From the NCBI GenBank assembly GCA_947574255.1, contig CANPJT010000003.1, positions 1 through 52,315 of the forward strand: DNA of 52,315 nucleotides, read 5' to 3'. Below are positions 1 to 52,315 of this stretch, one piece after another. Source of the DNA: an uncultured Mycoplasmatota bacterium. Its GTDB lineage: Bacteria > Bacillota_I > Bacilli_A > RF39 > UBA660. The stretch's first letter is position 1; each line of letters opens with the position of its first letter. The notes under the pieces were generated by a model that was not told the DNA's origin, ran no database searches, and saw only the letters and a program-made list of their open reading frames with translations. The position numbers and the translations under genes were made by a program.

Positions 1-507
1 GCAATAGCCATCCTGGGGGGGGGGTATAATAGTATATAGGAGTTATGCCTTATATAAAGAAACAAAAAGTTATAATATACTAAGGGGAAAGATACCTAAT
101 TTTAGTAGTGGAGATATTGAATTAGCATTCACAGTAAATGGAGAAAAAACAACAGAGGCATTTCCTTTAAAATCAAGTGGATATAAAGTAAATAGTGTTG
201 TGTGTGAAAATGGAGCTACTGCTGAATTTAGTGAAGAATTATGGGGATTAGTAAACATAAGCCCCAATAATAATGTCAAAATAAAATGTAGTATTGATTT
301 TAAAAATGGAACAAATTTGATAGAATATTTAAGAAATTTAAACTCAAGTGAATTAGTAGAAGATGACTTTGGTAATTTAAGATACATTGGGAAAGATCCA
401 AACAATTATGTATCATTTAATGGGGAGTTATGGCGAATAATAGGAGTAATGAAAGATATAGAGAATCCAGATGGAACCAAAGATGATAAAGTCAAATTAA
501 TAAGAAG
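1..507. repeat. Long direct repeat, copy 1 of 2 (identical to 6012..6518; may continue left of the window)
   Basis: Line-by-line comparison shows 1..507 equals 6012..6518. The first mismatch is 508 t versus 6519 c. Confidence 0.95.
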
Positions 508-1171
508 TGAAAATATAGGCTCATTTGCATGGGCTAGTTTTTCAGCTTCAACTAGTGATTGGTCAAAAAGTAGTTTAATGAATTTTTTAAATGAGGGAGC
601 GTACTATAATAGATCTAAAGAAAATTGTCCGCAAGGATATCAAGGGACGATGGTATTATGTGATTTTACAAGTAATGGATTAACAAATGAAGCTAAAGAA
701 ATGATAAGTACCTCAGTATGGAATTTAGGTGGAACTAATGCCGTCAAGCAAAATATAAGTGAGTTTTATAAAGCGGAAAGAGGTAATCAGGTACATTTAG
801 CTTCTCATCAAAAAAAATGGATTGGGAATGTAGGGTTAATGTATCCAAGTGATTATGGATATGCAACAAGTGGTGGAGATACTACAAGTAGAAATGGGTG
901 CTTAGTAAATCTTACATTATCAGATTGGGGAAATTTTAGTGATTGTAAAGACAATAACTGGTTGTTCAGAAATAATTTAAGATGGACGTTAATGCATAAT
1001 AGTATTACTACATATGTGTATGTATACTATTTAGGATTGGAAGGAGCTATTAGTAGTAATTATCCATATGAAAATAGTTATAAAGTATGGCCAGTTGTAT
1101 ATCTTGATTCGCAATTGATAATTGATGAAGGAAATGATGGTTCAAATAGTAATCCATTTATTTTGAAATAA
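1..1171 (+). CDS. Membrane-anchored/secreted paralogous protein, copy A (5' end outside window; phase-variable candidate)
   Basis: The frame of track ORF 200..1171 stays open back to nt 26, immediately after the G10 tract. The 5' part is identical to copy B. It shares the C-terminal block WIGxVGLMYPSDYGYATxGG with copy B. Confidence 0.6.
15..24 (+). repeat. G10 homopolymer tract (slipped-strand candidate) in the 5' part of paralog A
   Basis: tcct-GGGGGGGGGG-tataat counted directly. A run of ten G is highly non-random in this AT-rich DNA. Confidence 0.95.
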
Positions 1172-1177
1172 ATATTT

Positions 1178-1207
1178 AATGCTAATTATAAAATGATTAG
1201 CATTTTT
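1178..1207 (+). terminator. Rho-independent terminator after paralog A
   Basis: Stem aatgctaat (1178-1186) pairs with attagcatt (1196-1204), followed by a T run. Confidence 0.7.
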
Positions 1208-1276
1208 AAGTGTTTATAATTAGTTTTTTCTCCCTCAATATCGTTTTCATGATAAAATTAGATATAGAGGTGGATT

Positions 1277-3286
1277 ATGAAAGGTAGTTTTTATGATGTA
1301 TTAATTAATACTTTACAACAAGATTCGAGATTCATATCTAATGAAGGAATTTTATTGAAAAATAAAATCAAAGAGTATGCTTTAAAAATGGATTCATCGT
1401 TAATAGATTTATTATTTGAAAATGAAATAATCAGAGAAAAGTTTTTTAAAAAAGTAGGAGATAATTATATTTTTGATAAAGTAGAATTTAGCTGGATGAT
1501 AAATAATAAAGAGTTTCTGCCTAATAATTATACAAAATATGGTAATAAGATTCATTTAGCGACTACTAATGATGAATATTTAATGTATAAAAATGATGTT
1601 GTTTTAACATTTCCCTATAAAGATTGTTTACTAGAATTCGATTCAACAGATGAAAATGAGAAAAGAGATGAGATATTTTACAATGAATCTCTTGCAAGTG
1701 ACCAGATAGATGTTTTATTAGATCCTAAAGTTTTTACAAATATTAATTATCATACAAAAGATGGAATAAAAAAATATAATAATTTTAATCTTGAAGATAA
1801 TTTATTAATTAAAGGCAATAATTTATTAGTTTTAGCAAGTTTACTACCTGTTTATGAAGGAAAAATCAAATGTATTTATTGGGATGTCTTATATAATACC
1901 AATAGTGATTATGTTCCATACAACGATTCTTTTAAACACAGTAGTTGGCTAGTTATGATGAAAAATAGATTAGAAATAGCTAAAAAATTATTAAAACCAG
2001 ATGGTTTAATATTCATAAGTATTGATGATAATGAGCAAGCTTACTTAAGTGTTTTAATGGATGAAGTATTTGGACGTGATAATTCTTTTGATAAGGTATC
2101 TATTCAAACATCTGCATCTCAAGGGGGATTTGGGGATGTTAATCCTGGACTAATATCTAATACAGAGAATTTACTAATATATATTAAAGATAAAAATTAT
2201 AAAAAAACTTGTTTTAATGAAGATAATATGTATATAAAAAAAGATTATGATGAAAATTATAAATACATAATGACTGATTTAAAAAAGTTAGAGTATACCA
2301 ATATAACATACTTAGCATATGAGAGATTAGGAATAAAAAAACCTTATAATAATAGTACATGGCGCAAAGTAAAAGAAAAATATGGCGATGAATATAAAAA
2401 AATTCTTTATAAAGAAAAAGCTATTATTGCTCTTACTAATAAAGATTCAGTTTTTAGAACATTTAATCCTAATAAACCAGGCAATGAATTAAAAGGAGCA
2501 CTACAAAAATCATTAGAACGTAAAGATGAAATATACATTGATAAAGATTCTAAAGGTAATGAAAGATATATTTTAAATGGTGAAATTGTATTGTTTTATT
2601 CAAAAGTATTTAAAAATATTAATGGTGAATGTGTTCCAGCAAGACGTTTAACTACATTTTGGGACGATTTAGCATGGGAAGGAATAGCGCGTGAAGGAAA
2701 TGTTAAATTAAATAGAGGTAAAAAACCAGAAAAACTAATAAAAAGAATTATTGAAATAGCAACAAATAAAAATGATATCGTTTTAGATGCTTATTTAGGA
2801 AGCGGAACAACATGTGCCGTTGCTCATAAATTAGGAAGAAAATATATTGGAATTGAACAATTAGACAATCATTTTTCTAAATCGCTTAATCGAATGAAAG
2901 ATGTTATAAATGGCGAAACAAGTGGAATTTCTTCCGAAATTAATTGGTCTGGGGGAGGAACATTTTTAAGTATGGAAGTAATGAGTAATAATCAAAAATA
3001 TATTGATAAAATAACTCATGAAAAAACTAAGAAAAATATAACTAATTTATTTAATGAAATAATAAAAAATGCTTATATAAATAATATGTTAAGTATGGAT
3101 AATATTTTAAAAAGTATTGAAGAATTTAAAAAGTTAGAACTTAAAAATCAAAAGAAGTTTTTAATAAATATTTTAGATAAAAATATGCTTTATGTAAATT
3201 ATTCTGATATTGAAGATAAAGATTATCAAGTAAGTTCTGAAGATAAAAAATTTAATTATTCATTTTATGGTGATCATAATGAATAA
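1277..3286 (+). CDS. mod: Type III R-M methyltransferase subunit (Mod), beta-class amino-MTase with non-canonical motif IV
   Basis: Good RBS agaggtgg before the ATG. The motif IV region KCIYWDVLYNTNSDYVPYNDSF..WLVMMKNRLEIAKKLLKPDGLIFISIDDNE comes before motif I VLDAYLGSGTT. The gene overlaps the downstream res gene. Confidence 0.85.
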   Translation: MKGSFYDVLINTLQQDSRFISNEGILLKNKIKEYALKMDSSLIDLLFENEIIREKFFKKVGDNYIFDKVEFSWMINNKEFLPNNYTKYGNKIHLATTNDEYLMYKNDVVLTFPYKDCLLEFDSTDENEKRDEIFYNESLASDQIDVLLDPKVFTNINYHTKDGIKKYNNFNLEDNLLIKGNNLLVLASLLPVYEGKIKCIYWDVLYNTNSDYVPYNDSFKHSSWLVMMKNRLEIAKKLLKPDGLIFISIDDNEQAYLSVLMDEVFGRDNSFDKVSIQTSASQGGFGDVNPGLISNTENLLIYIKDKNYKKTCFNEDNMYIKKDYDENYKYIMTDLKKLEYTNITYLAYERLGIKKPYNNSTWRKVKEKYGDEYKKILYKEKAIIALTNKDSVFRTFNPNKPGNELKGALQKSLERKDEIYIDKDSKGNERYILNGEIVLFYSKVFKNINGECVPARRLTTFWDDLAWEGIAREGNVKLNRGKKPEKLIKRIIEIATNKNDIVLDAYLGSGTTCAVAHKLGRKYIGIEQLDNHFSKSLNRMKDVINGETSGISSEINWSGGGTFLSMEVMSNNQKYIDKITHEKTKKNITNLFNEIIKNAYINNMLSMDNILKSIEEFKKLELKNQKKFLINILDKNMLYVNYSDIEDKDYQVSSEDKKFNYSFYGDHNE

Positions 3287-5882
3287 CTATTTGTATGAAA
3301 CAATAGATACTTTAAAAAAATATACTAATATTAACATCGAACTACCTAATATTATAAAAAATAATTTAAATCAAAAATTTGAACTAAGAAAATACCAAAC
3401 TGATGCATTTAAGAATTTTATATTTTATTATACAAATGAAAATTTAAAAGAAATGCCTATTCAACTTCTTTTTCATATGGCAACAGGAAGCGGAAAAACT
3501 TTAATGATGGCTGGACTTATTTTATATTTATATCAACAAGGATATCGAAATTTTCTTTTTTTTGTAAATTCTACAACTATTCTAGAAAAAACAAAAGATA
3601 ACTTTTTAAACAAACAGTCTAGTAAATATTTGTTCAATGATTATATTGAAATTGACTCTAAAAAAATTAACGTTAGAGAAGTTACTAATTTTCAAGGAGT
3701 AAACAAAGAAGATATTAATATTTGTTTTACCACTATCCAAGGATTACATAATGACATAAGTTTTGTTAAAGAAAATAGATTATCTATAGATGATTTTAAA
3801 TTAGAAAAAACTGTATTTATTTCTGATGAAGCCCATCATATAAATGCTTTAACAAATGCTAAATTATCAAGTGAAGAAGAAGATTTAAAACACTCCTGGG
3901 AGCATACAGTTGATAATTTGTTACTTTCTACTAATAAAGAGAATATTTTATTAGAATTTACAGCTACTTGTGATTTAGATAATCCCAATATAAAAGAAAA
4001 GTATCAAAATAAAATTATTTATAATTATCCCTTAAGTCGATTTCGTGAAGATGGTTTTTCTAAAGAAGTTGATACGCTTCAAAGTAATGTTGATTTAAAA
4101 ACCAAAATGCTTCAAGCTATTCTTATTAGTCAATACCGTTTAAAACTATTTCAATTAAATAAAATTGATATAAAACCTGTTGTTTTATTTAAATCAGATA
4201 ATATTGATAATTGTAAAAAGAATTATAAAGAGTTTATAAGAATTATCAAAAATTTAACCAAGGAAGAAATATTAAAAATTAAGGAAAACTCAACAAGTAA
4301 AATTTTAGTTGATATGTTTGCCTATTTTGAAAATTTTGATATAAGTATTGATAATCTAATTAAAGAATTAAAAGATGATTTTTCAAAAGATAAATGTTTA
4401 ATAGTTAACAGTAAAGAAACTTTAGAGGATGTGCAATTAATAGTAAATTCTTTAGAAGATAAGAGCAATTTATTTCGAACAATTTTTGAAGTTAAAATGC
4501 TTGATGAAGGTTGGGATGTTTTAAATTTATTTGATATTGTTAGACTTTATGAAACACGTGATGGAAATAATGGCAAACCAGGCAAGAAAACTATTCAAGA
4601 AGCTCAGTTAATAGGTAGAGGTGCAAGATACTGCCCATTTTCTCTTAATAATGGCGAAAAAAGATTTATCAGAAAATATGATGATGATATAAAAAATCCA
4701 TTACGAATATGTGAAACATTATTATATCATTGTCAGATGGAGTCACGATATATATCTGAATTGAAAATAGCTTTAAAGGAAACAGGGATTATTCCTAAAG
4801 AAAATATTTCTGTTCAATATACTTTAAAAAATAATTTTAAAAATTCAGATTTTTATAAAAATGGTTGGATATTTAGTAATGAAAAAATGTTAAAATCCAG
4901 AGAAGAAATCAAATCAATTCCACAAAATATTAAAAATGAAATATTTGAATTTATTTATGATTTAGGGAAAACTAAACAAGAAAACCTTTTTGATGAAAAA
5001 TTAGACTATTTAAATTTAGAGGAAAACAAATTTGAAAAATCTTTTACTATTAGTTCGCTTGCTAATACTAATTATAATTTAGTTTTAAGTATTTTAAGAA
5101 AATTTAATGTTTTTAAATTTTCTAATTTAAAAACTTATTTTCCTAATTTAACTTCAACAAAAGAATTTATTACTTCCCAAAATTATTTGGGAGATATAAA
5201 ATTTATAATAAAATCTATTTATAAAGAACCAAATAATTATTTAATAAATAAAGCTCTTTACAGTATTTTTGATAAACTTAAGGATAATATAATTACATTA
5301 GAAGAAGTTTATGAAGGCTCAAATAATTTTCAAGCTAAAAGATTTAATGAAATATTTATAAATAAAATTATTAATATTACTAATCCGTATGAGGATAGTA
5401 TAGGGATATCCCAAAATATGGTTAATGATGATTCTTATAGAATGGATTTAAGTAATGAAGATTGGTATGTTTATAATGATAATTATGGGACTACAGAAGA
5501 AAAAAAATTAGTTAAGTATTTTAGTAAATTTGTTAAAGAATTAAAAGAAAAGTACGCAGAAATTTATTTAATAAGAAATGAAAGAACTTTACCAATATAT
5601 TCTTTTTCTAAAGGTGAAAGATTTGAACCAGATTTTATTTTAATTTTAGTTGATGAAAGAAACAAAAAACAATATCAAATTTTTATTGAAGCTAAAGGAA
5701 CTCATTTATTATTGCTTGATAAGAAAAAAGAAGAATTTTTATTAGAATTAAACAATAAAGCTATTTCTATAAAAAAATTTAAAGATGATTATGAATATTT
5801 TATTTTAGGTTTTCCTTTTTTTAATCAGGATAATAAAATAGCAGAATTTAATGAATATATGAAAAATATTATTAATAAATAA
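3279..5882 (+). CDS. res: Type III restriction enzyme Res subunit (SF2 helicase plus C-terminal PD-(D/E)xK nuclease)
   Basis: Walker A MATGSGKT, motif II SDEAHH, and C-terminal FEPDF..IEAKG. The ATG at 3279 has GGTGA 5 nt upstream; the in-frame ATG at 3267 has no RBS. Confidence 0.85.
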   Translation: MNNYLYETIDTLKKYTNINIELPNIIKNNLNQKFELRKYQTDAFKNFIFYYTNENLKEMPIQLLFHMATGSGKTLMMAGLILYLYQQGYRNFLFFVNSTTILEKTKDNFLNKQSSKYLFNDYIEIDSKKINVREVTNFQGVNKEDINICFTTIQGLHNDISFVKENRLSIDDFKLEKTVFISDEAHHINALTNAKLSSEEEDLKHSWEHTVDNLLLSTNKENILLEFTATCDLDNPNIKEKYQNKIIYNYPLSRFREDGFSKEVDTLQSNVDLKTKMLQAILISQYRLKLFQLNKIDIKPVVLFKSDNIDNCKKNYKEFIRIIKNLTKEEILKIKENSTSKILVDMFAYFENFDISIDNLIKELKDDFSKDKCLIVNSKETLEDVQLIVNSLEDKSNLFRTIFEVKMLDEGWDVLNLFDIVRLYETRDGNNGKPGKKTIQEAQLIGRGARYCPFSLNNGEKRFIRKYDDDIKNPLRICETLLYHCQMESRYISELKIALKETGIIPKENISVQYTLKNNFKNSDFYKNGWIFSNEKMLKSREEIKSIPQNIKNEIFEFIYDLGKTKQENLFDEKLDYLNLEENKFEKSFTISSLANTNYNLVLSILRKFNVFKFSNLKTYFPNLTSTKEFITSQNYLGDIKFIIKSIYKEPNNYLINKALYSIFDKLKDNIITLEEVYEGSNNFQAKRFNEIFINKIINITNPYEDSIGISQNMVNDDSYRMDLSNEDWYVYNDNYGTTEEKKLVKYFSKFVKELKEKYAEIYLIRNERTLPIYSFSKGERFEPDFILILVDERNKKQYQIFIEAKGTHLLLLDKKKEEFLLELNNKAISIKKFKDDYEYFILGFPFFNQDNKIAEFNEYMKNIINK

Positions 5883-5896
5883 TAAAAAAATTCTTA

Positions 5897-5925
5897 TTGT
5901 TAAGAAAGATGATAAATGATATAAT
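5897..5925 (+). promoter_or_regulatory. Sigma-A type promoter of paralog B (TTGTTA-N17-TATAAT with extended TG)
   Basis: -35 ttgtta at 5897-5902, TG at 5917-5918 and -10 tataat at 5920-5925. RBS aggaagaggga and ATG 5952 follow. Confidence 0.6.
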
Positions 5926-5951
5926 CAAAACAATAGGAAGAGGGATAAAAA

Positions 5952-7281
5952 ATGAAATTAAAAAGTTTCAAGAAAAACAAAAGATTAAAAAATACCCTCC
6001 TAGCTCTAGGGGCAATAGCCATCCTGGGGGGGGGGTATAATAGTATATAGGAGTTATGCCTTATATAAAGAAACAAAAAGTTATAATATACTAAGGGGAA
6101 AGATACCTAATTTTAGTAGTGGAGATATTGAATTAGCATTCACAGTAAATGGAGAAAAAACAACAGAGGCATTTCCTTTAAAATCAAGTGGATATAAAGT
6201 AAATAGTGTTGTGTGTGAAAATGGAGCTACTGCTGAATTTAGTGAAGAATTATGGGGATTAGTAAACATAAGCCCCAATAATAATGTCAAAATAAAATGT
6301 AGTATTGATTTTAAAAATGGAACAAATTTGATAGAATATTTAAGAAATTTAAACTCAAGTGAATTAGTAGAAGATGACTTTGGTAATTTAAGATACATTG
6401 GGAAAGATCCAAACAATTATGTATCATTTAATGGGGAGTTATGGCGAATAATAGGAGTAATGAAAGATATAGAGAATCCAGATGGAACCAAAGATGATAA
6501 AGTCAAATTAATAAGAAGCGAAAGTATTGGGAAATTTTATTGGGATAAAAAACAAATAGGAGTAGGCTCATCAACAGCTAATTGGGGAAGTAACAAATGG
6601 AATGATAGTCAATTAATGATGATGTTGAATCCGCGTGATAGAATACCAGCTAATTACACTATAGATAATGATGGATATGTTTTGGATCAAAAAGGATATA
6701 AAATATATAGAAATTCAGGAAGTTATTGGGATCGAACAACAGGTTATAGACCTGAACAAGCAACAACAAATAGTTTTACAGAAAGTTCAGTTTCTTTTAA
6801 CAGTATAGGATTGACTGCAGAAGCAAAGGAAATGATAAGTTCATCTATGTGGACTATAAATGTAAATATAAATAGTATATTAGATTTTCAAAACACTCTA
6901 ACAAAAGAATTTTATTCATATGAAGCTATTAAAAAAGAATGGATTGGAGAAGTAGGATTAATGTATCCAAGTGATTATGGATATGCAACAAATGGGGGAG
7001 AAACAACTAACAGAGAAGAATGCTTAAATTATGAACTTAGCAGTTGGTATGAAAAAGAAGATTGTTATAGCAATGATTGGTTATATAAACCACTTACTCA
7101 CCAATTTACAATGATAAGAATGGGCTCTAATAATATATTGGAAATATTTAAAGATGTGTATTATAGAGAACCAAATAATGAATATTATGTTAAGCCAGTT
7201 ATATATTTAAAATCTAATATATTAATTACAGGTGAAATTAATGGTTCAAGTACTTCACCATTTACCTTGAAAGCTGAATAA
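5952..7281 (+). CDS. Membrane-anchored/secreted paralogous protein, copy B, interrupted by a frameshift at the G10 tract (phase-variable, currently OFF)
   Basis: ATG 5952 encodes MKLKSFKKNKRLKNTLLALGAIAILGGG (basic N-terminus plus hydrophobic anchor). With 10 G it stops at 6048-6050. The +1 frame is open from 6037 to 7281, so 9 or 12 G would give one 442-aa ORF. Confidence 0.7.
6012..6518. repeat. Long direct repeat, copy 2 of 2
   Basis: Identical to 1..507. Confidence 0.95.
6026..6035 (+). repeat. G10 homopolymer tract in the 5' part of paralog B
   Basis: Counted directly. It lies 74 nt downstream of ATG 5952. Confidence 0.95.
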
Positions 7282-7296
7282 AATAAAAGTTTAATA

Positions 7297-7335
7297 AAAA
7301 ATGCTAATTTGATTTAATCTTTTTAGCATTTTTTT
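7297..7335 (+). terminator. Rho-independent terminator after paralog B
   Basis: aaaatgctaa pairs with ttagcatt, followed by ttttt. The stem sequence is related to the terminator after paralog A. Confidence 0.7.
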
Positions 7336-7413
7336 AGTAATAAATAAAAATTTTTTCTTTTAGATAAATAATTCTTTCGGATTTTATGATATACTTTTGT
7401 TAGAGGTGGAAGT

Positions 7414-7935
7414 ATGGACAAATTTATTCCCGATATTTATCAAAAAAGTATATATGATGTTGATTATAAATCATTAAAGAATCGTGGAATAAAATGTATT
7501 ATTTTTGATTTAGATAATACTATTGCTCCAGTAAATATTCCAATTCCTGATAAAGAAATAAAAGATTTGTTCTCAGATTTAGACTATTTAGGATTTAAAT
7601 TAATTATTATGTCTAATGCTAATAAATCTAGAGTAGAACCATTTAAAGAAAAATTAAATGTCGATTCTTGTTGTCTTAGTAATAAACCTTTAAAGAAAAA
7701 ATATAAGAAAATAGTTAGTATTTATGGCTTTAAAGATAATGAAATTGCATGTATTGGAGATCAGTTACTTACTGATATTTTAGGAGCTAATAAAATGGGC
7801 TTTTTAAGTATTTTAGTTAATCCTATTAGTACCATAGATTATAAAATAACTAAATTTAACCGATTAATTGAAAAAAAAATATTTAATATTTTAGCCAAAA
7901 AAAATTTATTTAAAGTAGGTAAGTATTATGAGTAG
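7414..7935 (+). CDS. yqeG: YqeG-family HAD-IIIA phosphatase
   Basis: FDLDNT (DxDxT), MSNANKSR and GDQLLTDILGANKMG motifs. RBS agaggtgg. Conserved position upstream of yqeH. Confidence 0.85.
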   Translation: MDKFIPDIYQKSIYDVDYKSLKNRGIKCIIFDLDNTIAPVNIPIPDKEIKDLFSDLDYLGFKLIIMSNANKSRVEPFKEKLNVDSCCLSNKPLKKKYKKIVSIYGFKDNEIACIGDQLLTDILGANKMGFLSILVNPISTIDYKITKFNRLIEKKIFNILAKKNLFKVGKYYE

Positions 7936-8911
7936 ATGTATAGGGTGTGGAGTAATATTACAAACAAAGAATAAAAATGATTTAGGATATATACCTAACG
8001 ATAAGTATAATAAAACAAATCTTTGCGAAAGATGTTTTCGCATTTTACATTATAATGATTTAAAATTAGTAGACTTGCCTAAAAATCAAGATGTTTTAGA
8101 CACAATTAACCAAAAAGGAAAGTTTGCATTTTTCATGTGTGATTTATTAAATATAAATACTGAAATTATAGAAAGTTATAAAAAAATAAATATATCTAAA
8201 TGCTTAATTATTAGTAAAGTAGACTTTATTCCTAAGTATATAAAGAAAGAAAATATTAAAAACTGGTTAAAAGAAGAATACGATATAAAAGAAGAAATAG
8301 TATTTATCAGTGTTATTAAAAATCAAAATACCCAAATTATTAGTTCTATTATGGAAGAAAAAAATATTAATGAAGCTTATTTAGTTGGATATACGAATTC
8401 TGGTAAAAGTTCTTTAATTAATAAATTAAATAGTGAATCAAGTATTACAACTAGTTTAGCTCCTAATACTACTATTGACTTTATTAAAATAAATCTTCAA
8501 AATAATTTAACTATTATTGATAGCCCAGGAATTCTTTATCAAGATACTATATATGATGAGAATGATATTTTATTTATAAAAAAGACAAATCCAAAAACTT
8601 TTATAAAACCTTTAACTTATCAGTTAAAAAAAGGGGCTAGTATTATAATAGAAGGCGTTCTAAGGATTGAAAATACAAGTGATAAATTTAATTTAACTAT
8701 TTATATGAGTAATTTATTAGAAATAAAAAAGGTTTATGAAAAAAATAATCAACTGAAGAATTTAGAACGAGTAAATTTGAAAATTAAAAGAAATCAGGAT
8801 TTAGTTATTAAAGGATTAGGGTTTATTACTAGTAAAAGTAGTGCTTCATTAAATATTTATTTAAAAAATAAAAATTTATTAGAAATTCGTAATTCTTTTT
8901 TTGAAAGGTAG
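7928..8911 (+). CDS. yqeH: Ribosome-biogenesis GTPase YqeH (circularly permuted GTPase with N-terminal zinc ribbon)
   Basis: CIGCG..CERCF zinc ribbon, GYTNSGKSSLIN P-loop and IIDSPG motif. Confidence 0.85.
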   Translation: MSRCIGCGVILQTKNKNDLGYIPNDKYNKTNLCERCFRILHYNDLKLVDLPKNQDVLDTINQKGKFAFFMCDLLNINTEIIESYKKINISKCLIISKVDFIPKYIKKENIKNWLKEEYDIKEEIVFISVIKNQNTQIISSIMEEKNINEAYLVGYTNSGKSSLINKLNSESSITTSLAPNTTIDFIKINLQNNLTIIDSPGILYQDTIYDENDILFIKKTNPKTFIKPLTYQLKKGASIIIEGVLRIENTSDKFNLTIYMSNLLEIKKVYEKNNQLKNLERVNLKIKRNQDLVIKGLGFITSKSSASLNIYLKNKNLLEIRNSFFER

Positions 8912-8918
8912 TAAAAAT

Positions 8919-10667
8919 ATGAGTAAAATAAAAATAATGAACGAAAATTTAGCTAATAAAATAGCGGCTGGTGAAGTAGTTGAAAAAATTTCAAGTGTAG
9001 TTAAAGAACTTGTTGAAAACAGTATCGATGCTTCTGCCAAAAGTATTGTAGTATCTTTAAGTGATGGAGGTCTTAAACAAATCCAAGTTTTAGATGATGG
9101 AGTTGGTATGGATTATAATGATGCATTACTTGCTTTTTCTAGACATGCTACTAGCAAACTTCTTCATGATGATGATTTATTCTTTATTGATACACTCGGG
9201 TTTAGAGGAGAAGCTCTTCCTTCAATTGCTAGTGTAAGTTCAGTAACTTTAAAAACCTGTAGTGGAGATATTGGAACACTTATTGAAATAAAAGGCGGAA
9301 AAATATTAAAGCAAGAAAAAACAGATGCTCGTATGGGAACATGTATTACTGTTTCAGAATTATTTTATAATACACCAGCACGATTAAAGTATTTAAAAAA
9401 TGAAAGTTATGAATTAGCCAATTGTGTTTCTTTAATCGAAAAATTAGCTTTATCACACGATAAAATATCCTTTACTCTTACTAATAATGAACGAGTTTTA
9501 GTAAAAACAACAGGGAGCGGTAACTTACATAAATGTATTCATGAAATTTATGGTTTAAATGTTTCTTCAAAAATGCTAGAAATAGAATCCAGTAATGATG
9601 ATTTTGATTTATATGGCTTTGTTTGTAAACCAGAGATACTAAAATCTAATCGTAATCATTTCATTACGATGGTAAATGATAGGGTAATTAAAAATAATGA
9701 TATTAATCGTGCTATAAATGATGCTTATTATACATATAAACCTGATACTAAGTATCCAATTATAGTTCTAAAAATAAATGCTGATCCAACACTTATTGAT
9801 GTTAATATTCATCCTACTAAACAAGATATTAAAATGTCAAAAATAAATGAATTATATGATCTTATTTATAATAATATTAAAGAGGTTTTATATAAAAGTT
9901 TGCTTATTCCCGATGCTATTAAAAAACCAGAATATAACGAAATAAAAGATCAATATATAGAAAACTTTATAAAAGAAAATAAAGAGGATGATTATTCAGG
10001 GAGTAGACAAGTTGTTATGGATCTTTCATATGCTGAAGCAGAAAAAAAAGAAGAGCCAATAGTTATTAATGAAGAACTAAAAAGGCTGGTATTATATCCA
10101 GTTGGAATAGCTCATGGAACTTACATTATCGCTCAAAACGAAGAAGGGGTATACATGATTGATCAACATGCAGCTCAAGAAAGAATAAATTATGAACGCT
10201 TTTTAAAATGTTTAAAAGAAAAAGAAATAACAACAACATCTCTTTTATTTCCAATAACGATTGAATTATCTCCTAGCGAATTTTTAAGTTTAAAAAATTA
10301 TTTAGAGATTTTATTTAAAATGGGCTTTAAAGTAGAAGAATTTGGTTTAAATACTTATATTTTTAAAGAACATCCTACTTGGTTAAAAACTGGATATGAA
10401 GAAGAATCTATTCGAAAAATCGTAGATTTAATTATTCAAAATAAAGGCGAATTTGATCCAGTTAAATTTAATGAAAACATTGCTATAACTCTAGCTTGTA
10501 AAATGAGTATAAAAGCTAATATGCGAATTAGTAATGAAGCTGCTGAAGAGTTATTACAAGAACTTGTTTTGTGTGATAATCCTTATAATTGTCCTCATGG
10601 GAGACCAACAATTATTAAATTTTCAACATATGACTTAGAAAGAATGTTTAAAAGAGTAATGAATTAA
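8919..10667 (+). CDS. mutL: DNA mismatch repair protein MutL
   Basis: N-terminal LANKIAAGEVVE, VKELVENSIDA, DDGVGM and GFRGEAL (GHKL ATPase). C-terminal QHAAQERI and CPHGRP motifs. ATG 8919 follows the yqeH stop at 8909-8911. Confidence 0.95.
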   Translation: MSKIKIMNENLANKIAAGEVVEKISSVVKELVENSIDASAKSIVVSLSDGGLKQIQVLDDGVGMDYNDALLAFSRHATSKLLHDDDLFFIDTLGFRGEALPSIASVSSVTLKTCSGDIGTLIEIKGGKILKQEKTDARMGTCITVSELFYNTPARLKYLKNESYELANCVSLIEKLALSHDKISFTLTNNERVLVKTTGSGNLHKCIHEIYGLNVSSKMLEIESSNDDFDLYGFVCKPEILKSNRNHFITMVNDRVIKNNDINRAINDAYYTYKPDTKYPIIVLKINADPTLIDVNIHPTKQDIKMSKINELYDLIYNNIKEVLYKSLLIPDAIKKPEYNEIKDQYIENFIKENKEDDYSGSRQVVMDLSYAEAEKKEEPIVINEELKRLVLYPVGIAHGTYIIAQNEEGVYMIDQHAAQERINYERFLKCLKEKEITTTSLLFPITIELSPSEFLSLKNYLEILFKMGFKVEEFGLNTYIFKEHPTWLKTGYEEESIRKIVDLIIQNKGEFDPVKFNENIAITLACKMSIKANMRISNEAAEELLQELVLCDNPYNCPHGRPTIIKFSTYDLERMFKRVMN

Positions 10668-10685
10668 ATTAATAATAAAATATTT

Positions 10686-11588
10686 TTGATAAAGGTGATT
10701 TTAGTGGATACAAATTTTGATAGATTAAAAGAATTTTTATACAATGAAAGAAATTCAGATATTTTTGATAATTCTGATAAATTATATAAAGCTTTTATAT
10801 GTGTTGAAAAAGATGATGAACAACTTCCTTTTAATGATAATTTGATGTTTATTTTATTTTATGAATGTGCTTATCGTATAAATAGAGCTACAGGAATAAA
10901 AAAAATTTTAAAAAATATTTCGTTTGAAATTAATCAAGGTTGTTCTTTTGAAGATTTTTGTGCCGAAATGTGTAAATCCAAAAATATTCCAGCCCCTAGT
11001 AAAATTCTTCCAAATGACACTGTACATGAAAGAATAATCAGAAGAATTAAAAAGCTATTAAACCATGATTATGGTTGGACGCGTATTTATTATTCAACTA
11101 TTCAAAATGAACAACCAAAAAATGATTTAACAAGAAAAATCTATTTATCTATTGATAATTATAATTTACATTATTTTTCTATACTTCTTTTAAAATTGTG
11201 TGATAAATTAGAAATTAAATATAATTTTAAAATAGATGCAGAAGATAAGCATAGACGTTCAGACAATGTTGTTATATATACTAGTGATGAAGATTTTTTT
11301 AAATATATTTTTGCTATTAAAAGCATCAAAAATCAATTTCCTAAGATAAATTTTGGAGTTCCAAATTTATTAGCTTATAGTTATAATGAATATATTGGTG
11401 TAGCTACTATAGAAGATAATGATAGTACTATTAGTCGCTCACAAATTTTGTGTAATGAAATATGTCATTTAAGAGATGAAGCAGTAAATTTTGAATCTTT
11501 TTTTGAAAATATTAAATCTTTAATGATAGAAAATTTAAGAGACACTATTGATTTTTGTGAAAAAAATAGTTCTCCAAGTCGAAAATAG
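10686..11588 (+). CDS. Hypothetical protein, weak resemblance to the HopA1-like family
   Basis: 300-aa ORF. The pattern KIYLSID..FKID..HRRSDNVVIYT recalls HopA1-family proteins. The start is uncertain (TTG 10686, or GTG 10704 after aaaggtga). Confidence 0.45.
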   Translation: MIKVILVDTNFDRLKEFLYNERNSDIFDNSDKLYKAFICVEKDDEQLPFNDNLMFILFYECAYRINRATGIKKILKNISFEINQGCSFEDFCAEMCKSKNIPAPSKILPNDTVHERIIRRIKKLLNHDYGWTRIYYSTIQNEQPKNDLTRKIYLSIDNYNLHYFSILLLKLCDKLEIKYNFKIDAEDKHRRSDNVVIYTSDEDFFKYIFAIKSIKNQFPKINFGVPNLLAYSYNEYIGVATIEDNDSTISRSQILCNEICHLRDEAVNFESFFENIKSLMIENLRDTIDFCEKNSSPSRK

Positions 11589-11607
11589 GTATTAAAATGC
11601 CTTTTTT

Positions 11608-12105
11608 TTGATAAATTTATTTCGGAAGTTGATTTTTATGAAAATTAAAGAAATTATATTGTTTTTAAAATCATTTATTTTGAAAAAAAAGAAAAATATT
11701 ATTTTGGCTGTTATATTTACTTTATTTAGTTGCTTAATTGGAGTCGCATATGGTTATTTATCTGGATTTTGCCTCATAAATACAATACTATTATTGGTGA
11801 GGGAAAAGTTAATTTTTTCTGGAGGCCAGAAACAAAGAATAGCGATTAATAAGAATAGTAAAGTGATTTTGTTTGATGAAGTAACTAGTGCTCTTGACAA
11901 TGAGCCATAAGAAAAAATTATCGAAGTTATTAAAGAAATTTCTAAAAATCATACAATTATTACTATTGCTCATCGTTTATCAACTATAGTAGATTCAGAT
12001 ATTATTCATGTTATGGATAATGGAAAAATTATTGAATCAGGAACTCATCAAAAACTTTTAAAAAATAGTGCTATTTATAAGGAATTATACAAAAATAATG
12101 CGTAA
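11608..12105 (+). pseudogene. Decayed ABC exporter (MsbA/bacteriocin-exporter type): first TM helix fused to the end of the ATPase domain, plus an in-frame stop
   Basis: A TM segment IILAVIFTLFSCLIGVAYGYLSGF is followed directly by the signature FSGGQKQRIAI and Walker B ILFDEVTSALD. There is a stop at 11908-11910. The same frame then continues as [37 protein letters not shown] up to 12105. Confidence 0.8.
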
Positions 12106-12119
12106 AAGCGCTATTTTTT

Positions 12120-12128
12120 TGGTATACT
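12120..12128 (+). promoter_or_regulatory. Extended -10 element (TGgTATACT) upstream of the deacetylase gene
   Basis: tg at 12120-12121 and tatact at 12123-12128. No clear -35. It would give a very short leader before the start codons at 12135-12144. Confidence 0.35.
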
Positions 12129-12134
12129 AAAAGT

Positions 12135-13322
12135 GTGATGTTTATGAAAAGTAGTTGGATAAAAATTTTACCAATATTTATTTTAATTTTTGGTTTTCTT
12201 TTTTTGGACGCAAAAAAAGAAATGAAAGAAAGTGTCTTTGTATTTAATACAAAAAGAAAATTAGAAGATAATATTGAAAAAATTATTAATGATAATAAAG
12301 AGAAAAAAATGGAAGTAAATAAAAAAGTAGATGATAAATTTATTTATTTAGAATTTTCTAGTGATAATAAAGTGTTTAGTTATTTCATTAATGCTACAAC
12401 TGGAGAGGAATCAAATTTTGAAGATTTTATTAAAGAAAATAAAAGAAATGATTTTTCTAAAAAAATTAATGAACTTATATATTTAAAGTATCCAAAATTT
12501 ATAGCAGATATATTAACTGTAAATAATGGTAATAAAGTATATAAGATTGAAAACGATAAACTAATTATTTATTTCGAAAATTATGTTATTGAGCCAGTTA
12601 TAGAAGAAGAATTATTTTTAACTATAGATTTTAATGAAGTAAAAGAATATTTAGATTTTTCATTTGTTTTGAATAAAGAATATCAAAATGAAAATGGCTA
12701 TAATTTTAATAAAAATAAAAAAGCTGTTGCTTTAACTTTTGATGATGGCCCAGGTGGAGATAAAACTAATAAAATAGTCGAATTATTAGAACAAAATAAA
12801 GCTCATGCAACATTTTTTATGGTTGGTAATAAGATGGAATCTGGAATAAGTGTGATGAAAAATGTTTTAGATAAAGGTAATGAAATAGGAAGTCACTCAT
12901 ATGCTCATAAAAGTATGAAAAGACAAAAGATAAATGATTTATTAAGTGATGAAGAAAAAACAAAAGAAATATATCATAATATTACTGGAAAAAATCTAAT
13001 TTATACAAGACCACCATATGGTGCTATAAATGATAAGATAAAAGAGAGCTTAGATACGATTTTTATTACTTGGGATTTAGATACAGAGGATTGGTTACAT
13101 CGAGATAAAAATTACATTGTTGATTATGTAATGGAAAATGTTCATGATGGGGATATTATTTTAATGCATGATTTATATGATTCAACAGTAGAAGCAGTAG
13201 AGGAGTTACTGCCAAAACTATATGCAGCAGGATTTCAAGTGGTAAATATTTCTGAACTAGCTAATTTAAAAGAACAAGTATTAGAAAATCATAATATTTA
13301 TCGTAGTATTAGAAAAAATTAA
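12135..13322 (+). CDS. Polysaccharide/peptidoglycan deacetylase (NodB homology domain) with N-terminal signal anchor
   Basis: ALTFDDGP, GSHSYAH, RPPYG and ILMHD motifs, with hydrophobic N-terminus ILPIFILIFGFLFL. The start may be ATG 12138 or 12144. Confidence 0.85.
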   Translation: MMFMKSSWIKILPIFILIFGFLFLDAKKEMKESVFVFNTKRKLEDNIEKIINDNKEKKMEVNKKVDDKFIYLEFSSDNKVFSYFINATTGEESNFEDFIKENKRNDFSKKINELIYLKYPKFIADILTVNNGNKVYKIENDKLIIYFENYVIEPVIEEELFLTIDFNEVKEYLDFSFVLNKEYQNENGYNFNKNKKAVALTFDDGPGGDKTNKIVELLEQNKAHATFFMVGNKMESGISVMKNVLDKGNEIGSHSYAHKSMKRQKINDLLSDEEKTKEIYHNITGKNLIYTRPPYGAINDKIKESLDTIFITWDLDTEDWLHRDKNYIVDYVMENVHDGDIILMHDLYDSTVEAVEELLPKLYAAGFQVVNISELANLKEQVLENHNIYRSIRKN

Positions 13323-13698
13323 GTAAAAAATCATCTTCATCATTACCAACAATACTTATAAATAAGGAAATTCCTCCTGCAATTAAAAATAGTAGAGCTG
13401 CTATAAAGCCAGCATTAGCAAGTAAAACTTGTTTAGGGCTAGAATTAGGATCTAGTCTTTTTATATGTTTATAATTAATATATGCAAAATATAAATAAAT
13501 AATAAAAGTTACAATGAATATTTCGGTATTGATTGTACGAAAAATATTTTCGCTATTTTTATTATGTTTGGTTATATATTCTTTTTCATAATAATTTGAA
13601 ATAATAGCAAAGATTGCTAAAAAAATATATATTATCCATATATAATCTTCAACTTGTACTTCTTTTAAAGTTTCAGAATCAATGCTATTATTACTCAT
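13309..13698 (-). CDS. Small integral membrane protein (three predicted TM segments), hypothetical
   Basis: 129-aa ORF with hydrophobic stretches. No recognisable motif and a weak RBS. Confidence 0.45.
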   Translation of the reverse strand: MSNNSIDSETLKEVQVEDYIWIIYIFLAIFAIISNYYEKEYITKHNKNSENIFRTINTEIFIVTFIIYLYFAYINYKHIKRLDPNSSPKQVLLANAGFIAALLFLIAGGISLFISIVGNDEDDFLLNFF

Positions 13699-13763
13699 AT
13701 ATAATTATTATGTAATTAAAAAAATAAAAAAACATTTAAAAGACACTTTTTAATAAATCATAA

Positions 13764-13790
13764 TAAAAAAGCACACTATATTAGTGTGTT
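13764..13790 (-). terminator. Rho-independent terminator on the minus strand, downstream of the original tRNA-Glu 3' end
   Basis: On the minus strand acacacta pairs with tagtgtgc (13771-13789), followed by tttttt. It lies just outside the left att core. Confidence 0.65.
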
Positions 13791-13800
13791 ATTTTAAAAA

Positions 13801-13815
13801 TGGTGACCAGTACGG
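13801..13815. repeat. Prophage attachment core, left copy (tggtgaccagtacgg)
   Basis: 15-bp identity with 52261..52275, which is the CCA end, acceptor strand and first T-stem bases of tRNA-Glu. Confidence 0.8.
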
Positions 13816-13860
13816 ACACATGAATAGCCTTGTAATCCCTTTATTTAAAAGGAATATTTA

Positions 13861-13882
13861 AAAATTACTCTCAAAATTACTC
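13861..13882 (+). promoter_or_regulatory. Tandem AAAATTACTC motifs (candidate integrase/excisionase arm-type sites), left arm
   Basis: aaaattactc at 13861-13870 and 13873-13882. The same decamer occurs twice at 52150-52170. Confidence 0.5.
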
Positions 13883-13893
13883 CGATTTGTAAT

Positions 13894-15054
13894 TTATATA
13901 TATTTATCAGTTGATTGAGCTACCTCCTTTTTTATTTTTTCTGATAAATGTCCATATTTATTTATAGTAGTGTTAATACTTTGATGCCCCATACGTTTTC
14001 CAAACATATAAGCTTCTTTTCCTTCAGCCATCATTGTTGCTGCATAAGTATGTCGTAAATCATACATTCGTATTTTTGTAACATCTGCTTTTTTACAGTA
14101 GTAATGGAAATCTTTACGTAATGTTGTGTCACAAAGTGGTTTTTTTGTATCGTGGTTAAAAAAGAGAAGGGTGTTATCATTTATTTCGTAACCTAGTTCA
14201 TTTTTTAAGAATAATCTATAGTCTTCTACTGCATTAATTACTTTATCAGTTATATCTATTGTTCTTTGAGAATTATAAGTTTTAGTACTTGATAAAAAAT
14301 CATTTGATTTTCTATCATAATTTATTGAATGAAAGATGCTTAATTTTAATTTTTCTTTGTCAAACATTCCAAAAGTTAAAGCTCTAGTTTCTCCAACTCT
14401 ATCACCTGTACTAAAATTGACAATAGTTAGGGTTCTTATTCTATAAGCTTTTTTTCTTAAACTAATATTATCAGATTCTATATCCATTTCTAAAGTTTTT
14501 AAAAATTTTGTTAATTCTTCAGGAACCCAAAATTTCATTTCTTGATTTTCAACTTTATATTTTTCAATTCCTTTCATAGGGTTATTTAGAATATATTTTT
14601 CATTTTTACACCAATTAAAAAATGCTTTTAGTATTTTCATTATATGATTTTTTTGTTTTAAAGTGGTTTCTAAATCATCAATGAATTTTGTCCAAAATTC
14701 TTTATTTGTTTTGCTGACATATTTTTTGATTTTTCCTTTTAAGTATTTGTTATAATCTTTTTGTTTTCTACTGATTGTATTATAACCATATTTTTTTATA
14801 TATTTACAATCATATATATATTTATCCCATAAACTATCAAAATCGTCTTTATGAATTGCTTCGATTGCTTTTTGTTGTTTAATTGGAATATTATCACGTA
14901 TTTTAAGTGCTTCTTCAATTTTAAGAATCTTTTTATTATCTATACGACTAATGCTAGTCTTTATGGGATTACTCATCATAACTACATAATTTTTATTCTT
15001 TTTATGTCTATATATATTTTGATATCTTGTTTTTTCATAAACTTTCATGTCCAT
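13894..15054 (-). CDS. int: Tyrosine recombinase / phage integrase
   Basis: C-terminal catalytic signature DLRHTYAATMM..MGHQSINTTINKYGH. The ATG at 15054 is preceded by ggagtga; the GTG at 15063 lies inside that RBS. Confidence 0.9.
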   Translation of the reverse strand: MDMKVYEKTRYQNIYRHKKNKNYVVMMSNPIKTSISRIDNKKILKIEEALKIRDNIPIKQQKAIEAIHKDDFDSLWDKYIYDCKYIKKYGYNTISRKQKDYNKYLKGKIKKYVSKTNKEFWTKFIDDLETTLKQKNHIMKILKAFFNWCKNEKYILNNPMKGIEKYKVENQEMKFWVPEELTKFLKTLEMDIESDNISLRKKAYRIRTLTIVNFSTGDRVGETRALTFGMFDKEKLKLSIFHSINYDRKSNDFLSSTKTYNSQRTIDITDKVINAVEDYRLFLKNELGYEINDNTLLFFNHDTKKPLCDTTLRKDFHYYCKKADVTKIRMYDLRHTYAATMMAEGKEAYMFGKRMGHQSINTTINKYGHLSEKIKKEVAQSTDKYI

Positions 15055-15178
15055 AAATATCACTCCATTTCTTGAAATGGAATATAATCTATGCTATAAT
15101 TTTAGACATAGAAAAATTCCTTGTGTGCTAACATGTGTTTTTTTCTATATTTGGCTCATGTTACAGCATGAGTCTTTT

Positions 15179-15856
15179 TTAATTGGATAACAATTTTTGT
15201 TTTTCTTTTTCAAATTCTTCTTGTGTTATTATATTGACGTCTAAAAGTTTTTTTAATTTAAGTAATTTATCATAATTATCTTCATTATTTTGAATAATAT
15301 TTATTTGCTTTTCAGAATTAAAGTTTTCAATAAATTCTTTGATTTTATTTGCTTGATTATTTATTTCTTTATTATTAAAGGATGAATCAAAATATATTAT
15401 ATTTTCATCCTTTGCTCCCGATAATATTCCACTTTTTCTTTCGATAGAACCCATAATTGTAAATTGGATATAGCCTCTAGATATACCAGCTTCTTTAACT
15501 TGAACTGAAGAAATATTTTTGATTAAAATTGTTTTTTCTCCAGAAAAACCATGTGAAAATTTAGACATTAAACCAGGTCTACTAATTGTAATACTATTGT
15601 TATTTAATTTAACAATAGTTTTTCCATCATTCATTGATTTAAAAATAAATTCTTTATTCATATTTTCAATTCCTTTATAACTTTTTTTTATTTTATTTTT
15701 TTGGTTTGAATTTAATTTTTTTTGACGTATGATTAAAAATAATATAATAGAAATAACTAAAAAATCTATACAATAGCCTGTCTTTTTTATAATCAACATA
15801 AAAATGGATATTACAAAACAAAAATAACAAATAAGTTTTATAATTTTCAATTTCAT
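15179..15856 (-). CDS. Membrane protein with PH-like (DUF4429-type) domain and C-terminal SHOCT domain; superinfection-exclusion candidate by position
   Basis: Two N-terminal TM segments, a GYIQFTIMG block, and a C-terminal YDKLLKLKKLLDVNIITQEEFEKEKQKLL SHOCT motif. It sits between int and the repressor module. Confidence 0.6.
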   Translation of the reverse strand: MKLKIIKLICYFCFVISIFMLIIKKTGYCIDFLVISIILFLIIRQKKLNSNQKNKIKKSYKGIENMNKEFIFKSMNDGKTIVKLNNNSITISRPGLMSKFSHGFSGEKTILIKNISSVQVKEAGISRGYIQFTIMGSIERKSGILSGAKDENIIYFDSSFNNKEINNQANKIKEFIENFNSEKQINIIQNNEDNYDKLLKLKKLLDVNIITQEEFEKEKQKLLSN

Positions 15857-15861
15857 ATATG

Positions 15862-16212
15862 TTATACTTCTTTCATTATATTTTTTACATATTCATTTGC
15901 TTCATCTTCATATTTATCTATATAAAAAGCAAATAAATCTTTATTAGATTGACACAATTGATTTAGTTCAATATGAGCCAATTCATGTAGCAGTGTCTTT
16001 TTCTTTTTATAATAAGATAAGTTCTTATTAATATAAATAAAATAGTAACCTCGATAATAATTTACAAGACCTCTAATCCTTTCGTAAGGAAATGTTACAT
16101 ATTCAACAGTAGCATTATAATAGTTTAATAATTCGTCTTGTGAAATATTACCTAGTATCAAATTTTTTAAATTCATTAACTTACTCCTTTGACTAGTAAG
16201 CTGATACTGCAT
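15862..16212 (-). CDS. ImmA/IrrE-family zinc metallopeptidase
   Basis: HELAHIEL (HExxH), immediately downstream of the XRE repressor. An alternative start at ATG 16176 has the better RBS (aaaggag). Confidence 0.75.
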   Translation of the reverse strand: MQYQLTSQRSKLMNLKNLILGNISQDELLNYYNATVEYVTFPYERIRGLVNYYRGYYFIYINKNLSYYKKKKTLLHELAHIELNQLCQSNKDLFAFYIDKYEDEANEYVKNIMKEV

Positions 16213-16227
16213 AGCTTCCTCTTTATT

Positions 16228-16671
16228 TTATTTATCTAATTTTTCATCAATTTCTTTATGTTTTTCTGTTAAGAAATTTATAAAAAATTTTTTTTCTTCT
16301 TCAGTGAGTCGGTCATCTTTATCAAATAGGGCATTATATTGATCTAATAAATCTTTTTGAAATTCTTCTTCTAAAGATTTAATCATTTCATCTTCATTGT
16401 TAAACCATTTAACATGAGAATTATTAGATGTATTGCAAATATCTGGATATGCCATTAAAGGGTCTTTTATTTCATCATATATTAAATAATCAGTAGTACA
16501 TCCAAAAAATTTAGCTAGTTTTTTAAGTGTTAGTCTTTGTATTTTTTCGGTTCCTCTATCATAAAAACCTTTTAAAGTAGTATAAGGAATATCACATTTT
16601 TCTGAAAGCACATGCAAGTTATCAATTTTATGACTTTGCATTAAACTCTCTAATTTTTGCAAGAAATTCAT
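16228..16671 (-). CDS. XRE-family (CI-like) phage repressor
   Basis: N-terminal HTH LSEKCDIPYTTLKGFYDRGT. It is divergent from the cro-like gene and paired with ImmA. Confidence 0.8.
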   Translation of the reverse strand: MNFLQKLESLMQSHKIDNLHVLSEKCDIPYTTLKGFYDRGTEKIQRLTLKKLAKFFGCTTDYLIYDEIKDPLMAYPDICNTSNNSHVKWFNNEDEMIKSLEEEFQKDLLDQYNALFDKDDRLTEEEKKFFINFLTEKHKEIDEKLDK

Positions 16672-16694
16672 ACATGTTCTCCTTTCTTAAACTC

Positions 16695-16723
16695 ATTATA
16701 TATCTTAATAAAAACAAAGTAAA
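16695..16723 (-). promoter_or_regulatory. Leftward promoter for the repressor operon (TTTACT-N17-TATAAT on the minus strand)
   Basis: Complement of 16718-16723 is tttact and complement of 16695-16700 is tataat, with a 17-nt spacer. Confidence 0.45.
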
Positions 16724-16730
16724 GAAAAAA

Positions 16731-16813
16731 GTTACCTTAAAAAGTAAAAAAACATCTTGACAATATACCTCGAAAGGTATATGATTGGTTTGTAAGTTAC
16801 CTAGTAAGGTAAC
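16731..16813 (+). promoter_or_regulatory. Rightward early promoter (TTGACA 16757-16762, TATGAT 16780-16785) with palindromic operators
   Basis: ATACCTCGAAAGGTAT at 16765-16780 fills the spacer. GTTACCTAGTAAGGTAAC lies at 16796-16813. An imperfect GTTACCTTAAAAAGTAAA lies at 16731-16748. The shared half-site is TACCT. Confidence 0.65.
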
Positions 16814-16838
16814 AAAAAATAGGAGGGAGTGATAAGAA

Positions 16839-17063
16839 ATGTTTAGAAATTTAAAAGCCGAAATGGAAAGAAAAAACGTACAAAAAGAAGATTTAGAGAA
16901 AGATTTAAGGATTTGCCGTAAAACTTTAAATGAACGATTTTCTGGAAAAAGAGATTGGCAGAGTAAAGAAATGAAAATAATACAAAAAAAATATTTTCCA
17001 TATATGACATTAGATGAATTGTTTGAAACAGAAGATTCTATAGATCAAAAAGAAACAAGTTAG
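16839..17063 (+). CDS. Cro-like small HTH regulator
   Basis: 74 aa with RBS aggaggga. First gene of the rightward operon. HTH-like LEKDLRICRKTLNERFSG. Confidence 0.6.
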   Translation: MFRNLKAEMERKNVQKEDLEKDLRICRKTLNERFSGKRDWQSKEMKIIQKKYFPYMTLDELFETEDSIDQKETS

Positions 17064-17072
17064 GAGAATATA

Positions 17073-17192
17073 ATGGAAGAAGAAAAAATCGAAATCATTT
17101 GCCTTTATTGTATGTTAATAGGATGCATTAGTTTAATGATTGTTGGAATAATACTTGGGCTTTTGGGTTTAATCGAAGTTATTTTCGTCTAA
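17073..17192 (+). CDS. Small hydrophobic peptide (39 aa), hypothetical
   Basis: Manual ORF below the track cut-off: MEEEKIEIICLYCMLIGCISLMIVGIILGLLGLIEVIFV. RBS taggag is 6 nt upstream. Confidence 0.4.
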   Translation: MEEEKIEIICLYCMLIGCISLMIVGIILGLLGLIEVIFV

Positions 17193-17742
17193 TAAATTCT
17201 TGTATAGCATTTGAAATAGTAAAAATTTCATTTTCCGGATTTGATTTGTTTTGCTTTTTAAAAGTAACAGCATAATCCTGTGAAAGGTTAATATCAAACT
17301 TTTCATGATATGTTTTATTCGAAGAAGTATAACTAATTTCAAATATAAAATTTTTTGGTTCAACATCATTAGTGTTAATTGGAAAAAGGTAACGTTGATG
17401 TGGAACGAGAGTAATATTAGAAAAATAATTTAATAGATCTAAATCGATAGCAGTGTATTTGAATAAAGATTTTAATTGTTCCTTGTTATAAATCATATTT
17501 GTAATTGTTCCTGCAGAAGAGCCAAAGTTTTCAATAACTAAGTATTCTGTAGCACTATTAATATCAATGGAATCTTTATAACAAACAATATATGGTCGAG
17601 TAGATTCTTCGATCATTTGATTATTTTGTTTAAGAGTAGCAATAGCAATAACTATAGATGAAATAGCTGTTCCTGCAGTTATAATCATTGTTGCTAATGC
17701 AATCCAATCAGATGAACTTAAATTTTGTATAAAAGAAAACAT
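17179..17742 (-). CDS. N-terminally membrane-anchored protein on the opposite strand to the early genes (moron; exclusion/defence candidate)
   Basis: 187 aa with TM segment WIALATMIITAGTAISSIVIAIATL. No recognisable motif. Confidence 0.55.
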   Translation of the reverse strand: MFSFIQNLSSSDWIALATMIITAGTAISSIVIAIATLKQNNQMIEESTRPYIVCYKDSIDINSATEYLVIENFGSSAGTITNMIYNKEQLKSLFKYTAIDLDLLNYFSNITLVPHQRYLFPINTNDVEPKNFIFEISYTSSNKTYHEKFDINLSQDYAVTFKKQNKSNPENEIFTISNAIQEFIRRK

Positions 17743-17862
17743 TAAAACACCTCACTTTCTTAAATATCTATTATAAAAGAAAAAAGAGGTAAAACAAATA
17801 AAAAATAGTAGCTGTAACTACTATAAATATAAAACATGTTAGCACAGAAAGGAAGAAACATT

Positions 17863-18087
17863 ATGCAATATTATAATGCTCAAGATGTTATGGAAATAAC
17901 AGGAGCAAAAGAAAATAAAGCATATGAAATAATACGTAACTTAAATCAAAAGTATAAAAAAAAATATCCTGATTGCGAACTTTTACAAGGAAAAGTAGCC
18001 AAGTGGTGGTTTTTAGAAGCAATGGGATTAAAAGAAGAAAATAAAAAAATGACTGATATGTCTGGTACACAAATCAGTCAAAAATGA
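17863..18087 (+). CDS. Small HTH DNA-binding protein, excisionase/regulator-like
   Basis: MQYYNAQDVMEITGAKENKAYEIIRNL..LQGKVAKWWFLEAMGL resembles ICE/phage Xis-type winged HTH proteins. ATG 17863 follows agaaaggaag. Confidence 0.5.
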   Translation: MQYYNAQDVMEITGAKENKAYEIIRNLNQKYKKKYPDCELLQGKVAKWWFLEAMGLKEENKKMTDMSGTQISQK

Positions 18088-18160
18088 ATTTAATTAACAA
18101 AAATTCAACGAGATAATAACATGTTTTGTTGAATTTGTCAAAAGTGGGGAGGAAAAGTAT

Positions 18161-18286
18161 ATGGGTTTAGTCATTATCATAATAGCATTGATTATAAGTT
18201 TATTGATATTTATTGCAGTGACGCTTGTAGATATTAAGTTATTGCTTAATCAAATTTACGATATCAGAAATACCAAATCCAAATAA
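18161..18286 (+). CDS. 41-aa hydrophobic peptide with strong RBS (type I toxin-like or holin-like small membrane peptide)
   Basis: Manual ORF: ggggagg-N8-ATG, MGLVIIIIALIISLLIFIAVTLVDIKLLLNQIYDIRNTKSK. Its 3' 48 nt overlap the convergent gene 18239..18532. Confidence 0.4.
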   Translation: MGLVIIIIALIISLLIFIAVTLVDIKLLLNQIYDIRNTKSK

Positions 18287-18532
18287 TTTACAAATTACAC
18301 AAATAAGAAATACTGCCATAATGTTGATTAACCAGAATTTTAATTGATACTTCAATTTAGCATTGTAATCAGTTTCAATTTTGATTTTTTTAGAATTTGG
18401 CTTTAAGATACCAAGTTTCTTTAATTCATGATCTTTTTCAATCTTATCTTCAATAAAACATGCTGCAATAAGACCAAATATAAAAATAAAAAAGAAACTT
18501 ATAATTATTAAAAAAATAAAAGTATCTTTATC
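18239..18532 (-). CDS. Small two-TM membrane protein, hypothetical
   Basis: ATG 18532 follows gaggtga; the track start at 18544 lies inside the RBS. Hydrophobic segments sit at both ends. Confidence 0.55.
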   Translation of the reverse strand, partial: DKDTFIFLIIISFFFIFIFGLIAACFIEDKIEKDHELKKLGILKPNSKKIKIETDYNAKLKYQLKFWLINIMAVFLICVICKLFGFGISDIVNLIKQ

Positions 18533-18614
18533 CATAAGATTCACCTCAAAAATATTTTAATAAATAAAAATTTAAATATCAAGTTAAAAAAAATAAACAA
18601 GAGAGGAGCAAAAA

Positions 18615-18866
18615 ATGAATGACATAGATAGGTTTTCTTTCTTCAAAAGTTATTTAGAAGGTATAGAAAAACTTAAAAATGAAGAAGACAAAAAAGAAAT
18701 GACATGGTCGATTGTACAATATGTTTATTACAATAAAAAGCCTGTCTGGTCTAAAAGAGAGAGAGAAAAAAAAGAGCTTATTTGGACTTTGGTAGAACCT
18801 AATTTAAGAACAAGTATAAACAGAGCCAATAGTTCGAAAAAGAAAAAAGAAGAAAATCAAAATTAA
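18615..18866 (+). CDS. Replisome-organizer N-terminal-like protein (DUF6291-like), hypothetical
   Basis: FSFFKSYLEGIEKL..EMTWSIVQYVY pattern. It lies immediately upstream of the iterons and the DnaD-domain ORF. Confidence 0.35.
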   Translation: MNDIDRFSFFKSYLEGIEKLKNEEDKKEMTWSIVQYVYYNKKPVWSKREREKKELIWTLVEPNLRTSINRANSSKKKKEENQN

Positions 18867-18971
18867 ATCAAATAAAAATCAAAATATAATCAAAATCAAA
18901 TCAATGATTTCAAATTGATTGTCATTCCTAAGGAAAAGGATAAGGAATAGGAGTATGGATAAGGAATAGGA
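18855..18971. repeat. Iteron cluster (candidate phage replication origin)
   Basis: Five or more AATCAAA units at 18855-18900. Inverted AATCAAT/ATTGATT at about 18899-18920. Tandem GGATAAGGAATAGGA at 18938-18952 and 18957-18971. Confidence 0.55.
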
Positions 18972-19015
18972 ACGGATACGCTTTAAATAAGTATAACTAA
19001 ATTATATAGAAGGAG

Positions 19016-19408
19016 TTGAAAATTACGGAAGCAGGATTGCGTAGCGTTAACTTAAACAAATTTATTACTTACGTAGAAACAAACTATAGAACAAATTTAA
19101 ATTCAATGGATTATGAAATTTTAAAAGAAATAGCAAAAGAATATCCAGCACAAGAAATTAAGCTAGCTCTTGATTATTGCAAAGGTAAAAAAACAAATTC
19201 GTTGATTTATTTACAAGATGCATTAAACAAAAAATATTATCAAAACGAACAAGTCGGAATAGTTCCAAGTTGGATAGATGAAGAGCTAAAAGCTGAACCA
19301 CTTGATGAAGAAGACAAAGAATGGTGTAGGAAATTTTACAAAAAATATTGTGATAACGAAGAAGAGTATCACAAACGCTTAAAAGATAACGGATTGGAGG
19401 AATATTAA
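19016..19408 (+). CDS. DnaD-domain replication protein (replisome-organizer C-terminal part)
   Basis: MDYEILKEIAKEYPAQEIKLALDYCKGKKTNSLIYLQDALNKKY matches the DnaD-like domain pattern. The start is uncertain: TTG 19016 abuts aggag with no spacer. Confidence 0.5.
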   Translation: MKITEAGLRSVNLNKFITYVETNYRTNLNSMDYEILKEIAKEYPAQEIKLALDYCKGKKTNSLIYLQDALNKKYYQNEQVGIVPSWIDEELKAEPLDEEDKEWCRKFYKKYCDNEEEYHKRLKDNGLEEY

Positions 19409-19418
19409 ACATCAACAA

Positions 19419-19628
19419 ATGAAAAAACTTTTTAATGAACAAACAGATTTTATAAGAAAGTTCCATTCTGTTAGTTGCGTGTGCGGGCATCGCCTTTATA
19501 TTTCACCAAAGCAAAAAATTAGAATTTGTGAATATTGTGGTCGCACTCACTTGAACAAAAGAGAACAATTTAAAATCAAATTCAAAGAATATTTGAAAAT
19601 AAATTATGGAATTATTATCGAGGGTTAG
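19419..19628 (+). CDS. Small zinc-ribbon protein
   Basis: CVCGH..N15..CEYCGR cysteine pairs. Confidence 0.5.
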   Translation: MKKLFNEQTDFIRKFHSVSCVCGHRLYISPKQKIRICEYCGRTHLNKREQFKIKFKEYLKINYGIIIEG

Positions 19629-19664
19629 TTTGATTAGAAAGGGAATAGGAAAGAGGAGAAAAAA

Positions 19665-19835
19665 ATGGAAATATATTTAATAACAATACTTGCATTAGTA
19701 AGTTTAGCGATAATTTATTACATAAACAAAATTGAAGGAGAACTACAAGGACTAAAAGAAAGATATAACATGCTTGTTGAATTTAATAAAAAACTTACAA
19801 AAAAAGTAAAAGGAAATTCAAATGAAACTATTTAA
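19665..19835 (+). CDS. 56-aa protein with N-terminal TM segment, hypothetical
   Basis: Manual ORF after aagaggag: MEIYLITILALVSLAIIYYINK... Confidence 0.4.
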   Translation: MEIYLITILALVSLAIIYYINKIEGELQGLKERYNMLVEFNKKLTKKVKGNSNETI

Positions 19836-20067
19836 GCATAAGAAAAAAAATAATTTCAACAAAGAGGTTTTAGAATCCTTAGGCGATATATCAACTAAGA
19901 TTGATGGTTTAGAAAAAGAAAGTTTAAAAATGTATCAATTCTTTTTAGAAACATGCACAGATAATACGCAAAAATTGAAAAGTTATAAAGAAGAAAATCG
20001 ACTATTAAAAAAACAAGTAAGGGAGTTGGAAAATGACAGACGAAGCAGCATTAAGAGCAAGAAATAA
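19822..20067 (+). CDS. Coiled-coil protein, hypothetical
   Basis: 81-aa ORF in the early operon. Confidence 0.45.
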   Translation: MKLFKHKKKNNFNKEVLESLGDISTKIDGLEKESLKMYQFFLETCTDNTQKLKSYKEENRLLKKQVRELENDRRSSIKSKK

Positions 20068-20302
20068 TATGCTTGAAAGTGATAATAGATTGTTAGAAGA
20101 TCAAATAAAAATATTAAAAAATGATTTGAAAGTAATTACAAAAGAACGAGATGACTTAAAACAAGATATTGCAGATATAGAAGAACATATCGAGTTCAAA
20201 AGATGTGATTCTTGTAAGCATTTAACTCCAGAGACAATTATGAGTTATGTAGGAAATGAAGAAGTTTGTGAAAATTGCAGAGTAAATGGATATGGGAGGT
20301 AG
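20033..20302 (+). CDS. Coiled-coil protein with C-terminal CxxC..CxxC zinc ribbon
   Basis: CDSCKH..CENCR, with RBS ggagttgg. Confidence 0.5.
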   Translation: MTDEAALRARNNMLESDNRLLEDQIKILKNDLKVITKERDDLKQDIADIEEHIEFKRCDSCKHLTPETIMSYVGNEEVCENCRVNGYGR

Positions 20303-20304
20303 AA

Positions 20305-20991
20305 ATGGAAGAAAAAGAAAAACAAAAGAATATTCCTGATACTTTAAATAAAAAAATCTTAGAATTAAAAAAATTAGTAGCAATAATGCAAAAAGACAGT
20401 GAAGGGCATGGTTATGATTATGTCAGCGAAGAAAAAATACTTTTAGCATTAAATGATAAAATGATAGAATTTGGTTTGAAATTAACACCTAAATTCGTAC
20501 CTAATACTTTGTTTAGCGAGATTGTGAAATATGAAAATTCAAAAGGACAAGAAAAAACTGATGTATTAGTTAGAAGTGAAATGCAATTTGTTTGGGAAGA
20601 TACATTTACTGGAGAAAAAGAAATAATTGATTGGGCATTAGTAGGACAACAAGCAGATGGAAGTCAAGCATTAGGAAGTGGACTAACATATTCTAATAGA
20701 TATTTTTTACTAAAGTATTTTAATATAGCAACTTCAAAAGATGATCCAGATAAAATTAGAAGTGATATTGCCAAAGAAGAAGAAAGAAAAAAACTTAGTG
20801 CAACACAAACTAAAATAAAAAAGACATTAGAAAAACTAATCAAAAAATATCAAACGCAAGAAAAAATTTACAATGCACTAAACACAACAGAAAAGCAATT
20901 TAGAGAAGATTATAACAACAAAGATAAATGGCAAGACTTATTAGAGCAAATGGAATTAGTTTTAAAGGAAGAAAAAGATGCTATCGAATAA
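20305..20991 (+). CDS. ERF-family single-strand annealing protein
   Basis: GHGYDYVSEEKIL..VGQQADGSQALGSGLTYSNRYFLLKYFNI pattern. ATG 20305 follows gggagg. Confidence 0.7.
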   Translation: MEEKEKQKNIPDTLNKKILELKKLVAIMQKDSEGHGYDYVSEEKILLALNDKMIEFGLKLTPKFVPNTLFSEIVKYENSKGQEKTDVLVRSEMQFVWEDTFTGEKEIIDWALVGQQADGSQALGSGLTYSNRYFLLKYFNIATSKDDPDKIRSDIAKEEERKKLSATQTKIKKTLEKLIKKYQTQEKIYNALNTTEKQFREDYNNKDKWQDLLEQMELVLKEEKDAIE

Positions 20992-21640
20992 AGAAAAAGA
21001 AGAACGTAGACATCAAATTGGAGCATCTGAAATTCATAAACTATTAAATTTTGATTCACAAGAAGCACAAGACTTATGGGAAATAAAAATAGGTATACAA
21101 AGAATGCCAGAGTTAGAAAATGATGCTATTACTGCTGGGAATATACTAGAGGAAAAATGTTTGAATTATTATGCTAAAACTAACAATAAAGATTTAATCT
21201 TAAATGAAAGAATACCAAATAAAAGAGTTGTAGGATTAGTAGTGAGTTTAGATGCAAGAGAAGAACAAACATCTATACCAGTTGAGAATAAAGTAATTAA
21301 TGAAAATACTTTTGAAAAATGGAAATCTAAACGTGTATGCAATGCTATATGGCAAGATATTAAATTAAATATTCCTAAAAGTTACTATTGCCAAGTACAA
21401 ATTCAAATTGCAACTTTAAATGCTGAATATGGAATTTTAAATGTTAATACTTTAACAGATGAAGAACAAGAAGATCCAATCAATGTTGAAATAACTTTTT
21501 TACATAATAAACAGATAAAAATAGAACCTGATAATTACTTAATAAACGATTTAGAAAATAGAGCTAAATATATGTTTGAATGTATGAAATTTAAAAAAAG
21601 ACCAAGTGAAAAAGAATACTTAGAAAAATATGTTTTTTGA
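20978..21640 (+). CDS. YqaJ-type viral recombinase exonuclease (PD-(D/E)xK)
   Basis: N-terminal IGASEIHKLLN motif, and it is adjacent to the annealing protein. Confidence 0.65.
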   Translation: MLSNKEKEERRHQIGASEIHKLLNFDSQEAQDLWEIKIGIQRMPELENDAITAGNILEEKCLNYYAKTNNKDLILNERIPNKRVVGLVVSLDAREEQTSIPVENKVINENTFEKWKSKRVCNAIWQDIKLNIPKSYYCQVQIQIATLNAEYGILNVNTLTDEEQEDPINVEITFLHNKQIKIEPDNYLINDLENRAKYMFECMKFKKRPSEKEYLEKYVF

Positions 21641-21661
21641 AAATAGAAAAGAGGTAGAACG

Positions 21662-22072
21662 ATGAACGGAAAAATTTGGAATAAGTTAAGTGGAATACCT
21701 AGCTTATATCAAAATAATGAAGAAGAAATAAAAAAATTACTATTAGGACGTACTATCGAAAAAGTAGATGATAATACTTTAAAATTAGATAATGGATTAG
21801 TTTTAGAAATTCAACCAAATCAAGGATGCTGTTGTGGAGCTGGAGATTACAATATTACAGAATTAAATGAATGTTTGAATGTAATTACTAATGTAGAATT
21901 AGTGGATGTTGTTAATGAAAGTGATGGGTGGAGTGTTGCACACTCTTATAAAATTTTTGTATATGCTGAAAATACCAAAATCAAATTACTACAAGTAGAT
22001 GGTGATGATGGAAATGGCTATTATGGGACTGGTTATGAAATAGTAATAAAGCATATAGAGGTAGAAGAATGA
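21662..22072 (+). CDS. Hypothetical phage protein (GCCCGAG and GNGYYGTGY motifs)
   Basis: 136-aa ORF with a good RBS. Confidence 0.5.
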   Translation: MNGKIWNKLSGIPSLYQNNEEEIKKLLLGRTIEKVDDNTLKLDNGLVLEIQPNQGCCCGAGDYNITELNECLNVITNVELVDVVNESDGWSVAHSYKIFVYAENTKIKLLQVDGDDGNGYYGTGYEIVIKHIEVEE

Positions 22073-22233
22073 AATATTTTTATTTTGTATTAGCATTGTT
22101 TTGTCTTATAGGAGCAATAGTTTTATTTTTATTTAGTGAGGAACAAGAAATGGTAAGATTTTTAATATTATTAGGTTGGATATTTAGTTTAAAATCTGAA
22201 ATTGAAGAATTAAAGAAGGTAGACAATGGATAA
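22069..22233 (+). CDS. 54-aa two-TM peptide, hypothetical
   Basis: Manual ORF MKYFYFVLALFCLIGAIVLFLF..FLILLGWIFSL. Its ATG overlaps the upstream stop codon. Confidence 0.4.
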   Translation: MKYFYFVLALFCLIGAIVLFLFSEEQEMVRFLILLGWIFSLKSEIEELKKVDNG

Positions 22234-22882
22234 AGAAGAATTGTTTATTAATAATCCAAATAGCAAAGATTATATTTTAAAAGTATTATTAAGAGATATA
22301 AAAACACTTGATGAAAAATTGACCAAATATTTAGTAAATAATTTTTATCAATATGAAGAATGTAGATATCAAGATGTTATTAATGAAGTAGAAAACATAA
22401 ATGATATTACAAATTATATTATTGAACATGAAAAAAATGAGATAGAAGATTATAAAAATTATTTTAAAGGAAATACAGAAAAATATATCATAAGCAAAAA
22501 TGATCAATTTAATGCTTGGAAATCATTATTAGAAATTAAAGAGATTTTAAATACTAAAATATCTTCTAGTGATATATCAATTTCATTTCATAAAGGTTTT
22601 GATTTTGGTTTTGGAAATTCAAATTTTACATACTTAAGAGTAAGTTATGTGGAAAATAAAGAGCATTGTCATCAACATATTCAAATCATGTCAATATCTA
22701 CACATGCAGGAAAAAGGTTCAGTATCTATAAAAATGAAGATTATTATAAACTAGCAAATTTAAATTTAGAAAATTACAGATTAGGAATAGATAGAAGTAT
22801 CGACATTGAAACTAAAGACGAATTGATAGAAAAAGTTATTGAGTTGATAGATGGACTATTGAAGGGAACAAATGACATATAA
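22226..22882 (+). CDS. Hypothetical phage protein
   Basis: 218-aa ORF with no recognised motif. Confidence 0.5.
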   Translation: MDKEELFINNPNSKDYILKVLLRDIKTLDEKLTKYLVNNFYQYEECRYQDVINEVENINDITNYIIEHEKNEIEDYKNYFKGNTEKYIISKNDQFNAWKSLLEIKEILNTKISSSDISISFHKGFDFGFGNSNFTYLRVSYVENKEHCHQHIQIMSISTHAGKRFSIYKNEDYYKLANLNLENYRLGIDRSIDIETKDELIEKVIELIDGLLKGTNDI

Positions 22883-23333
22883 AGGAACAAAAGAACAAAT
22901 ACAACAATTTATATTCAAACTAGAAAAAGATGTTGAATATGACATAAAAGTGGACAAGCATAGAAATAAAAGAAGCCTTGACGCAAATTCTTATTCTTGG
23001 GTGCTCCAAAATGAAATAAGTAACTTATTACGTGAATCCAAAGAAAAAGTACATTTTGAAATGCTTAAGTCATACGGACAGCGAGATTATGTTAGTTTGT
23101 TAGCTAATATAAATCCAACACCTTATTTCTTGTATTTTGAAGAACAAGGCACGTTTAAGCATGGAAATAATACTTTCAAAAGTTATTTAGTATATAAGCC
23201 AACAAGATTTTATGATAGTAAAGAAATGAGTATTTTTATAGATGGAGTAGTACAAGAAGCTAGAAATCTTGGAATACAAACTAAAGAGGATTTAGAAATA
23301 GAATCGATGATAAAAGAAATGGAGGAAAAATAA
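22872..23333 (+). CDS. NinB/Orf-like recombination mediator
   Basis: KRSLDANSYSWVL parallels lambda NinB RSLDQNRKLWACL. Confidence 0.45.
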   Translation: MTYKGTKEQIQQFIFKLEKDVEYDIKVDKHRNKRSLDANSYSWVLQNEISNLLRESKEKVHFEMLKSYGQRDYVSLLANINPTPYFLYFEEQGTFKHGNNTFKSYLVYKPTRFYDSKEMSIFIDGVVQEARNLGIQTKEDLEIESMIKEMEEK

Positions 23334-23471
23334 CCTCGATAAAAAATAAATGATCTTTGAAAATTTATAATAAAAAGCTAAGAATAAAACTTATCTTGTA
23401 TACAATCGTAAACATTATTGTCCACTATTAGAAACACTTATGTTATACTTTTATTATATAGGAGGGTTATC

Positions 23472-23912
23472 ATGGAAGAGAAAAACCGAAATGAATATTT
23501 TATAAATAACTTAGTATTCAATTTAAATCAAATAATACACACAGATGGTTCATTAGATGATTTTAAAAAATTTATAGCTGATATTACTTTTTCAAAAAAT
23601 GAAAAGAATAGCTTATATGCTAAATGTGTTGATGAATTAAAAAAAATAAGTGATTTAGAAAATATAATGTATTTAAAGAAAGCAAGAGAAACATGTAACT
23701 ATTTTTTAGAAATAGCAACAGGAAAAAGAAATAATCCGATAAAAAAACATACAGAAAATAGAAAAAAGAAATATAAGCAATTAAATTTAGATATGCCGAG
23801 AGATTTAATGATAAGGTTTGAAAAATGTTTAGATAAAAATGATCATAAAAAAAAGCCAGTTATAAAAAAGGCAATAGAAGATTATTTAAAAGAAAATGAA
23901 AAAGACTCTTGA
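23472..23912 (+). CDS. Protein with C-terminal ribbon-helix-helix (Arc/Mnt/CopG-like) domain
   Basis: KQLNLDMPRDLMIRFEKCLDKNDHKKKPVIKKAIEDYLKE. ATG 23472 follows aggaggg. The track start at 23418 lies upstream of the RBS. Confidence 0.6.
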   Translation: MEEKNRNEYFINNLVFNLNQIIHTDGSLDDFKKFIADITFSKNEKNSLYAKCVDELKKISDLENIMYLKKARETCNYFLEIATGKRNNPIKKHTENRKKKYKQLNLDMPRDLMIRFEKCLDKNDHKKKPVIKKAIEDYLKENEKDS

Positions 23913-23937
23913 CAATACAAAGACCTAGGTCTATACT
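23909..23937 (+). promoter_or_regulatory. Consensus-like promoter (TTGACA-N17-TATACT) with a 12-bp perfect palindrome in the spacer
   Basis: ttgaca at 23909-23914, tatact at 23932-23937 and AGACCTAGGTCT at 23921-23932. Confidence 0.7.
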
Positions 23938-23943
23938 TTATTG

Positions 23944-24090
23944 TAGAGAGGTGATAAAAAATAAAAGTAAGCACAAAAAAAGATAAGTAGCTATATTCTT
24001 GGCAGAATCTACTTATCTCAAATGTTGAACTCACTTAAATAAGTTCTTTTATATAGTATCAAAAGAATCCTTATTTTTCAAGTGAGTTTT
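23944..24090 (+). ncRNA. Structured leader or small RNA downstream of the palindrome-bearing promoter
   Basis: Hairpin 1 is gataagtag (23982-23990) with ctacttatc (24009-24017). Hairpin 2 is an imperfect stem of about 23 bp (24028..24088, aactcactt/aagtgagtt at the base) followed by tt. No ORF fits in the 214-bp gap. Confidence 0.4.
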
Positions 24091-24126
24091 AGCCAAAAAT
24101 TTATTTGAGAAAGAGGATTTTTTATT

Positions 24127-24294
24127 ATGGATTTTTATAATGATGCAATAAAAGAGGCAAAAAAACAAAATGTTGAATTGAATGAGGAATGTAAAGAGAT
24201 GTTATTATCGATTTCAGTTACTATTCAAAATATGAATTTAAAAGAAAAAAGAGACTTTTTAAAACAACTTATAAATAAATGGGAATTAGATTAG
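24127..24294 (+). CDS. 55-aa hypothetical protein
   Basis: Manual ORF after agaggatttttatt: MDFYNDAIKEAKKQNVELNEECKEM... Confidence 0.4.
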   Translation: MDFYNDAIKEAKKQNVELNEECKEMLLSISVTIQNMNLKEKRDFLKQLINKWELD

Positions 24295-24338
24295 GTTTTA
24301 GTTGATAGAAAGGGAGTAGAAAGAGGCGATTATAGAAA

Positions 24339-25091
24339 ATGGAGAATAAATTAGAAAACATAAATTTAAAAAATAAAAATGGTGTAGTAGTTGTATCAAG
24401 TAGAGAGGTAGCAGAAAACTTTGGTAAGAGACATGATCATGTTTTAAGAGACATTAGAAATAAAATAGAGGTCAACCCAATTTTGGGGACACCCCAATAT
24501 TTTATAGAGAATAAAATAACTAATTCGCAAAATAATCAAGAATACACAGAATATTTGATGACTAGAGATGGTTTTAGCTTCTTAGTTATGGGATTTACAG
24601 GGAAAAAAGCTGATGAGTTTAAATTAAAATATATTGAAGCATTTAATAAAATGGAAGAGCATATTAACAATAGACCAAATGCTTTACCAACTAATTTTAA
24701 AGAAGCATTGCAACAATTATTAGTTGAAGTTGAAGAAAAAGAACAATTACAAGTTGAAATAAAACAACTAGAACCTAAAGCGCAATTTGCAGATGCTATA
24801 GCAACTAATGAAAAATCAATAGACGTAGGTAGTATGGCGAAAATTCTTTTTCAAAACGGGATTGATGTAGGCAGAAATAGATTGTTTTCTATATTAAGAG
24901 AAAATGGATTTTTAATGTCATCAGGAGATGATACTGTACCTACTCAAAAAAGCATGAATTTAGGAATAATGGAAACCAAATTAGGTACTTATAATGTAAA
25001 TGGAGAAAGTAAAACTTATTTAAAACCAATGATAACTACCAAGGGACAAGTTTATTTTGTTGGTAAATTCATGAAGGGCGAATTAGTATAA
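24339..25091 (+). CDS. Phage antirepressor: Rha-family N-terminal domain plus KilAC C-terminal domain
   Basis: VSSREVAENFGKRHDHVLRDIRN (Rha) and PKAQFADAIATNEKSIDVGSMAKIL..GRNRLFSILRENGFL (KilAC). Confidence 0.8.
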   Translation: MENKLENINLKNKNGVVVVSSREVAENFGKRHDHVLRDIRNKIEVNPILGTPQYFIENKITNSQNNQEYTEYLMTRDGFSFLVMGFTGKKADEFKLKYIEAFNKMEEHINNRPNALPTNFKEALQQLLVEVEEKEQLQVEIKQLEPKAQFADAIATNEKSIDVGSMAKILFQNGIDVGRNRLFSILRENGFLMSSGDDTVPTQKSMNLGIMETKLGTYNVNGESKTYLKPMITTKGQVYFVGKFMKGELV

Positions 25092-25098
25092 AATATTT

Positions 25099-25326
25099 AT
25101 GGAAGATTTAAATAAAAGAATAACAATAGGTTTTATAGGACTCATAATTGTAGTGCTAACCTTTCATATAACAATAAAAATATATATACCTGAAAAGAGA
25201 TATCAATATTTAACATTTAATAATCAATGTGGAATAAGTAGCAATTGTTACTTCCAAGAAGATAGAGTATTAGTTTGTGAAGTAGAAAATAGTCTAGTGA
25301 AAGTGAGACAGTTTTATGCTAACTAA
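25099..25326 (+). CDS. Small membrane protein, hypothetical
   Basis: TM segment ITIGFIGLIIVVLTFHITI. Confidence 0.45.
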   Translation: MEDLNKRITIGFIGLIIVVLTFHITIKIYIPEKRYQYLTFNNQCGISSNCYFQEDRVLVCEVENSLVKVRQFYAN

Positions 25327-25474
25327 AGCAACTGACGATACAATAGTAGCTTTAACAGAGATATTAATAAAAGAACATATAGAAGGTAACAAAGAAAAGT
25401 TTATTTTAACCAAAGAGGATTTAGCAAGATTTTGTATAAAGGTAGTAAAGGAAATGCAGAAGGTTTATGAATGA
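25316..25474 (+). CDS. 52-aa hypothetical protein
   Basis: Manual ORF overlapping both neighbouring genes by a few nt. Confidence 0.35.
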   Translation: MLTKATDDTIVALTEILIKEHIEGNKEKFILTKEDLARFCIKVVKEMQKVYE

Positions 25475-25694
25475 AATAAAAAATTGGATAGATTATCACA
25501 AGATGATAGATAAAGAACTAGAAAGGATAAAAAATATAGAAGATACTTACGTTTACAAATTGCAAAAAAAATTAGAACAATCTGAAAAAAAGAGAGAAAA
25601 GGCATTAGAATATGCTAAAAGAATTACTTGGAGTGATGGTTGTATTGATTGTGAACCTGAACAAACAAAAAAACTATATAAACTGTTAAGATAA
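25467..25694 (+). CDS. Hypothetical protein
   Basis: 75-aa ORF. Confidence 0.45.
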   Translation: MNEIKNWIDYHKMIDKELERIKNIEDTYVYKLQKKLEQSEKKREKALEYAKRITWSDGCIDCEPEQTKKLYKLLR

Positions 25695-25712
25695 AGGAGG
25701 TACAGAGAGTTT

Positions 25713-25991
25713 ATGAATGAACAAGAAAATCAACAACTAAAAGAACAATTTATAGCTACTAGTAAAGGGTTAAAAAAGGTAATAGTTAAAAGAAAAAAAT
25801 GGAAAAGAAAATATCTAAAAGAAAAAAATAAAAACAAACAACTAAAGACGCACTTACAACAAAAAGATTCTATTATTGAAGAAGCAATAAATAAGATAGA
25901 ATATTTACGAATGGAAAAATGGTTTATTCAAGGAACAGATATTATGGATGTATTAGATATATTAAACAAGTACAAAGGAGATAACAATTGA
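25713..25991 (+). CDS. Coiled-coil hypothetical protein
   Basis: 92-aa ORF with RBS aaggagg. Confidence 0.5.
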   Translation: MNEQENQQLKEQFIATSKGLKKVIVKRKKWKRKYLKEKNKNKQLKTHLQQKDSIIEEAINKIEYLRMEKWFIQGTDIMDVLDILNKYKGDNN

Positions 25992-26635
25992 AAGTACTAG
26001 AATTATTTGCCGGAACTAGAAGTATTGGCAAAGCTTTTGAAGCAAGAGGGTATGAAGTATTTAGTATTGAGTGGGATAAGTCTTTTAAAAATATAAATTT
26101 ATATGAAGATATTAACAAAATTACAGCACAAGACATATTAAATAAATTTGGTAAACCTGATGTAATATGGGCAAGTCCTGATTGTACGACATTTAGTATA
26201 GCAGCAATTAGCCATCACAGAAGAAAAAATAAAGAAACTGGCAATCTTGATGCCATTAGTGATTATGCTAAATTTTGTGATGAAACTGATAAACACGTTA
26301 TTGAGCTTATAAAGAATCTTAATCCTAAATATTATTTTATTGAAAATCCAAGAGGTGGAATGAGAAAAATGACTTGGATGAAAGATTTGCCTAGGTATAC
26401 AGTTACCTATTGCCAATATGGAGATACTAGAATGAAACCGACAGATATATGGACTAATCATCCTAACCCTAATTTTAAGCCAATGTGCAAAAATGGTGAT
26501 TCATGCCATGAAAAAGCACCAAGAGGTAGTAAAACTGGGACTCAAGGATTAAAAGGTGCAAAAAATAGAAGCATTATTCCAAATCAATTATGTGAACATA
26601 TAGTAGATATTTGCGAGAAAGGAGATAACAAATGA
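25988..26635 (+). CDS. Short orphan DNA cytosine-5 methyltransferase-like protein
   Basis: Motif I-like LELFAGTRS, motif IV-like ASPDCTTFS, motif VI-like FIENPRGG and a C-terminal NRSIIPNQLCEHI. TTG start after aaaggag. No restriction partner nearby. Confidence 0.55.
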   Translation: MKVLELFAGTRSIGKAFEARGYEVFSIEWDKSFKNINLYEDINKITAQDILNKFGKPDVIWASPDCTTFSIAAISHHRRKNKETGNLDAISDYAKFCDETDKHVIELIKNLNPKYYFIENPRGGMRKMTWMKDLPRYTVTYCQYGDTRMKPTDIWTNHPNPNFKPMCKNGDSCHEKAPRGSKTGTQGLKGAKNRSIIPNQLCEHIVDICEKGDNK

Positions 26636-26832
26636 TAACAATAAAAGATATTGGAAATGAAAGAGCGGAATTAAAAGTAGAAAAAGGAACTTCATATCAT
26701 GAAATGTTATTAGGTGCAGAAATGCTTATAGAAGCACTTGTAAAAGATAGAGGAAATATTTTTGAGGATGTAATTAATGATATAAAACGAATATATGAAA
26801 AAGATTTAAAGAAAGAAGAGGAAAGAAAATGA
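26632..26832 (+). CDS. Hypothetical protein
   Basis: 66-aa ORF whose start overlaps the upstream stop codon. Confidence 0.45.
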   Translation: MITIKDIGNERAELKVEKGTSYHEMLLGAEMLIEALVKDRGNIFEDVINDIKRIYEKDLKKEEERK

Positions 26833-27035
26833 AAGCATTAGAATTTAGTCAAAAAGTAAAAGACAAAAAAATAAAAAATGGAAGTAAGTTTAAAGTTTAT
26901 GATAATAATAAAGAATATATAGGAACAGTAGGAGTAATAGATACAACAGTTGTTTATTTAGATATAAAACAAATACCTACAGATTTAGCAATTGGAGATT
27001 ATATTTTTGAAATAATAGAGGAAGAAAATGAATAG
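26829..27035 (+). CDS. Hypothetical protein
   Basis: 68-aa ORF whose start overlaps the upstream stop codon. Confidence 0.45.
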   Translation: MKALEFSQKVKDKKIKNGSKFKVYDNNKEYIGTVGVIDTTVVYLDIKQIPTDLAIGDYIFEIIEEENE

Positions 27036-27426
27036 AGTAAATATAATAGGAAGACTTGTAAAAAATGTAGAGTCAAGAACAACAATAAATAATGAAATGG
27101 TATCTAGTTTTACAATAGCAGTAAACGAAGGATATGGAGAAAAACAACGTACAAATTATATAGATTGTGTAGCATTCAAAAATCTAGCTGAAAACATATC
27201 AAATTATTGTGAAAAGGGAAGCTTGGTAGCTATAGAAGGGAAACTAAATACAAGCATTTATGAAACGCAAGATGGTTCTAAAAGAAAATCAGTAAATGTA
27301 ATTGTAGAAAAAGCAATGTTTTTAGATAGTAAGAAAAAAACTGCAGACAACACTGCAGAGAAAGAAGATCCCTTCAAAGATTTCGGAGAAGAAATACAAC
27401 TGAGTGATGAGGATTTACCATTTTAG
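27028..27426 (+). CDS. ssb: Single-stranded DNA-binding protein
   Basis: MNRVNIIGRLVKNVESR OB-fold start and an acidic tail ending DEDLPF. Confidence 0.9.
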   Translation: MNRVNIIGRLVKNVESRTTINNEMVSSFTIAVNEGYGEKQRTNYIDCVAFKNLAENISNYCEKGSLVAIEGKLNTSIYETQDGSKRKSVNVIVEKAMFLDSKKKTADNTAEKEDPFKDFGEEIQLSDEDLPF

Positions 27427-27447
27427 AAAAGATAGGAGAGTGATTAT

Positions 27448-27879
27448 GTGATAGGCAAGAAAGACTTAACTATATTTGAACGACTTAGAGAAATGAGAAC
27501 TTTAAGAAGGACTGTATTATGTTTAATAGATAAAAAATATATAAACTTAGCATTGAGATATATGAAAGCAATAAGTATAAAAGATGTATGTGTGCAATCT
27601 TCCAAAGGTGGTAGTGATATTATGCTTAATTCAATTATAAAAGACGAACATTTTGACGATGAAATAAATAATAATTTAACGTCTTATAATGAACATAAAC
27701 AGATAGCAATAGAAGAAATAAAAAAAATGATAGCTGAAAAAACAGATGAAGAGATGATAGTATTTTTTAGAGATGAATTAAAATGGAAATGGGACGACAT
27801 ATGTAAAGTTTTTAATTATTCATTGAGACAATGTCACAGATTATATGATAGCATTAAAAAGATTGAAAATGACACTTAA
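27448..27879 (+). CDS. Late-gene transcriptional activator candidate (ArpU/RinA / sigma region-4-like)
   Basis: C-terminal HTH-like WKWDDICKVFNYSLRQCHRLYDSIKKI. It is positioned before the packaging genes. Confidence 0.4.
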   Translation: MIGKKDLTIFERLREMRTLRRTVLCLIDKKYINLALRYMKAISIKDVCVQSSKGGSDIMLNSIIKDEHFDDEINNNLTSYNEHKQIAIEEIKKMIAEKTDEEMIVFFRDELKWKWDDICKVFNYSLRQCHRLYDSIKKIENDT

Positions 27880-27910
27880 AATATGTATAATAAAAAAATG
27901 AGGCGATAAT

Positions 27911-28627
27911 ATGAAATCTATTAATCTATACATGGATGAATCTGGAAATTTAGGCCCAGGAATGGGTAGATATTTTTTAATTTGTGCTTTAGAAGTACAA
28001 GAAGAAGACGCAAAATCACTAGGGAAAAGAGCAGGACGTGTAATTAATAGATTTAAAATTAAACATGAGTTGCCAAAAACAAGTGAAATAAAGGGTTGGA
28101 AATTAAGTGATGAACAAAGAATAGAATTAATAGAAAGTATTTTATTTAGAGGAATAAAAGTAAGGTATATTGTATTAGATTTAGAGCAAACTACAATGTT
28201 ACTTAAAAAGCCTGATGATAAAAATGCTTGCTTTAATTATTTGGTTCAATTAATCGTAAAAAAGCTTTTACAAGATTATCCAGAATTAGAAAAAGTAAAT
28301 TTATATTTAGATAATAGATCAGTAAAAATAGGTAACAGATTATCATTAAAGCCATATTTATATAATAAATTAGTATTAGAAAAACTAGAAAGTTCATCTT
28401 ATGTTAAAAGAATTGAATTTGAAACACATTATATGGAATCTGAAAGTTGTTATTTAATAGAATGGGCTGATATATTAGCCAATGCTTTATACAAAAAATA
28501 TAATTCAAATAATAGTTATTATTATATGATGATAAAACCATATATTATTTTTGAAAGTAAATTTCCCTCAAAAAGTTTTGGGTTAAATTTTACAGAAAAT
28601 AAAAAAAATGAATTGACACACGAATAG
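27911..28627 (+). CDS. DUF3800-family protein
   Basis: N-terminal LYMDESGNLG motif typical of DUF3800. 238 aa with its own RBS (tgaggcg). Confidence 0.6.
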   Translation: MKSINLYMDESGNLGPGMGRYFLICALEVQEEDAKSLGKRAGRVINRFKIKHELPKTSEIKGWKLSDEQRIELIESILFRGIKVRYIVLDLEQTTMLLKKPDDKNACFNYLVQLIVKKLLQDYPELEKVNLYLDNRSVKIGNRLSLKPYLYNKLVLEKLESSSYVKRIEFETHYMESESCYLIEWADILANALYKKYNSNNSYYYMMIKPYIIFESKFPSKSFGLNFTENKKNELTHE

Positions 28628-28652
28628 CTAAATGTTAAAATCATATTACATG

Positions 28653-28749
28653 AGGAAGTGGCATATAAGCCTTAATTGGTTTATTCTATATATAGAATAT
28701 AAGAGTTATGATGTTAACTCAGCCAATTAAGCACTGCCACTTCTTTTTT
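28653..28749 (+). ncRNA. Y-shaped multi-stem RNA element ending in a U-run (elaborate terminator or 3' UTR/sRNA element)
   Basis: P1 is 28653-28663 with 28735-28745 (11 bp). P2 is 28671-28679 with 28723-28731 (9 bp). P3 is 28682-28688 with 28693-28699. P4 is 28703-28708 with 28715-28720. A T run follows at 28744-28749. Confidence 0.5.
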
Positions 28750-28863
28750 ACGAAAAATTCAAATGGCACACAATGTCACAAAAACTTGACTTATAATGTT
28801 ATTATGGAATACTTATACGATAATCCATACTAGTCATGAACTAGTCAACCCCTTTTTATTCTT

Positions 28864-28890
28864 AAGAACTTAGAAATAGGTTCTTTTTTT
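28864..28890 (+). terminator. Rho-independent terminator in the non-coding gap
   Basis: aagaactt pairs with aggttctt, followed by ttttt at 28886-28890. Confidence 0.6.
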
Positions 28891-28896
28891 ATTCTT

Positions 28897-28994
28897 GATT
28901 GCAAAGCTAAGAAAAATAAAATGTATAAGATTAGTCGTAAAACTTTTTGTTACGAATCACCAAACCTCCTTTCTTGTCTTAGTATTTTGCAATC
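28897..28994. repeat. Long-range inverted repeat enclosing a hairpin, in front of the late operon
   Basis: gattgcaaagctaaga (28897-28912) pairs with tcttagtattttgcaatc (28977-28994). The inner hairpin is tcgtaa/ttacga (28935-28955). Confidence 0.5.
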
Positions 28995-29014
28995 GAAAAT
29001 AAGGAATGATGATC

Positions 29015-29158
29015 ATGAATGAAACGAGACCTTTAACAAGAAGAGAACAACTAGAATGGTTACTTGCTTTTTTATATGAAGAAAAAAGAAATTTAGATGA
29101 AAGAATAGAAGCAACAGAGAATGATCTTAAACTAGAGAGGAAGAAAGAAAATGAATAA
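29015..29158 (+). CDS. 47-aa hypothetical protein (first ORF of the late region)
   Basis: Manual ORF MNETRPLTRREQLEWLLAFLYEEKRNLDERIE... In-frame ATGs also occur at 29006 and 29009. Confidence 0.35.
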   Translation: MNETRPLTRREQLEWLLAFLYEEKRNLDERIEATENDLKLERKKENE

Positions 29159-29411
29159 AGAAAAATTAATGAAAGTATTTGAAGAATGTCGAAACAAAAG
29201 AATGGGAATAAGAATAGAACTAGAAATGCCGAATCAAGAAGATCTAGAAATAATCATTAATACTTATAAATCTTTAAATGCGAAACAAAGTTATTATAAT
29301 AAAACCTATGATAATAACTTAGTGCATAAAAAGAATGACAAAATAAAAATAATAGATGCAAGACCTATTCAAATAAAAAGAGAGTCAAAACGAATTACTT
29401 TATGGGAGTAA
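29151..29411 (+). CDS. Hypothetical protein
   Basis: 86-aa ORF with RBS agagagg. Confidence 0.5.
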   Translation: MNKEKLMKVFEECRNKRMGIRIELEMPNQEDLEIIINTYKSLNAKQSYYNKTYDNNLVHKKNDKIKIIDARPIQIKRESKRITLWE

Positions 29412-29417
29412 TGATTA

Positions 29418-29651
29418 ATGAGTAAATATTGTTATGGAAAAATAAGTAAATCAAATAAATGGTATGTAAGACTAAAAGAATGGAAAGGCGTATATGATAC
29501 TGAAGGAGATTTATTTCCATTTTGTAGAGTACTAAAGACATTTGATAGACCAGAAGCTTGTGTGAAGTATATTGATTATTTGAAAGAAGGAAAAGAAATA
29601 CCTAAGTTGTCCGAAAATTATATTCGTAGTATAGCTAATAACAAGGGATAG
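29418..29651 (+). CDS. Hypothetical protein
   Basis: 77-aa ORF. Its last 10 nt overlap the predicted tRNA. Confidence 0.45.
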   Translation: MSKYCYGKISKSNKWYVRLKEWKGVYDTEGDLFPFCRVLKTFDRPEACVKYIDYLKEGKEIPKLSENYIRSIANNKG

Positions 29652-29715
29652 TTTATTGGTAGAACATTAGGTTCTCAGCCTAAAGAAGGTGGTTCAAATC
29701 CATCTCCCTTAACCA
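29642..29715 (+). tRNA. Phage-encoded tRNA, anticodon CUC (Glu by anticodon), with encoded CCA
   Basis: Manual cloverleaf with acceptor 29642-29648/29705-29711, D-arm GTTT-ATTGGTA-GAAC, anticodon arm TTAGG-TTCTCAG-CCTAA and T-arm GGTGG-TTCAAAT-CCATC. U8, A14, G18G19, U33, R37, T54-C56, A58 and C61 are all present. Pair 1:72 is C-A. Confidence 0.65.
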
Positions 29716-29743
29716 TAAATAAAATTGAAAGGATTTGATATAT

Positions 29744-29938
29744 ATGAAATTAAAAAATATAGCAAAAAAGAATGGAAAAGCAATTAATTTACAAATAGGA
29801 AAGTATGGAAAGATAGTAGTTCCAAATCAAGAGTTTGAAGTCGATGATAAAAAAGGAAAAGAATTACTAAATCAAAAAATAGACAATAATCCAATTGTAG
29901 AAAAATTAAAAGAAGAAAAAGTTAGTAAGGAAGCTTAA
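29744..29938 (+). CDS. Hypothetical protein
   Basis: ATG 29744 follows aaagga. 64 aa. Confidence 0.45.
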   Translation: MKLKNIAKKNGKAINLQIGKYGKIVVPNQEFEVDDKKGKELLNQKIDNNPIVEKLKEEKVSKEA

Positions 29939-29940
29939 TC

Positions 29941-30303
29941 ATGGCAAAAGGTAAGGTTGAGTATTGGTTAACTTCCGATGGCTTGACTTTACTTGCTGGT
30001 TGGGCACGTGAGGGATTAACTGATGAGCAAATAGCATCTAATTGTAAAATTAATGTTGCGACTTTATATAGATGGAAAAATAAACATTGTGAGATTTGCG
30101 AGGCCTTAAAAAATAATAAGGAGATTGCTGATTATGAAGTTGAAAATGCTTTATATAAAAGTGCATTAGCTGGAAATACAGTAGCACAAATATTTTGGTT
30201 GAAAAATAGACAATCTAATAAATGGAGAGAAAAACAAGACCGAAATAATAATGATGCTTTAGAAAAATTAGATAAATTGTTAGAGGAACAAAAAAATGCT
30301 TAA
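29941..30303 (+). CDS. terS: Terminase small subunit
   Basis: HTH LTDEQIASNCKINVATLYRWKNKH. It lies directly upstream of and overlaps the large subunit. Confidence 0.75.
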   Translation: MAKGKVEYWLTSDGLTLLAGWAREGLTDEQIASNCKINVATLYRWKNKHCEICEALKNNKEIADYEVENALYKSALAGNTVAQIFWLKNRQSNKWREKQDRNNNDALEKLDKLLEEQKNA

Positions 30304-31591
30304 GTGGACAATTAAACAAAGAGACAATTTAAAAAATGCTAATCACAGATGGAATTTTAAAGTTGGAGCTGTTCGTTCAGGTAAGACGTTTCAAGATATA
30401 AATGATACAATACCACGAAGAATAAGAGAACGAGCAGGATTAGAAGGTTTGGTAGTTATTGTAGGAGTTACACAAAATACTATTGAACGTAATGTGCTAA
30501 GGCCAATGCGTGATAAGTTTGGCTTAGGATTAGTTGGAGAAATATCTAAAACTACAGGAGAAGTATACTTATTTGGAGAAGTGTGTTATGCAATAGGTGC
30601 TGAAAAAGTAAGTCAAGTTGCTAAAATTCAGGGAGCTAGTTGGAAATATTGTTATGGTGACGAAGTTGCAAAGTGGAATAAAGAAGTTTTTGATATGGCA
30701 AAATCAAGATTGGATAAATCTTATTCATGTTTTGATGGAACTTGTAATCCGGAACAAAAAAAACATTGGCTAAAAGAATTTTTAGATAGTGATGCAGATA
30801 TTTATAATCAACACTATACAATCGATGATAATGAATTTTTAGATAAAACATTTAAAGAGAACCTAAAAAAAGAATATTGGGGAACAGTATTATATCAACG
30901 ATATATTTTAGGTTTATGGGTTAATGCTGAAGGACTTATATATAAAAGATTTGCAGATAATCCAGAACATTATTATTTAAAAAAAGAGTATGATAAAAAT
31001 AATAATTTAATTCTTCCAAAAGGAGAAATAGTAGTTGGTATTGATTATGGTGGAACATTGTCGGGACATTCATTTGTAGCAACGTTAATAACTTACGATT
31101 GTAGAAAGGTAATAGTTCTTGCAAGTGAAAGACATTTTGGTGATATTGATACTGATAAATTAGAAGATCTACAGGTTGAATTTATAAAAAAAGTTCAATA
31201 TAAATATGGCTATATAAGTTATGTTTATCCAGATAGTGCAGAGCAAGTTTTAATTAGAGGGTTAAGAAGTAGATTAGAGCAAGAACAAATTTATTGTACA
31301 GTTAGTCCGGCAAGAAAAGAATTAATTAAAGATAGAATTGAATGTGAAAGAATCATGTTTGTGTATGACATGGTTCTTTTTTTAGAGGAAGATTGCGAAA
31401 CATTAATTGAAGCTTTGAGTAGTGCTTTGTGGGAAGATAAAAAAAATAAAGTTACAGAAGATGAAGATAAACGATTAGATGATGGAACAACGGATATAGA
31501 TTCCCTGGATGCTTTCGAATATTCTTTTGAAAGATATATAACAAGAATAAACGATTTTGCAGATAGAATACGAGGTGAAATAAGTGCTTGA
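30296..31591 (+). CDS. terL: Terminase large subunit (PBSX-like family)
   Basis: Walker A GAVRSGKT, 431 aa, C-terminal nuclease-type acidic residues, and position before the portal gene. Confidence 0.85.
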   Translation: MLKWTIKQRDNLKNANHRWNFKVGAVRSGKTFQDINDTIPRRIRERAGLEGLVVIVGVTQNTIERNVLRPMRDKFGLGLVGEISKTTGEVYLFGEVCYAIGAEKVSQVAKIQGASWKYCYGDEVAKWNKEVFDMAKSRLDKSYSCFDGTCNPEQKKHWLKEFLDSDADIYNQHYTIDDNEFLDKTFKENLKKEYWGTVLYQRYILGLWVNAEGLIYKRFADNPEHYYLKKEYDKNNNLILPKGEIVVGIDYGGTLSGHSFVATLITYDCRKVIVLASERHFGDIDTDKLEDLQVEFIKKVQYKYGYISYVYPDSAEQVLIRGLRSRLEQEQIYCTVSPARKELIKDRIECERIMFVYDMVLFLEEDCETLIEALSSALWEDKKNKVTEDEDKRLDDGTTDIDSLDAFEYSFERYITRINDFADRIRGEISA

Positions 31592-33002
31592 TAAAGTTGT
31601 AAATAAACTAAAAGGATGGTGGCATAAAATGTTTGATTATAATAAAATAGTTGCTGATTTTGGATTAGATATGCAAACAAGTAAAGATATGCTAGATGCT
31701 TTTCAAGAATGGAATACAATCTTTAATGGACATGAACCTTGGATTGATGATACAACAATTTCTTTACATGTAGCTAAAACTATGTGTGAAAAGGTTGCAA
31801 AGGCTGTAACTATTGAATATAAAAGCATGTGTGATGAACCATATATAAATAATATCTATCAACATTTTTTGAGAAACAAAAGGAAATATACAGAATGTAT
31901 GATAGGCAAATCTTGTATTGATTTTAAACCATATTTTGATGGTAAAACGATAAGAATAAGCGCAATACAAGCAGATAAGTTTATTCCTGTTAAATTTGAT
32001 GACGATGGGAACTTGCTATCAAGTGTTACAATCGATCAATTAACGGAAGGAACAGATGTTTATACAAGATTAGAATATAATGAATTAAAAGATGGAAACA
32101 TGTATATCAAAAATATTGCATATAAAGGAAGAAAAGATGGCACTATACTAGAAAACAGAATTGATTTATCAAAAGTGAATAAATGGAAAGATATTGAAGA
32201 AAATGGTTGTATTGAAGGAGTAGATAGATTAATAGGTGGGTTTGCTAGTATGAAAAATGTTAATCCTATTGATAATTCTTCTCCTTGTGGAGTACCCATT
32301 TATTTTAATGCACTAGATACTTTAAAAGAAATTGATAAACAGTTTTCTAGAACGTTATGGGAGTTTGAAGGAACAGAACTTGCAATAGATATTGATGAAA
32401 CTATGCTTCAAAAGAACCTAAAAACAGGTAACTATGAAATACCAAAAAGAAAAAAGAGATTATTTAGAATGCTTAGAGATACTAAAGCTACTAATAATAA
32501 TGGTTACAATGTATTTAGTCCAGAAATAAGAGATAATTCGTTATTTAATGGATTAAATGAATATTTAAGACAAGCAGAAAATCAATGTGGCCTTGCTTAT
32601 GGAACGTTATCTAAAATGGATGAGATTGCTAAGACTGCTACAGAAATAAAAAGTGCTAAACAAGATTATTATGTTACTGTATCAGATATTCAAGAATCAT
32701 TACAGCATGCTTTTGATGATTTAATTTATGGAATTTATGTTTTATGTAAAATATATGGTATTCCAGTTAAACCAAATTATATAGTAGAGCATGATTGGGA
32801 TGATAGTATTCTAATTGACAAAGAAAGTGCTAGAAATCAGGCTTTAATTGAACGAAATAATAGCATAACAAGTGATGTTCAATATGTGATGGATACTAAA
32901 GGCTATAAAGAAAAAGAAGCAATAGAATTTGTTGAAAAACAAAAACAATATCGTAAAATTACACAAGATGAAATAGAAAAAGAAGAGGAAACAGAAGAAT
33001 AA
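31584..33002 (+). CDS. Portal protein
   Basis: 472 aa, immediately after terL and before the MuF-like gene. Confidence 0.7.
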   Translation: MLDKVVNKLKGWWHKMFDYNKIVADFGLDMQTSKDMLDAFQEWNTIFNGHEPWIDDTTISLHVAKTMCEKVAKAVTIEYKSMCDEPYINNIYQHFLRNKRKYTECMIGKSCIDFKPYFDGKTIRISAIQADKFIPVKFDDDGNLLSSVTIDQLTEGTDVYTRLEYNELKDGNMYIKNIAYKGRKDGTILENRIDLSKVNKWKDIEENGCIEGVDRLIGGFASMKNVNPIDNSSPCGVPIYFNALDTLKEIDKQFSRTLWEFEGTELAIDIDETMLQKNLKTGNYEIPKRKKRLFRMLRDTKATNNNGYNVFSPEIRDNSLFNGLNEYLRQAENQCGLAYGTLSKMDEIAKTATEIKSAKQDYYVTVSDIQESLQHAFDDLIYGIYVLCKIYGIPVKPNYIVEHDWDDSILIDKESARNQALIERNNSITSDVQYVMDTKGYKEKEAIEFVEKQKQYRKITQDEIEKEEETEE

Positions 33003-34660
33003 TGCAAAATGGTCCTGATTTTGATAAATTAATAGAACCATTTATTGAAATATATCAAAATGTAGAGTTTGATTTAATTAAACATATAGCTTCGCATTTT
33101 AAACTATATGAAGATATAGGGTTTAAAAACTCTATGGAGTGGTATGCAAAGAAAATTGCAGAACGTGGAGCATTAACACAAGAAGCGATTAATATCATTT
33201 CTAAAGAAACTAAAATACCAAAAGACAAAATTATTGAAATGTTAAAAGAAGCAGGTATAAGTACGATTGATATTGATGTTATTGATAAATTAAACAGTTT
33301 AAGAGATTTTCAAATAAATGTTAATACATTAATTAATTCTAAATCATTTTTAAATATAGTAGAAAATTCTTATAAAGAAATAAATGATATATTTAAATTA
33401 ATTAACACAAAAGCTATTGAAGGTTCTAATCAAGCCTACATGAACGTGTTAAATGAGGCTTACATAAGTGTTAAAGGTGGAGAATTAGATTATAATACAG
33501 CAATCCGAAAAGCTCTTACAAAAATGGCTAATCAAGGCATTACTATAGCTAGTTATAAGCAAAATAGTGGCAAGATACTTAATTATGGTATAGAGTCATG
33601 TGTAAGGCGTGATGTCCTTACTGCGGTTGTTCAATGTACTAATAGAGCAAGTGGAAATTTTGCTAAAGAAATGAAAGCGGAATATTATGAAGTATCACAA
33701 CATTTAGGTGCTAGAGTTACAGATACACACGATTATAAAGATCATTCTTGGTGGCAAGGTGGTATTTATAAAATAGAAGGTTCTACAAAAGAATATACTA
33801 ATTTTCAAGAAACTTGTAATGAAGGAGATGTACAAGGTATAGGAGGAGCAAATTGCAGACATATTAAACGGCCTTTTTGGCCAGGTATATCTGTTCCTAA
33901 AAAAATAAATATATCTCCAGAAGAAAACAAGAAAATATATGAATTATCCCAAGAACAAAGAAGACATGAAAGAAAAATAAGAGATTATAAAAGACATATC
34001 GAAATTGCAAAGGCATCCAATGATAATGATAAGTTAGATAGTTATAAGAAAAAACTTAAAACTATTGATAAAGAGTATAATCAATTCTGCAAAGACAATA
34101 ATTTACGAAGAAAATTTGCAAGAGAGGATATTATAAATCAAAAATATAATGATCCAATATTTGAAGATGAGTATTTTGAAGAATTTGAAAAACTGAATAA
34201 GAAAAAAGAACATTTAATTTATTATAATTTAAATACTGGAGAAATAGTTGGAAATATTTCTTCTGGATCAATTAATAATGTAAAACCAGATACAAAGACT
34301 AAATACAAAGTATTGCTGGCAAAAAAAGATAGTTTAATTGCAGTACATAATCATCCAAGCAACTTATCATTTTCTTTAACAGATTTTCAAACGTTTAATA
34401 ATTCTAAAGAGTTAAAAGGTATAGCTGTAAGAACTGATGATTACATATACTTGTTATCTACTGGAAAAGGTAGTAAACTAAAGGCAAATCAAAGTAATAT
34501 GGATTATATGAAAGAAGTTTTTAATAAAATTAAAATGGATATGCATATTACTAAAGAAAATAAGACAATACAACTAGTACACGAAAGAAACCAAAAATTT
34601 GCTAAAGAAATGGGATGGAAATATGAGCGAATCAGAAATCAAAAAGATGATAAAGAATGA
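33002..34660 (+). CDS. MuF/SPP1 gp7-like head morphogenesis (minor capsid) protein with a C-terminal JAB/RadC-like MPN domain
   Basis: MuF-type core (..YYEVSQHLGARVTDTHDYKDHSWWQGGIYK..GANCRH). The C-terminal IAVHNHPSNLSFSLTD gives H449-x-H451-x6-S458-x2-D461, the JAMM signature. Confidence 0.7.
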   Translation: MQNGPDFDKLIEPFIEIYQNVEFDLIKHIASHFKLYEDIGFKNSMEWYAKKIAERGALTQEAINIISKETKIPKDKIIEMLKEAGISTIDIDVIDKLNSLRDFQINVNTLINSKSFLNIVENSYKEINDIFKLINTKAIEGSNQAYMNVLNEAYISVKGGELDYNTAIRKALTKMANQGITIASYKQNSGKILNYGIESCVRRDVLTAVVQCTNRASGNFAKEMKAEYYEVSQHLGARVTDTHDYKDHSWWQGGIYKIEGSTKEYTNFQETCNEGDVQGIGGANCRHIKRPFWPGISVPKKINISPEENKKIYELSQEQRRHERKIRDYKRHIEIAKASNDNDKLDSYKKKLKTIDKEYNQFCKDNNLRRKFAREDIINQKYNDPIFEDEYFEEFEKLNKKKEHLIYYNLNTGEIVGNISSGSINNVKPDTKTKYKVLLAKKDSLIAVHNHPSNLSFSLTDFQTFNNSKELKGIAVRTDDYIYLLSTGKGSKLKANQSNMDYMKEVFNKIKMDMHITKENKTIQLVHERNQKFAKEMGWKYERIRNQKDDKE

Positions 34661-34832
34661 GTATAATGATGTAACTGATGATGATGTTAATGAAATATAT
34701 CAAATGTTGGTTGAAAATAATGTAGTTCCTAAAAATGAAAAAGAATTGCAAAATTTATTCAAAGAATTGGATGAAAGAGATAAATATATTATTTGGGATG
34801 ATTCGGATGATGAAATTATAAGTAGTAAATAG
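34623..34832 (+). CDS. Small acidic protein overlapping the end of the MuF-JAB gene
   Basis: ATG 34623. 69 aa and rich in D/E (DVTDDDVNE, WDDSDDE). Confidence 0.45.
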   Translation: MSESEIKKMIKNEYNDVTDDDVNEIYQMLVENNVVPKNEKELQNLFKELDERDKYIIWDDSDDEIISSK

Positions 34833-34859
34833 GGAATAACTTTTTGTTACTCCTCTTTT
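34833..34859 (+). terminator. Possible terminator after the head-morphogenesis block
   Basis: ggaataac pairs with gttactcc (one A-C mismatch), followed by tctttt. Confidence 0.4.
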
Positions 34860-35005
34860 AGTGCTTATAAAAGTACTGAGTAAGTCAATAGAAATATTGG
34901 CTTTTTTTATGTTTAATTTCTCTAACTTGCCGAGATATAAATACAAGTTGCACAATGCCAGAGTGAACTGGAATTTAAATTAAATCAGTGTAGTGAAAGG
35001 AATAT

Positions 35006-35614
35006 ATGGAATTTTTAAAAGAAGTTCTAGGAGAAGAATTATATTCTCAAACAAAAGAAAAGGTTAATTCTTATAATCAAGAACATAAGGATAAACCAAT
35101 AAAAATGGTAAATTTAAGTGAAGGAAATTATGTTTCTAAAGAAAAATTTGATTCTAAAGAAACAGAAGTGTCAAACTTAAAAACACAAATCGAAGATGCT
35201 AACAAAGAAATTCAATCTTATAAAGATATGGATATTGATAGTATTAAAAAATCTGCTGAAGATTGGGAGACTAAATTTAAAGAATTAGAACAAAATCAAA
35301 AAGCAGAAAGAGAAAAGAGTATTCGAGACGAAAGAACGAATGCTTTTTTTAATGACGTTAAGTTTGCAAGCGAATCAGCAAAAGCTGGTGTTATTGCACA
35401 ATTTGACGCAAAAGAGTTCAAGTATGATGAAGAAACTGGAAAATTCCAAGGTGCTTCTGAATGGCTGGAAGAATTAAAAAACAAGGATACAGGAGCATTC
35501 CTTAGTGAAGTTGCAAATCCAAAATTTACAACAAAACCAACAGCTCCTATACAAGGGTTTGATGAAGTAAAAAATAATATTTCATTAAATTCAAAATTTA
35601 AAAATTTTAATTAA
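35006..35614 (+). CDS. Scaffolding protein
   Basis: Acidic coiled-coil 202-aa protein directly upstream of the capsid gene. Confidence 0.55.
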   Translation: MEFLKEVLGEELYSQTKEKVNSYNQEHKDKPIKMVNLSEGNYVSKEKFDSKETEVSNLKTQIEDANKEIQSYKDMDIDSIKKSAEDWETKFKELEQNQKAEREKSIRDERTNAFFNDVKFASESAKAGVIAQFDAKEFKYDEETGKFQGASEWLEELKNKDTGAFLSEVANPKFTTKPTAPIQGFDEVKNNISLNSKFKNFN

Positions 35615-35634
35615 AAGAAAGAAGGAATTATATT

Positions 35635-36570
35635 ATGGAAAATAATGGTGTATTAAATTACGCAAAAACATATCAACCTAAATTAATTGATATGTTTATT
35701 GAAAACTCTTATTTAGCTCCATTCTTAGCAACAAATATTGAATGGTTAAATGCAAAAACATTTCATTTTACAACATTAAAAGTAGGTGGATACAAACAAC
35801 ATAAACTTACAGGAGGATGGAATAGACAAAAATTTGAAGAGGAAGATATTACTTATACTGTTGACAACGACAGAGATGTAGAATTTTTCGTTGACAAAAG
35901 GGAAGTTGATGAAACAAATAGAACAGCTTCTATTGAAAATATTAGTAATGTATTTACAAAAACTCAAGCTATTCCAGAAGCTGATGCTTATTTCTTTTCA
36001 AAAGTAGCAACAAAGGCTATTAGTGAACAATTGTCTACAGAAACTAAAATTAGTGAATGGACAAAAGATAATGTAGTCACTAAAATCAAAAATTATATTA
36101 GAAAATGTCGTAGATATTCTAATAAAGGATTAGTATTCTATGTTCGTGGCGAAATTATGGACTTACTTTCGTTATCTACTGAATATAATCGAAATATTAA
36201 TATTGAAAGTCTAAGTACTTCTGATATGGGTCTTAAAACTAGAATTTGTGTTATTGATGGAGTAGTATTAATTGAAGTTATTGATGAAGAAAGATTCTAT
36301 ACAGCTTTTGATTTTACTGATGGATTTGAATTAACTTCATCATCAAAAGCTATAAATCTTTTAGCAGCAACACCTTTAACAACAAAATATGTTGATAAAA
36401 TATCCTCAATTTATTTATTCTTAGCAGGAGAACATACACAAGGTGATGGACCTTTATACCAAAATAGAGATTTAAATGACGTATTTGTATTTCCTAATGG
36501 AAAAAATAATAAAATTGATAGTATTTATGTTGATTATGATCCAACAGAAATAGCTTTAGAAACAGAATAG
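35635..36570 (+). CDS. Major capsid protein
   Basis: 311 aa, strong RBS gaaggaa, and position after the scaffold gene. Confidence 0.65.
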   Translation: MENNGVLNYAKTYQPKLIDMFIENSYLAPFLATNIEWLNAKTFHFTTLKVGGYKQHKLTGGWNRQKFEEEDITYTVDNDRDVEFFVDKREVDETNRTASIENISNVFTKTQAIPEADAYFFSKVATKAISEQLSTETKISEWTKDNVVTKIKNYIRKCRRYSNKGLVFYVRGEIMDLLSLSTEYNRNINIESLSTSDMGLKTRICVIDGVVLIEVIDEERFYTAFDFTDGFELTSSSKAINLLAATPLTTKYVDKISSIYLFLAGEHTQGDGPLYQNRDLNDVFVFPNGKNNKIDSIYVDYDPTEIALETE

Positions 36571-36580
36571 GAGATTTAAC

Positions 36581-36856
36581 ATGATAAAAGTAAAAAGAGA
36601 AAATGTTATTTATTCTATTCCTGAGGAAGAAAAGGGAGATTATCTAAAAAAGGGATATTCTCTTTTAGATTCTAACGGAAAAGAAATTAAACCTAAAAAA
36701 AAGGATGATAATAAAGAACTAGAAACTTTAACAAAACGAGTTGAAGAGTTAACAACAGAAAAAACTAACTTAGAATCTGAAAAAGCTGATTTAACAAAAC
36801 GAGTTGAAGAGTTAACCAAACAAATTGAAAAATTATCTAAAAAAGATAAAGAATAG
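36581..36856 (+). CDS. Coiled-coil head-associated protein with an internal repeat
   Basis: A 26-bp perfect repeat at 36728-36753 and 36791-36816 encodes LTKRVEELT twice. Confidence 0.45.
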   Translation: MIKVKRENVIYSIPEEEKGDYLKKGYSLLDSNGKEIKPKKKDDNKELETLTKRVEELTTEKTNLESEKADLTKRVEELTKQIEKLSKKDKE

Positions 36857-36869
36857 GAGATGAAAAGGT

Positions 36870-37292
36870 ATGCTATTAGTAAATTATGAATACTACCTTA
36901 TGAATTATGAAGGTTCTAGCATACCTGAATCTTCATTTAAACCAAAAGCAATAGAAGCAAGTAATAAAGTAAACTATTATACTTGTAATAGAATTGATGA
37001 AGAAATACTAAATCAAGATAAATTAGGAGATAATATTCGAAATACTACTTGCCAAGTTGCTGAATTATTATTTGAACAAGAAAAACTAAAAAATAAAGTT
37101 AAACAGGATTCAAACGAAAATAAAGAGATAGCTAGCGAATCTTTAGGACCACATTCTATTTCTTATGTGAATAAATCAAACTTACAAGCTAATCAAATAC
37201 TATCTGATAAAGAATTAGAAGATAATATTTATAAGATAATATATCAATCATTAGCACATACTGGATTAATGTATAGGGGGCTATATGAATAA
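36870..37292 (+). CDS. Head-tail connector protein (by position)
   Basis: 140 aa. Call rests on gene order after the capsid gene. Confidence 0.4.
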   Translation: MLLVNYEYYLMNYEGSSIPESSFKPKAIEASNKVNYYTCNRIDEEILNQDKLGDNIRNTTCQVAELLFEQEKLKNKVKQDSNENKEIASESLGPHSISYVNKSNLQANQILSDKELEDNIYKIIYQSLAHTGLMYRGLYE

Positions 37293-37650
37293 ACCTCATA
37301 CAATAACTATTTATAATAAATACAATGATAAATATTATAAATCTATTTTAGAAAATGTTTATTGGTATGGTACAGATTCTATAAATATTTCTGGTAAAGG
37401 AATTGTAGAAAGTAGAGCTATTAATATTGTTATCGATGGAGCAAATATTGTTAAATATGTTCCAGAAGAAGAATATACAGGAAAAACTAATACATTCACA
37501 ATTCAAAACGGAATAAGAATAGTTTTAGGAGAAGGATCAAATATAAATAGTTTGAATGAAATAGAAAAACTAAAACAAATAACTGTATTTTCCTATGATA
37601 CTAATATTGTTGGTAGTGATTTAGATAACATTTTAGTAAGTGGTAGATAA
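37285..37650 (+). CDS. Head closure / head-tail adaptor protein (by position)
   Basis: 121 aa. Call rests on gene order. Confidence 0.35.
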   Translation: MNKPHTITIYNKYNDKYYKSILENVYWYGTDSINISGKGIVESRAINIVIDGANIVKYVPEEEYTGKTNTFTIQNGIRIVLGEGSNINSLNEIEKLKQITVFSYDTNIVGSDLDNILVSGR

Positions 37651-38111
37651 TGAAATTTGAAGCAAGTTTTAATTTAAATTCAATTGATACAGTAATCAAT
37701 AATTTAGGATTAGAAGAAGGCGGAGACGTTCAAAAATTTTTCACTAATCAAATATGGGATTTATCAGATGATTATGTTCCAATGGACACAGGAACATTAA
37801 AGAATAATTCTTCCATGTCATTAGATGGAACGCAACTAATTTATGATAGTCCTTATGCTAGATATCAATGGTATGGTAATTTAATGGTAGATTTAGATTA
37901 TGTAGTAGGAGCTTTTCCTTTGACTAAAAATGGTATTCAAGTTGGATTGTTTTCAAGAAAAGGAGTACCGAAGATATTAGATCCAGATGGAAGAAAATTA
38001 AATAATACTAATGGCTTAAGAGGTCCTTACTGGACTAGCAGAATGTGGGCTGATCGCCATGAAGAAATAGAAAATGCAGTCCAAAAATATATTGCAAGTA
38101 GAAAGAGGTAA
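37650..38111 (+). CDS. HK97 gp10-like neck / minor capsid protein
   Basis: The DSPYARYQWYG motif resembles the gp10-family sPYAxyvEyG motif. Confidence 0.5.
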   Translation: MKFEASFNLNSIDTVINNLGLEEGGDVQKFFTNQIWDLSDDYVPMDTGTLKNNSSMSLDGTQLIYDSPYARYQWYGNLMVDLDYVVGAFPLTKNGIQVGLFSRKGVPKILDPDGRKLNNTNGLRGPYWTSRMWADRHEEIENAVQKYIASRKR

Positions 38112-38114
38112 ATC

Positions 38115-38564
38115 ATGATAGGAGCAATTAGAACATATCTTAAAGATTGCACTTGCTTTGACACTTTAAAGGCTATAGGAGTTGATTTTTTATCAAATGA
38201 TGCAAATATAGCTTCAATTGATAGAACCCCAATACAACCTTTAAAAAAAGAAAATGTTGGTGGAACAAAATCAAAACAAGCAAGTTTTATTTTAAGAGTA
38301 AGATTAAATCATACAGATGAATTGAAACAACAAATAGAAAATAGTGATTTTTTAGAAGATTTTGAAGATTGGTTAGAAGATCAAAATGATATTAAAAACT
38401 TTCCAAAATTTAAAGATAATAAAAAAGTAACTAGTATTTATGTTTCTTCTAGTAATTATCTATTAATGGTAGATACAACACTACGAAAAGCGGTATATCA
38501 AGTTCAAATAATAGTTGAATATAAAAAGAAAAATAAGAATAATCCCTTTGTGGATTTTTTTTAA
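38115..38564 (+). CDS. Tail terminator-like protein (by position)
   Basis: 149 aa. Call rests on gene order. Confidence 0.35.
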   Translation: MIGAIRTYLKDCTCFDTLKAIGVDFLSNDANIASIDRTPIQPLKKENVGGTKSKQASFILRVRLNHTDELKQQIENSDFLEDFEDWLEDQNDIKNFPKFKDNKKVTSIYVSSSNYLLMVDTTLRKAVYQVQIIVEYKKKNKNNPFVDFF

Positions 38565-38582
38565 TGGAAAGAAGGTAAAAAT

Positions 38583-39101
38583 ATGAATGATGCCTTAAAA
38601 GTAGAAGGCGCAAAAGCACAAAGAAGTGAAACTGTTGTTTTTTATGTGGACGAAGGAACAGGGGAAAATGCAACAGAGACTTATGAAGCTATTGGTGTTG
38701 ATAATGATGAATTAACACGTACATTAAACAACGAAGTAGAATCAAAAACAAATGTATTAGGGCAAACTACTACAGATGTTACTAAAGGTGCAAATGTTAC
38801 TTCTGTTGACCCTTGCTATTATCGTAAAGATGGCAAACTTGCCAAAAAATTAAAAGATATTTATTGGTATGATAAAGAACTTTCACAAGTAGAAGAAATG
38901 TTTATGGAAGTTGATGCAACAGAAGAACCAACTAGTGGCGCTTATCCAGCATTTAAACAAAAAGGAGCTATTGATTTAAAGTCATGGGGTGGAGATACTA
39001 AAGGTATTGGAACTCCTTATGATATTAACTGGATAGGTTTAAAAACTTATGGAACATTTAATCCTACAACTAAAAAATTTACTGAAACAACAACTGTGTA
39101 A
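38583..39101 (+). CDS. Major tail protein
   Basis: 172 aa, strong RBS, followed by a strong terminator. It sits upstream of the chaperones and the tape measure gene. Confidence 0.55.
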   Translation: MNDALKVEGAKAQRSETVVFYVDEGTGENATETYEAIGVDNDELTRTLNNEVESKTNVLGQTTTDVTKGANVTSVDPCYYRKDGKLAKKLKDIYWYDKELSQVEEMFMEVDATEEPTSGAYPAFKQKGAIDLKSWGGDTKGIGTPYDINWIGLKTYGTFNPTTKKFTETTTV

Positions 39102-39107
39102 TTTAGT

Positions 39108-39134
39108 GGGAGAGGCAACTCTCCCTTATTTTTT
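39108..39134 (+). terminator. Rho-independent terminator/attenuator after the major tail gene
   Basis: gggagag-gcaa-ctctccc followed by ttatttttt. Confidence 0.75.
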
Positions 39135-39157
39135 ATATAAGAAAGGAAAAATTTATT

Positions 39158-39631
39158 ATGGCTATAGTAATAAAAAATAAAAATATACAAGAGAATGTAG
39201 TAGATGAAAACGGAAATTTGTTAGGAGTAATTTCTTATAATCCTGATGACACAAAATCTTATACTAAGTTTAGTGATATTATAAATAAGATTTATAAAGT
39301 ACAAGATAAAGTAAAAAGCTTATCTTCTTCTATTAAACAAATTCCAAAAAGAGAATTATCATTAGAAGAACTAGATGAACATCGTGGATCACTAGAAAAA
39401 ATGAATGAAACATTCCATTATCAAGAAAAATTATTAGAAGAAATATTTACAGATTTTGATTTTATTTTTGGAGAAGGTATTTGTGAAAAAATAATGAAAG
39501 GTTCTTATGATATTGAGTTATTAATTCCAATTCTTGAAGCTGTAAAACCAAATTTTGATAAAGCTAGAAATAAAAAAGTTGGTAAATATCTACCAAAAGA
39601 GGAAATAGAAGTTTTAGATGTGATGGAATAA
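39158..39631 (+). CDS. Tail assembly chaperone (gpG-like, by position)
   Basis: 157-aa acidic protein, two genes upstream of the tape measure gene. Confidence 0.45.
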   Translation: MAIVIKNKNIQENVVDENGNLLGVISYNPDDTKSYTKFSDIINKIYKVQDKVKSLSSSIKQIPKRELSLEELDEHRGSLEKMNETFHYQEKLLEEIFTDFDFIFGEGICEKIMKGSYDIELLIPILEAVKPNFDKARNKKVGKYLPKEEIEVLDVME

Positions 39632-40188
39632 TGAATCCGTTAATAAATAAATTGCCTACAAAAATTAAAATAGATGATGAAATAATAGATATTAATGCAG
39701 ATTTTCGAAATTGCTTGCAAATTATACTTGCATATGAAGATGATGAACTAACTATTCAGGAAAAACATTTTATAATGTTATCTAGGTTATATAAAACAAT
39801 TCCACAAAATATAGAAAAAGGTATTTTACAAGGAATAAAATTCTTAAATTGTGGAGAAGAAAGTAAAAGTGTAAATGAACAACCTAGAGTTTACTCCTTT
39901 CATAAAGATTCAAAATATATTTATCCTGCAGTTAGTCAAGCTAGTAATATGGATTTAGAAAAAGTCGATTTTTTTCATTGGTGGAAATTTTATTATTATT
40001 TTTTAGATATTTCAAATAATTGTACATTTTCGAATATTGTTCAATTAAGACAAAAAAAGAATAAAAGAAAATTAAATGAAGAAGAAAGAAAAATATGGAA
40101 AGAATCTATAGAAATCCTTGATTTAGACTATGAAAAACCAAAAGAAGAAAGTGAGTTCATGAAAGCGTTTAACAATGGAGGTGAATAA
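39631..40188 (+). CDS. Gp15-family tail assembly protein (gpT-like, by position)
   Basis: 185 aa. Its ATG overlaps the upstream stop codon, and it lies directly before the tape measure frame. Confidence 0.45.
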   Translation: MNPLINKLPTKIKIDDEIIDINADFRNCLQIILAYEDDELTIQEKHFIMLSRLYKTIPQNIEKGILQGIKFLNCGEESKSVNEQPRVYSFHKDSKYIYPAVSQASNMDLEKVDFFHWWKFYYYFLDISNNCTFSNIVQLRQKKNKRKLNEEERKIWKESIEILDLDYEKPKEESEFMKAFNNGGE

Positions 40189-40367
40189 CTGAGAAAAGCG
40201 AAGGACAAGTAGTAATTAATACTGAATTACGAAATAAGAATTTAATTGATGGATATAAAAATATAAGTAAAGAAACAGATAAATTAGTAAAACAATTTAA
40301 TAAAAAAGTAGATCAAATAAAAAAAGAAGAAATAGCAGTTGATAATTTAAAAGCTAAATATAATCAA

Positions 40368-42389
40368 TTGATGAGTGGAGAGAAAGCACCTGCTTCTTTA
40401 ACTGCAATGGAATCTCAATTAAAAAAATGTGAAAAAGAAATTACTAATTTAGAACAACAATACAATGATGTTATAAATAAAATTAATTTAAATCAAACTG
40501 ATTTAGAATTTGCAAAAAGTACAGGAGATACATCTCAAATCAAATCGTTAGACAATAATGGTAAAAAATTAGATACTCAATCTTTTGTTTTAGCAACTGA
40601 ATTAGAAAATACAAGGGATAAAGTGGAAAGATTAAAACAATCCTTAAACGAATTGAAAACTAATCCTCAGTCTTCAATGGAAGTTCAAAATTTAAAAGCA
40701 AAAATTGATTTAGCTACAAATAGCTTAAATAAATCAAAAGAAGAAGCTAATGAATTGGCAATCAATATTGAAAAATGTAGTAAAAATCGTTTTAAAAATT
40801 TAGGTATAGATGCGGTATCAATAAGTGATGGATTTGAAAAAGTAAATAATAAAATTGATAAATTCAAAAATAAAATATCAAGGTTAATTAGCACTGCAAT
40901 GGTATTTAGTTTATTAAGAAGTGGTTTAAGTTCTTTATCAAATTCATTTATAAGTCTTTTAAAATCAAATGACACATTTGCTAATAGTTTAAATCAAATA
41001 AAAGTTAATTTAATGACTGCTTTTGCACCTATATATAGTTCTGTATTACCTGCTTTAAATGCTTTGATGAATGCACTTGCTAAAATTACTGGTACTATAG
41101 CTATATTTATTTCGGGATTGTTTGGTAAAACAGCTAATCAAGCCAAAAACAACGCAAAACAACTATATAGTCAAGCTAAAGCTCAAAAAGCTTTGAACAA
41201 AGCCCAAAAAGAGCAAGAAAACTTAGCGAGTTTTGATAAGTTAGAAGTAAATAACGATACCGATGCTACTTCTTCTGGAGACATATCAAGTGGTGGAAGC
41301 AATGCAGATTTAAATTTTGATGGAGAAATCGCTTATAGTCAAAAATTATTAGATTTATTAAATAATATAAAAGATTTCGTGTTAGAAAATAAAGATTTAA
41401 TATTAGGATTTTTATTAGGATTAGCTGGAGGAATTTTAGCATTAAAACTGGGATTAGATGGAATAAAAGCTCTAGGTATAGGAATATTACTTTTTGGAAT
41501 AGTTGAACTTATATCATCCATTATAGATTATTTAAATGATCCATCATGGGAAAACTTTGGAAAAATTATAACATCTATAGGAGTAATTTTATTAGGATTA
41601 GGAATAATTTTAGGAAGTTTACCATTAGCTATAGCTGGAATAATTGCAATTATAGTTGGTCTTGTAGTCTCAAATTGGGAAAAAATAAAAGAATTTTTAC
41701 AAAATGCAGTACAGTGGCTATATGATCATTTAGATGTTATAAAAGAAAAATTCGGTATTTTTGGTGTATTTATAGCAACTATGTTAGCAAATTGGTTACA
41801 GTGGTTTATACATACATTCGACGATATATTTGGAGGTATAAAAAGAGCTTTAGACGGGATTATTGATTTAGTTGCAGGAGTATTTACTGGAAATTGGTCT
41901 AGGGCTTGGAATGGTGTAAAAAATATAGTAGGAGGAATTTTTCAAAGTTTGCTTGGAATGGCTAAAGCTCCGCTTAATGGAATTATATCATTGCTAAACG
42001 GAATTGTTGATGGTCTTAATTACTTTATAAAAGGAATTAATAAAGTTAGCTTTGATGTTCCTAGTTGGGTCCCTGGCATTGGTGGTAAAAAATTTGGTTT
42101 TAACATACCTAAGATTGGAAAAATACCAATGCTTGCGGAAGGTGCAGTTATTCCACCAAATAAAAAATTTACTGCTGTATTAGGAGACCAAAAAAATGGA
42201 AACAATTTAGAAGGACCAGAATCTTTATTTAGAAAAATAGTACGTGAAGAGAGTGGTGATAATAAAGAAGTTGTTTTAAATGCAACATTTATTATTCAGG
42301 CAGATACTGGAGAAGAATTTGGACGTGCTACTTTAAAAGGATTACATTTATTAGAAAATATTGATGGACAAGAATATGTTTTGAATTAG
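40368..42389 (+). CDS. Tape measure protein (reading frame open from 40185; true start unresolved)
   Basis: N-terminal coiled coil, a central glycine-rich hydrophobic block (LGFLLGLAGGILALKLGLDGIKALGIGILLFGIV) and 673+ aa. A further 61 sense codons lie upstream of the first TTG/ATG. Confidence 0.8.
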   Translation: MMSGEKAPASLTAMESQLKKCEKEITNLEQQYNDVINKINLNQTDLEFAKSTGDTSQIKSLDNNGKKLDTQSFVLATELENTRDKVERLKQSLNELKTNPQSSMEVQNLKAKIDLATNSLNKSKEEANELAINIEKCSKNRFKNLGIDAVSISDGFEKVNNKIDKFKNKISRLISTAMVFSLLRSGLSSLSNSFISLLKSNDTFANSLNQIKVNLMTAFAPIYSSVLPALNALMNALAKITGTIAIFISGLFGKTANQAKNNAKQLYSQAKAQKALNKAQKEQENLASFDKLEVNNDTDATSSGDISSGGSNADLNFDGEIAYSQKLLDLLNNIKDFVLENKDLILGFLLGLAGGILALKLGLDGIKALGIGILLFGIVELISSIIDYLNDPSWENFGKIITSIGVILLGLGIILGSLPLAIAGIIAIIVGLVVSNWEKIKEFLQNAVQWLYDHLDVIKEKFGIFGVFIATMLANWLQWFIHTFDDIFGGIKRALDGIIDLVAGVFTGNWSRAWNGVKNIVGGIFQSLLGMAKAPLNGIISLLNGIVDGLNYFIKGINKVSFDVPSWVPGIGGKKFGFNIPKIGKIPMLAEGAVIPPNKKFTAVLGDQKNGNNLEGPESLFRKIVREESGDNKEVVLNATFIIQADTGEEFGRATLKGLHLLENIDGQEYVLN

Positions 42390-42404
42390 AAAGTGTGAAG
42401 TTTT

Positions 42405-42818
42405 ATGGATAAAATAAAATTTATGAGTATAGATAACAGTCTTTCTTTTGATTTTCCGTGGGAATGGTGTGAAACTAAAAATTTGAAACCTAAAAAGAAT
42501 GATTTAGAAGCTAATGCAAAAAGAGGTAAATTAAATGGAACACTATATAGAAAAAGACAAGCACAAATTCCAGGATATATATTGCCAGTATCAGTAGCAG
42601 TATATAGAAAAGACATTGTCACATTATTAAATATACTAAAACAAGAAAAATATAAAGCTACTTATTTTGATCATTGGGCTGGTAGAGTTGTTACAACAGA
42701 GTTTTATACACCTCCTTTTGAATTACCAATAAGAAACCTACCTTTAGATAATAATTATGGAAATATAAAATATGCTCCTTTTGATATTGAAATGATAGGA
42801 TATAGTGATGTGTCATGA
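42405..42818 (+). CDS. Short tail component (distal-tail-protein position)
   Basis: 137 aa, immediately after the tape measure gene. Confidence 0.35.
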   Translation: MDKIKFMSIDNSLSFDFPWEWCETKNLKPKKNDLEANAKRGKLNGTLYRKRQAQIPGYILPVSVAVYRKDIVTLLNILKQEKYKATYFDHWAGRVVTTEFYTPPFELPIRNLPLDNNYGNIKYAPFDIEMIGYSDVS

Positions 42819-45238
42819 ATAACAGAATTGTAAGTGAAATAGAAAATAAACATTTAACTGCAGTAAAATTAAATGATGGTATTGTTACTAATAAAGTTGT
42901 TGTAGGTTCTTTTGTTAAGAATAGTGGAGAAATAGAAGTAATTAACTTAAATCACCAATATGACAATTTAAAAGGGAAATATTTAGATATACAAGGATTT
43001 GGAAAATGGTACGTAAATGATTTATCGACAGATGAAGAATTTACAACCTCTAAGTTATCTTTATATGATATTTCAAATAAATTTGATGATGATTATGAAG
43101 ATACTTTTCCTTTTCCTGATACTATGGGTAATTGGGCCACATGGATTGGAAATAAAGTCGGTATTCCGTTAAAAGGAGACTTTTTGAATAGTGATTTAAT
43201 TTTAACAAAAAAACCCTATTTAGGAAGTAATCCAAAATATAGAGATGCAGTAAAAAAAATTGCATTATATGCTTCTAGTTATGCTCGTAAAAATTATGAC
43301 AATACTTATTCTATATGTTGGTTTGAAAACGACTTAACTAATATAGAAGACTGGGAAAGTTTTGTGCACGGTAATACTACAAATAGCATAAATGTTTTAG
43401 TTTTGAGTACTGGAGATACAGAAGATAATGTAAAATATCCAGAAGAAATTCCGACAAATACCAATGAACTTCGAATAGAAGATGAATGGACTGATATTGA
43501 TAGATATTCTATAAATGAAGCTATTTACAATCAAGTTAATGGTTTTTTTTATACTCCAATTTCAAAATTAAATGTTCCTTTTGGTCTTTTAGAACTAAGA
43601 GCAGGGCAAAAAATCAAAACGCAAGATATTGAACATCAAAATATTGAAACTTATATATCTAAAGTAACACTTGAGTGGCAAGGTGGAGAGTTTGATGACA
43701 CAAATGCATGGACAACATCAATTCAAATGGAAGAACTTAAAGAAACTTCTACTAAATTAGAATTTGCAGATAGTAAAAAAAATAAATTCTTACAAGTAGA
43801 ACGATTAGCCAATAAAACAGAAGGATTAATACAAGATACTATTACACAGATTGAAGGAAATAACCAAAAAATGACATCTTTAGAAATGTCGGTTAATGAA
43901 GTAAATATAAGTTTATCTAATAAAGTTGATAACCAAGAGTTAACTGGAGCCAATATAATGCTTTTAATTAATAATGATACAAGCGAAGCAAATATAAAAG
44001 CTGATAAGTTAAAATTAGAAGGATATACTACTATTAATAATGGCTTTAGTGTAGATTTAGATGGAACAGCATCAATGAATGGAGCAACTATAAAAGGTGG
44101 AAATATTGAACTAGTAGATGAAGGTAATGATAGTAATCCATCAGTTTTAATCTATGATAAAAACTCTTATACAGAAGAAAATATAACTAGAATATCTAAT
44201 AATATAAATTTAAGCGAAATGACACTGCATTTTAACAAAGAATATATAGATGAATGGTTTAACTATATTAATGGTACTAATTCAGAAATTATAGCTAGTG
44301 ATAAGTATTCTTTATATGCTAATGCTTATGATAAATATACAGAAGATGGATTGCATCATATTGGAATTATACGAGAAATAAAATTTAGCAACGGAGATAT
44401 TATTTATCAAAAATATTATAATTTAGATGATGAATGTACTATTTTGAAAGATTTGATTGAATCTTATAAATTACCTAAAGATTTTGGAATTGTTAAACGT
44501 GGGCAATATTTCGGGGATACTATATATAGTGATTTTATTTCAAAAGCTACTAAAAAAGTCATTAAAAATTATACTTCGTTTAATAGTGCAGGAGTAATAA
44601 TAGAAGATAAAGATGAAGGAATTAGCACATCTTATAGTAGCAATGGATTATATGTAAAAGATTCAGTTGGAAGCAGTTATCTTAAAAGTGATGAGATATC
44701 AATACAAAATAATTATGGTTCAGATTTTTATGAATTTGATGCAGTTAAAGATTGCTTATTGTTTCAAAGATCTGGAACGCAGTTATTAGTTGATACAAGT
44801 TCGAATGATAGAAATAACGATAATTTAATTTTTAAAATTAATGGGAATGAGTATTTAAAAGTAAGTACAGGTGGAATTGTTACAACAACTTTAATACAAA
44901 ATTCATTATTTGAAAAGAAAAAAAATATTAACAAGTTAAATAGTGTTTTAGATAAAGTTTTAGAAGCTGATATATGCGAGTTCAATTTTAAAAATGAAGA
45001 AGATGATATCAAAAAACATTTAGGGTTAGTAATTGGAAGTAATTATAATACACCTGTAGAAGTTATATCTCAAAATGGAGATGGAATAGATACTTATTCT
45101 ATGGTAGCTATGGCTTGGAAATCAATACAAGAGCTTAATAGAAAACATAGTAATAAAATTGCAGAGTTAGAACAGAGAATAAAAGAATTAGAAATAAAGG
45201 AAGTGAATCATGAAAGATGTATTAGTAAGAATATATAA
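42815..45238 (+). CDS. Tail-associated protein / fibre with a C-terminal intramolecular-chaperone (peptidase S74-like) domain
   Basis: 807 aa. The C-terminal KKNINKLNSVLDKVLEADICEFNFKNEE..HLGLVIGS..IDTYSMVAMAWKSIQELN matches the endosialidase-chaperone domain pattern. Confidence 0.6.
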   Translation: MNNRIVSEIENKHLTAVKLNDGIVTNKVVVGSFVKNSGEIEVINLNHQYDNLKGKYLDIQGFGKWYVNDLSTDEEFTTSKLSLYDISNKFDDDYEDTFPFPDTMGNWATWIGNKVGIPLKGDFLNSDLILTKKPYLGSNPKYRDAVKKIALYASSYARKNYDNTYSICWFENDLTNIEDWESFVHGNTTNSINVLVLSTGDTEDNVKYPEEIPTNTNELRIEDEWTDIDRYSINEAIYNQVNGFFYTPISKLNVPFGLLELRAGQKIKTQDIEHQNIETYISKVTLEWQGGEFDDTNAWTTSIQMEELKETSTKLEFADSKKNKFLQVERLANKTEGLIQDTITQIEGNNQKMTSLEMSVNEVNISLSNKVDNQELTGANIMLLINNDTSEANIKADKLKLEGYTTINNGFSVDLDGTASMNGATIKGGNIELVDEGNDSNPSVLIYDKNSYTEENITRISNNINLSEMTLHFNKEYIDEWFNYINGTNSEIIASDKYSLYANAYDKYTEDGLHHIGIIREIKFSNGDIIYQKYYNLDDECTILKDLIESYKLPKDFGIVKRGQYFGDTIYSDFISKATKKVIKNYTSFNSAGVIIEDKDEGISTSYSSNGLYVKDSVGSSYLKSDEISIQNNYGSDFYEFDAVKDCLLFQRSGTQLLVDTSSNDRNNDNLIFKINGNEYLKVSTGGIVTTTLIQNSLFEKKKNINKLNSVLDKVLEADICEFNFKNEEDDIKKHLGLVIGSNYNTPVEVISQNGDGIDTYSMVAMAWKSIQELNRKHSNKIAELEQRIKELEIKEVNHERCISKNI

Positions 45239-46400
45239 TAATGGTCAAGTTTTTTTACCTAATAATATATTAGGTTATGAAGGAGAACATATTGCTAGAA
45301 ATATTATTATAAAAATGGATAATTTTATAGATGGTGTAGCTATTTTAGAAATAGATCCTAAAAAAGAAGAAGTAGATAAATATTTCCTAACTATGGAAAA
45401 AAAAGAAGATGCTTATGTATTACCAATTTATGAAAGCCTATTAACTGTTCAAGAATTAGGTATGCAATTAGTAATTACTGTTGATGAAGAAATAGTTTTT
45501 AAAAGTGAAGTATTTACTTTTAAAGTGGGTAATTCTATAAACGCAAAAGACAGAGAATTTTTAGAAGAATATGCATCTTATATAACTAAAATTGAAACAA
45601 AATTAACAGAAGTTAATAATGTCATAGAAGATTTAAATAAAAAAGTAGAAAATGGTTATTTTAAAGGAGAACCTGGTCCACAAGGGCCAAAAGGCGCAGA
45701 TGGTACAATGACTTTTGAAGACTTAACAGAAGAACAAAAAGCAAGTCTTAAAGGTGAAAAAGGAGATAAAGGAGACACTGGAGAAAAAGGAGAAGCTGGT
45801 TCAATCGGACCTCAAGGAGAAAGAGGTTTGCAAGGAGAACCAGGTAAAGCTTTTACTTACGAAGATTTTACAGAAGAACAGCTAACTAATTTAAAAGGAC
45901 CAAAGGGAGATATAGGCCCAAAAGGTGCAGATGGAGAAAAGGGTCTAAAAGGAGATCCTTTTTTATATGAAGATTTCACTCCAGAGCAACTAGAAGCATT
46001 AAGAGGCCCTCAAGGTATCCAAGGAGTGCCAGGACAAGATGGTAAAGATGGAACAAATGGAATTGATGGACAAAATGGAACAGATGGGGAAGATGGAGCA
46101 ACGTTTACACCTTCAGTAGATGAAAATGGAAATCTTTCATGGACAAACGATAAAGGGTTAGAAAATCCGACTTCTGTAAATATAAAAGGACCGAAAGGTG
46201 ACAAAGGTGAACAAGGTATTCAAGGAATACAAGGACCTAAGGGAGATACTGGAGAGCAAGGACCACAAGGGTCAAAAGGTAATGATGGACAAGATGGAGT
46301 AGTGGATTATGCTCAAGTAAATGCTTATATAGATGGCAAAATAGGAGATATAAATACAATTCTTGCAACATTAACAACAGTAAGTGAGGTGTCTGAATAA
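45210..46400 (+). CDS. Collagen-like (G-X-Y) repeat tail fibre/baseplate protein
   Basis: Runs such as GEPGPQGPKGADG, GEKGDKGDTGEKGEAGSIGPQGERGLQGEPG and GPKGDKGEQGIQGIQGPKGDTGEQGPQGSKGNDGQDG. They are interrupted three times by (F/Y)EDFTxEQLxxLKG modules. Confidence 0.75.
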   Translation: MKDVLVRIYNNGQVFLPNNILGYEGEHIARNIIIKMDNFIDGVAILEIDPKKEEVDKYFLTMEKKEDAYVLPIYESLLTVQELGMQLVITVDEEIVFKSEVFTFKVGNSINAKDREFLEEYASYITKIETKLTEVNNVIEDLNKKVENGYFKGEPGPQGPKGADGTMTFEDLTEEQKASLKGEKGDKGDTGEKGEAGSIGPQGERGLQGEPGKAFTYEDFTEEQLTNLKGPKGDIGPKGADGEKGLKGDPFLYEDFTPEQLEALRGPQGIQGVPGQDGKDGTNGIDGQNGTDGEDGATFTPSVDENGNLSWTNDKGLENPTSVNIKGPKGDKGEQGIQGIQGPKGDTGEQGPQGSKGNDGQDGVVDYAQVNAYIDGKIGDINTILATLTTVSEVSE

Positions 46401-47224
46401 TGGCAACAACAGCAGAATATTTAACGCAATTACAAACTGATAAACAAAGTTTTATAACTAAATTAAGTGAAAAAGGTGTTGAAGTTACAGGGAATGAAAC
46501 TTTTACTGAATTGGTTCCAAAGTTCGATGAAATACAAGGTGGTTCTACTGGAGATGATTATTTTGTTTCTCCTATTGTTAATAAATCAACAATAACAAAA
46601 AGTATAAAAACAATACCACAACTAAATCTGAGTAATGTAAATAATATGGATAGTTTTTTTAGTGGATGTATAAATCTAATATCTATACCGCAGTTAGATA
46701 CAAGTAAGGTTACTAGCATGAATAGTACTTTTGGTGGTTGTACTAGTTTAACAACAATACCATTATTAGATACAAGTAAGATTATAAATATGCCTTTTAC
46801 ATTCCAAAATTGCACTAATTTAACATCTATACCACAATTAAATACGAGCAATGTAACTAATATTAATCAAACTTTTAGTGGTTGCACTAATTTAATAACA
46901 ATACCACAATTAAACGGAAGCAAAATAAATAATAAAAATGAAACTTTCTACCGTTGTAACAATTTAACGAATTTTGGCGGTTTAACTAATTTAGGACAAG
47001 CATACTCAACCACTCAAAGTGCAAATTATAATTATTATACATTAGATCTTAATTATTCCTCAAAATTAACACATGAAAGTTTAATGAATGCAATTAATAA
47101 TTTGTATGATATAGCAACTAAAGGTTGTAATGTTCAACAATTATATATCGGAACAACGAATAAAGCAAAACTAACAGCAGAAGAAATCAGTATTGCGACA
47201 TCCAAAGGTTGGTCTGTAAGTTAG
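46400..47224 (+). CDS. Receptor-binding protein candidate with DUF285/BspA-type leucine-rich repeats
   Basis: About four full repeats of about 23 aa plus partial units: FSGCINLISIPQLDTSKVTSMNS / TFGGCTSLTTIPLLDTSKIINMPF / TFQNCTNLTSIPQLNTSNVTNINQ / TFSGCTNLITIPQLNGSKI. Confidence 0.65.
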   Translation: MATTAEYLTQLQTDKQSFITKLSEKGVEVTGNETFTELVPKFDEIQGGSTGDDYFVSPIVNKSTITKSIKTIPQLNLSNVNNMDSFFSGCINLISIPQLDTSKVTSMNSTFGGCTSLTTIPLLDTSKIINMPFTFQNCTNLTSIPQLNTSNVTNINQTFSGCTNLITIPQLNGSKINNKNETFYRCNNLTNFGGLTNLGQAYSTTQSANYNYYTLDLNYSSKLTHESLMNAINNLYDIATKGCNVQQLYIGTTNKAKLTAEEISIATSKGWSVS

Positions 47225-47277
47225 TTGCAATTACTATTTCAATATTTTTACATTATAATTTATATAGAGGTATATTT

Positions 47278-47958
47278 ATGGAACAATGGAAATCAATAAA
47301 TTATGAATATGAAGTGAGTAATTTAGGAAATGTAAGAAGAATAAAAAATGAAAAAACAATAATAGTTAAACCCGAAATTTTAAAAAAAGGATATCTAAGA
47401 GTATCTATTTGGGAAAATGGAACAAGAAATAGAAAATTAGTACATCGCTTAGTAGCAGAAGCATTTATACCTAATCTAGAAAATAAACCACAAATAGATC
47501 ATATCAATAACATTACAAGTGATAATAGGGTTGAAAATCTTCGCTGGGCAACCAATAAAGAAAATGTACAGCATTCAGTTGAACAAGGAAGGTTTATTAC
47601 AGAAAAGAAGTTGTCTTCTTATAAAAATAAAAAAATAATAAAACAAGAAAGACAAAGATTAAAAGAAATGGGCTTTAAAAAAGGAAACGTACCACATAAT
47701 AAAGGCAAAAAAGGGTTATATAAACATACAGAAGAATGGAAAAAACAAGCTAGTTTGAGACAACAAGAATTTAATAAAATTAAACAAACATCAATAATAT
47801 GTGTAGAAACAGGAGAAGTATTTGAAAGTCAAGCTAAGGCGAGTAAAGAAAAGAAAATTAGCCAAGGAAATATTAATAGGTGTTTAAAAAAACAAAGAAA
47901 TATTGCAGGTGGATATCATTGGCAATATTATACTAAAGAAAGAGAGGAACAAATATGA
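47278..47958 (+). CDS. Free-standing HNH homing endonuclease (NUMOD4 / HNH_3 type)
   Basis: WKSINYEYEVSNLGNVRR (NUMOD4) and QIDHINNITSDNRVENLRWATNKEN (HNH). ATG 47278 follows agagg. The track start at 47209 overlaps the previous gene. Confidence 0.8.
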   Translation: MEQWKSINYEYEVSNLGNVRRIKNEKTIIVKPEILKKGYLRVSIWENGTRNRKLVHRLVAEAFIPNLENKPQIDHINNITSDNRVENLRWATNKENVQHSVEQGRFITEKKLSSYKNKKIIKQERQRLKEMGFKKGNVPHNKGKKGLYKHTEEWKKQASLRQQEFNKIKQTSIICVETGEVFESQAKASKEKKISQGNINRCLKKQRNIAGGYHWQYYTKEREEQI

Positions 47959-48185
47959 CATATTTTAATTATACAAGACCTAAAATGCTTGTAGCAGATG
48001 AGGGAAAAGTTTTAAGAGAAATAAATGATATTTATCAAGAGGAACATATTGATGAAAATGGAAATAAAATAGAAGAGCATATCCCATACAAAACTACAAC
48101 TATATTTTTACCAGATAGCATTACAGAAGAACAAGCGAGAGAAATGTATGTTGAAGAACATATTCAATTAGAAGAGGAACATTAA
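47955..48185 (+). CDS. Hypothetical protein
   Basis: 76-aa ORF. Confidence 0.45.
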   Translation: MTYFNYTRPKMLVADEGKVLREINDIYQEEHIDENGNKIEEHIPYKTTTIFLPDSITEEQAREMYVEEHIQLEEEH

Positions 48186-48187
48186 AA

Positions 48188-48547
48188 ATGGAAAACATAA
48201 ATTTAGGACAAATTTCTCAAATAGTGCTTTTTTTAAGCACTTTTTTTGGTGCTATTACAATTTTATTTAAATATATAAAAAAATGGATAAAAGAAGCTCT
48301 TAAGACTGAATTTAATGATATTAAAATAAACATTAATAATTTAAAAGAAGATATAGATTCGGTTGGAATATCAAACTGTAAGAATTTTTTAGTTAGTTGT
48401 TATGCGAAAATAGAGAATAATGGGCAATTAGACGAAACAGAAAAAGAAAGATATTTTGAAGAATATGATATATATACAAATAAGTATCATCAAAACTCCT
48501 ATATACATACTAGACATGAAAAATTAAAGAAAGAAGGTAAATTATGA
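48188..48547 (+). CDS. Holin candidate 1 (single N-terminal TM)
   Basis: ISQIVLFLSTFFGAITILF TM segment, positioned upstream of the endolysin. Confidence 0.45.
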   Translation: MENINLGQISQIVLFLSTFFGAITILFKYIKKWIKEALKTEFNDIKININNLKEDIDSVGISNCKNFLVSCYAKIENNGQLDETEKERYFEEYDIYTNKYHQNSYIHTRHEKLKKEGKL

Positions 48548-48855
48548 ACTCTTATATAGTAACTTCAATAATAGTAATAGCTATTATTTTTTTAATTTAT
48601 TTATTAATTAAAGTTAACCGAAAAGTACGTCTAAAAGCATACGAACTTTTTTTAAAAGCTGAACATGAATTTATATCTGGACATGGTGAAAATAAAATGG
48701 ATTATGTACTAGAAAATATATATTCTTATTTGCCAACAACGATAAGAATTTTTATTTCTTCCAATATGTTAAGAAGTTTAGTTCAAGAAATGTTTAATGA
48801 AATAAAAGATTTGCTTGATGATGGAAAAAGAAATAAAAGTACGAAAGGAAAATAA
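48544..48855 (+). CDS. Holin candidate 2 (single N-terminal TM)
   Basis: IVTSIIVIAIIFLIYLLI TM segment and a charged C-terminus, directly upstream of the endolysin. Confidence 0.5.
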   Translation: MNSYIVTSIIVIAIIFLIYLLIKVNRKVRLKAYELFLKAEHEFISGHGENKMDYVLENIYSYLPTTIRIFISSNMLRSLVQEMFNEIKDLLDDGKRNKSTKGK

Positions 48856-48858
48856 AAT

Positions 48859-49671
48859 ATGAGTAAAAAAACTGATTTTGTAAATATAGCATTAAAAGAG
48901 GTAGGCTATAAAGAAGGAACAAACAACAATAATAAATATGGATCATATTTTAAAATGAATAATGTAGCATGGTGTGCTTTATTTGTATCATGGTGTGCAA
49001 GACAAGCGGGTATAGGAACAGATGTCATTCCTACATATAGTGGATGTGGTACAGGATATAACTTTTTTAAGAATAAAGGAAGAATACACAATAACCCTCA
49101 AGTAGGCGATATTGTGTTTTTTAAGCCAACAATAAAAGGAGCTACAAGTAGTCATACAGGAATAGTAGTTGAAGTAACTAGTACATCAGTTATAACTGTT
49201 GAAGGAAATGCAAGTTCTAAAACAGATGGTGTATATAAGCAAACTTATAAAAAGGGATATAGTAAATTTCTAGGATTTGGACGTCCAAATTTTGGAGATG
49301 AACCCGTTATAATTACTTATCAATCCTATGATAATAAAAAGAAAAAATGGCTTCCAAATGTTAAAGTAAATACAAATGACTATGCTGGTAACTTTAATAA
49401 TGCTATTAGTGCAATTTATATCGATAATTTAAAGTATAGAGTACATGACAAAGTAAAAGGTTATTGGCTTCCATTTGTAACAGGAAGAAAAGATTATGCT
49501 GGTAATTTGGGACATGCAATAGATGGTATTCAAATTGAAAATGCAACTTATAGAGTTCATATTAAAAATGGTTCTTGGTTAAGCTGGGTGTCTAAAGTGG
49601 ACAATACAGCAAATGGGTATGCTGGTATATATGGAAAAGAGATAGATGCAATACAAATAAAGATAGGATAA
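48859..49671 (+). CDS. Endolysin: N-terminal CHAP domain plus three ChW-like cell-wall-binding repeats
   Basis: NVAWCALFVSWC (catalytic Cys context), GDIVFF, SHTGIVVEV and TVEGN. Three C-terminal repeats read DYAGNxxxAIxxIxIxNxxYRVH. Confidence 0.8.
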   Translation: MSKKTDFVNIALKEVGYKEGTNNNNKYGSYFKMNNVAWCALFVSWCARQAGIGTDVIPTYSGCGTGYNFFKNKGRIHNNPQVGDIVFFKPTIKGATSSHTGIVVEVTSTSVITVEGNASSKTDGVYKQTYKKGYSKFLGFGRPNFGDEPVIITYQSYDNKKKKWLPNVKVNTNDYAGNFNNAISAIYIDNLKYRVHDKVKGYWLPFVTGRKDYAGNLGHAIDGIQIENATYRVHIKNGSWLSWVSKVDNTANGYAGIYGKEIDAIQIKIG

Positions 49672-49710
49672 ACTCAATAAGAGGTTATCCTTCTTTTTTT
49701 ATGTAATAAA

Positions 49711-50097
49711 TTATAATTCGTAAAATTCATATACTTTTTGTTCAATGGTATCAATTAAACTTAAAAAATTATCAATTTGTTTTTTTGTTAATTTTTTAGA
49801 ACGTTCTTCTATTGCCTCTCTAGCATTATGAAAATAATTATTCCATTTTAATTGGTTAATAGAAAATGATTCTAATAGCTGTTTTGTAAAAAACTCTTTT
49901 TGATTAACATTAGGTATTTTAAAATTAGATAAATAATCATATTCAGTTTTAAATCTAATACAATAATTTTTGTATATAAAATTATTAGTAAATTTATATT
50001 CCAATCTTTCTAAATCGATAGCAATCTGTTCAGCTTTATTAATCCATTTTTTATTAACTCTTTGTAAATTTCCAGTAGGCTTTTTTCGTATCCACAT
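49711..50097 (-). CDS. Hypothetical protein (accessory region, opposite strand)
   Basis: 128-aa ORF with no motif recognised. Confidence 0.45.
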   Translation of the reverse strand: MWIRKKPTGNLQRVNKKWINKAEQIAIDLERLEYKFTNNFIYKNYCIRFKTEYDYLSNFKIPNVNQKEFFTKQLLESFSINQLKWNNYFHNAREAIEERSKKLTKKQIDNFLSLIDTIEQKVYEFYEL

Positions 50098-50156
50098 ATT
50101 TATTCTCCCTTTATTTTAATAATATCACATAATTCGACAAATATTTTAAAAATAAT

Positions 50157-50375
50157 GTGATATTTTGTTTGCAAGGGGGAATTTTTTTGTATAAAAAATT
50201 AAATGAAAAAGAATTAAATGATTTTGTAGAAAGGTATTTTAAAGAATGGAAAGATGACATAATAGAAGTAACTTGTTTTGAATATAATGACTTTAAAAGT
50301 TACTTAGTGAATCAACATTATATTTTAGCAATTTACAAAGATAGAGTAGAAACGTTAGATTTACAATTTATATAA
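50157..50375 (+). CDS. Hypothetical small protein
   Basis: 72-aa ORF (GTG start; an internal TTG is possible), followed by a clean terminator. Confidence 0.4.
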   Translation: MIFCLQGGIFLYKKLNEKELNDFVERYFKEWKDDIIEVTCFEYNDFKSYLVNQHYILAIYKDRVETLDLQFI

Positions 50376-50381
50376 AATAAT

Positions 50382-50404
50382 CCTAGAAATATCTAGGCTT
50401 TTTT
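50382..50404 (+). terminator. Rho-independent terminator
   Basis: cctaga-aata-tctagg followed by c and tttttt. Confidence 0.75.
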
Positions 50405-50463
50405 AATACTTATAATTTAAAAAAATTAATATATATTAATAAACAAGTGAGGTGAAAATTTTC

Positions 50464-50491
50464 TTGACAACAATTAAAAAAATAGTACAAT
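50464..50491 (+). promoter_or_regulatory. Sigma-A promoter (TTGACA-N16-TACAAT) of the PanA-like operon
   Basis: ttgaca at 50464-50469 and tacaat at 50486-50491. It lies inside the track ORF that starts at 50452, so that start is unlikely. Confidence 0.65.
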
Positions 50492-50556
50492 ATTTTCACG
50501 ACTTATGGTATTCTATATTTAGAATAAAGAAGATAGATGAGGTTAGAGGTTTAAAA

Positions 50557-51066
50557 ATGAAAAAGATGGGAAAAGAGGATAGAAAAGGAATTTTAAATAC
50601 AAAAGACTTTGCATGTTATATAAAAACTAGATATAAAGAAAAGTATATTAATGACATTTCACCAATAAAATTGCAAAAATCATTATATTTTTGTTTCGCA
50701 CATTGGGGTGGATTTGTAAATAAAAGCAAAAATACAGAAGAAGAAATAAATCAAAGTCCATATTTGTTTGATGAAACATTTAAAGCCTGGTCATATGGTC
50801 CAGTTGTACCTAATATATATCATGAAGAGCAAGAGGGGAATTTAACTAAAAAAGTAACAGAAGACGAAATATTTGGGAACAATCATATTTTAAAAGAAAC
50901 AATTAATTCTTTGCTTGACGACTTATTTGAAATAAGTGACTTTAAATTAGTTAATTTATCTCATGCAGATAAATGTTGGCAAAATAACTTTGATCCAAAT
51001 GCGAAAAAACATGAAAAAAAGATAGATTGTAAAGATATTATTTATGAATATTCATACAAATACTAG
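50557..51066 (+). CDS. Panacea-domain (DUF4065, SocA/PanA-like) antitoxin candidate
   Basis: ISPIKLQKSLYFCFAHWGG..FKAWSYGPVVPNIY matches the DUF4065 core (KLQKLLYf..W.yGPV.p.vY). ATG 50557 follows gaggttagagg. Confidence 0.65.
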   Translation: MKKMGKEDRKGILNTKDFACYIKTRYKEKYINDISPIKLQKSLYFCFAHWGGFVNKSKNTEEEINQSPYLFDETFKAWSYGPVVPNIYHEEQEGNLTKKVTEDEIFGNNHILKETINSLLDDLFEISDFKLVNLSHADKCWQNNFDPNAKKHEKKIDCKDIIYEYSYKY

Positions 51067-51586
51067 TAATGTTTTTAATTCTATAACAGGAAATAATAAT
51101 GGCAATATTTTTGGTAATAAGAATTTAAATATAGTATTTAAAAAAGGTATTCGTTCTATTAATTTATCTAATCATAATTTTATTAATTATTTTTATGAAT
51201 TTGAAAAAGATTATATAAATTTTGCAAAAAAAGAATTTAAAAGATTGAAAAATGGAAGTATTGATATTTTAGAAGAATATAATGATAAACCAATTGGTAT
51301 GAACAAAAAAATAAAAGCTAGGCTTACTGATATTCATTATGAAACATATTTTTATAATTTTAAACTTCCTTTTTTGAAAAGAATTACTAAAATTGGGAAT
51401 GAAAGATTTCAATTATACTATTATCAAATTGATAGTAATAACATCGAAATAATATTTATAGATTTATACCATTTACTTATTCCTGCCGCGGATAAAGGAC
51501 ATAAAGAAAAAAAAGCAAATCCTAAAAAGACTTATGAAGATTACGCAAATAAAGGAGCAGATATAGACATTAAAGATTTAATTTAA
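51044..51586 (+). CDS. Uncharacterised 180-aa protein translationally coupled to the PanA-like gene (toxin candidate)
   Basis: Its ATG overlaps the upstream gene by 23 nt. Asn-rich N-terminus. The C-terminal RFQLYYYQIDSNNIEIIFIDLYHLLIP strand pattern is only reminiscent of RelE/ParE-fold toxins. Confidence 0.5.
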   Translation: MNIHTNTSNVFNSITGNNNGNIFGNKNLNIVFKKGIRSINLSNHNFINYFYEFEKDYINFAKKEFKRLKNGSIDILEEYNDKPIGMNKKIKARLTDIHYETYFYNFKLPFLKRITKIGNERFQLYYYQIDSNNIEIIFIDLYHLLIPAADKGHKEKKANPKKTYEDYANKGADIDIKDLI

Positions 51587-51594
51587 ATGTCTTT

Positions 51595-52134
51595 TTATTT
51601 TAAATAATTAACATGAATTATTTTTAAGAAGTCTTTTCTAGAATGATTTCTCTCATATTCTTTTTGGAACATTCTTTTATAATATAAAGCAAACGACCTG
51701 TCGTTATGAAATTGATCATGATGAAATTTGCAGAAAGGGGAAACGAAGCCATTTTTTATAGAAGCTGTTCTTTTAGCTCCTTCATATACTTCGTTTTTTT
51801 CTACGTTATAGTAGGGTGTTAAGCAACCTTCTACGCAACATTTAGTTAAATCTTTATAAATAATACTATAACGTTGTTTTTCTTTCTTAGTTTGTTTATA
51901 TGTGCGTTTCTTTAATAGTGGTTTATTTGATTTAAGACGCATATTTGAATAATTTTGCTTTTTGCTATCCTTTAAAGAGCTTGAATGCGTCTTATTTTTT
52001 ATTTGATGGTTATTTGATTCTTTGTTTTCTCTAAATTTACAATTATTACATTCTTTTATATTTATTATTTTTTTAGTTAATTTACATTCAAATTTTCTGT
52101 TTAGTTTTTGTTTTAGATATTTGCAATTTGTCAT
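51595..52134 (-). CDS. Cys-rich zinc-finger protein with an HNH-like C-terminal region, adjacent to attR
   Basis: N-terminal C4..C17..CNNC cluster, a basic middle, and C-terminal CCVEGC..EVYEGAKRTASIKNGFVSPFCKFHHDQFHND. Confidence 0.5.
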   Translation of the reverse strand: MTNCKYLKQKLNRKFECKLTKKIINIKECNNCKFRENKESNNHQIKNKTHSSSLKDSKKQNYSNMRLKSNKPLLKKRTYKQTKKEKQRYSIIYKDLTKCCVEGCLTPYYNVEKNEVYEGAKRTASIKNGFVSPFCKFHHDQFHNDRSFALYYKRMFQKEYERNHSRKDFLKIIHVNYLK

Positions 52135-52149
52135 ATATTTTTGCTCAAA

Positions 52150-52209
52150 AAAATTACTCTAAAATTACTCCGAAGTGGAGAAAATGAGAGTAAAAACGAG
52201 AGTAAAAAC
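52150..52209. promoter_or_regulatory. Arm-type repeat cluster, right arm: two direct AAAATTACTC and two inverted GAGAGTAAAAAC copies
   Basis: aaaattactc at 52150-52159 and 52161-52170. gagagtaaaaac at 52186-52197 and 52198-52209, which is the reverse complement of gtttttactctc. All share the TTACTC(T/C)C core with 13861-13882. Confidence 0.5.
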
Positions 52210-52260
52210 AAAAACAAGATATAAAAAAAGCCCTGTTTCCAAGGCATATTGTTCAATTAT

Positions 52261-52275
52261 TGGTGACCAGTACGG
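52261..52275. repeat. Prophage attachment core, right copy
   Basis: Identical to 13801..13815. Confidence 0.8.
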
Positions 52276-52315
52276 GATTCGGACCCGTGAATGCTGCCGT
52301 GAAAGGGCAGTGTGT
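52261..52315 (-). tRNA. tRNA-Glu (anticodon UUC), 3' two-thirds; the 5' part lies beyond the window end
   Basis: The reverse complement reads CTGCC-CTTTCAC-GGCAG (anticodon arm, UUC), CATTC, ACGGG-TCCGAAT-CCCGT (T-arm), ACTGGTC-A-CCA. The layout is the same as Bacillus-type tRNA-Glu. Confidence 0.85.

Follow-up and report, generated by a model that had tools for sequence, protein, structure and literature searches.

Phase variation through homopolymer tracts is textbook knowledge for Campylobacter, Helicobacter, Neisseria, Haemophilus and Mycoplasma. Among the variable surface proteins of Mycoplasma, Vaa of M. hominis has a poly-A tract in the 5' coding region, and Vlp of M. hyorhinis has one in the promoter. 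The locus described here resembles these families in being one of many related genes, in that the host genome is reduced, AT-rich and from the same broad lineage, and in its architecture, with a conserved 5' region (promoter and membrane targeting), divergent bodies and one homopolymer per copy, which would switch each copy independently and leave most copies silent. It differs from them in that the tracts are poly-G instead of poly-A, the bodies are globular and DUF6273-like instead of repetitive, and the encoded proteins are not lipoproteins, the first cysteine lying near residue 88. For want of a lipobox cysteine, a Mycoplasma-type lipoprotein model was rejected. The host also probably has a cell wall, unlike Mycoplasma, since its prophage encodes an endolysin.

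Contingency loci with poly-G or poly-C tracts have been described in Campylobacter jejuni, Helicobacter and Neisseria/Haemophilus, e.g., HmbR and Cj1295 (PMC8355987, PMC3786947, PMC2823697). The locus shares with these a run of 8 to 11 G in the 5' coding region of genes in a low-GC genome, the toggling between full-length and truncated products by gain or loss of one G, the presence of several such loci per genome, and the conservation of improbable tracts whose lengths differ between strains. Those loci comprise a mixed set of glycosyltransferases, receptors and restriction-modification (R-M) genes, whereas we deal here with many paralogs of one unnamed family behind one 5' cassette, known from assembled sequences alone. 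The host belongs to the uncultured gut Bacilli, a Gram-positive lineage, instead of being a proteobacterium or campylobacterium, and it encodes MutL. A full-text literature search linking RF39 or uncultured low-GC gut Bacilli to phase variation or homopolymers found no report, and a search on poly-G phase variation in gut metagenomes returned only known pathogens. The mechanism is well known; the gene family, the 5' cassette common to so many paralogs, and the lineage of the host are undescribed as far as these searches show.

Tracts and reading frames of the two paralogs

The window, i.e., the whole stretch of DNA analysed, is a contig of 52,315 nucleotides (52 kb) with a GC content of about 25%, assembled from an uncultured bacterium of the RF39 lineage. 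It contains two paralogs, copies A and B, each with a G10 tract, and the following features:

1..507, + strand: segment 100% identical to 6012-6518 (507 nt; comparison of copies A and B)
15..24, + strand: poly-G tract of copy A, G10 (run scan); the contig begins 14 nt upstream, which places the start codon outside the window
26..1171, + strand: body of copy A, an open frame of 381 codons plus stop, brought into frame with the cassette by G9 or G12
1277..5882, + strand: Type III R-M genes between the paralogs, mod (1277-3286) and res (3267-5882) (Pfam N6_N4_Mtase and TypeIII_RM_meth; ResIII)
5897..5925, + strand: promoter of copy B, with -35 TTGTTA (5897-5902), a 17-nt spacer and the extended -10 TGaTATAAT (5917-5925), the best consensus match in 5600-7500
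5936..5944, + strand: ribosome-binding site (RBS) of copy B, GGAAGAGGG, 7 nt upstream of ATG 5952 (read directly)
5952..6050, + strand: OFF-state frame of copy B, 32 codons (MKLKSFKKNKRLKNTLLALGAIAILGGGYNSI), then TAG 6048-6050 (translations at G8 to G13)
6026..6035, + strand: poly-G tract of copy B, G10, OFF; the proposed slipped-strand switch (read directly, run scan)
6037..7281, + strand: body of copy B, 414 codons in the +1 frame with the stop at 7279-7281 (open frame)
8901-10667: MutL gene
13894-15063 through 48859-49671: prophage, from integrase through endolysin

The promoter, the RBS and the ATG codon at 5952 that the original prediction had assigned to copy B are all present in the sequence, as are both G10 tracts. 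The tract of copy B begins 74 nt after the ATG, and the frame read through G10 indeed ends at 6048-6050 after 32 codons, having coded for a K/R-rich, cytoplasmic N-terminus and the first half of a membrane anchor. When the gene was translated with other tract lengths, G9 yielded a product of 442 amino acids, as had been expected, and G12 also yielded a full-length product, but of 443 instead of the predicted 442 amino acids. All of G8, G10, G11 and G13 gave only 28 to 33 codons, G11 running into the anticipated TAA after 29. Changing the repeat number by one unit thereby toggles copy B between a full-length and a truncated product. The downstream frame, which had been described as open from 6037 to 7281, is uninterrupted over this range, but it is already open from 6019 on, directly after TAG 6016-6018. 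The body encoded there completes the anchor (IIVYRSYALY) and continues with a beta-sandwich of the Ig-like type and a large alpha/beta domain that has remote similarity to DUF6273.

The fusion created by G9, LLALGAIAILGGGIIVYRSYALY, represents a single unbroken hydrophobic helix after KKNKRLKN, and the read-through product as a whole starts with MKLKSFKKNKRLKN-TLLALGAIAILGGGIIVYRSYALY-KETK..., i.e., with a positively charged N-terminus followed by one hydrophobic helix. Because of this order of positive charge and one unbroken helix, the poly-G tract sits in the middle of a signal anchor.

One might also assume that the ectodomain is translated from a start codon of its own, the short upstream frame being a separate leader. 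Gene callers place the start of copy B at GTG 6211, and in some paralogs of a rabbit metagenome-assembled genome (MAG), such as L023, the poly-G tract does belong to a short ORF upstream, which ends in overlap with the main gene's start codon. The downstream frame of copy B contains no ATG, GTG or TTG between 6019 and 6210, however, and GTG 6211, the first in-frame start, is not preceded by a Shine-Dalgarno sequence. Initiation there would leave out the anchor as well as half of the initial beta-sandwich, and in P0007, P0010 and P0121, which are full-length homologs, translation runs uninterrupted across the tract. An independent downstream start, which the original prediction had named as an observation that would overturn it, is thus extremely improbable for the window.

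The two G10 tracts are the only runs of six or more G or C in the entire contig. Composition alone predicts about 5e-4 runs of at least ten G, as compared to the two observed, which share one duplicated segment and hence are non-independent. The tract encodes LGGG in the spelling CTG GGG GGG GGG, with CTG accounting for 1.3% of the Leu codons and GGG for 9% of the Gly codons of this DNA. It is thus spelled with the rarest codons. The tracts exceed chance and are kept against both composition and codon preference.

Copies A and B are direct repeats on either side of the Type III R-M genes. Beyond the identical block of 507 nt they diverge abruptly, to 37% amino acid identity, and no third copy of the 5' cassette was found within the window. 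Both the R-M system and the prophage mentioned in the original prediction are real; a functional link of either to the poly-G genes was not found, and the suggested use as a phage-receptor switch is speculative. We also considered a phasevarion, i.e., a phase-variable Type III mod gene, and rejected it, as neither a G or C run nor a tandem repeat was found in mod (1277-3286) and simple repeats are absent from both mod and res, the repeats lying in the flanking paralogs. The MutL gene of the window makes it probable that the host has mismatch repair. The tract would then switch in a probably repair-proficient background, as in Neisseria and Haemophilus, and switching rates may be below those of repair-deficient Campylobacter or Helicobacter.

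Cassettes and tract lengths in relatives

According to a genome scan, relatives are confined to uncultured gut MAGs labelled as Bacilli, Tenericutes or Firmicutes. The closest genome is the mouse-gut MAG MGBC109233 with at least 14 family loci, and the rabbit MAG Lapin-027 bin76 contains about 20. Human MAGs (UMGS735, Hadza MAGs and Mycoplasma sp. CAG:956) and a single MAG from sheep rumen (L057) contain further relatives. Searching the JGI metagenome collection with the pattern AMYAGCYMTMCTGGGGGGG retrieved 34 loci, all of them unrelated and mostly from high-GC environmental sources, which yielded no tract-length information.

We aligned nine 5' regions, which came from the window, from the mouse MAG and from two mouse-gut assemblies in ENA. 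The alignment contains no indel from the -10 element to the tract, and all nine cassettes have kept the TGnTATAAT element, the AGAGGG motif, the ATG and the run of G, with variation at nearby synonymous sites. The distance from ATG to tract is 74 nt in every one of the seven cassettes in which it was measured. The tract itself varies in length, with 8 G in L007, 9 in L001, 10 in the window, L003, L058, L060, L095, L097 and 11 in L096; these tallies leave out P0002, P0008 and P0018, relatives that are apparently OFF. The G9 tract of L001 is part of a gene coding for the full-length, 422-aa protein P0007, and the G10 tract of L095 is directly followed by a T>G exchange which puts it in frame (ON), coding for the 405-aa protein P0010. 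This alignment also bears on copy A, whose OFF state had been deduced from its tract although its start codon lies beyond the contig end. Given the fixed spacing of 74 nt, the indel-free stretch between ATG and tract, and the complete cassette with G10 in L104, the syntenic ortholog of copy A, the predicted OFF state is sound.

The rabbit MAG Lapin-027 bin76 contains a different cassette, consisting of ATGAATCATAATGTAAATC, then G(n), then TATTTTAATAAA, with the tract located 19 nt after the ATG. Its 20 tracts are G9 and out of frame (OFF) in 17 cases and G8 and in frame (ON) in the remaining three. These tracts represent an independent second case.

A comparison of tract length between isolates was possible at a paralogous locus of the relatives, adjacent to dnaE; the polymorphism described here refers to that locus and not to the two loci of the window. 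Six contigs, each from a different assembly, encode a truncated protein of 342 aa (P0023) upstream of dnaE, and G10 was read in each of the five on which the tract is present (L098 to L102). The 90% cluster of P0023 also contains P0121, a protein of 398 aa which corresponds exactly to the read-through product and is encoded in full length on contig L105, where the tract is G9. Contig L105 differs from L102 by a single G across 2,745 nt and from L098, L100 and L101 by three substitutions. The locus is thus ON (G9) in one and OFF (G10) in five of six assemblies, a ratio that is biased since a look-up via the truncated P0023 retrieves OFF contigs only. Some of these assemblies may share one public mouse-gut data set, and the difference between G9 and G10 could partly reflect how an assembler resolved a mixed or noisy homopolymer. 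The frame logic, the conservation of the tract, and the length differences between paralogs and between near-identical strains at this one locus were seen directly, and together with the tract lengths of 8 to 11 they support the poly-G contingency switch that had been proposed from the window.

Length calls at homopolymers require some caution, as such tracts are prone to errors. If the true tract were G9 in both copies of the window, both genes would be ON and the frameshift would be an error of sequencing or assembly. Since copies A and B do not differ near the tract, their reads are locally indistinguishable, and the contig breaks inside the repeat of 507 nt. Nevertheless, independent assemblies from several projects gave G8 to G11 at homologous tracts, mostly out of frame, and a uniform error would not yield differing lengths at different paralogs within one MAG. 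The conservation of the tract at the nucleotide level would still need an explanation if this one call were wrong. We regard a miscall in the window as decidedly improbable, and it does not account for the pattern across assemblies.

The long open frames behind the tracts bear on whether the genes are simply dead, i.e., permanently inactivated by the frameshift and devoid of useful reversible switching. Most relatives are OFF, and L003 carries two further nonsense codons (TAG and TAA), which identify it as a true pseudogene and indicate that some OFF copies decay. Against this stand the downstream frames of the OFF copies, which are open over 370 to 552 codons (381 and 414 codons in copies A and B) in DNA where about 10% of random codons are stops; these long frames argue for purifying selection and, by extension, for periodic expression. 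Moreover, the promoter, the RBS and the tract are conserved across paralogs, the latter against codon preference, and ON alleles exist among the relatives (P0007 of L001 and P0121 of L105). Permanent inactivation of both window copies therefore appears very unlikely. An alternative code with TGA read as Trp was rejected as the cause of the broken frames, as TGA terminates two of 19 long ORFs and the additional stops of L003 are TAG and TAA; translation follows the standard bacterial code.

Across the assemblies, about 24 loci are one G longer than the ON state (ON+1), two, with G8 and G11, fall into the ON-1 frame class, and some six are ON. The skew towards ON+1 is present in both lineages despite their different tract lengths, the modal length being 10 where ON is 9 and 9 where ON is 8. 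It is not predicted by simple drift.

This skew to exactly ON+1 in two lineages of differing modal length would be accounted for if G10 were the normal functional state, and the full-length protein arose at some level from a +1 slip of the ribosome on the rare GGG codons or from slippage of RNA polymerase in the G run. The rarity of GGG here and the ability of tRNA-Gly to re-pair perfectly one base further along the G run would favour such a recoding. However, alleles with G8, G9 and G11 exist as well, with G9 and G8 perfectly in frame, so there is no single programmed length. We found no prfB-type +1 frameshift signal (a slippery P-site codon with a stop or hungry codon behind it and an SD-like element ahead of it at fixed spacing) at the tract of copy B: the mRNA continues with UAU AAU AGU AUA UAG, where re-pairing of a tRNA in +1 at the stop is impossible, and the G run alone is slippery. 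Transcriptional slippage in bacteria is documented mainly at A or T runs, which also counts against recoding, and we consider it quite unlikely that the G10 tracts are decoded in this manner as a rule.

The surroundings of the paralogs are partly conserved in the mouse MAG, where locus L006 consists of a paralog followed by Mod and Res proteins that are 88% and 90% identical to those of the window. The paralog itself is only 52% identical to copy A, far below its neighbours, which fits a surface protein that is exposed to diversifying pressure.

Protein family and predicted structure

The family has at least 3,400 members in the databases, all of them unnamed, and many of the closest entries begin at an internal GTG. 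No match was obtained for copies A and B in Pfam (at E <=0.1) or NCBIfam. Weak matches to DUF6273 (PF19789) appeared in 17 of 44 family members, the best with an E value of 1.2e-4. Neither a profile search nor Foldseek returned anything significant from the PDB, with no match at E <1, and solved structures therefore pointed to no function.

An AlphaFold model of the 414-residue body of copy B (mean pLDDT 87, pTM 0.81) contains an Ig-like beta-sandwich at residues of about 31-94, with a large alpha/beta domain occupying residues 110-414. Comparison of this fold with the predicted viral structures of BFVD by Foldseek yielded eight matches at E <=0.001, four of which are annotated DUF6273 proteins of gut phages, matched by the large C-terminal domain; these four have E values of 4.5e-5 to 7.9e-4 and probabilities of about 1, but TM-scores are low, at 0.24 to 0.36. 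A protein annotated as a receptor-binding protein was matched as well (E 1.2e-2).

Published work describes DUF6273 as C-type-lectin-like and as a target of diversity-generating retroelements (DGR) in phage receptor-binding proteins (PMC10743442), and it constitutes the N-terminal domain of an IgA protease of the gut bacterium Thomasclavelia (PMC12402451). The family resembles DUF6273 proteins in the tentative fold matches of the copy B model, the weak sequence matches of some members, the occurrence in gut bacteria or phages and the association with a variation mechanism. The window proteins differ in giving no Pfam match themselves and TM-scores of only about 0.3, and the variation would be achieved by a frameshift ON/OFF switch and paralog diversity, unlike the targeted hypermutation of a binding loop in the DGR proteins.

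The reconstructed protein of copy B contains no cysteine in its first 87 residues, and its N-terminus looks like an uncleaved signal anchor. The body contains the conserved cysteines C60, C88, C329 and C343, which would fit an extracellular location. Judging from anchor and cysteines, the proteins are probably surface-exposed. Taken with the structural model, this suggests that copies A and B are type-II membrane-anchored proteins with a DUF6273-like, cysteine-containing ectodomain, which probably function as ligand-binding surface proteins.

Proposed switch and its implications

We consider it likely, based on the sequences, that the poly-G tracts mediate slipped-strand translational ON/OFF phase variation of each paralog independently. 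Each paralog is headed by the conserved cassette consisting of the extended -10 promoter, the RBS, the ATG, 74 nt coding for the anchor, and the poly-G tract within the anchor. Slipped-strand mispairing at replication would add or remove a G. With a tract of 9 or 12, the anchor would be joined to the ectodomain (ON), and any other length would end translation 2 to 4 codons past the tract (OFF). As both copies in the window are G10 and thus one G too long, the majority of the sampled population would make neither protein. From the sequences, we infer further that slippage would be frequent and reversible within a lineage, that the proteins would bind ligands, and that switching may serve in the evasion of host (IgA) or phage pressure.

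A wider and rather doubtful reading extends this switch to combinatorial surface variation across the genome, with 10 to more than 20 lectin-like paralogs behind portable cassettes, most of them one G from ON, and with cassette recombination as a second layer. Recombination between identical cassettes would shuffle the bodies, and the Type III R-M system enclosed by them could be cut out in the process. This layer is suggested by the identical block of 507 nt with its abrupt breakpoint, by contigs breaking at cassettes and by differing upstream neighbours of the same gene. The same reading includes a possible leakiness of the ON+1 'off' state: the bias towards it might mean that some protein is made when the run of G is decoded in +1.

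Should the switch prove real, stochastic changes in single paralogs would vary the surface of these abundant commensals, which would have a bearing on IgA coating, phage sensitivity and the persistence of strains in the gut. It would also mean that gene callers and MAG catalogues systematically mis-annotate the members of this family as N-terminally truncated cytoplasmic proteins. The family, with its 3,400 or more members, would then gain its first functional handle, as one of anchored, variable and probably ligand-binding surface proteins.

Tract lengths, cassette types and lineage spread

Taken together, the assembled lengths of the poly-G tracts were strongly skewed: in about 24 of the tract-bearing loci the tract exceeded the in-frame length by precisely one G, about six were in frame, and two, a G8 and a G11, belonged to the ON-1 frame class. 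The same excess of one G was present in two lineages whose modal tract lengths differ. This skew might stem from slippage that favours insertions, from leaky +1 decoding or from a bias of the assembler.

A second type of cassette was found in the rabbit-gut MAG Lapin-027 bin76 (loci within L008–L052; for example L010:2460–2487 and L023:2777–2870), where the poly-G tract is located 19 nt past the ATG. The 20 tracts of this MAG comprised 17 with G9 (OFF) and three with G8 (ON). About half of them are placed at the head of a short, roughly 26-codon ORF, whose TAG stop codon shares bases with the main gene's ATG (ATGAGTAG); the motif AGGTGA is located upstream. In these short-ORF cassettes the tract may tune translational coupling rather than act as a strict ON/OFF switch.

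One of the paralogs of the mouse-gut MAG (L003:3009–4170, G10) contains two in-frame nonsense codons in addition to its tract (TGG to TAG and CAA to TAA), which makes it a true pseudogene. The family members of human-gut MAGs (UMGS735, CAG:956 and Hadza; loci scanned include L009, L013, L015, L016, L019, L020, L022, L025, L028 and L029) contained no runs of at least eight G or C at their 5' ends. The poly-G switch seems to be restricted to the rodent and rabbit lineages.

Prophage and adjacent ORF

The window also contains a prophage, and the following features were assigned to it or to its immediate surroundings.

Features of the prophage region
13894–49671, prophage
13894–15063, minus strand, integrase
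within 13894–49671, large terminase, portal, major head protein, tape measure and endolysin
within 13894–49671, tail fibre with collagen-like repeats
29642–29715, tRNA-Glu(CTC), inside the prophage
46400–47224, tail-region gene with a Pfam DUF285 match and tandem repeats at 46594–46953
50452–51066, ORF with a SocA/Panacea antitoxin domain, immediately past the prophage lysis gene

The presence of an endolysin gene implies a cell-walled host. The tandem repeats of the tail-region gene consist of five units of 72 nt (24 aa) each, and its product is probably a repeat-bearing host-recognition protein. The ORF with the antitoxin domain may belong to a toxin-antitoxin or defence pair.

Divergence, rearrangement and direct repeats around the R-M genes

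The syntenic paralog of the mouse-gut MAG (L006:2–937) shares only 52% identity with copy A (26–1171), whereas identity reaches 88% for the neighbouring Mod and 90% for Res (L006:1049–3935 vs. 1277–5882 of the window). The family evolves, or undergoes exchange, far more quickly than these neighbours. Three assemblies of relatives (L105:1–1409, L098:1–1240 and L099:1–1241) share the same gene and the downstream dnaE but have three wholly unlike upstream neighbourhoods, and their common sequence begins about 90 nt upstream of the ATG, at the cassette edge. These differences reflect either true rearrangements at the cassettes or chimeric joins in the metagenomes.

Between the two paralogs of the window, a block of 507 nt is 100% identical (1–507 and 6012–6518) and ends at an abrupt breakpoint, suggesting that copies A and B underwent recent gene conversion. 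Because the contig starts within this repeat and the genome scan showed that contigs of many relatives likewise terminate within family genes, the cassette is probably a cause of assembly breaks. The two blocks form direct repeats enclosing the Type III R-M genes (1277–5882); if they recombined, the R-M system would be lost and a chimeric gene would be formed.
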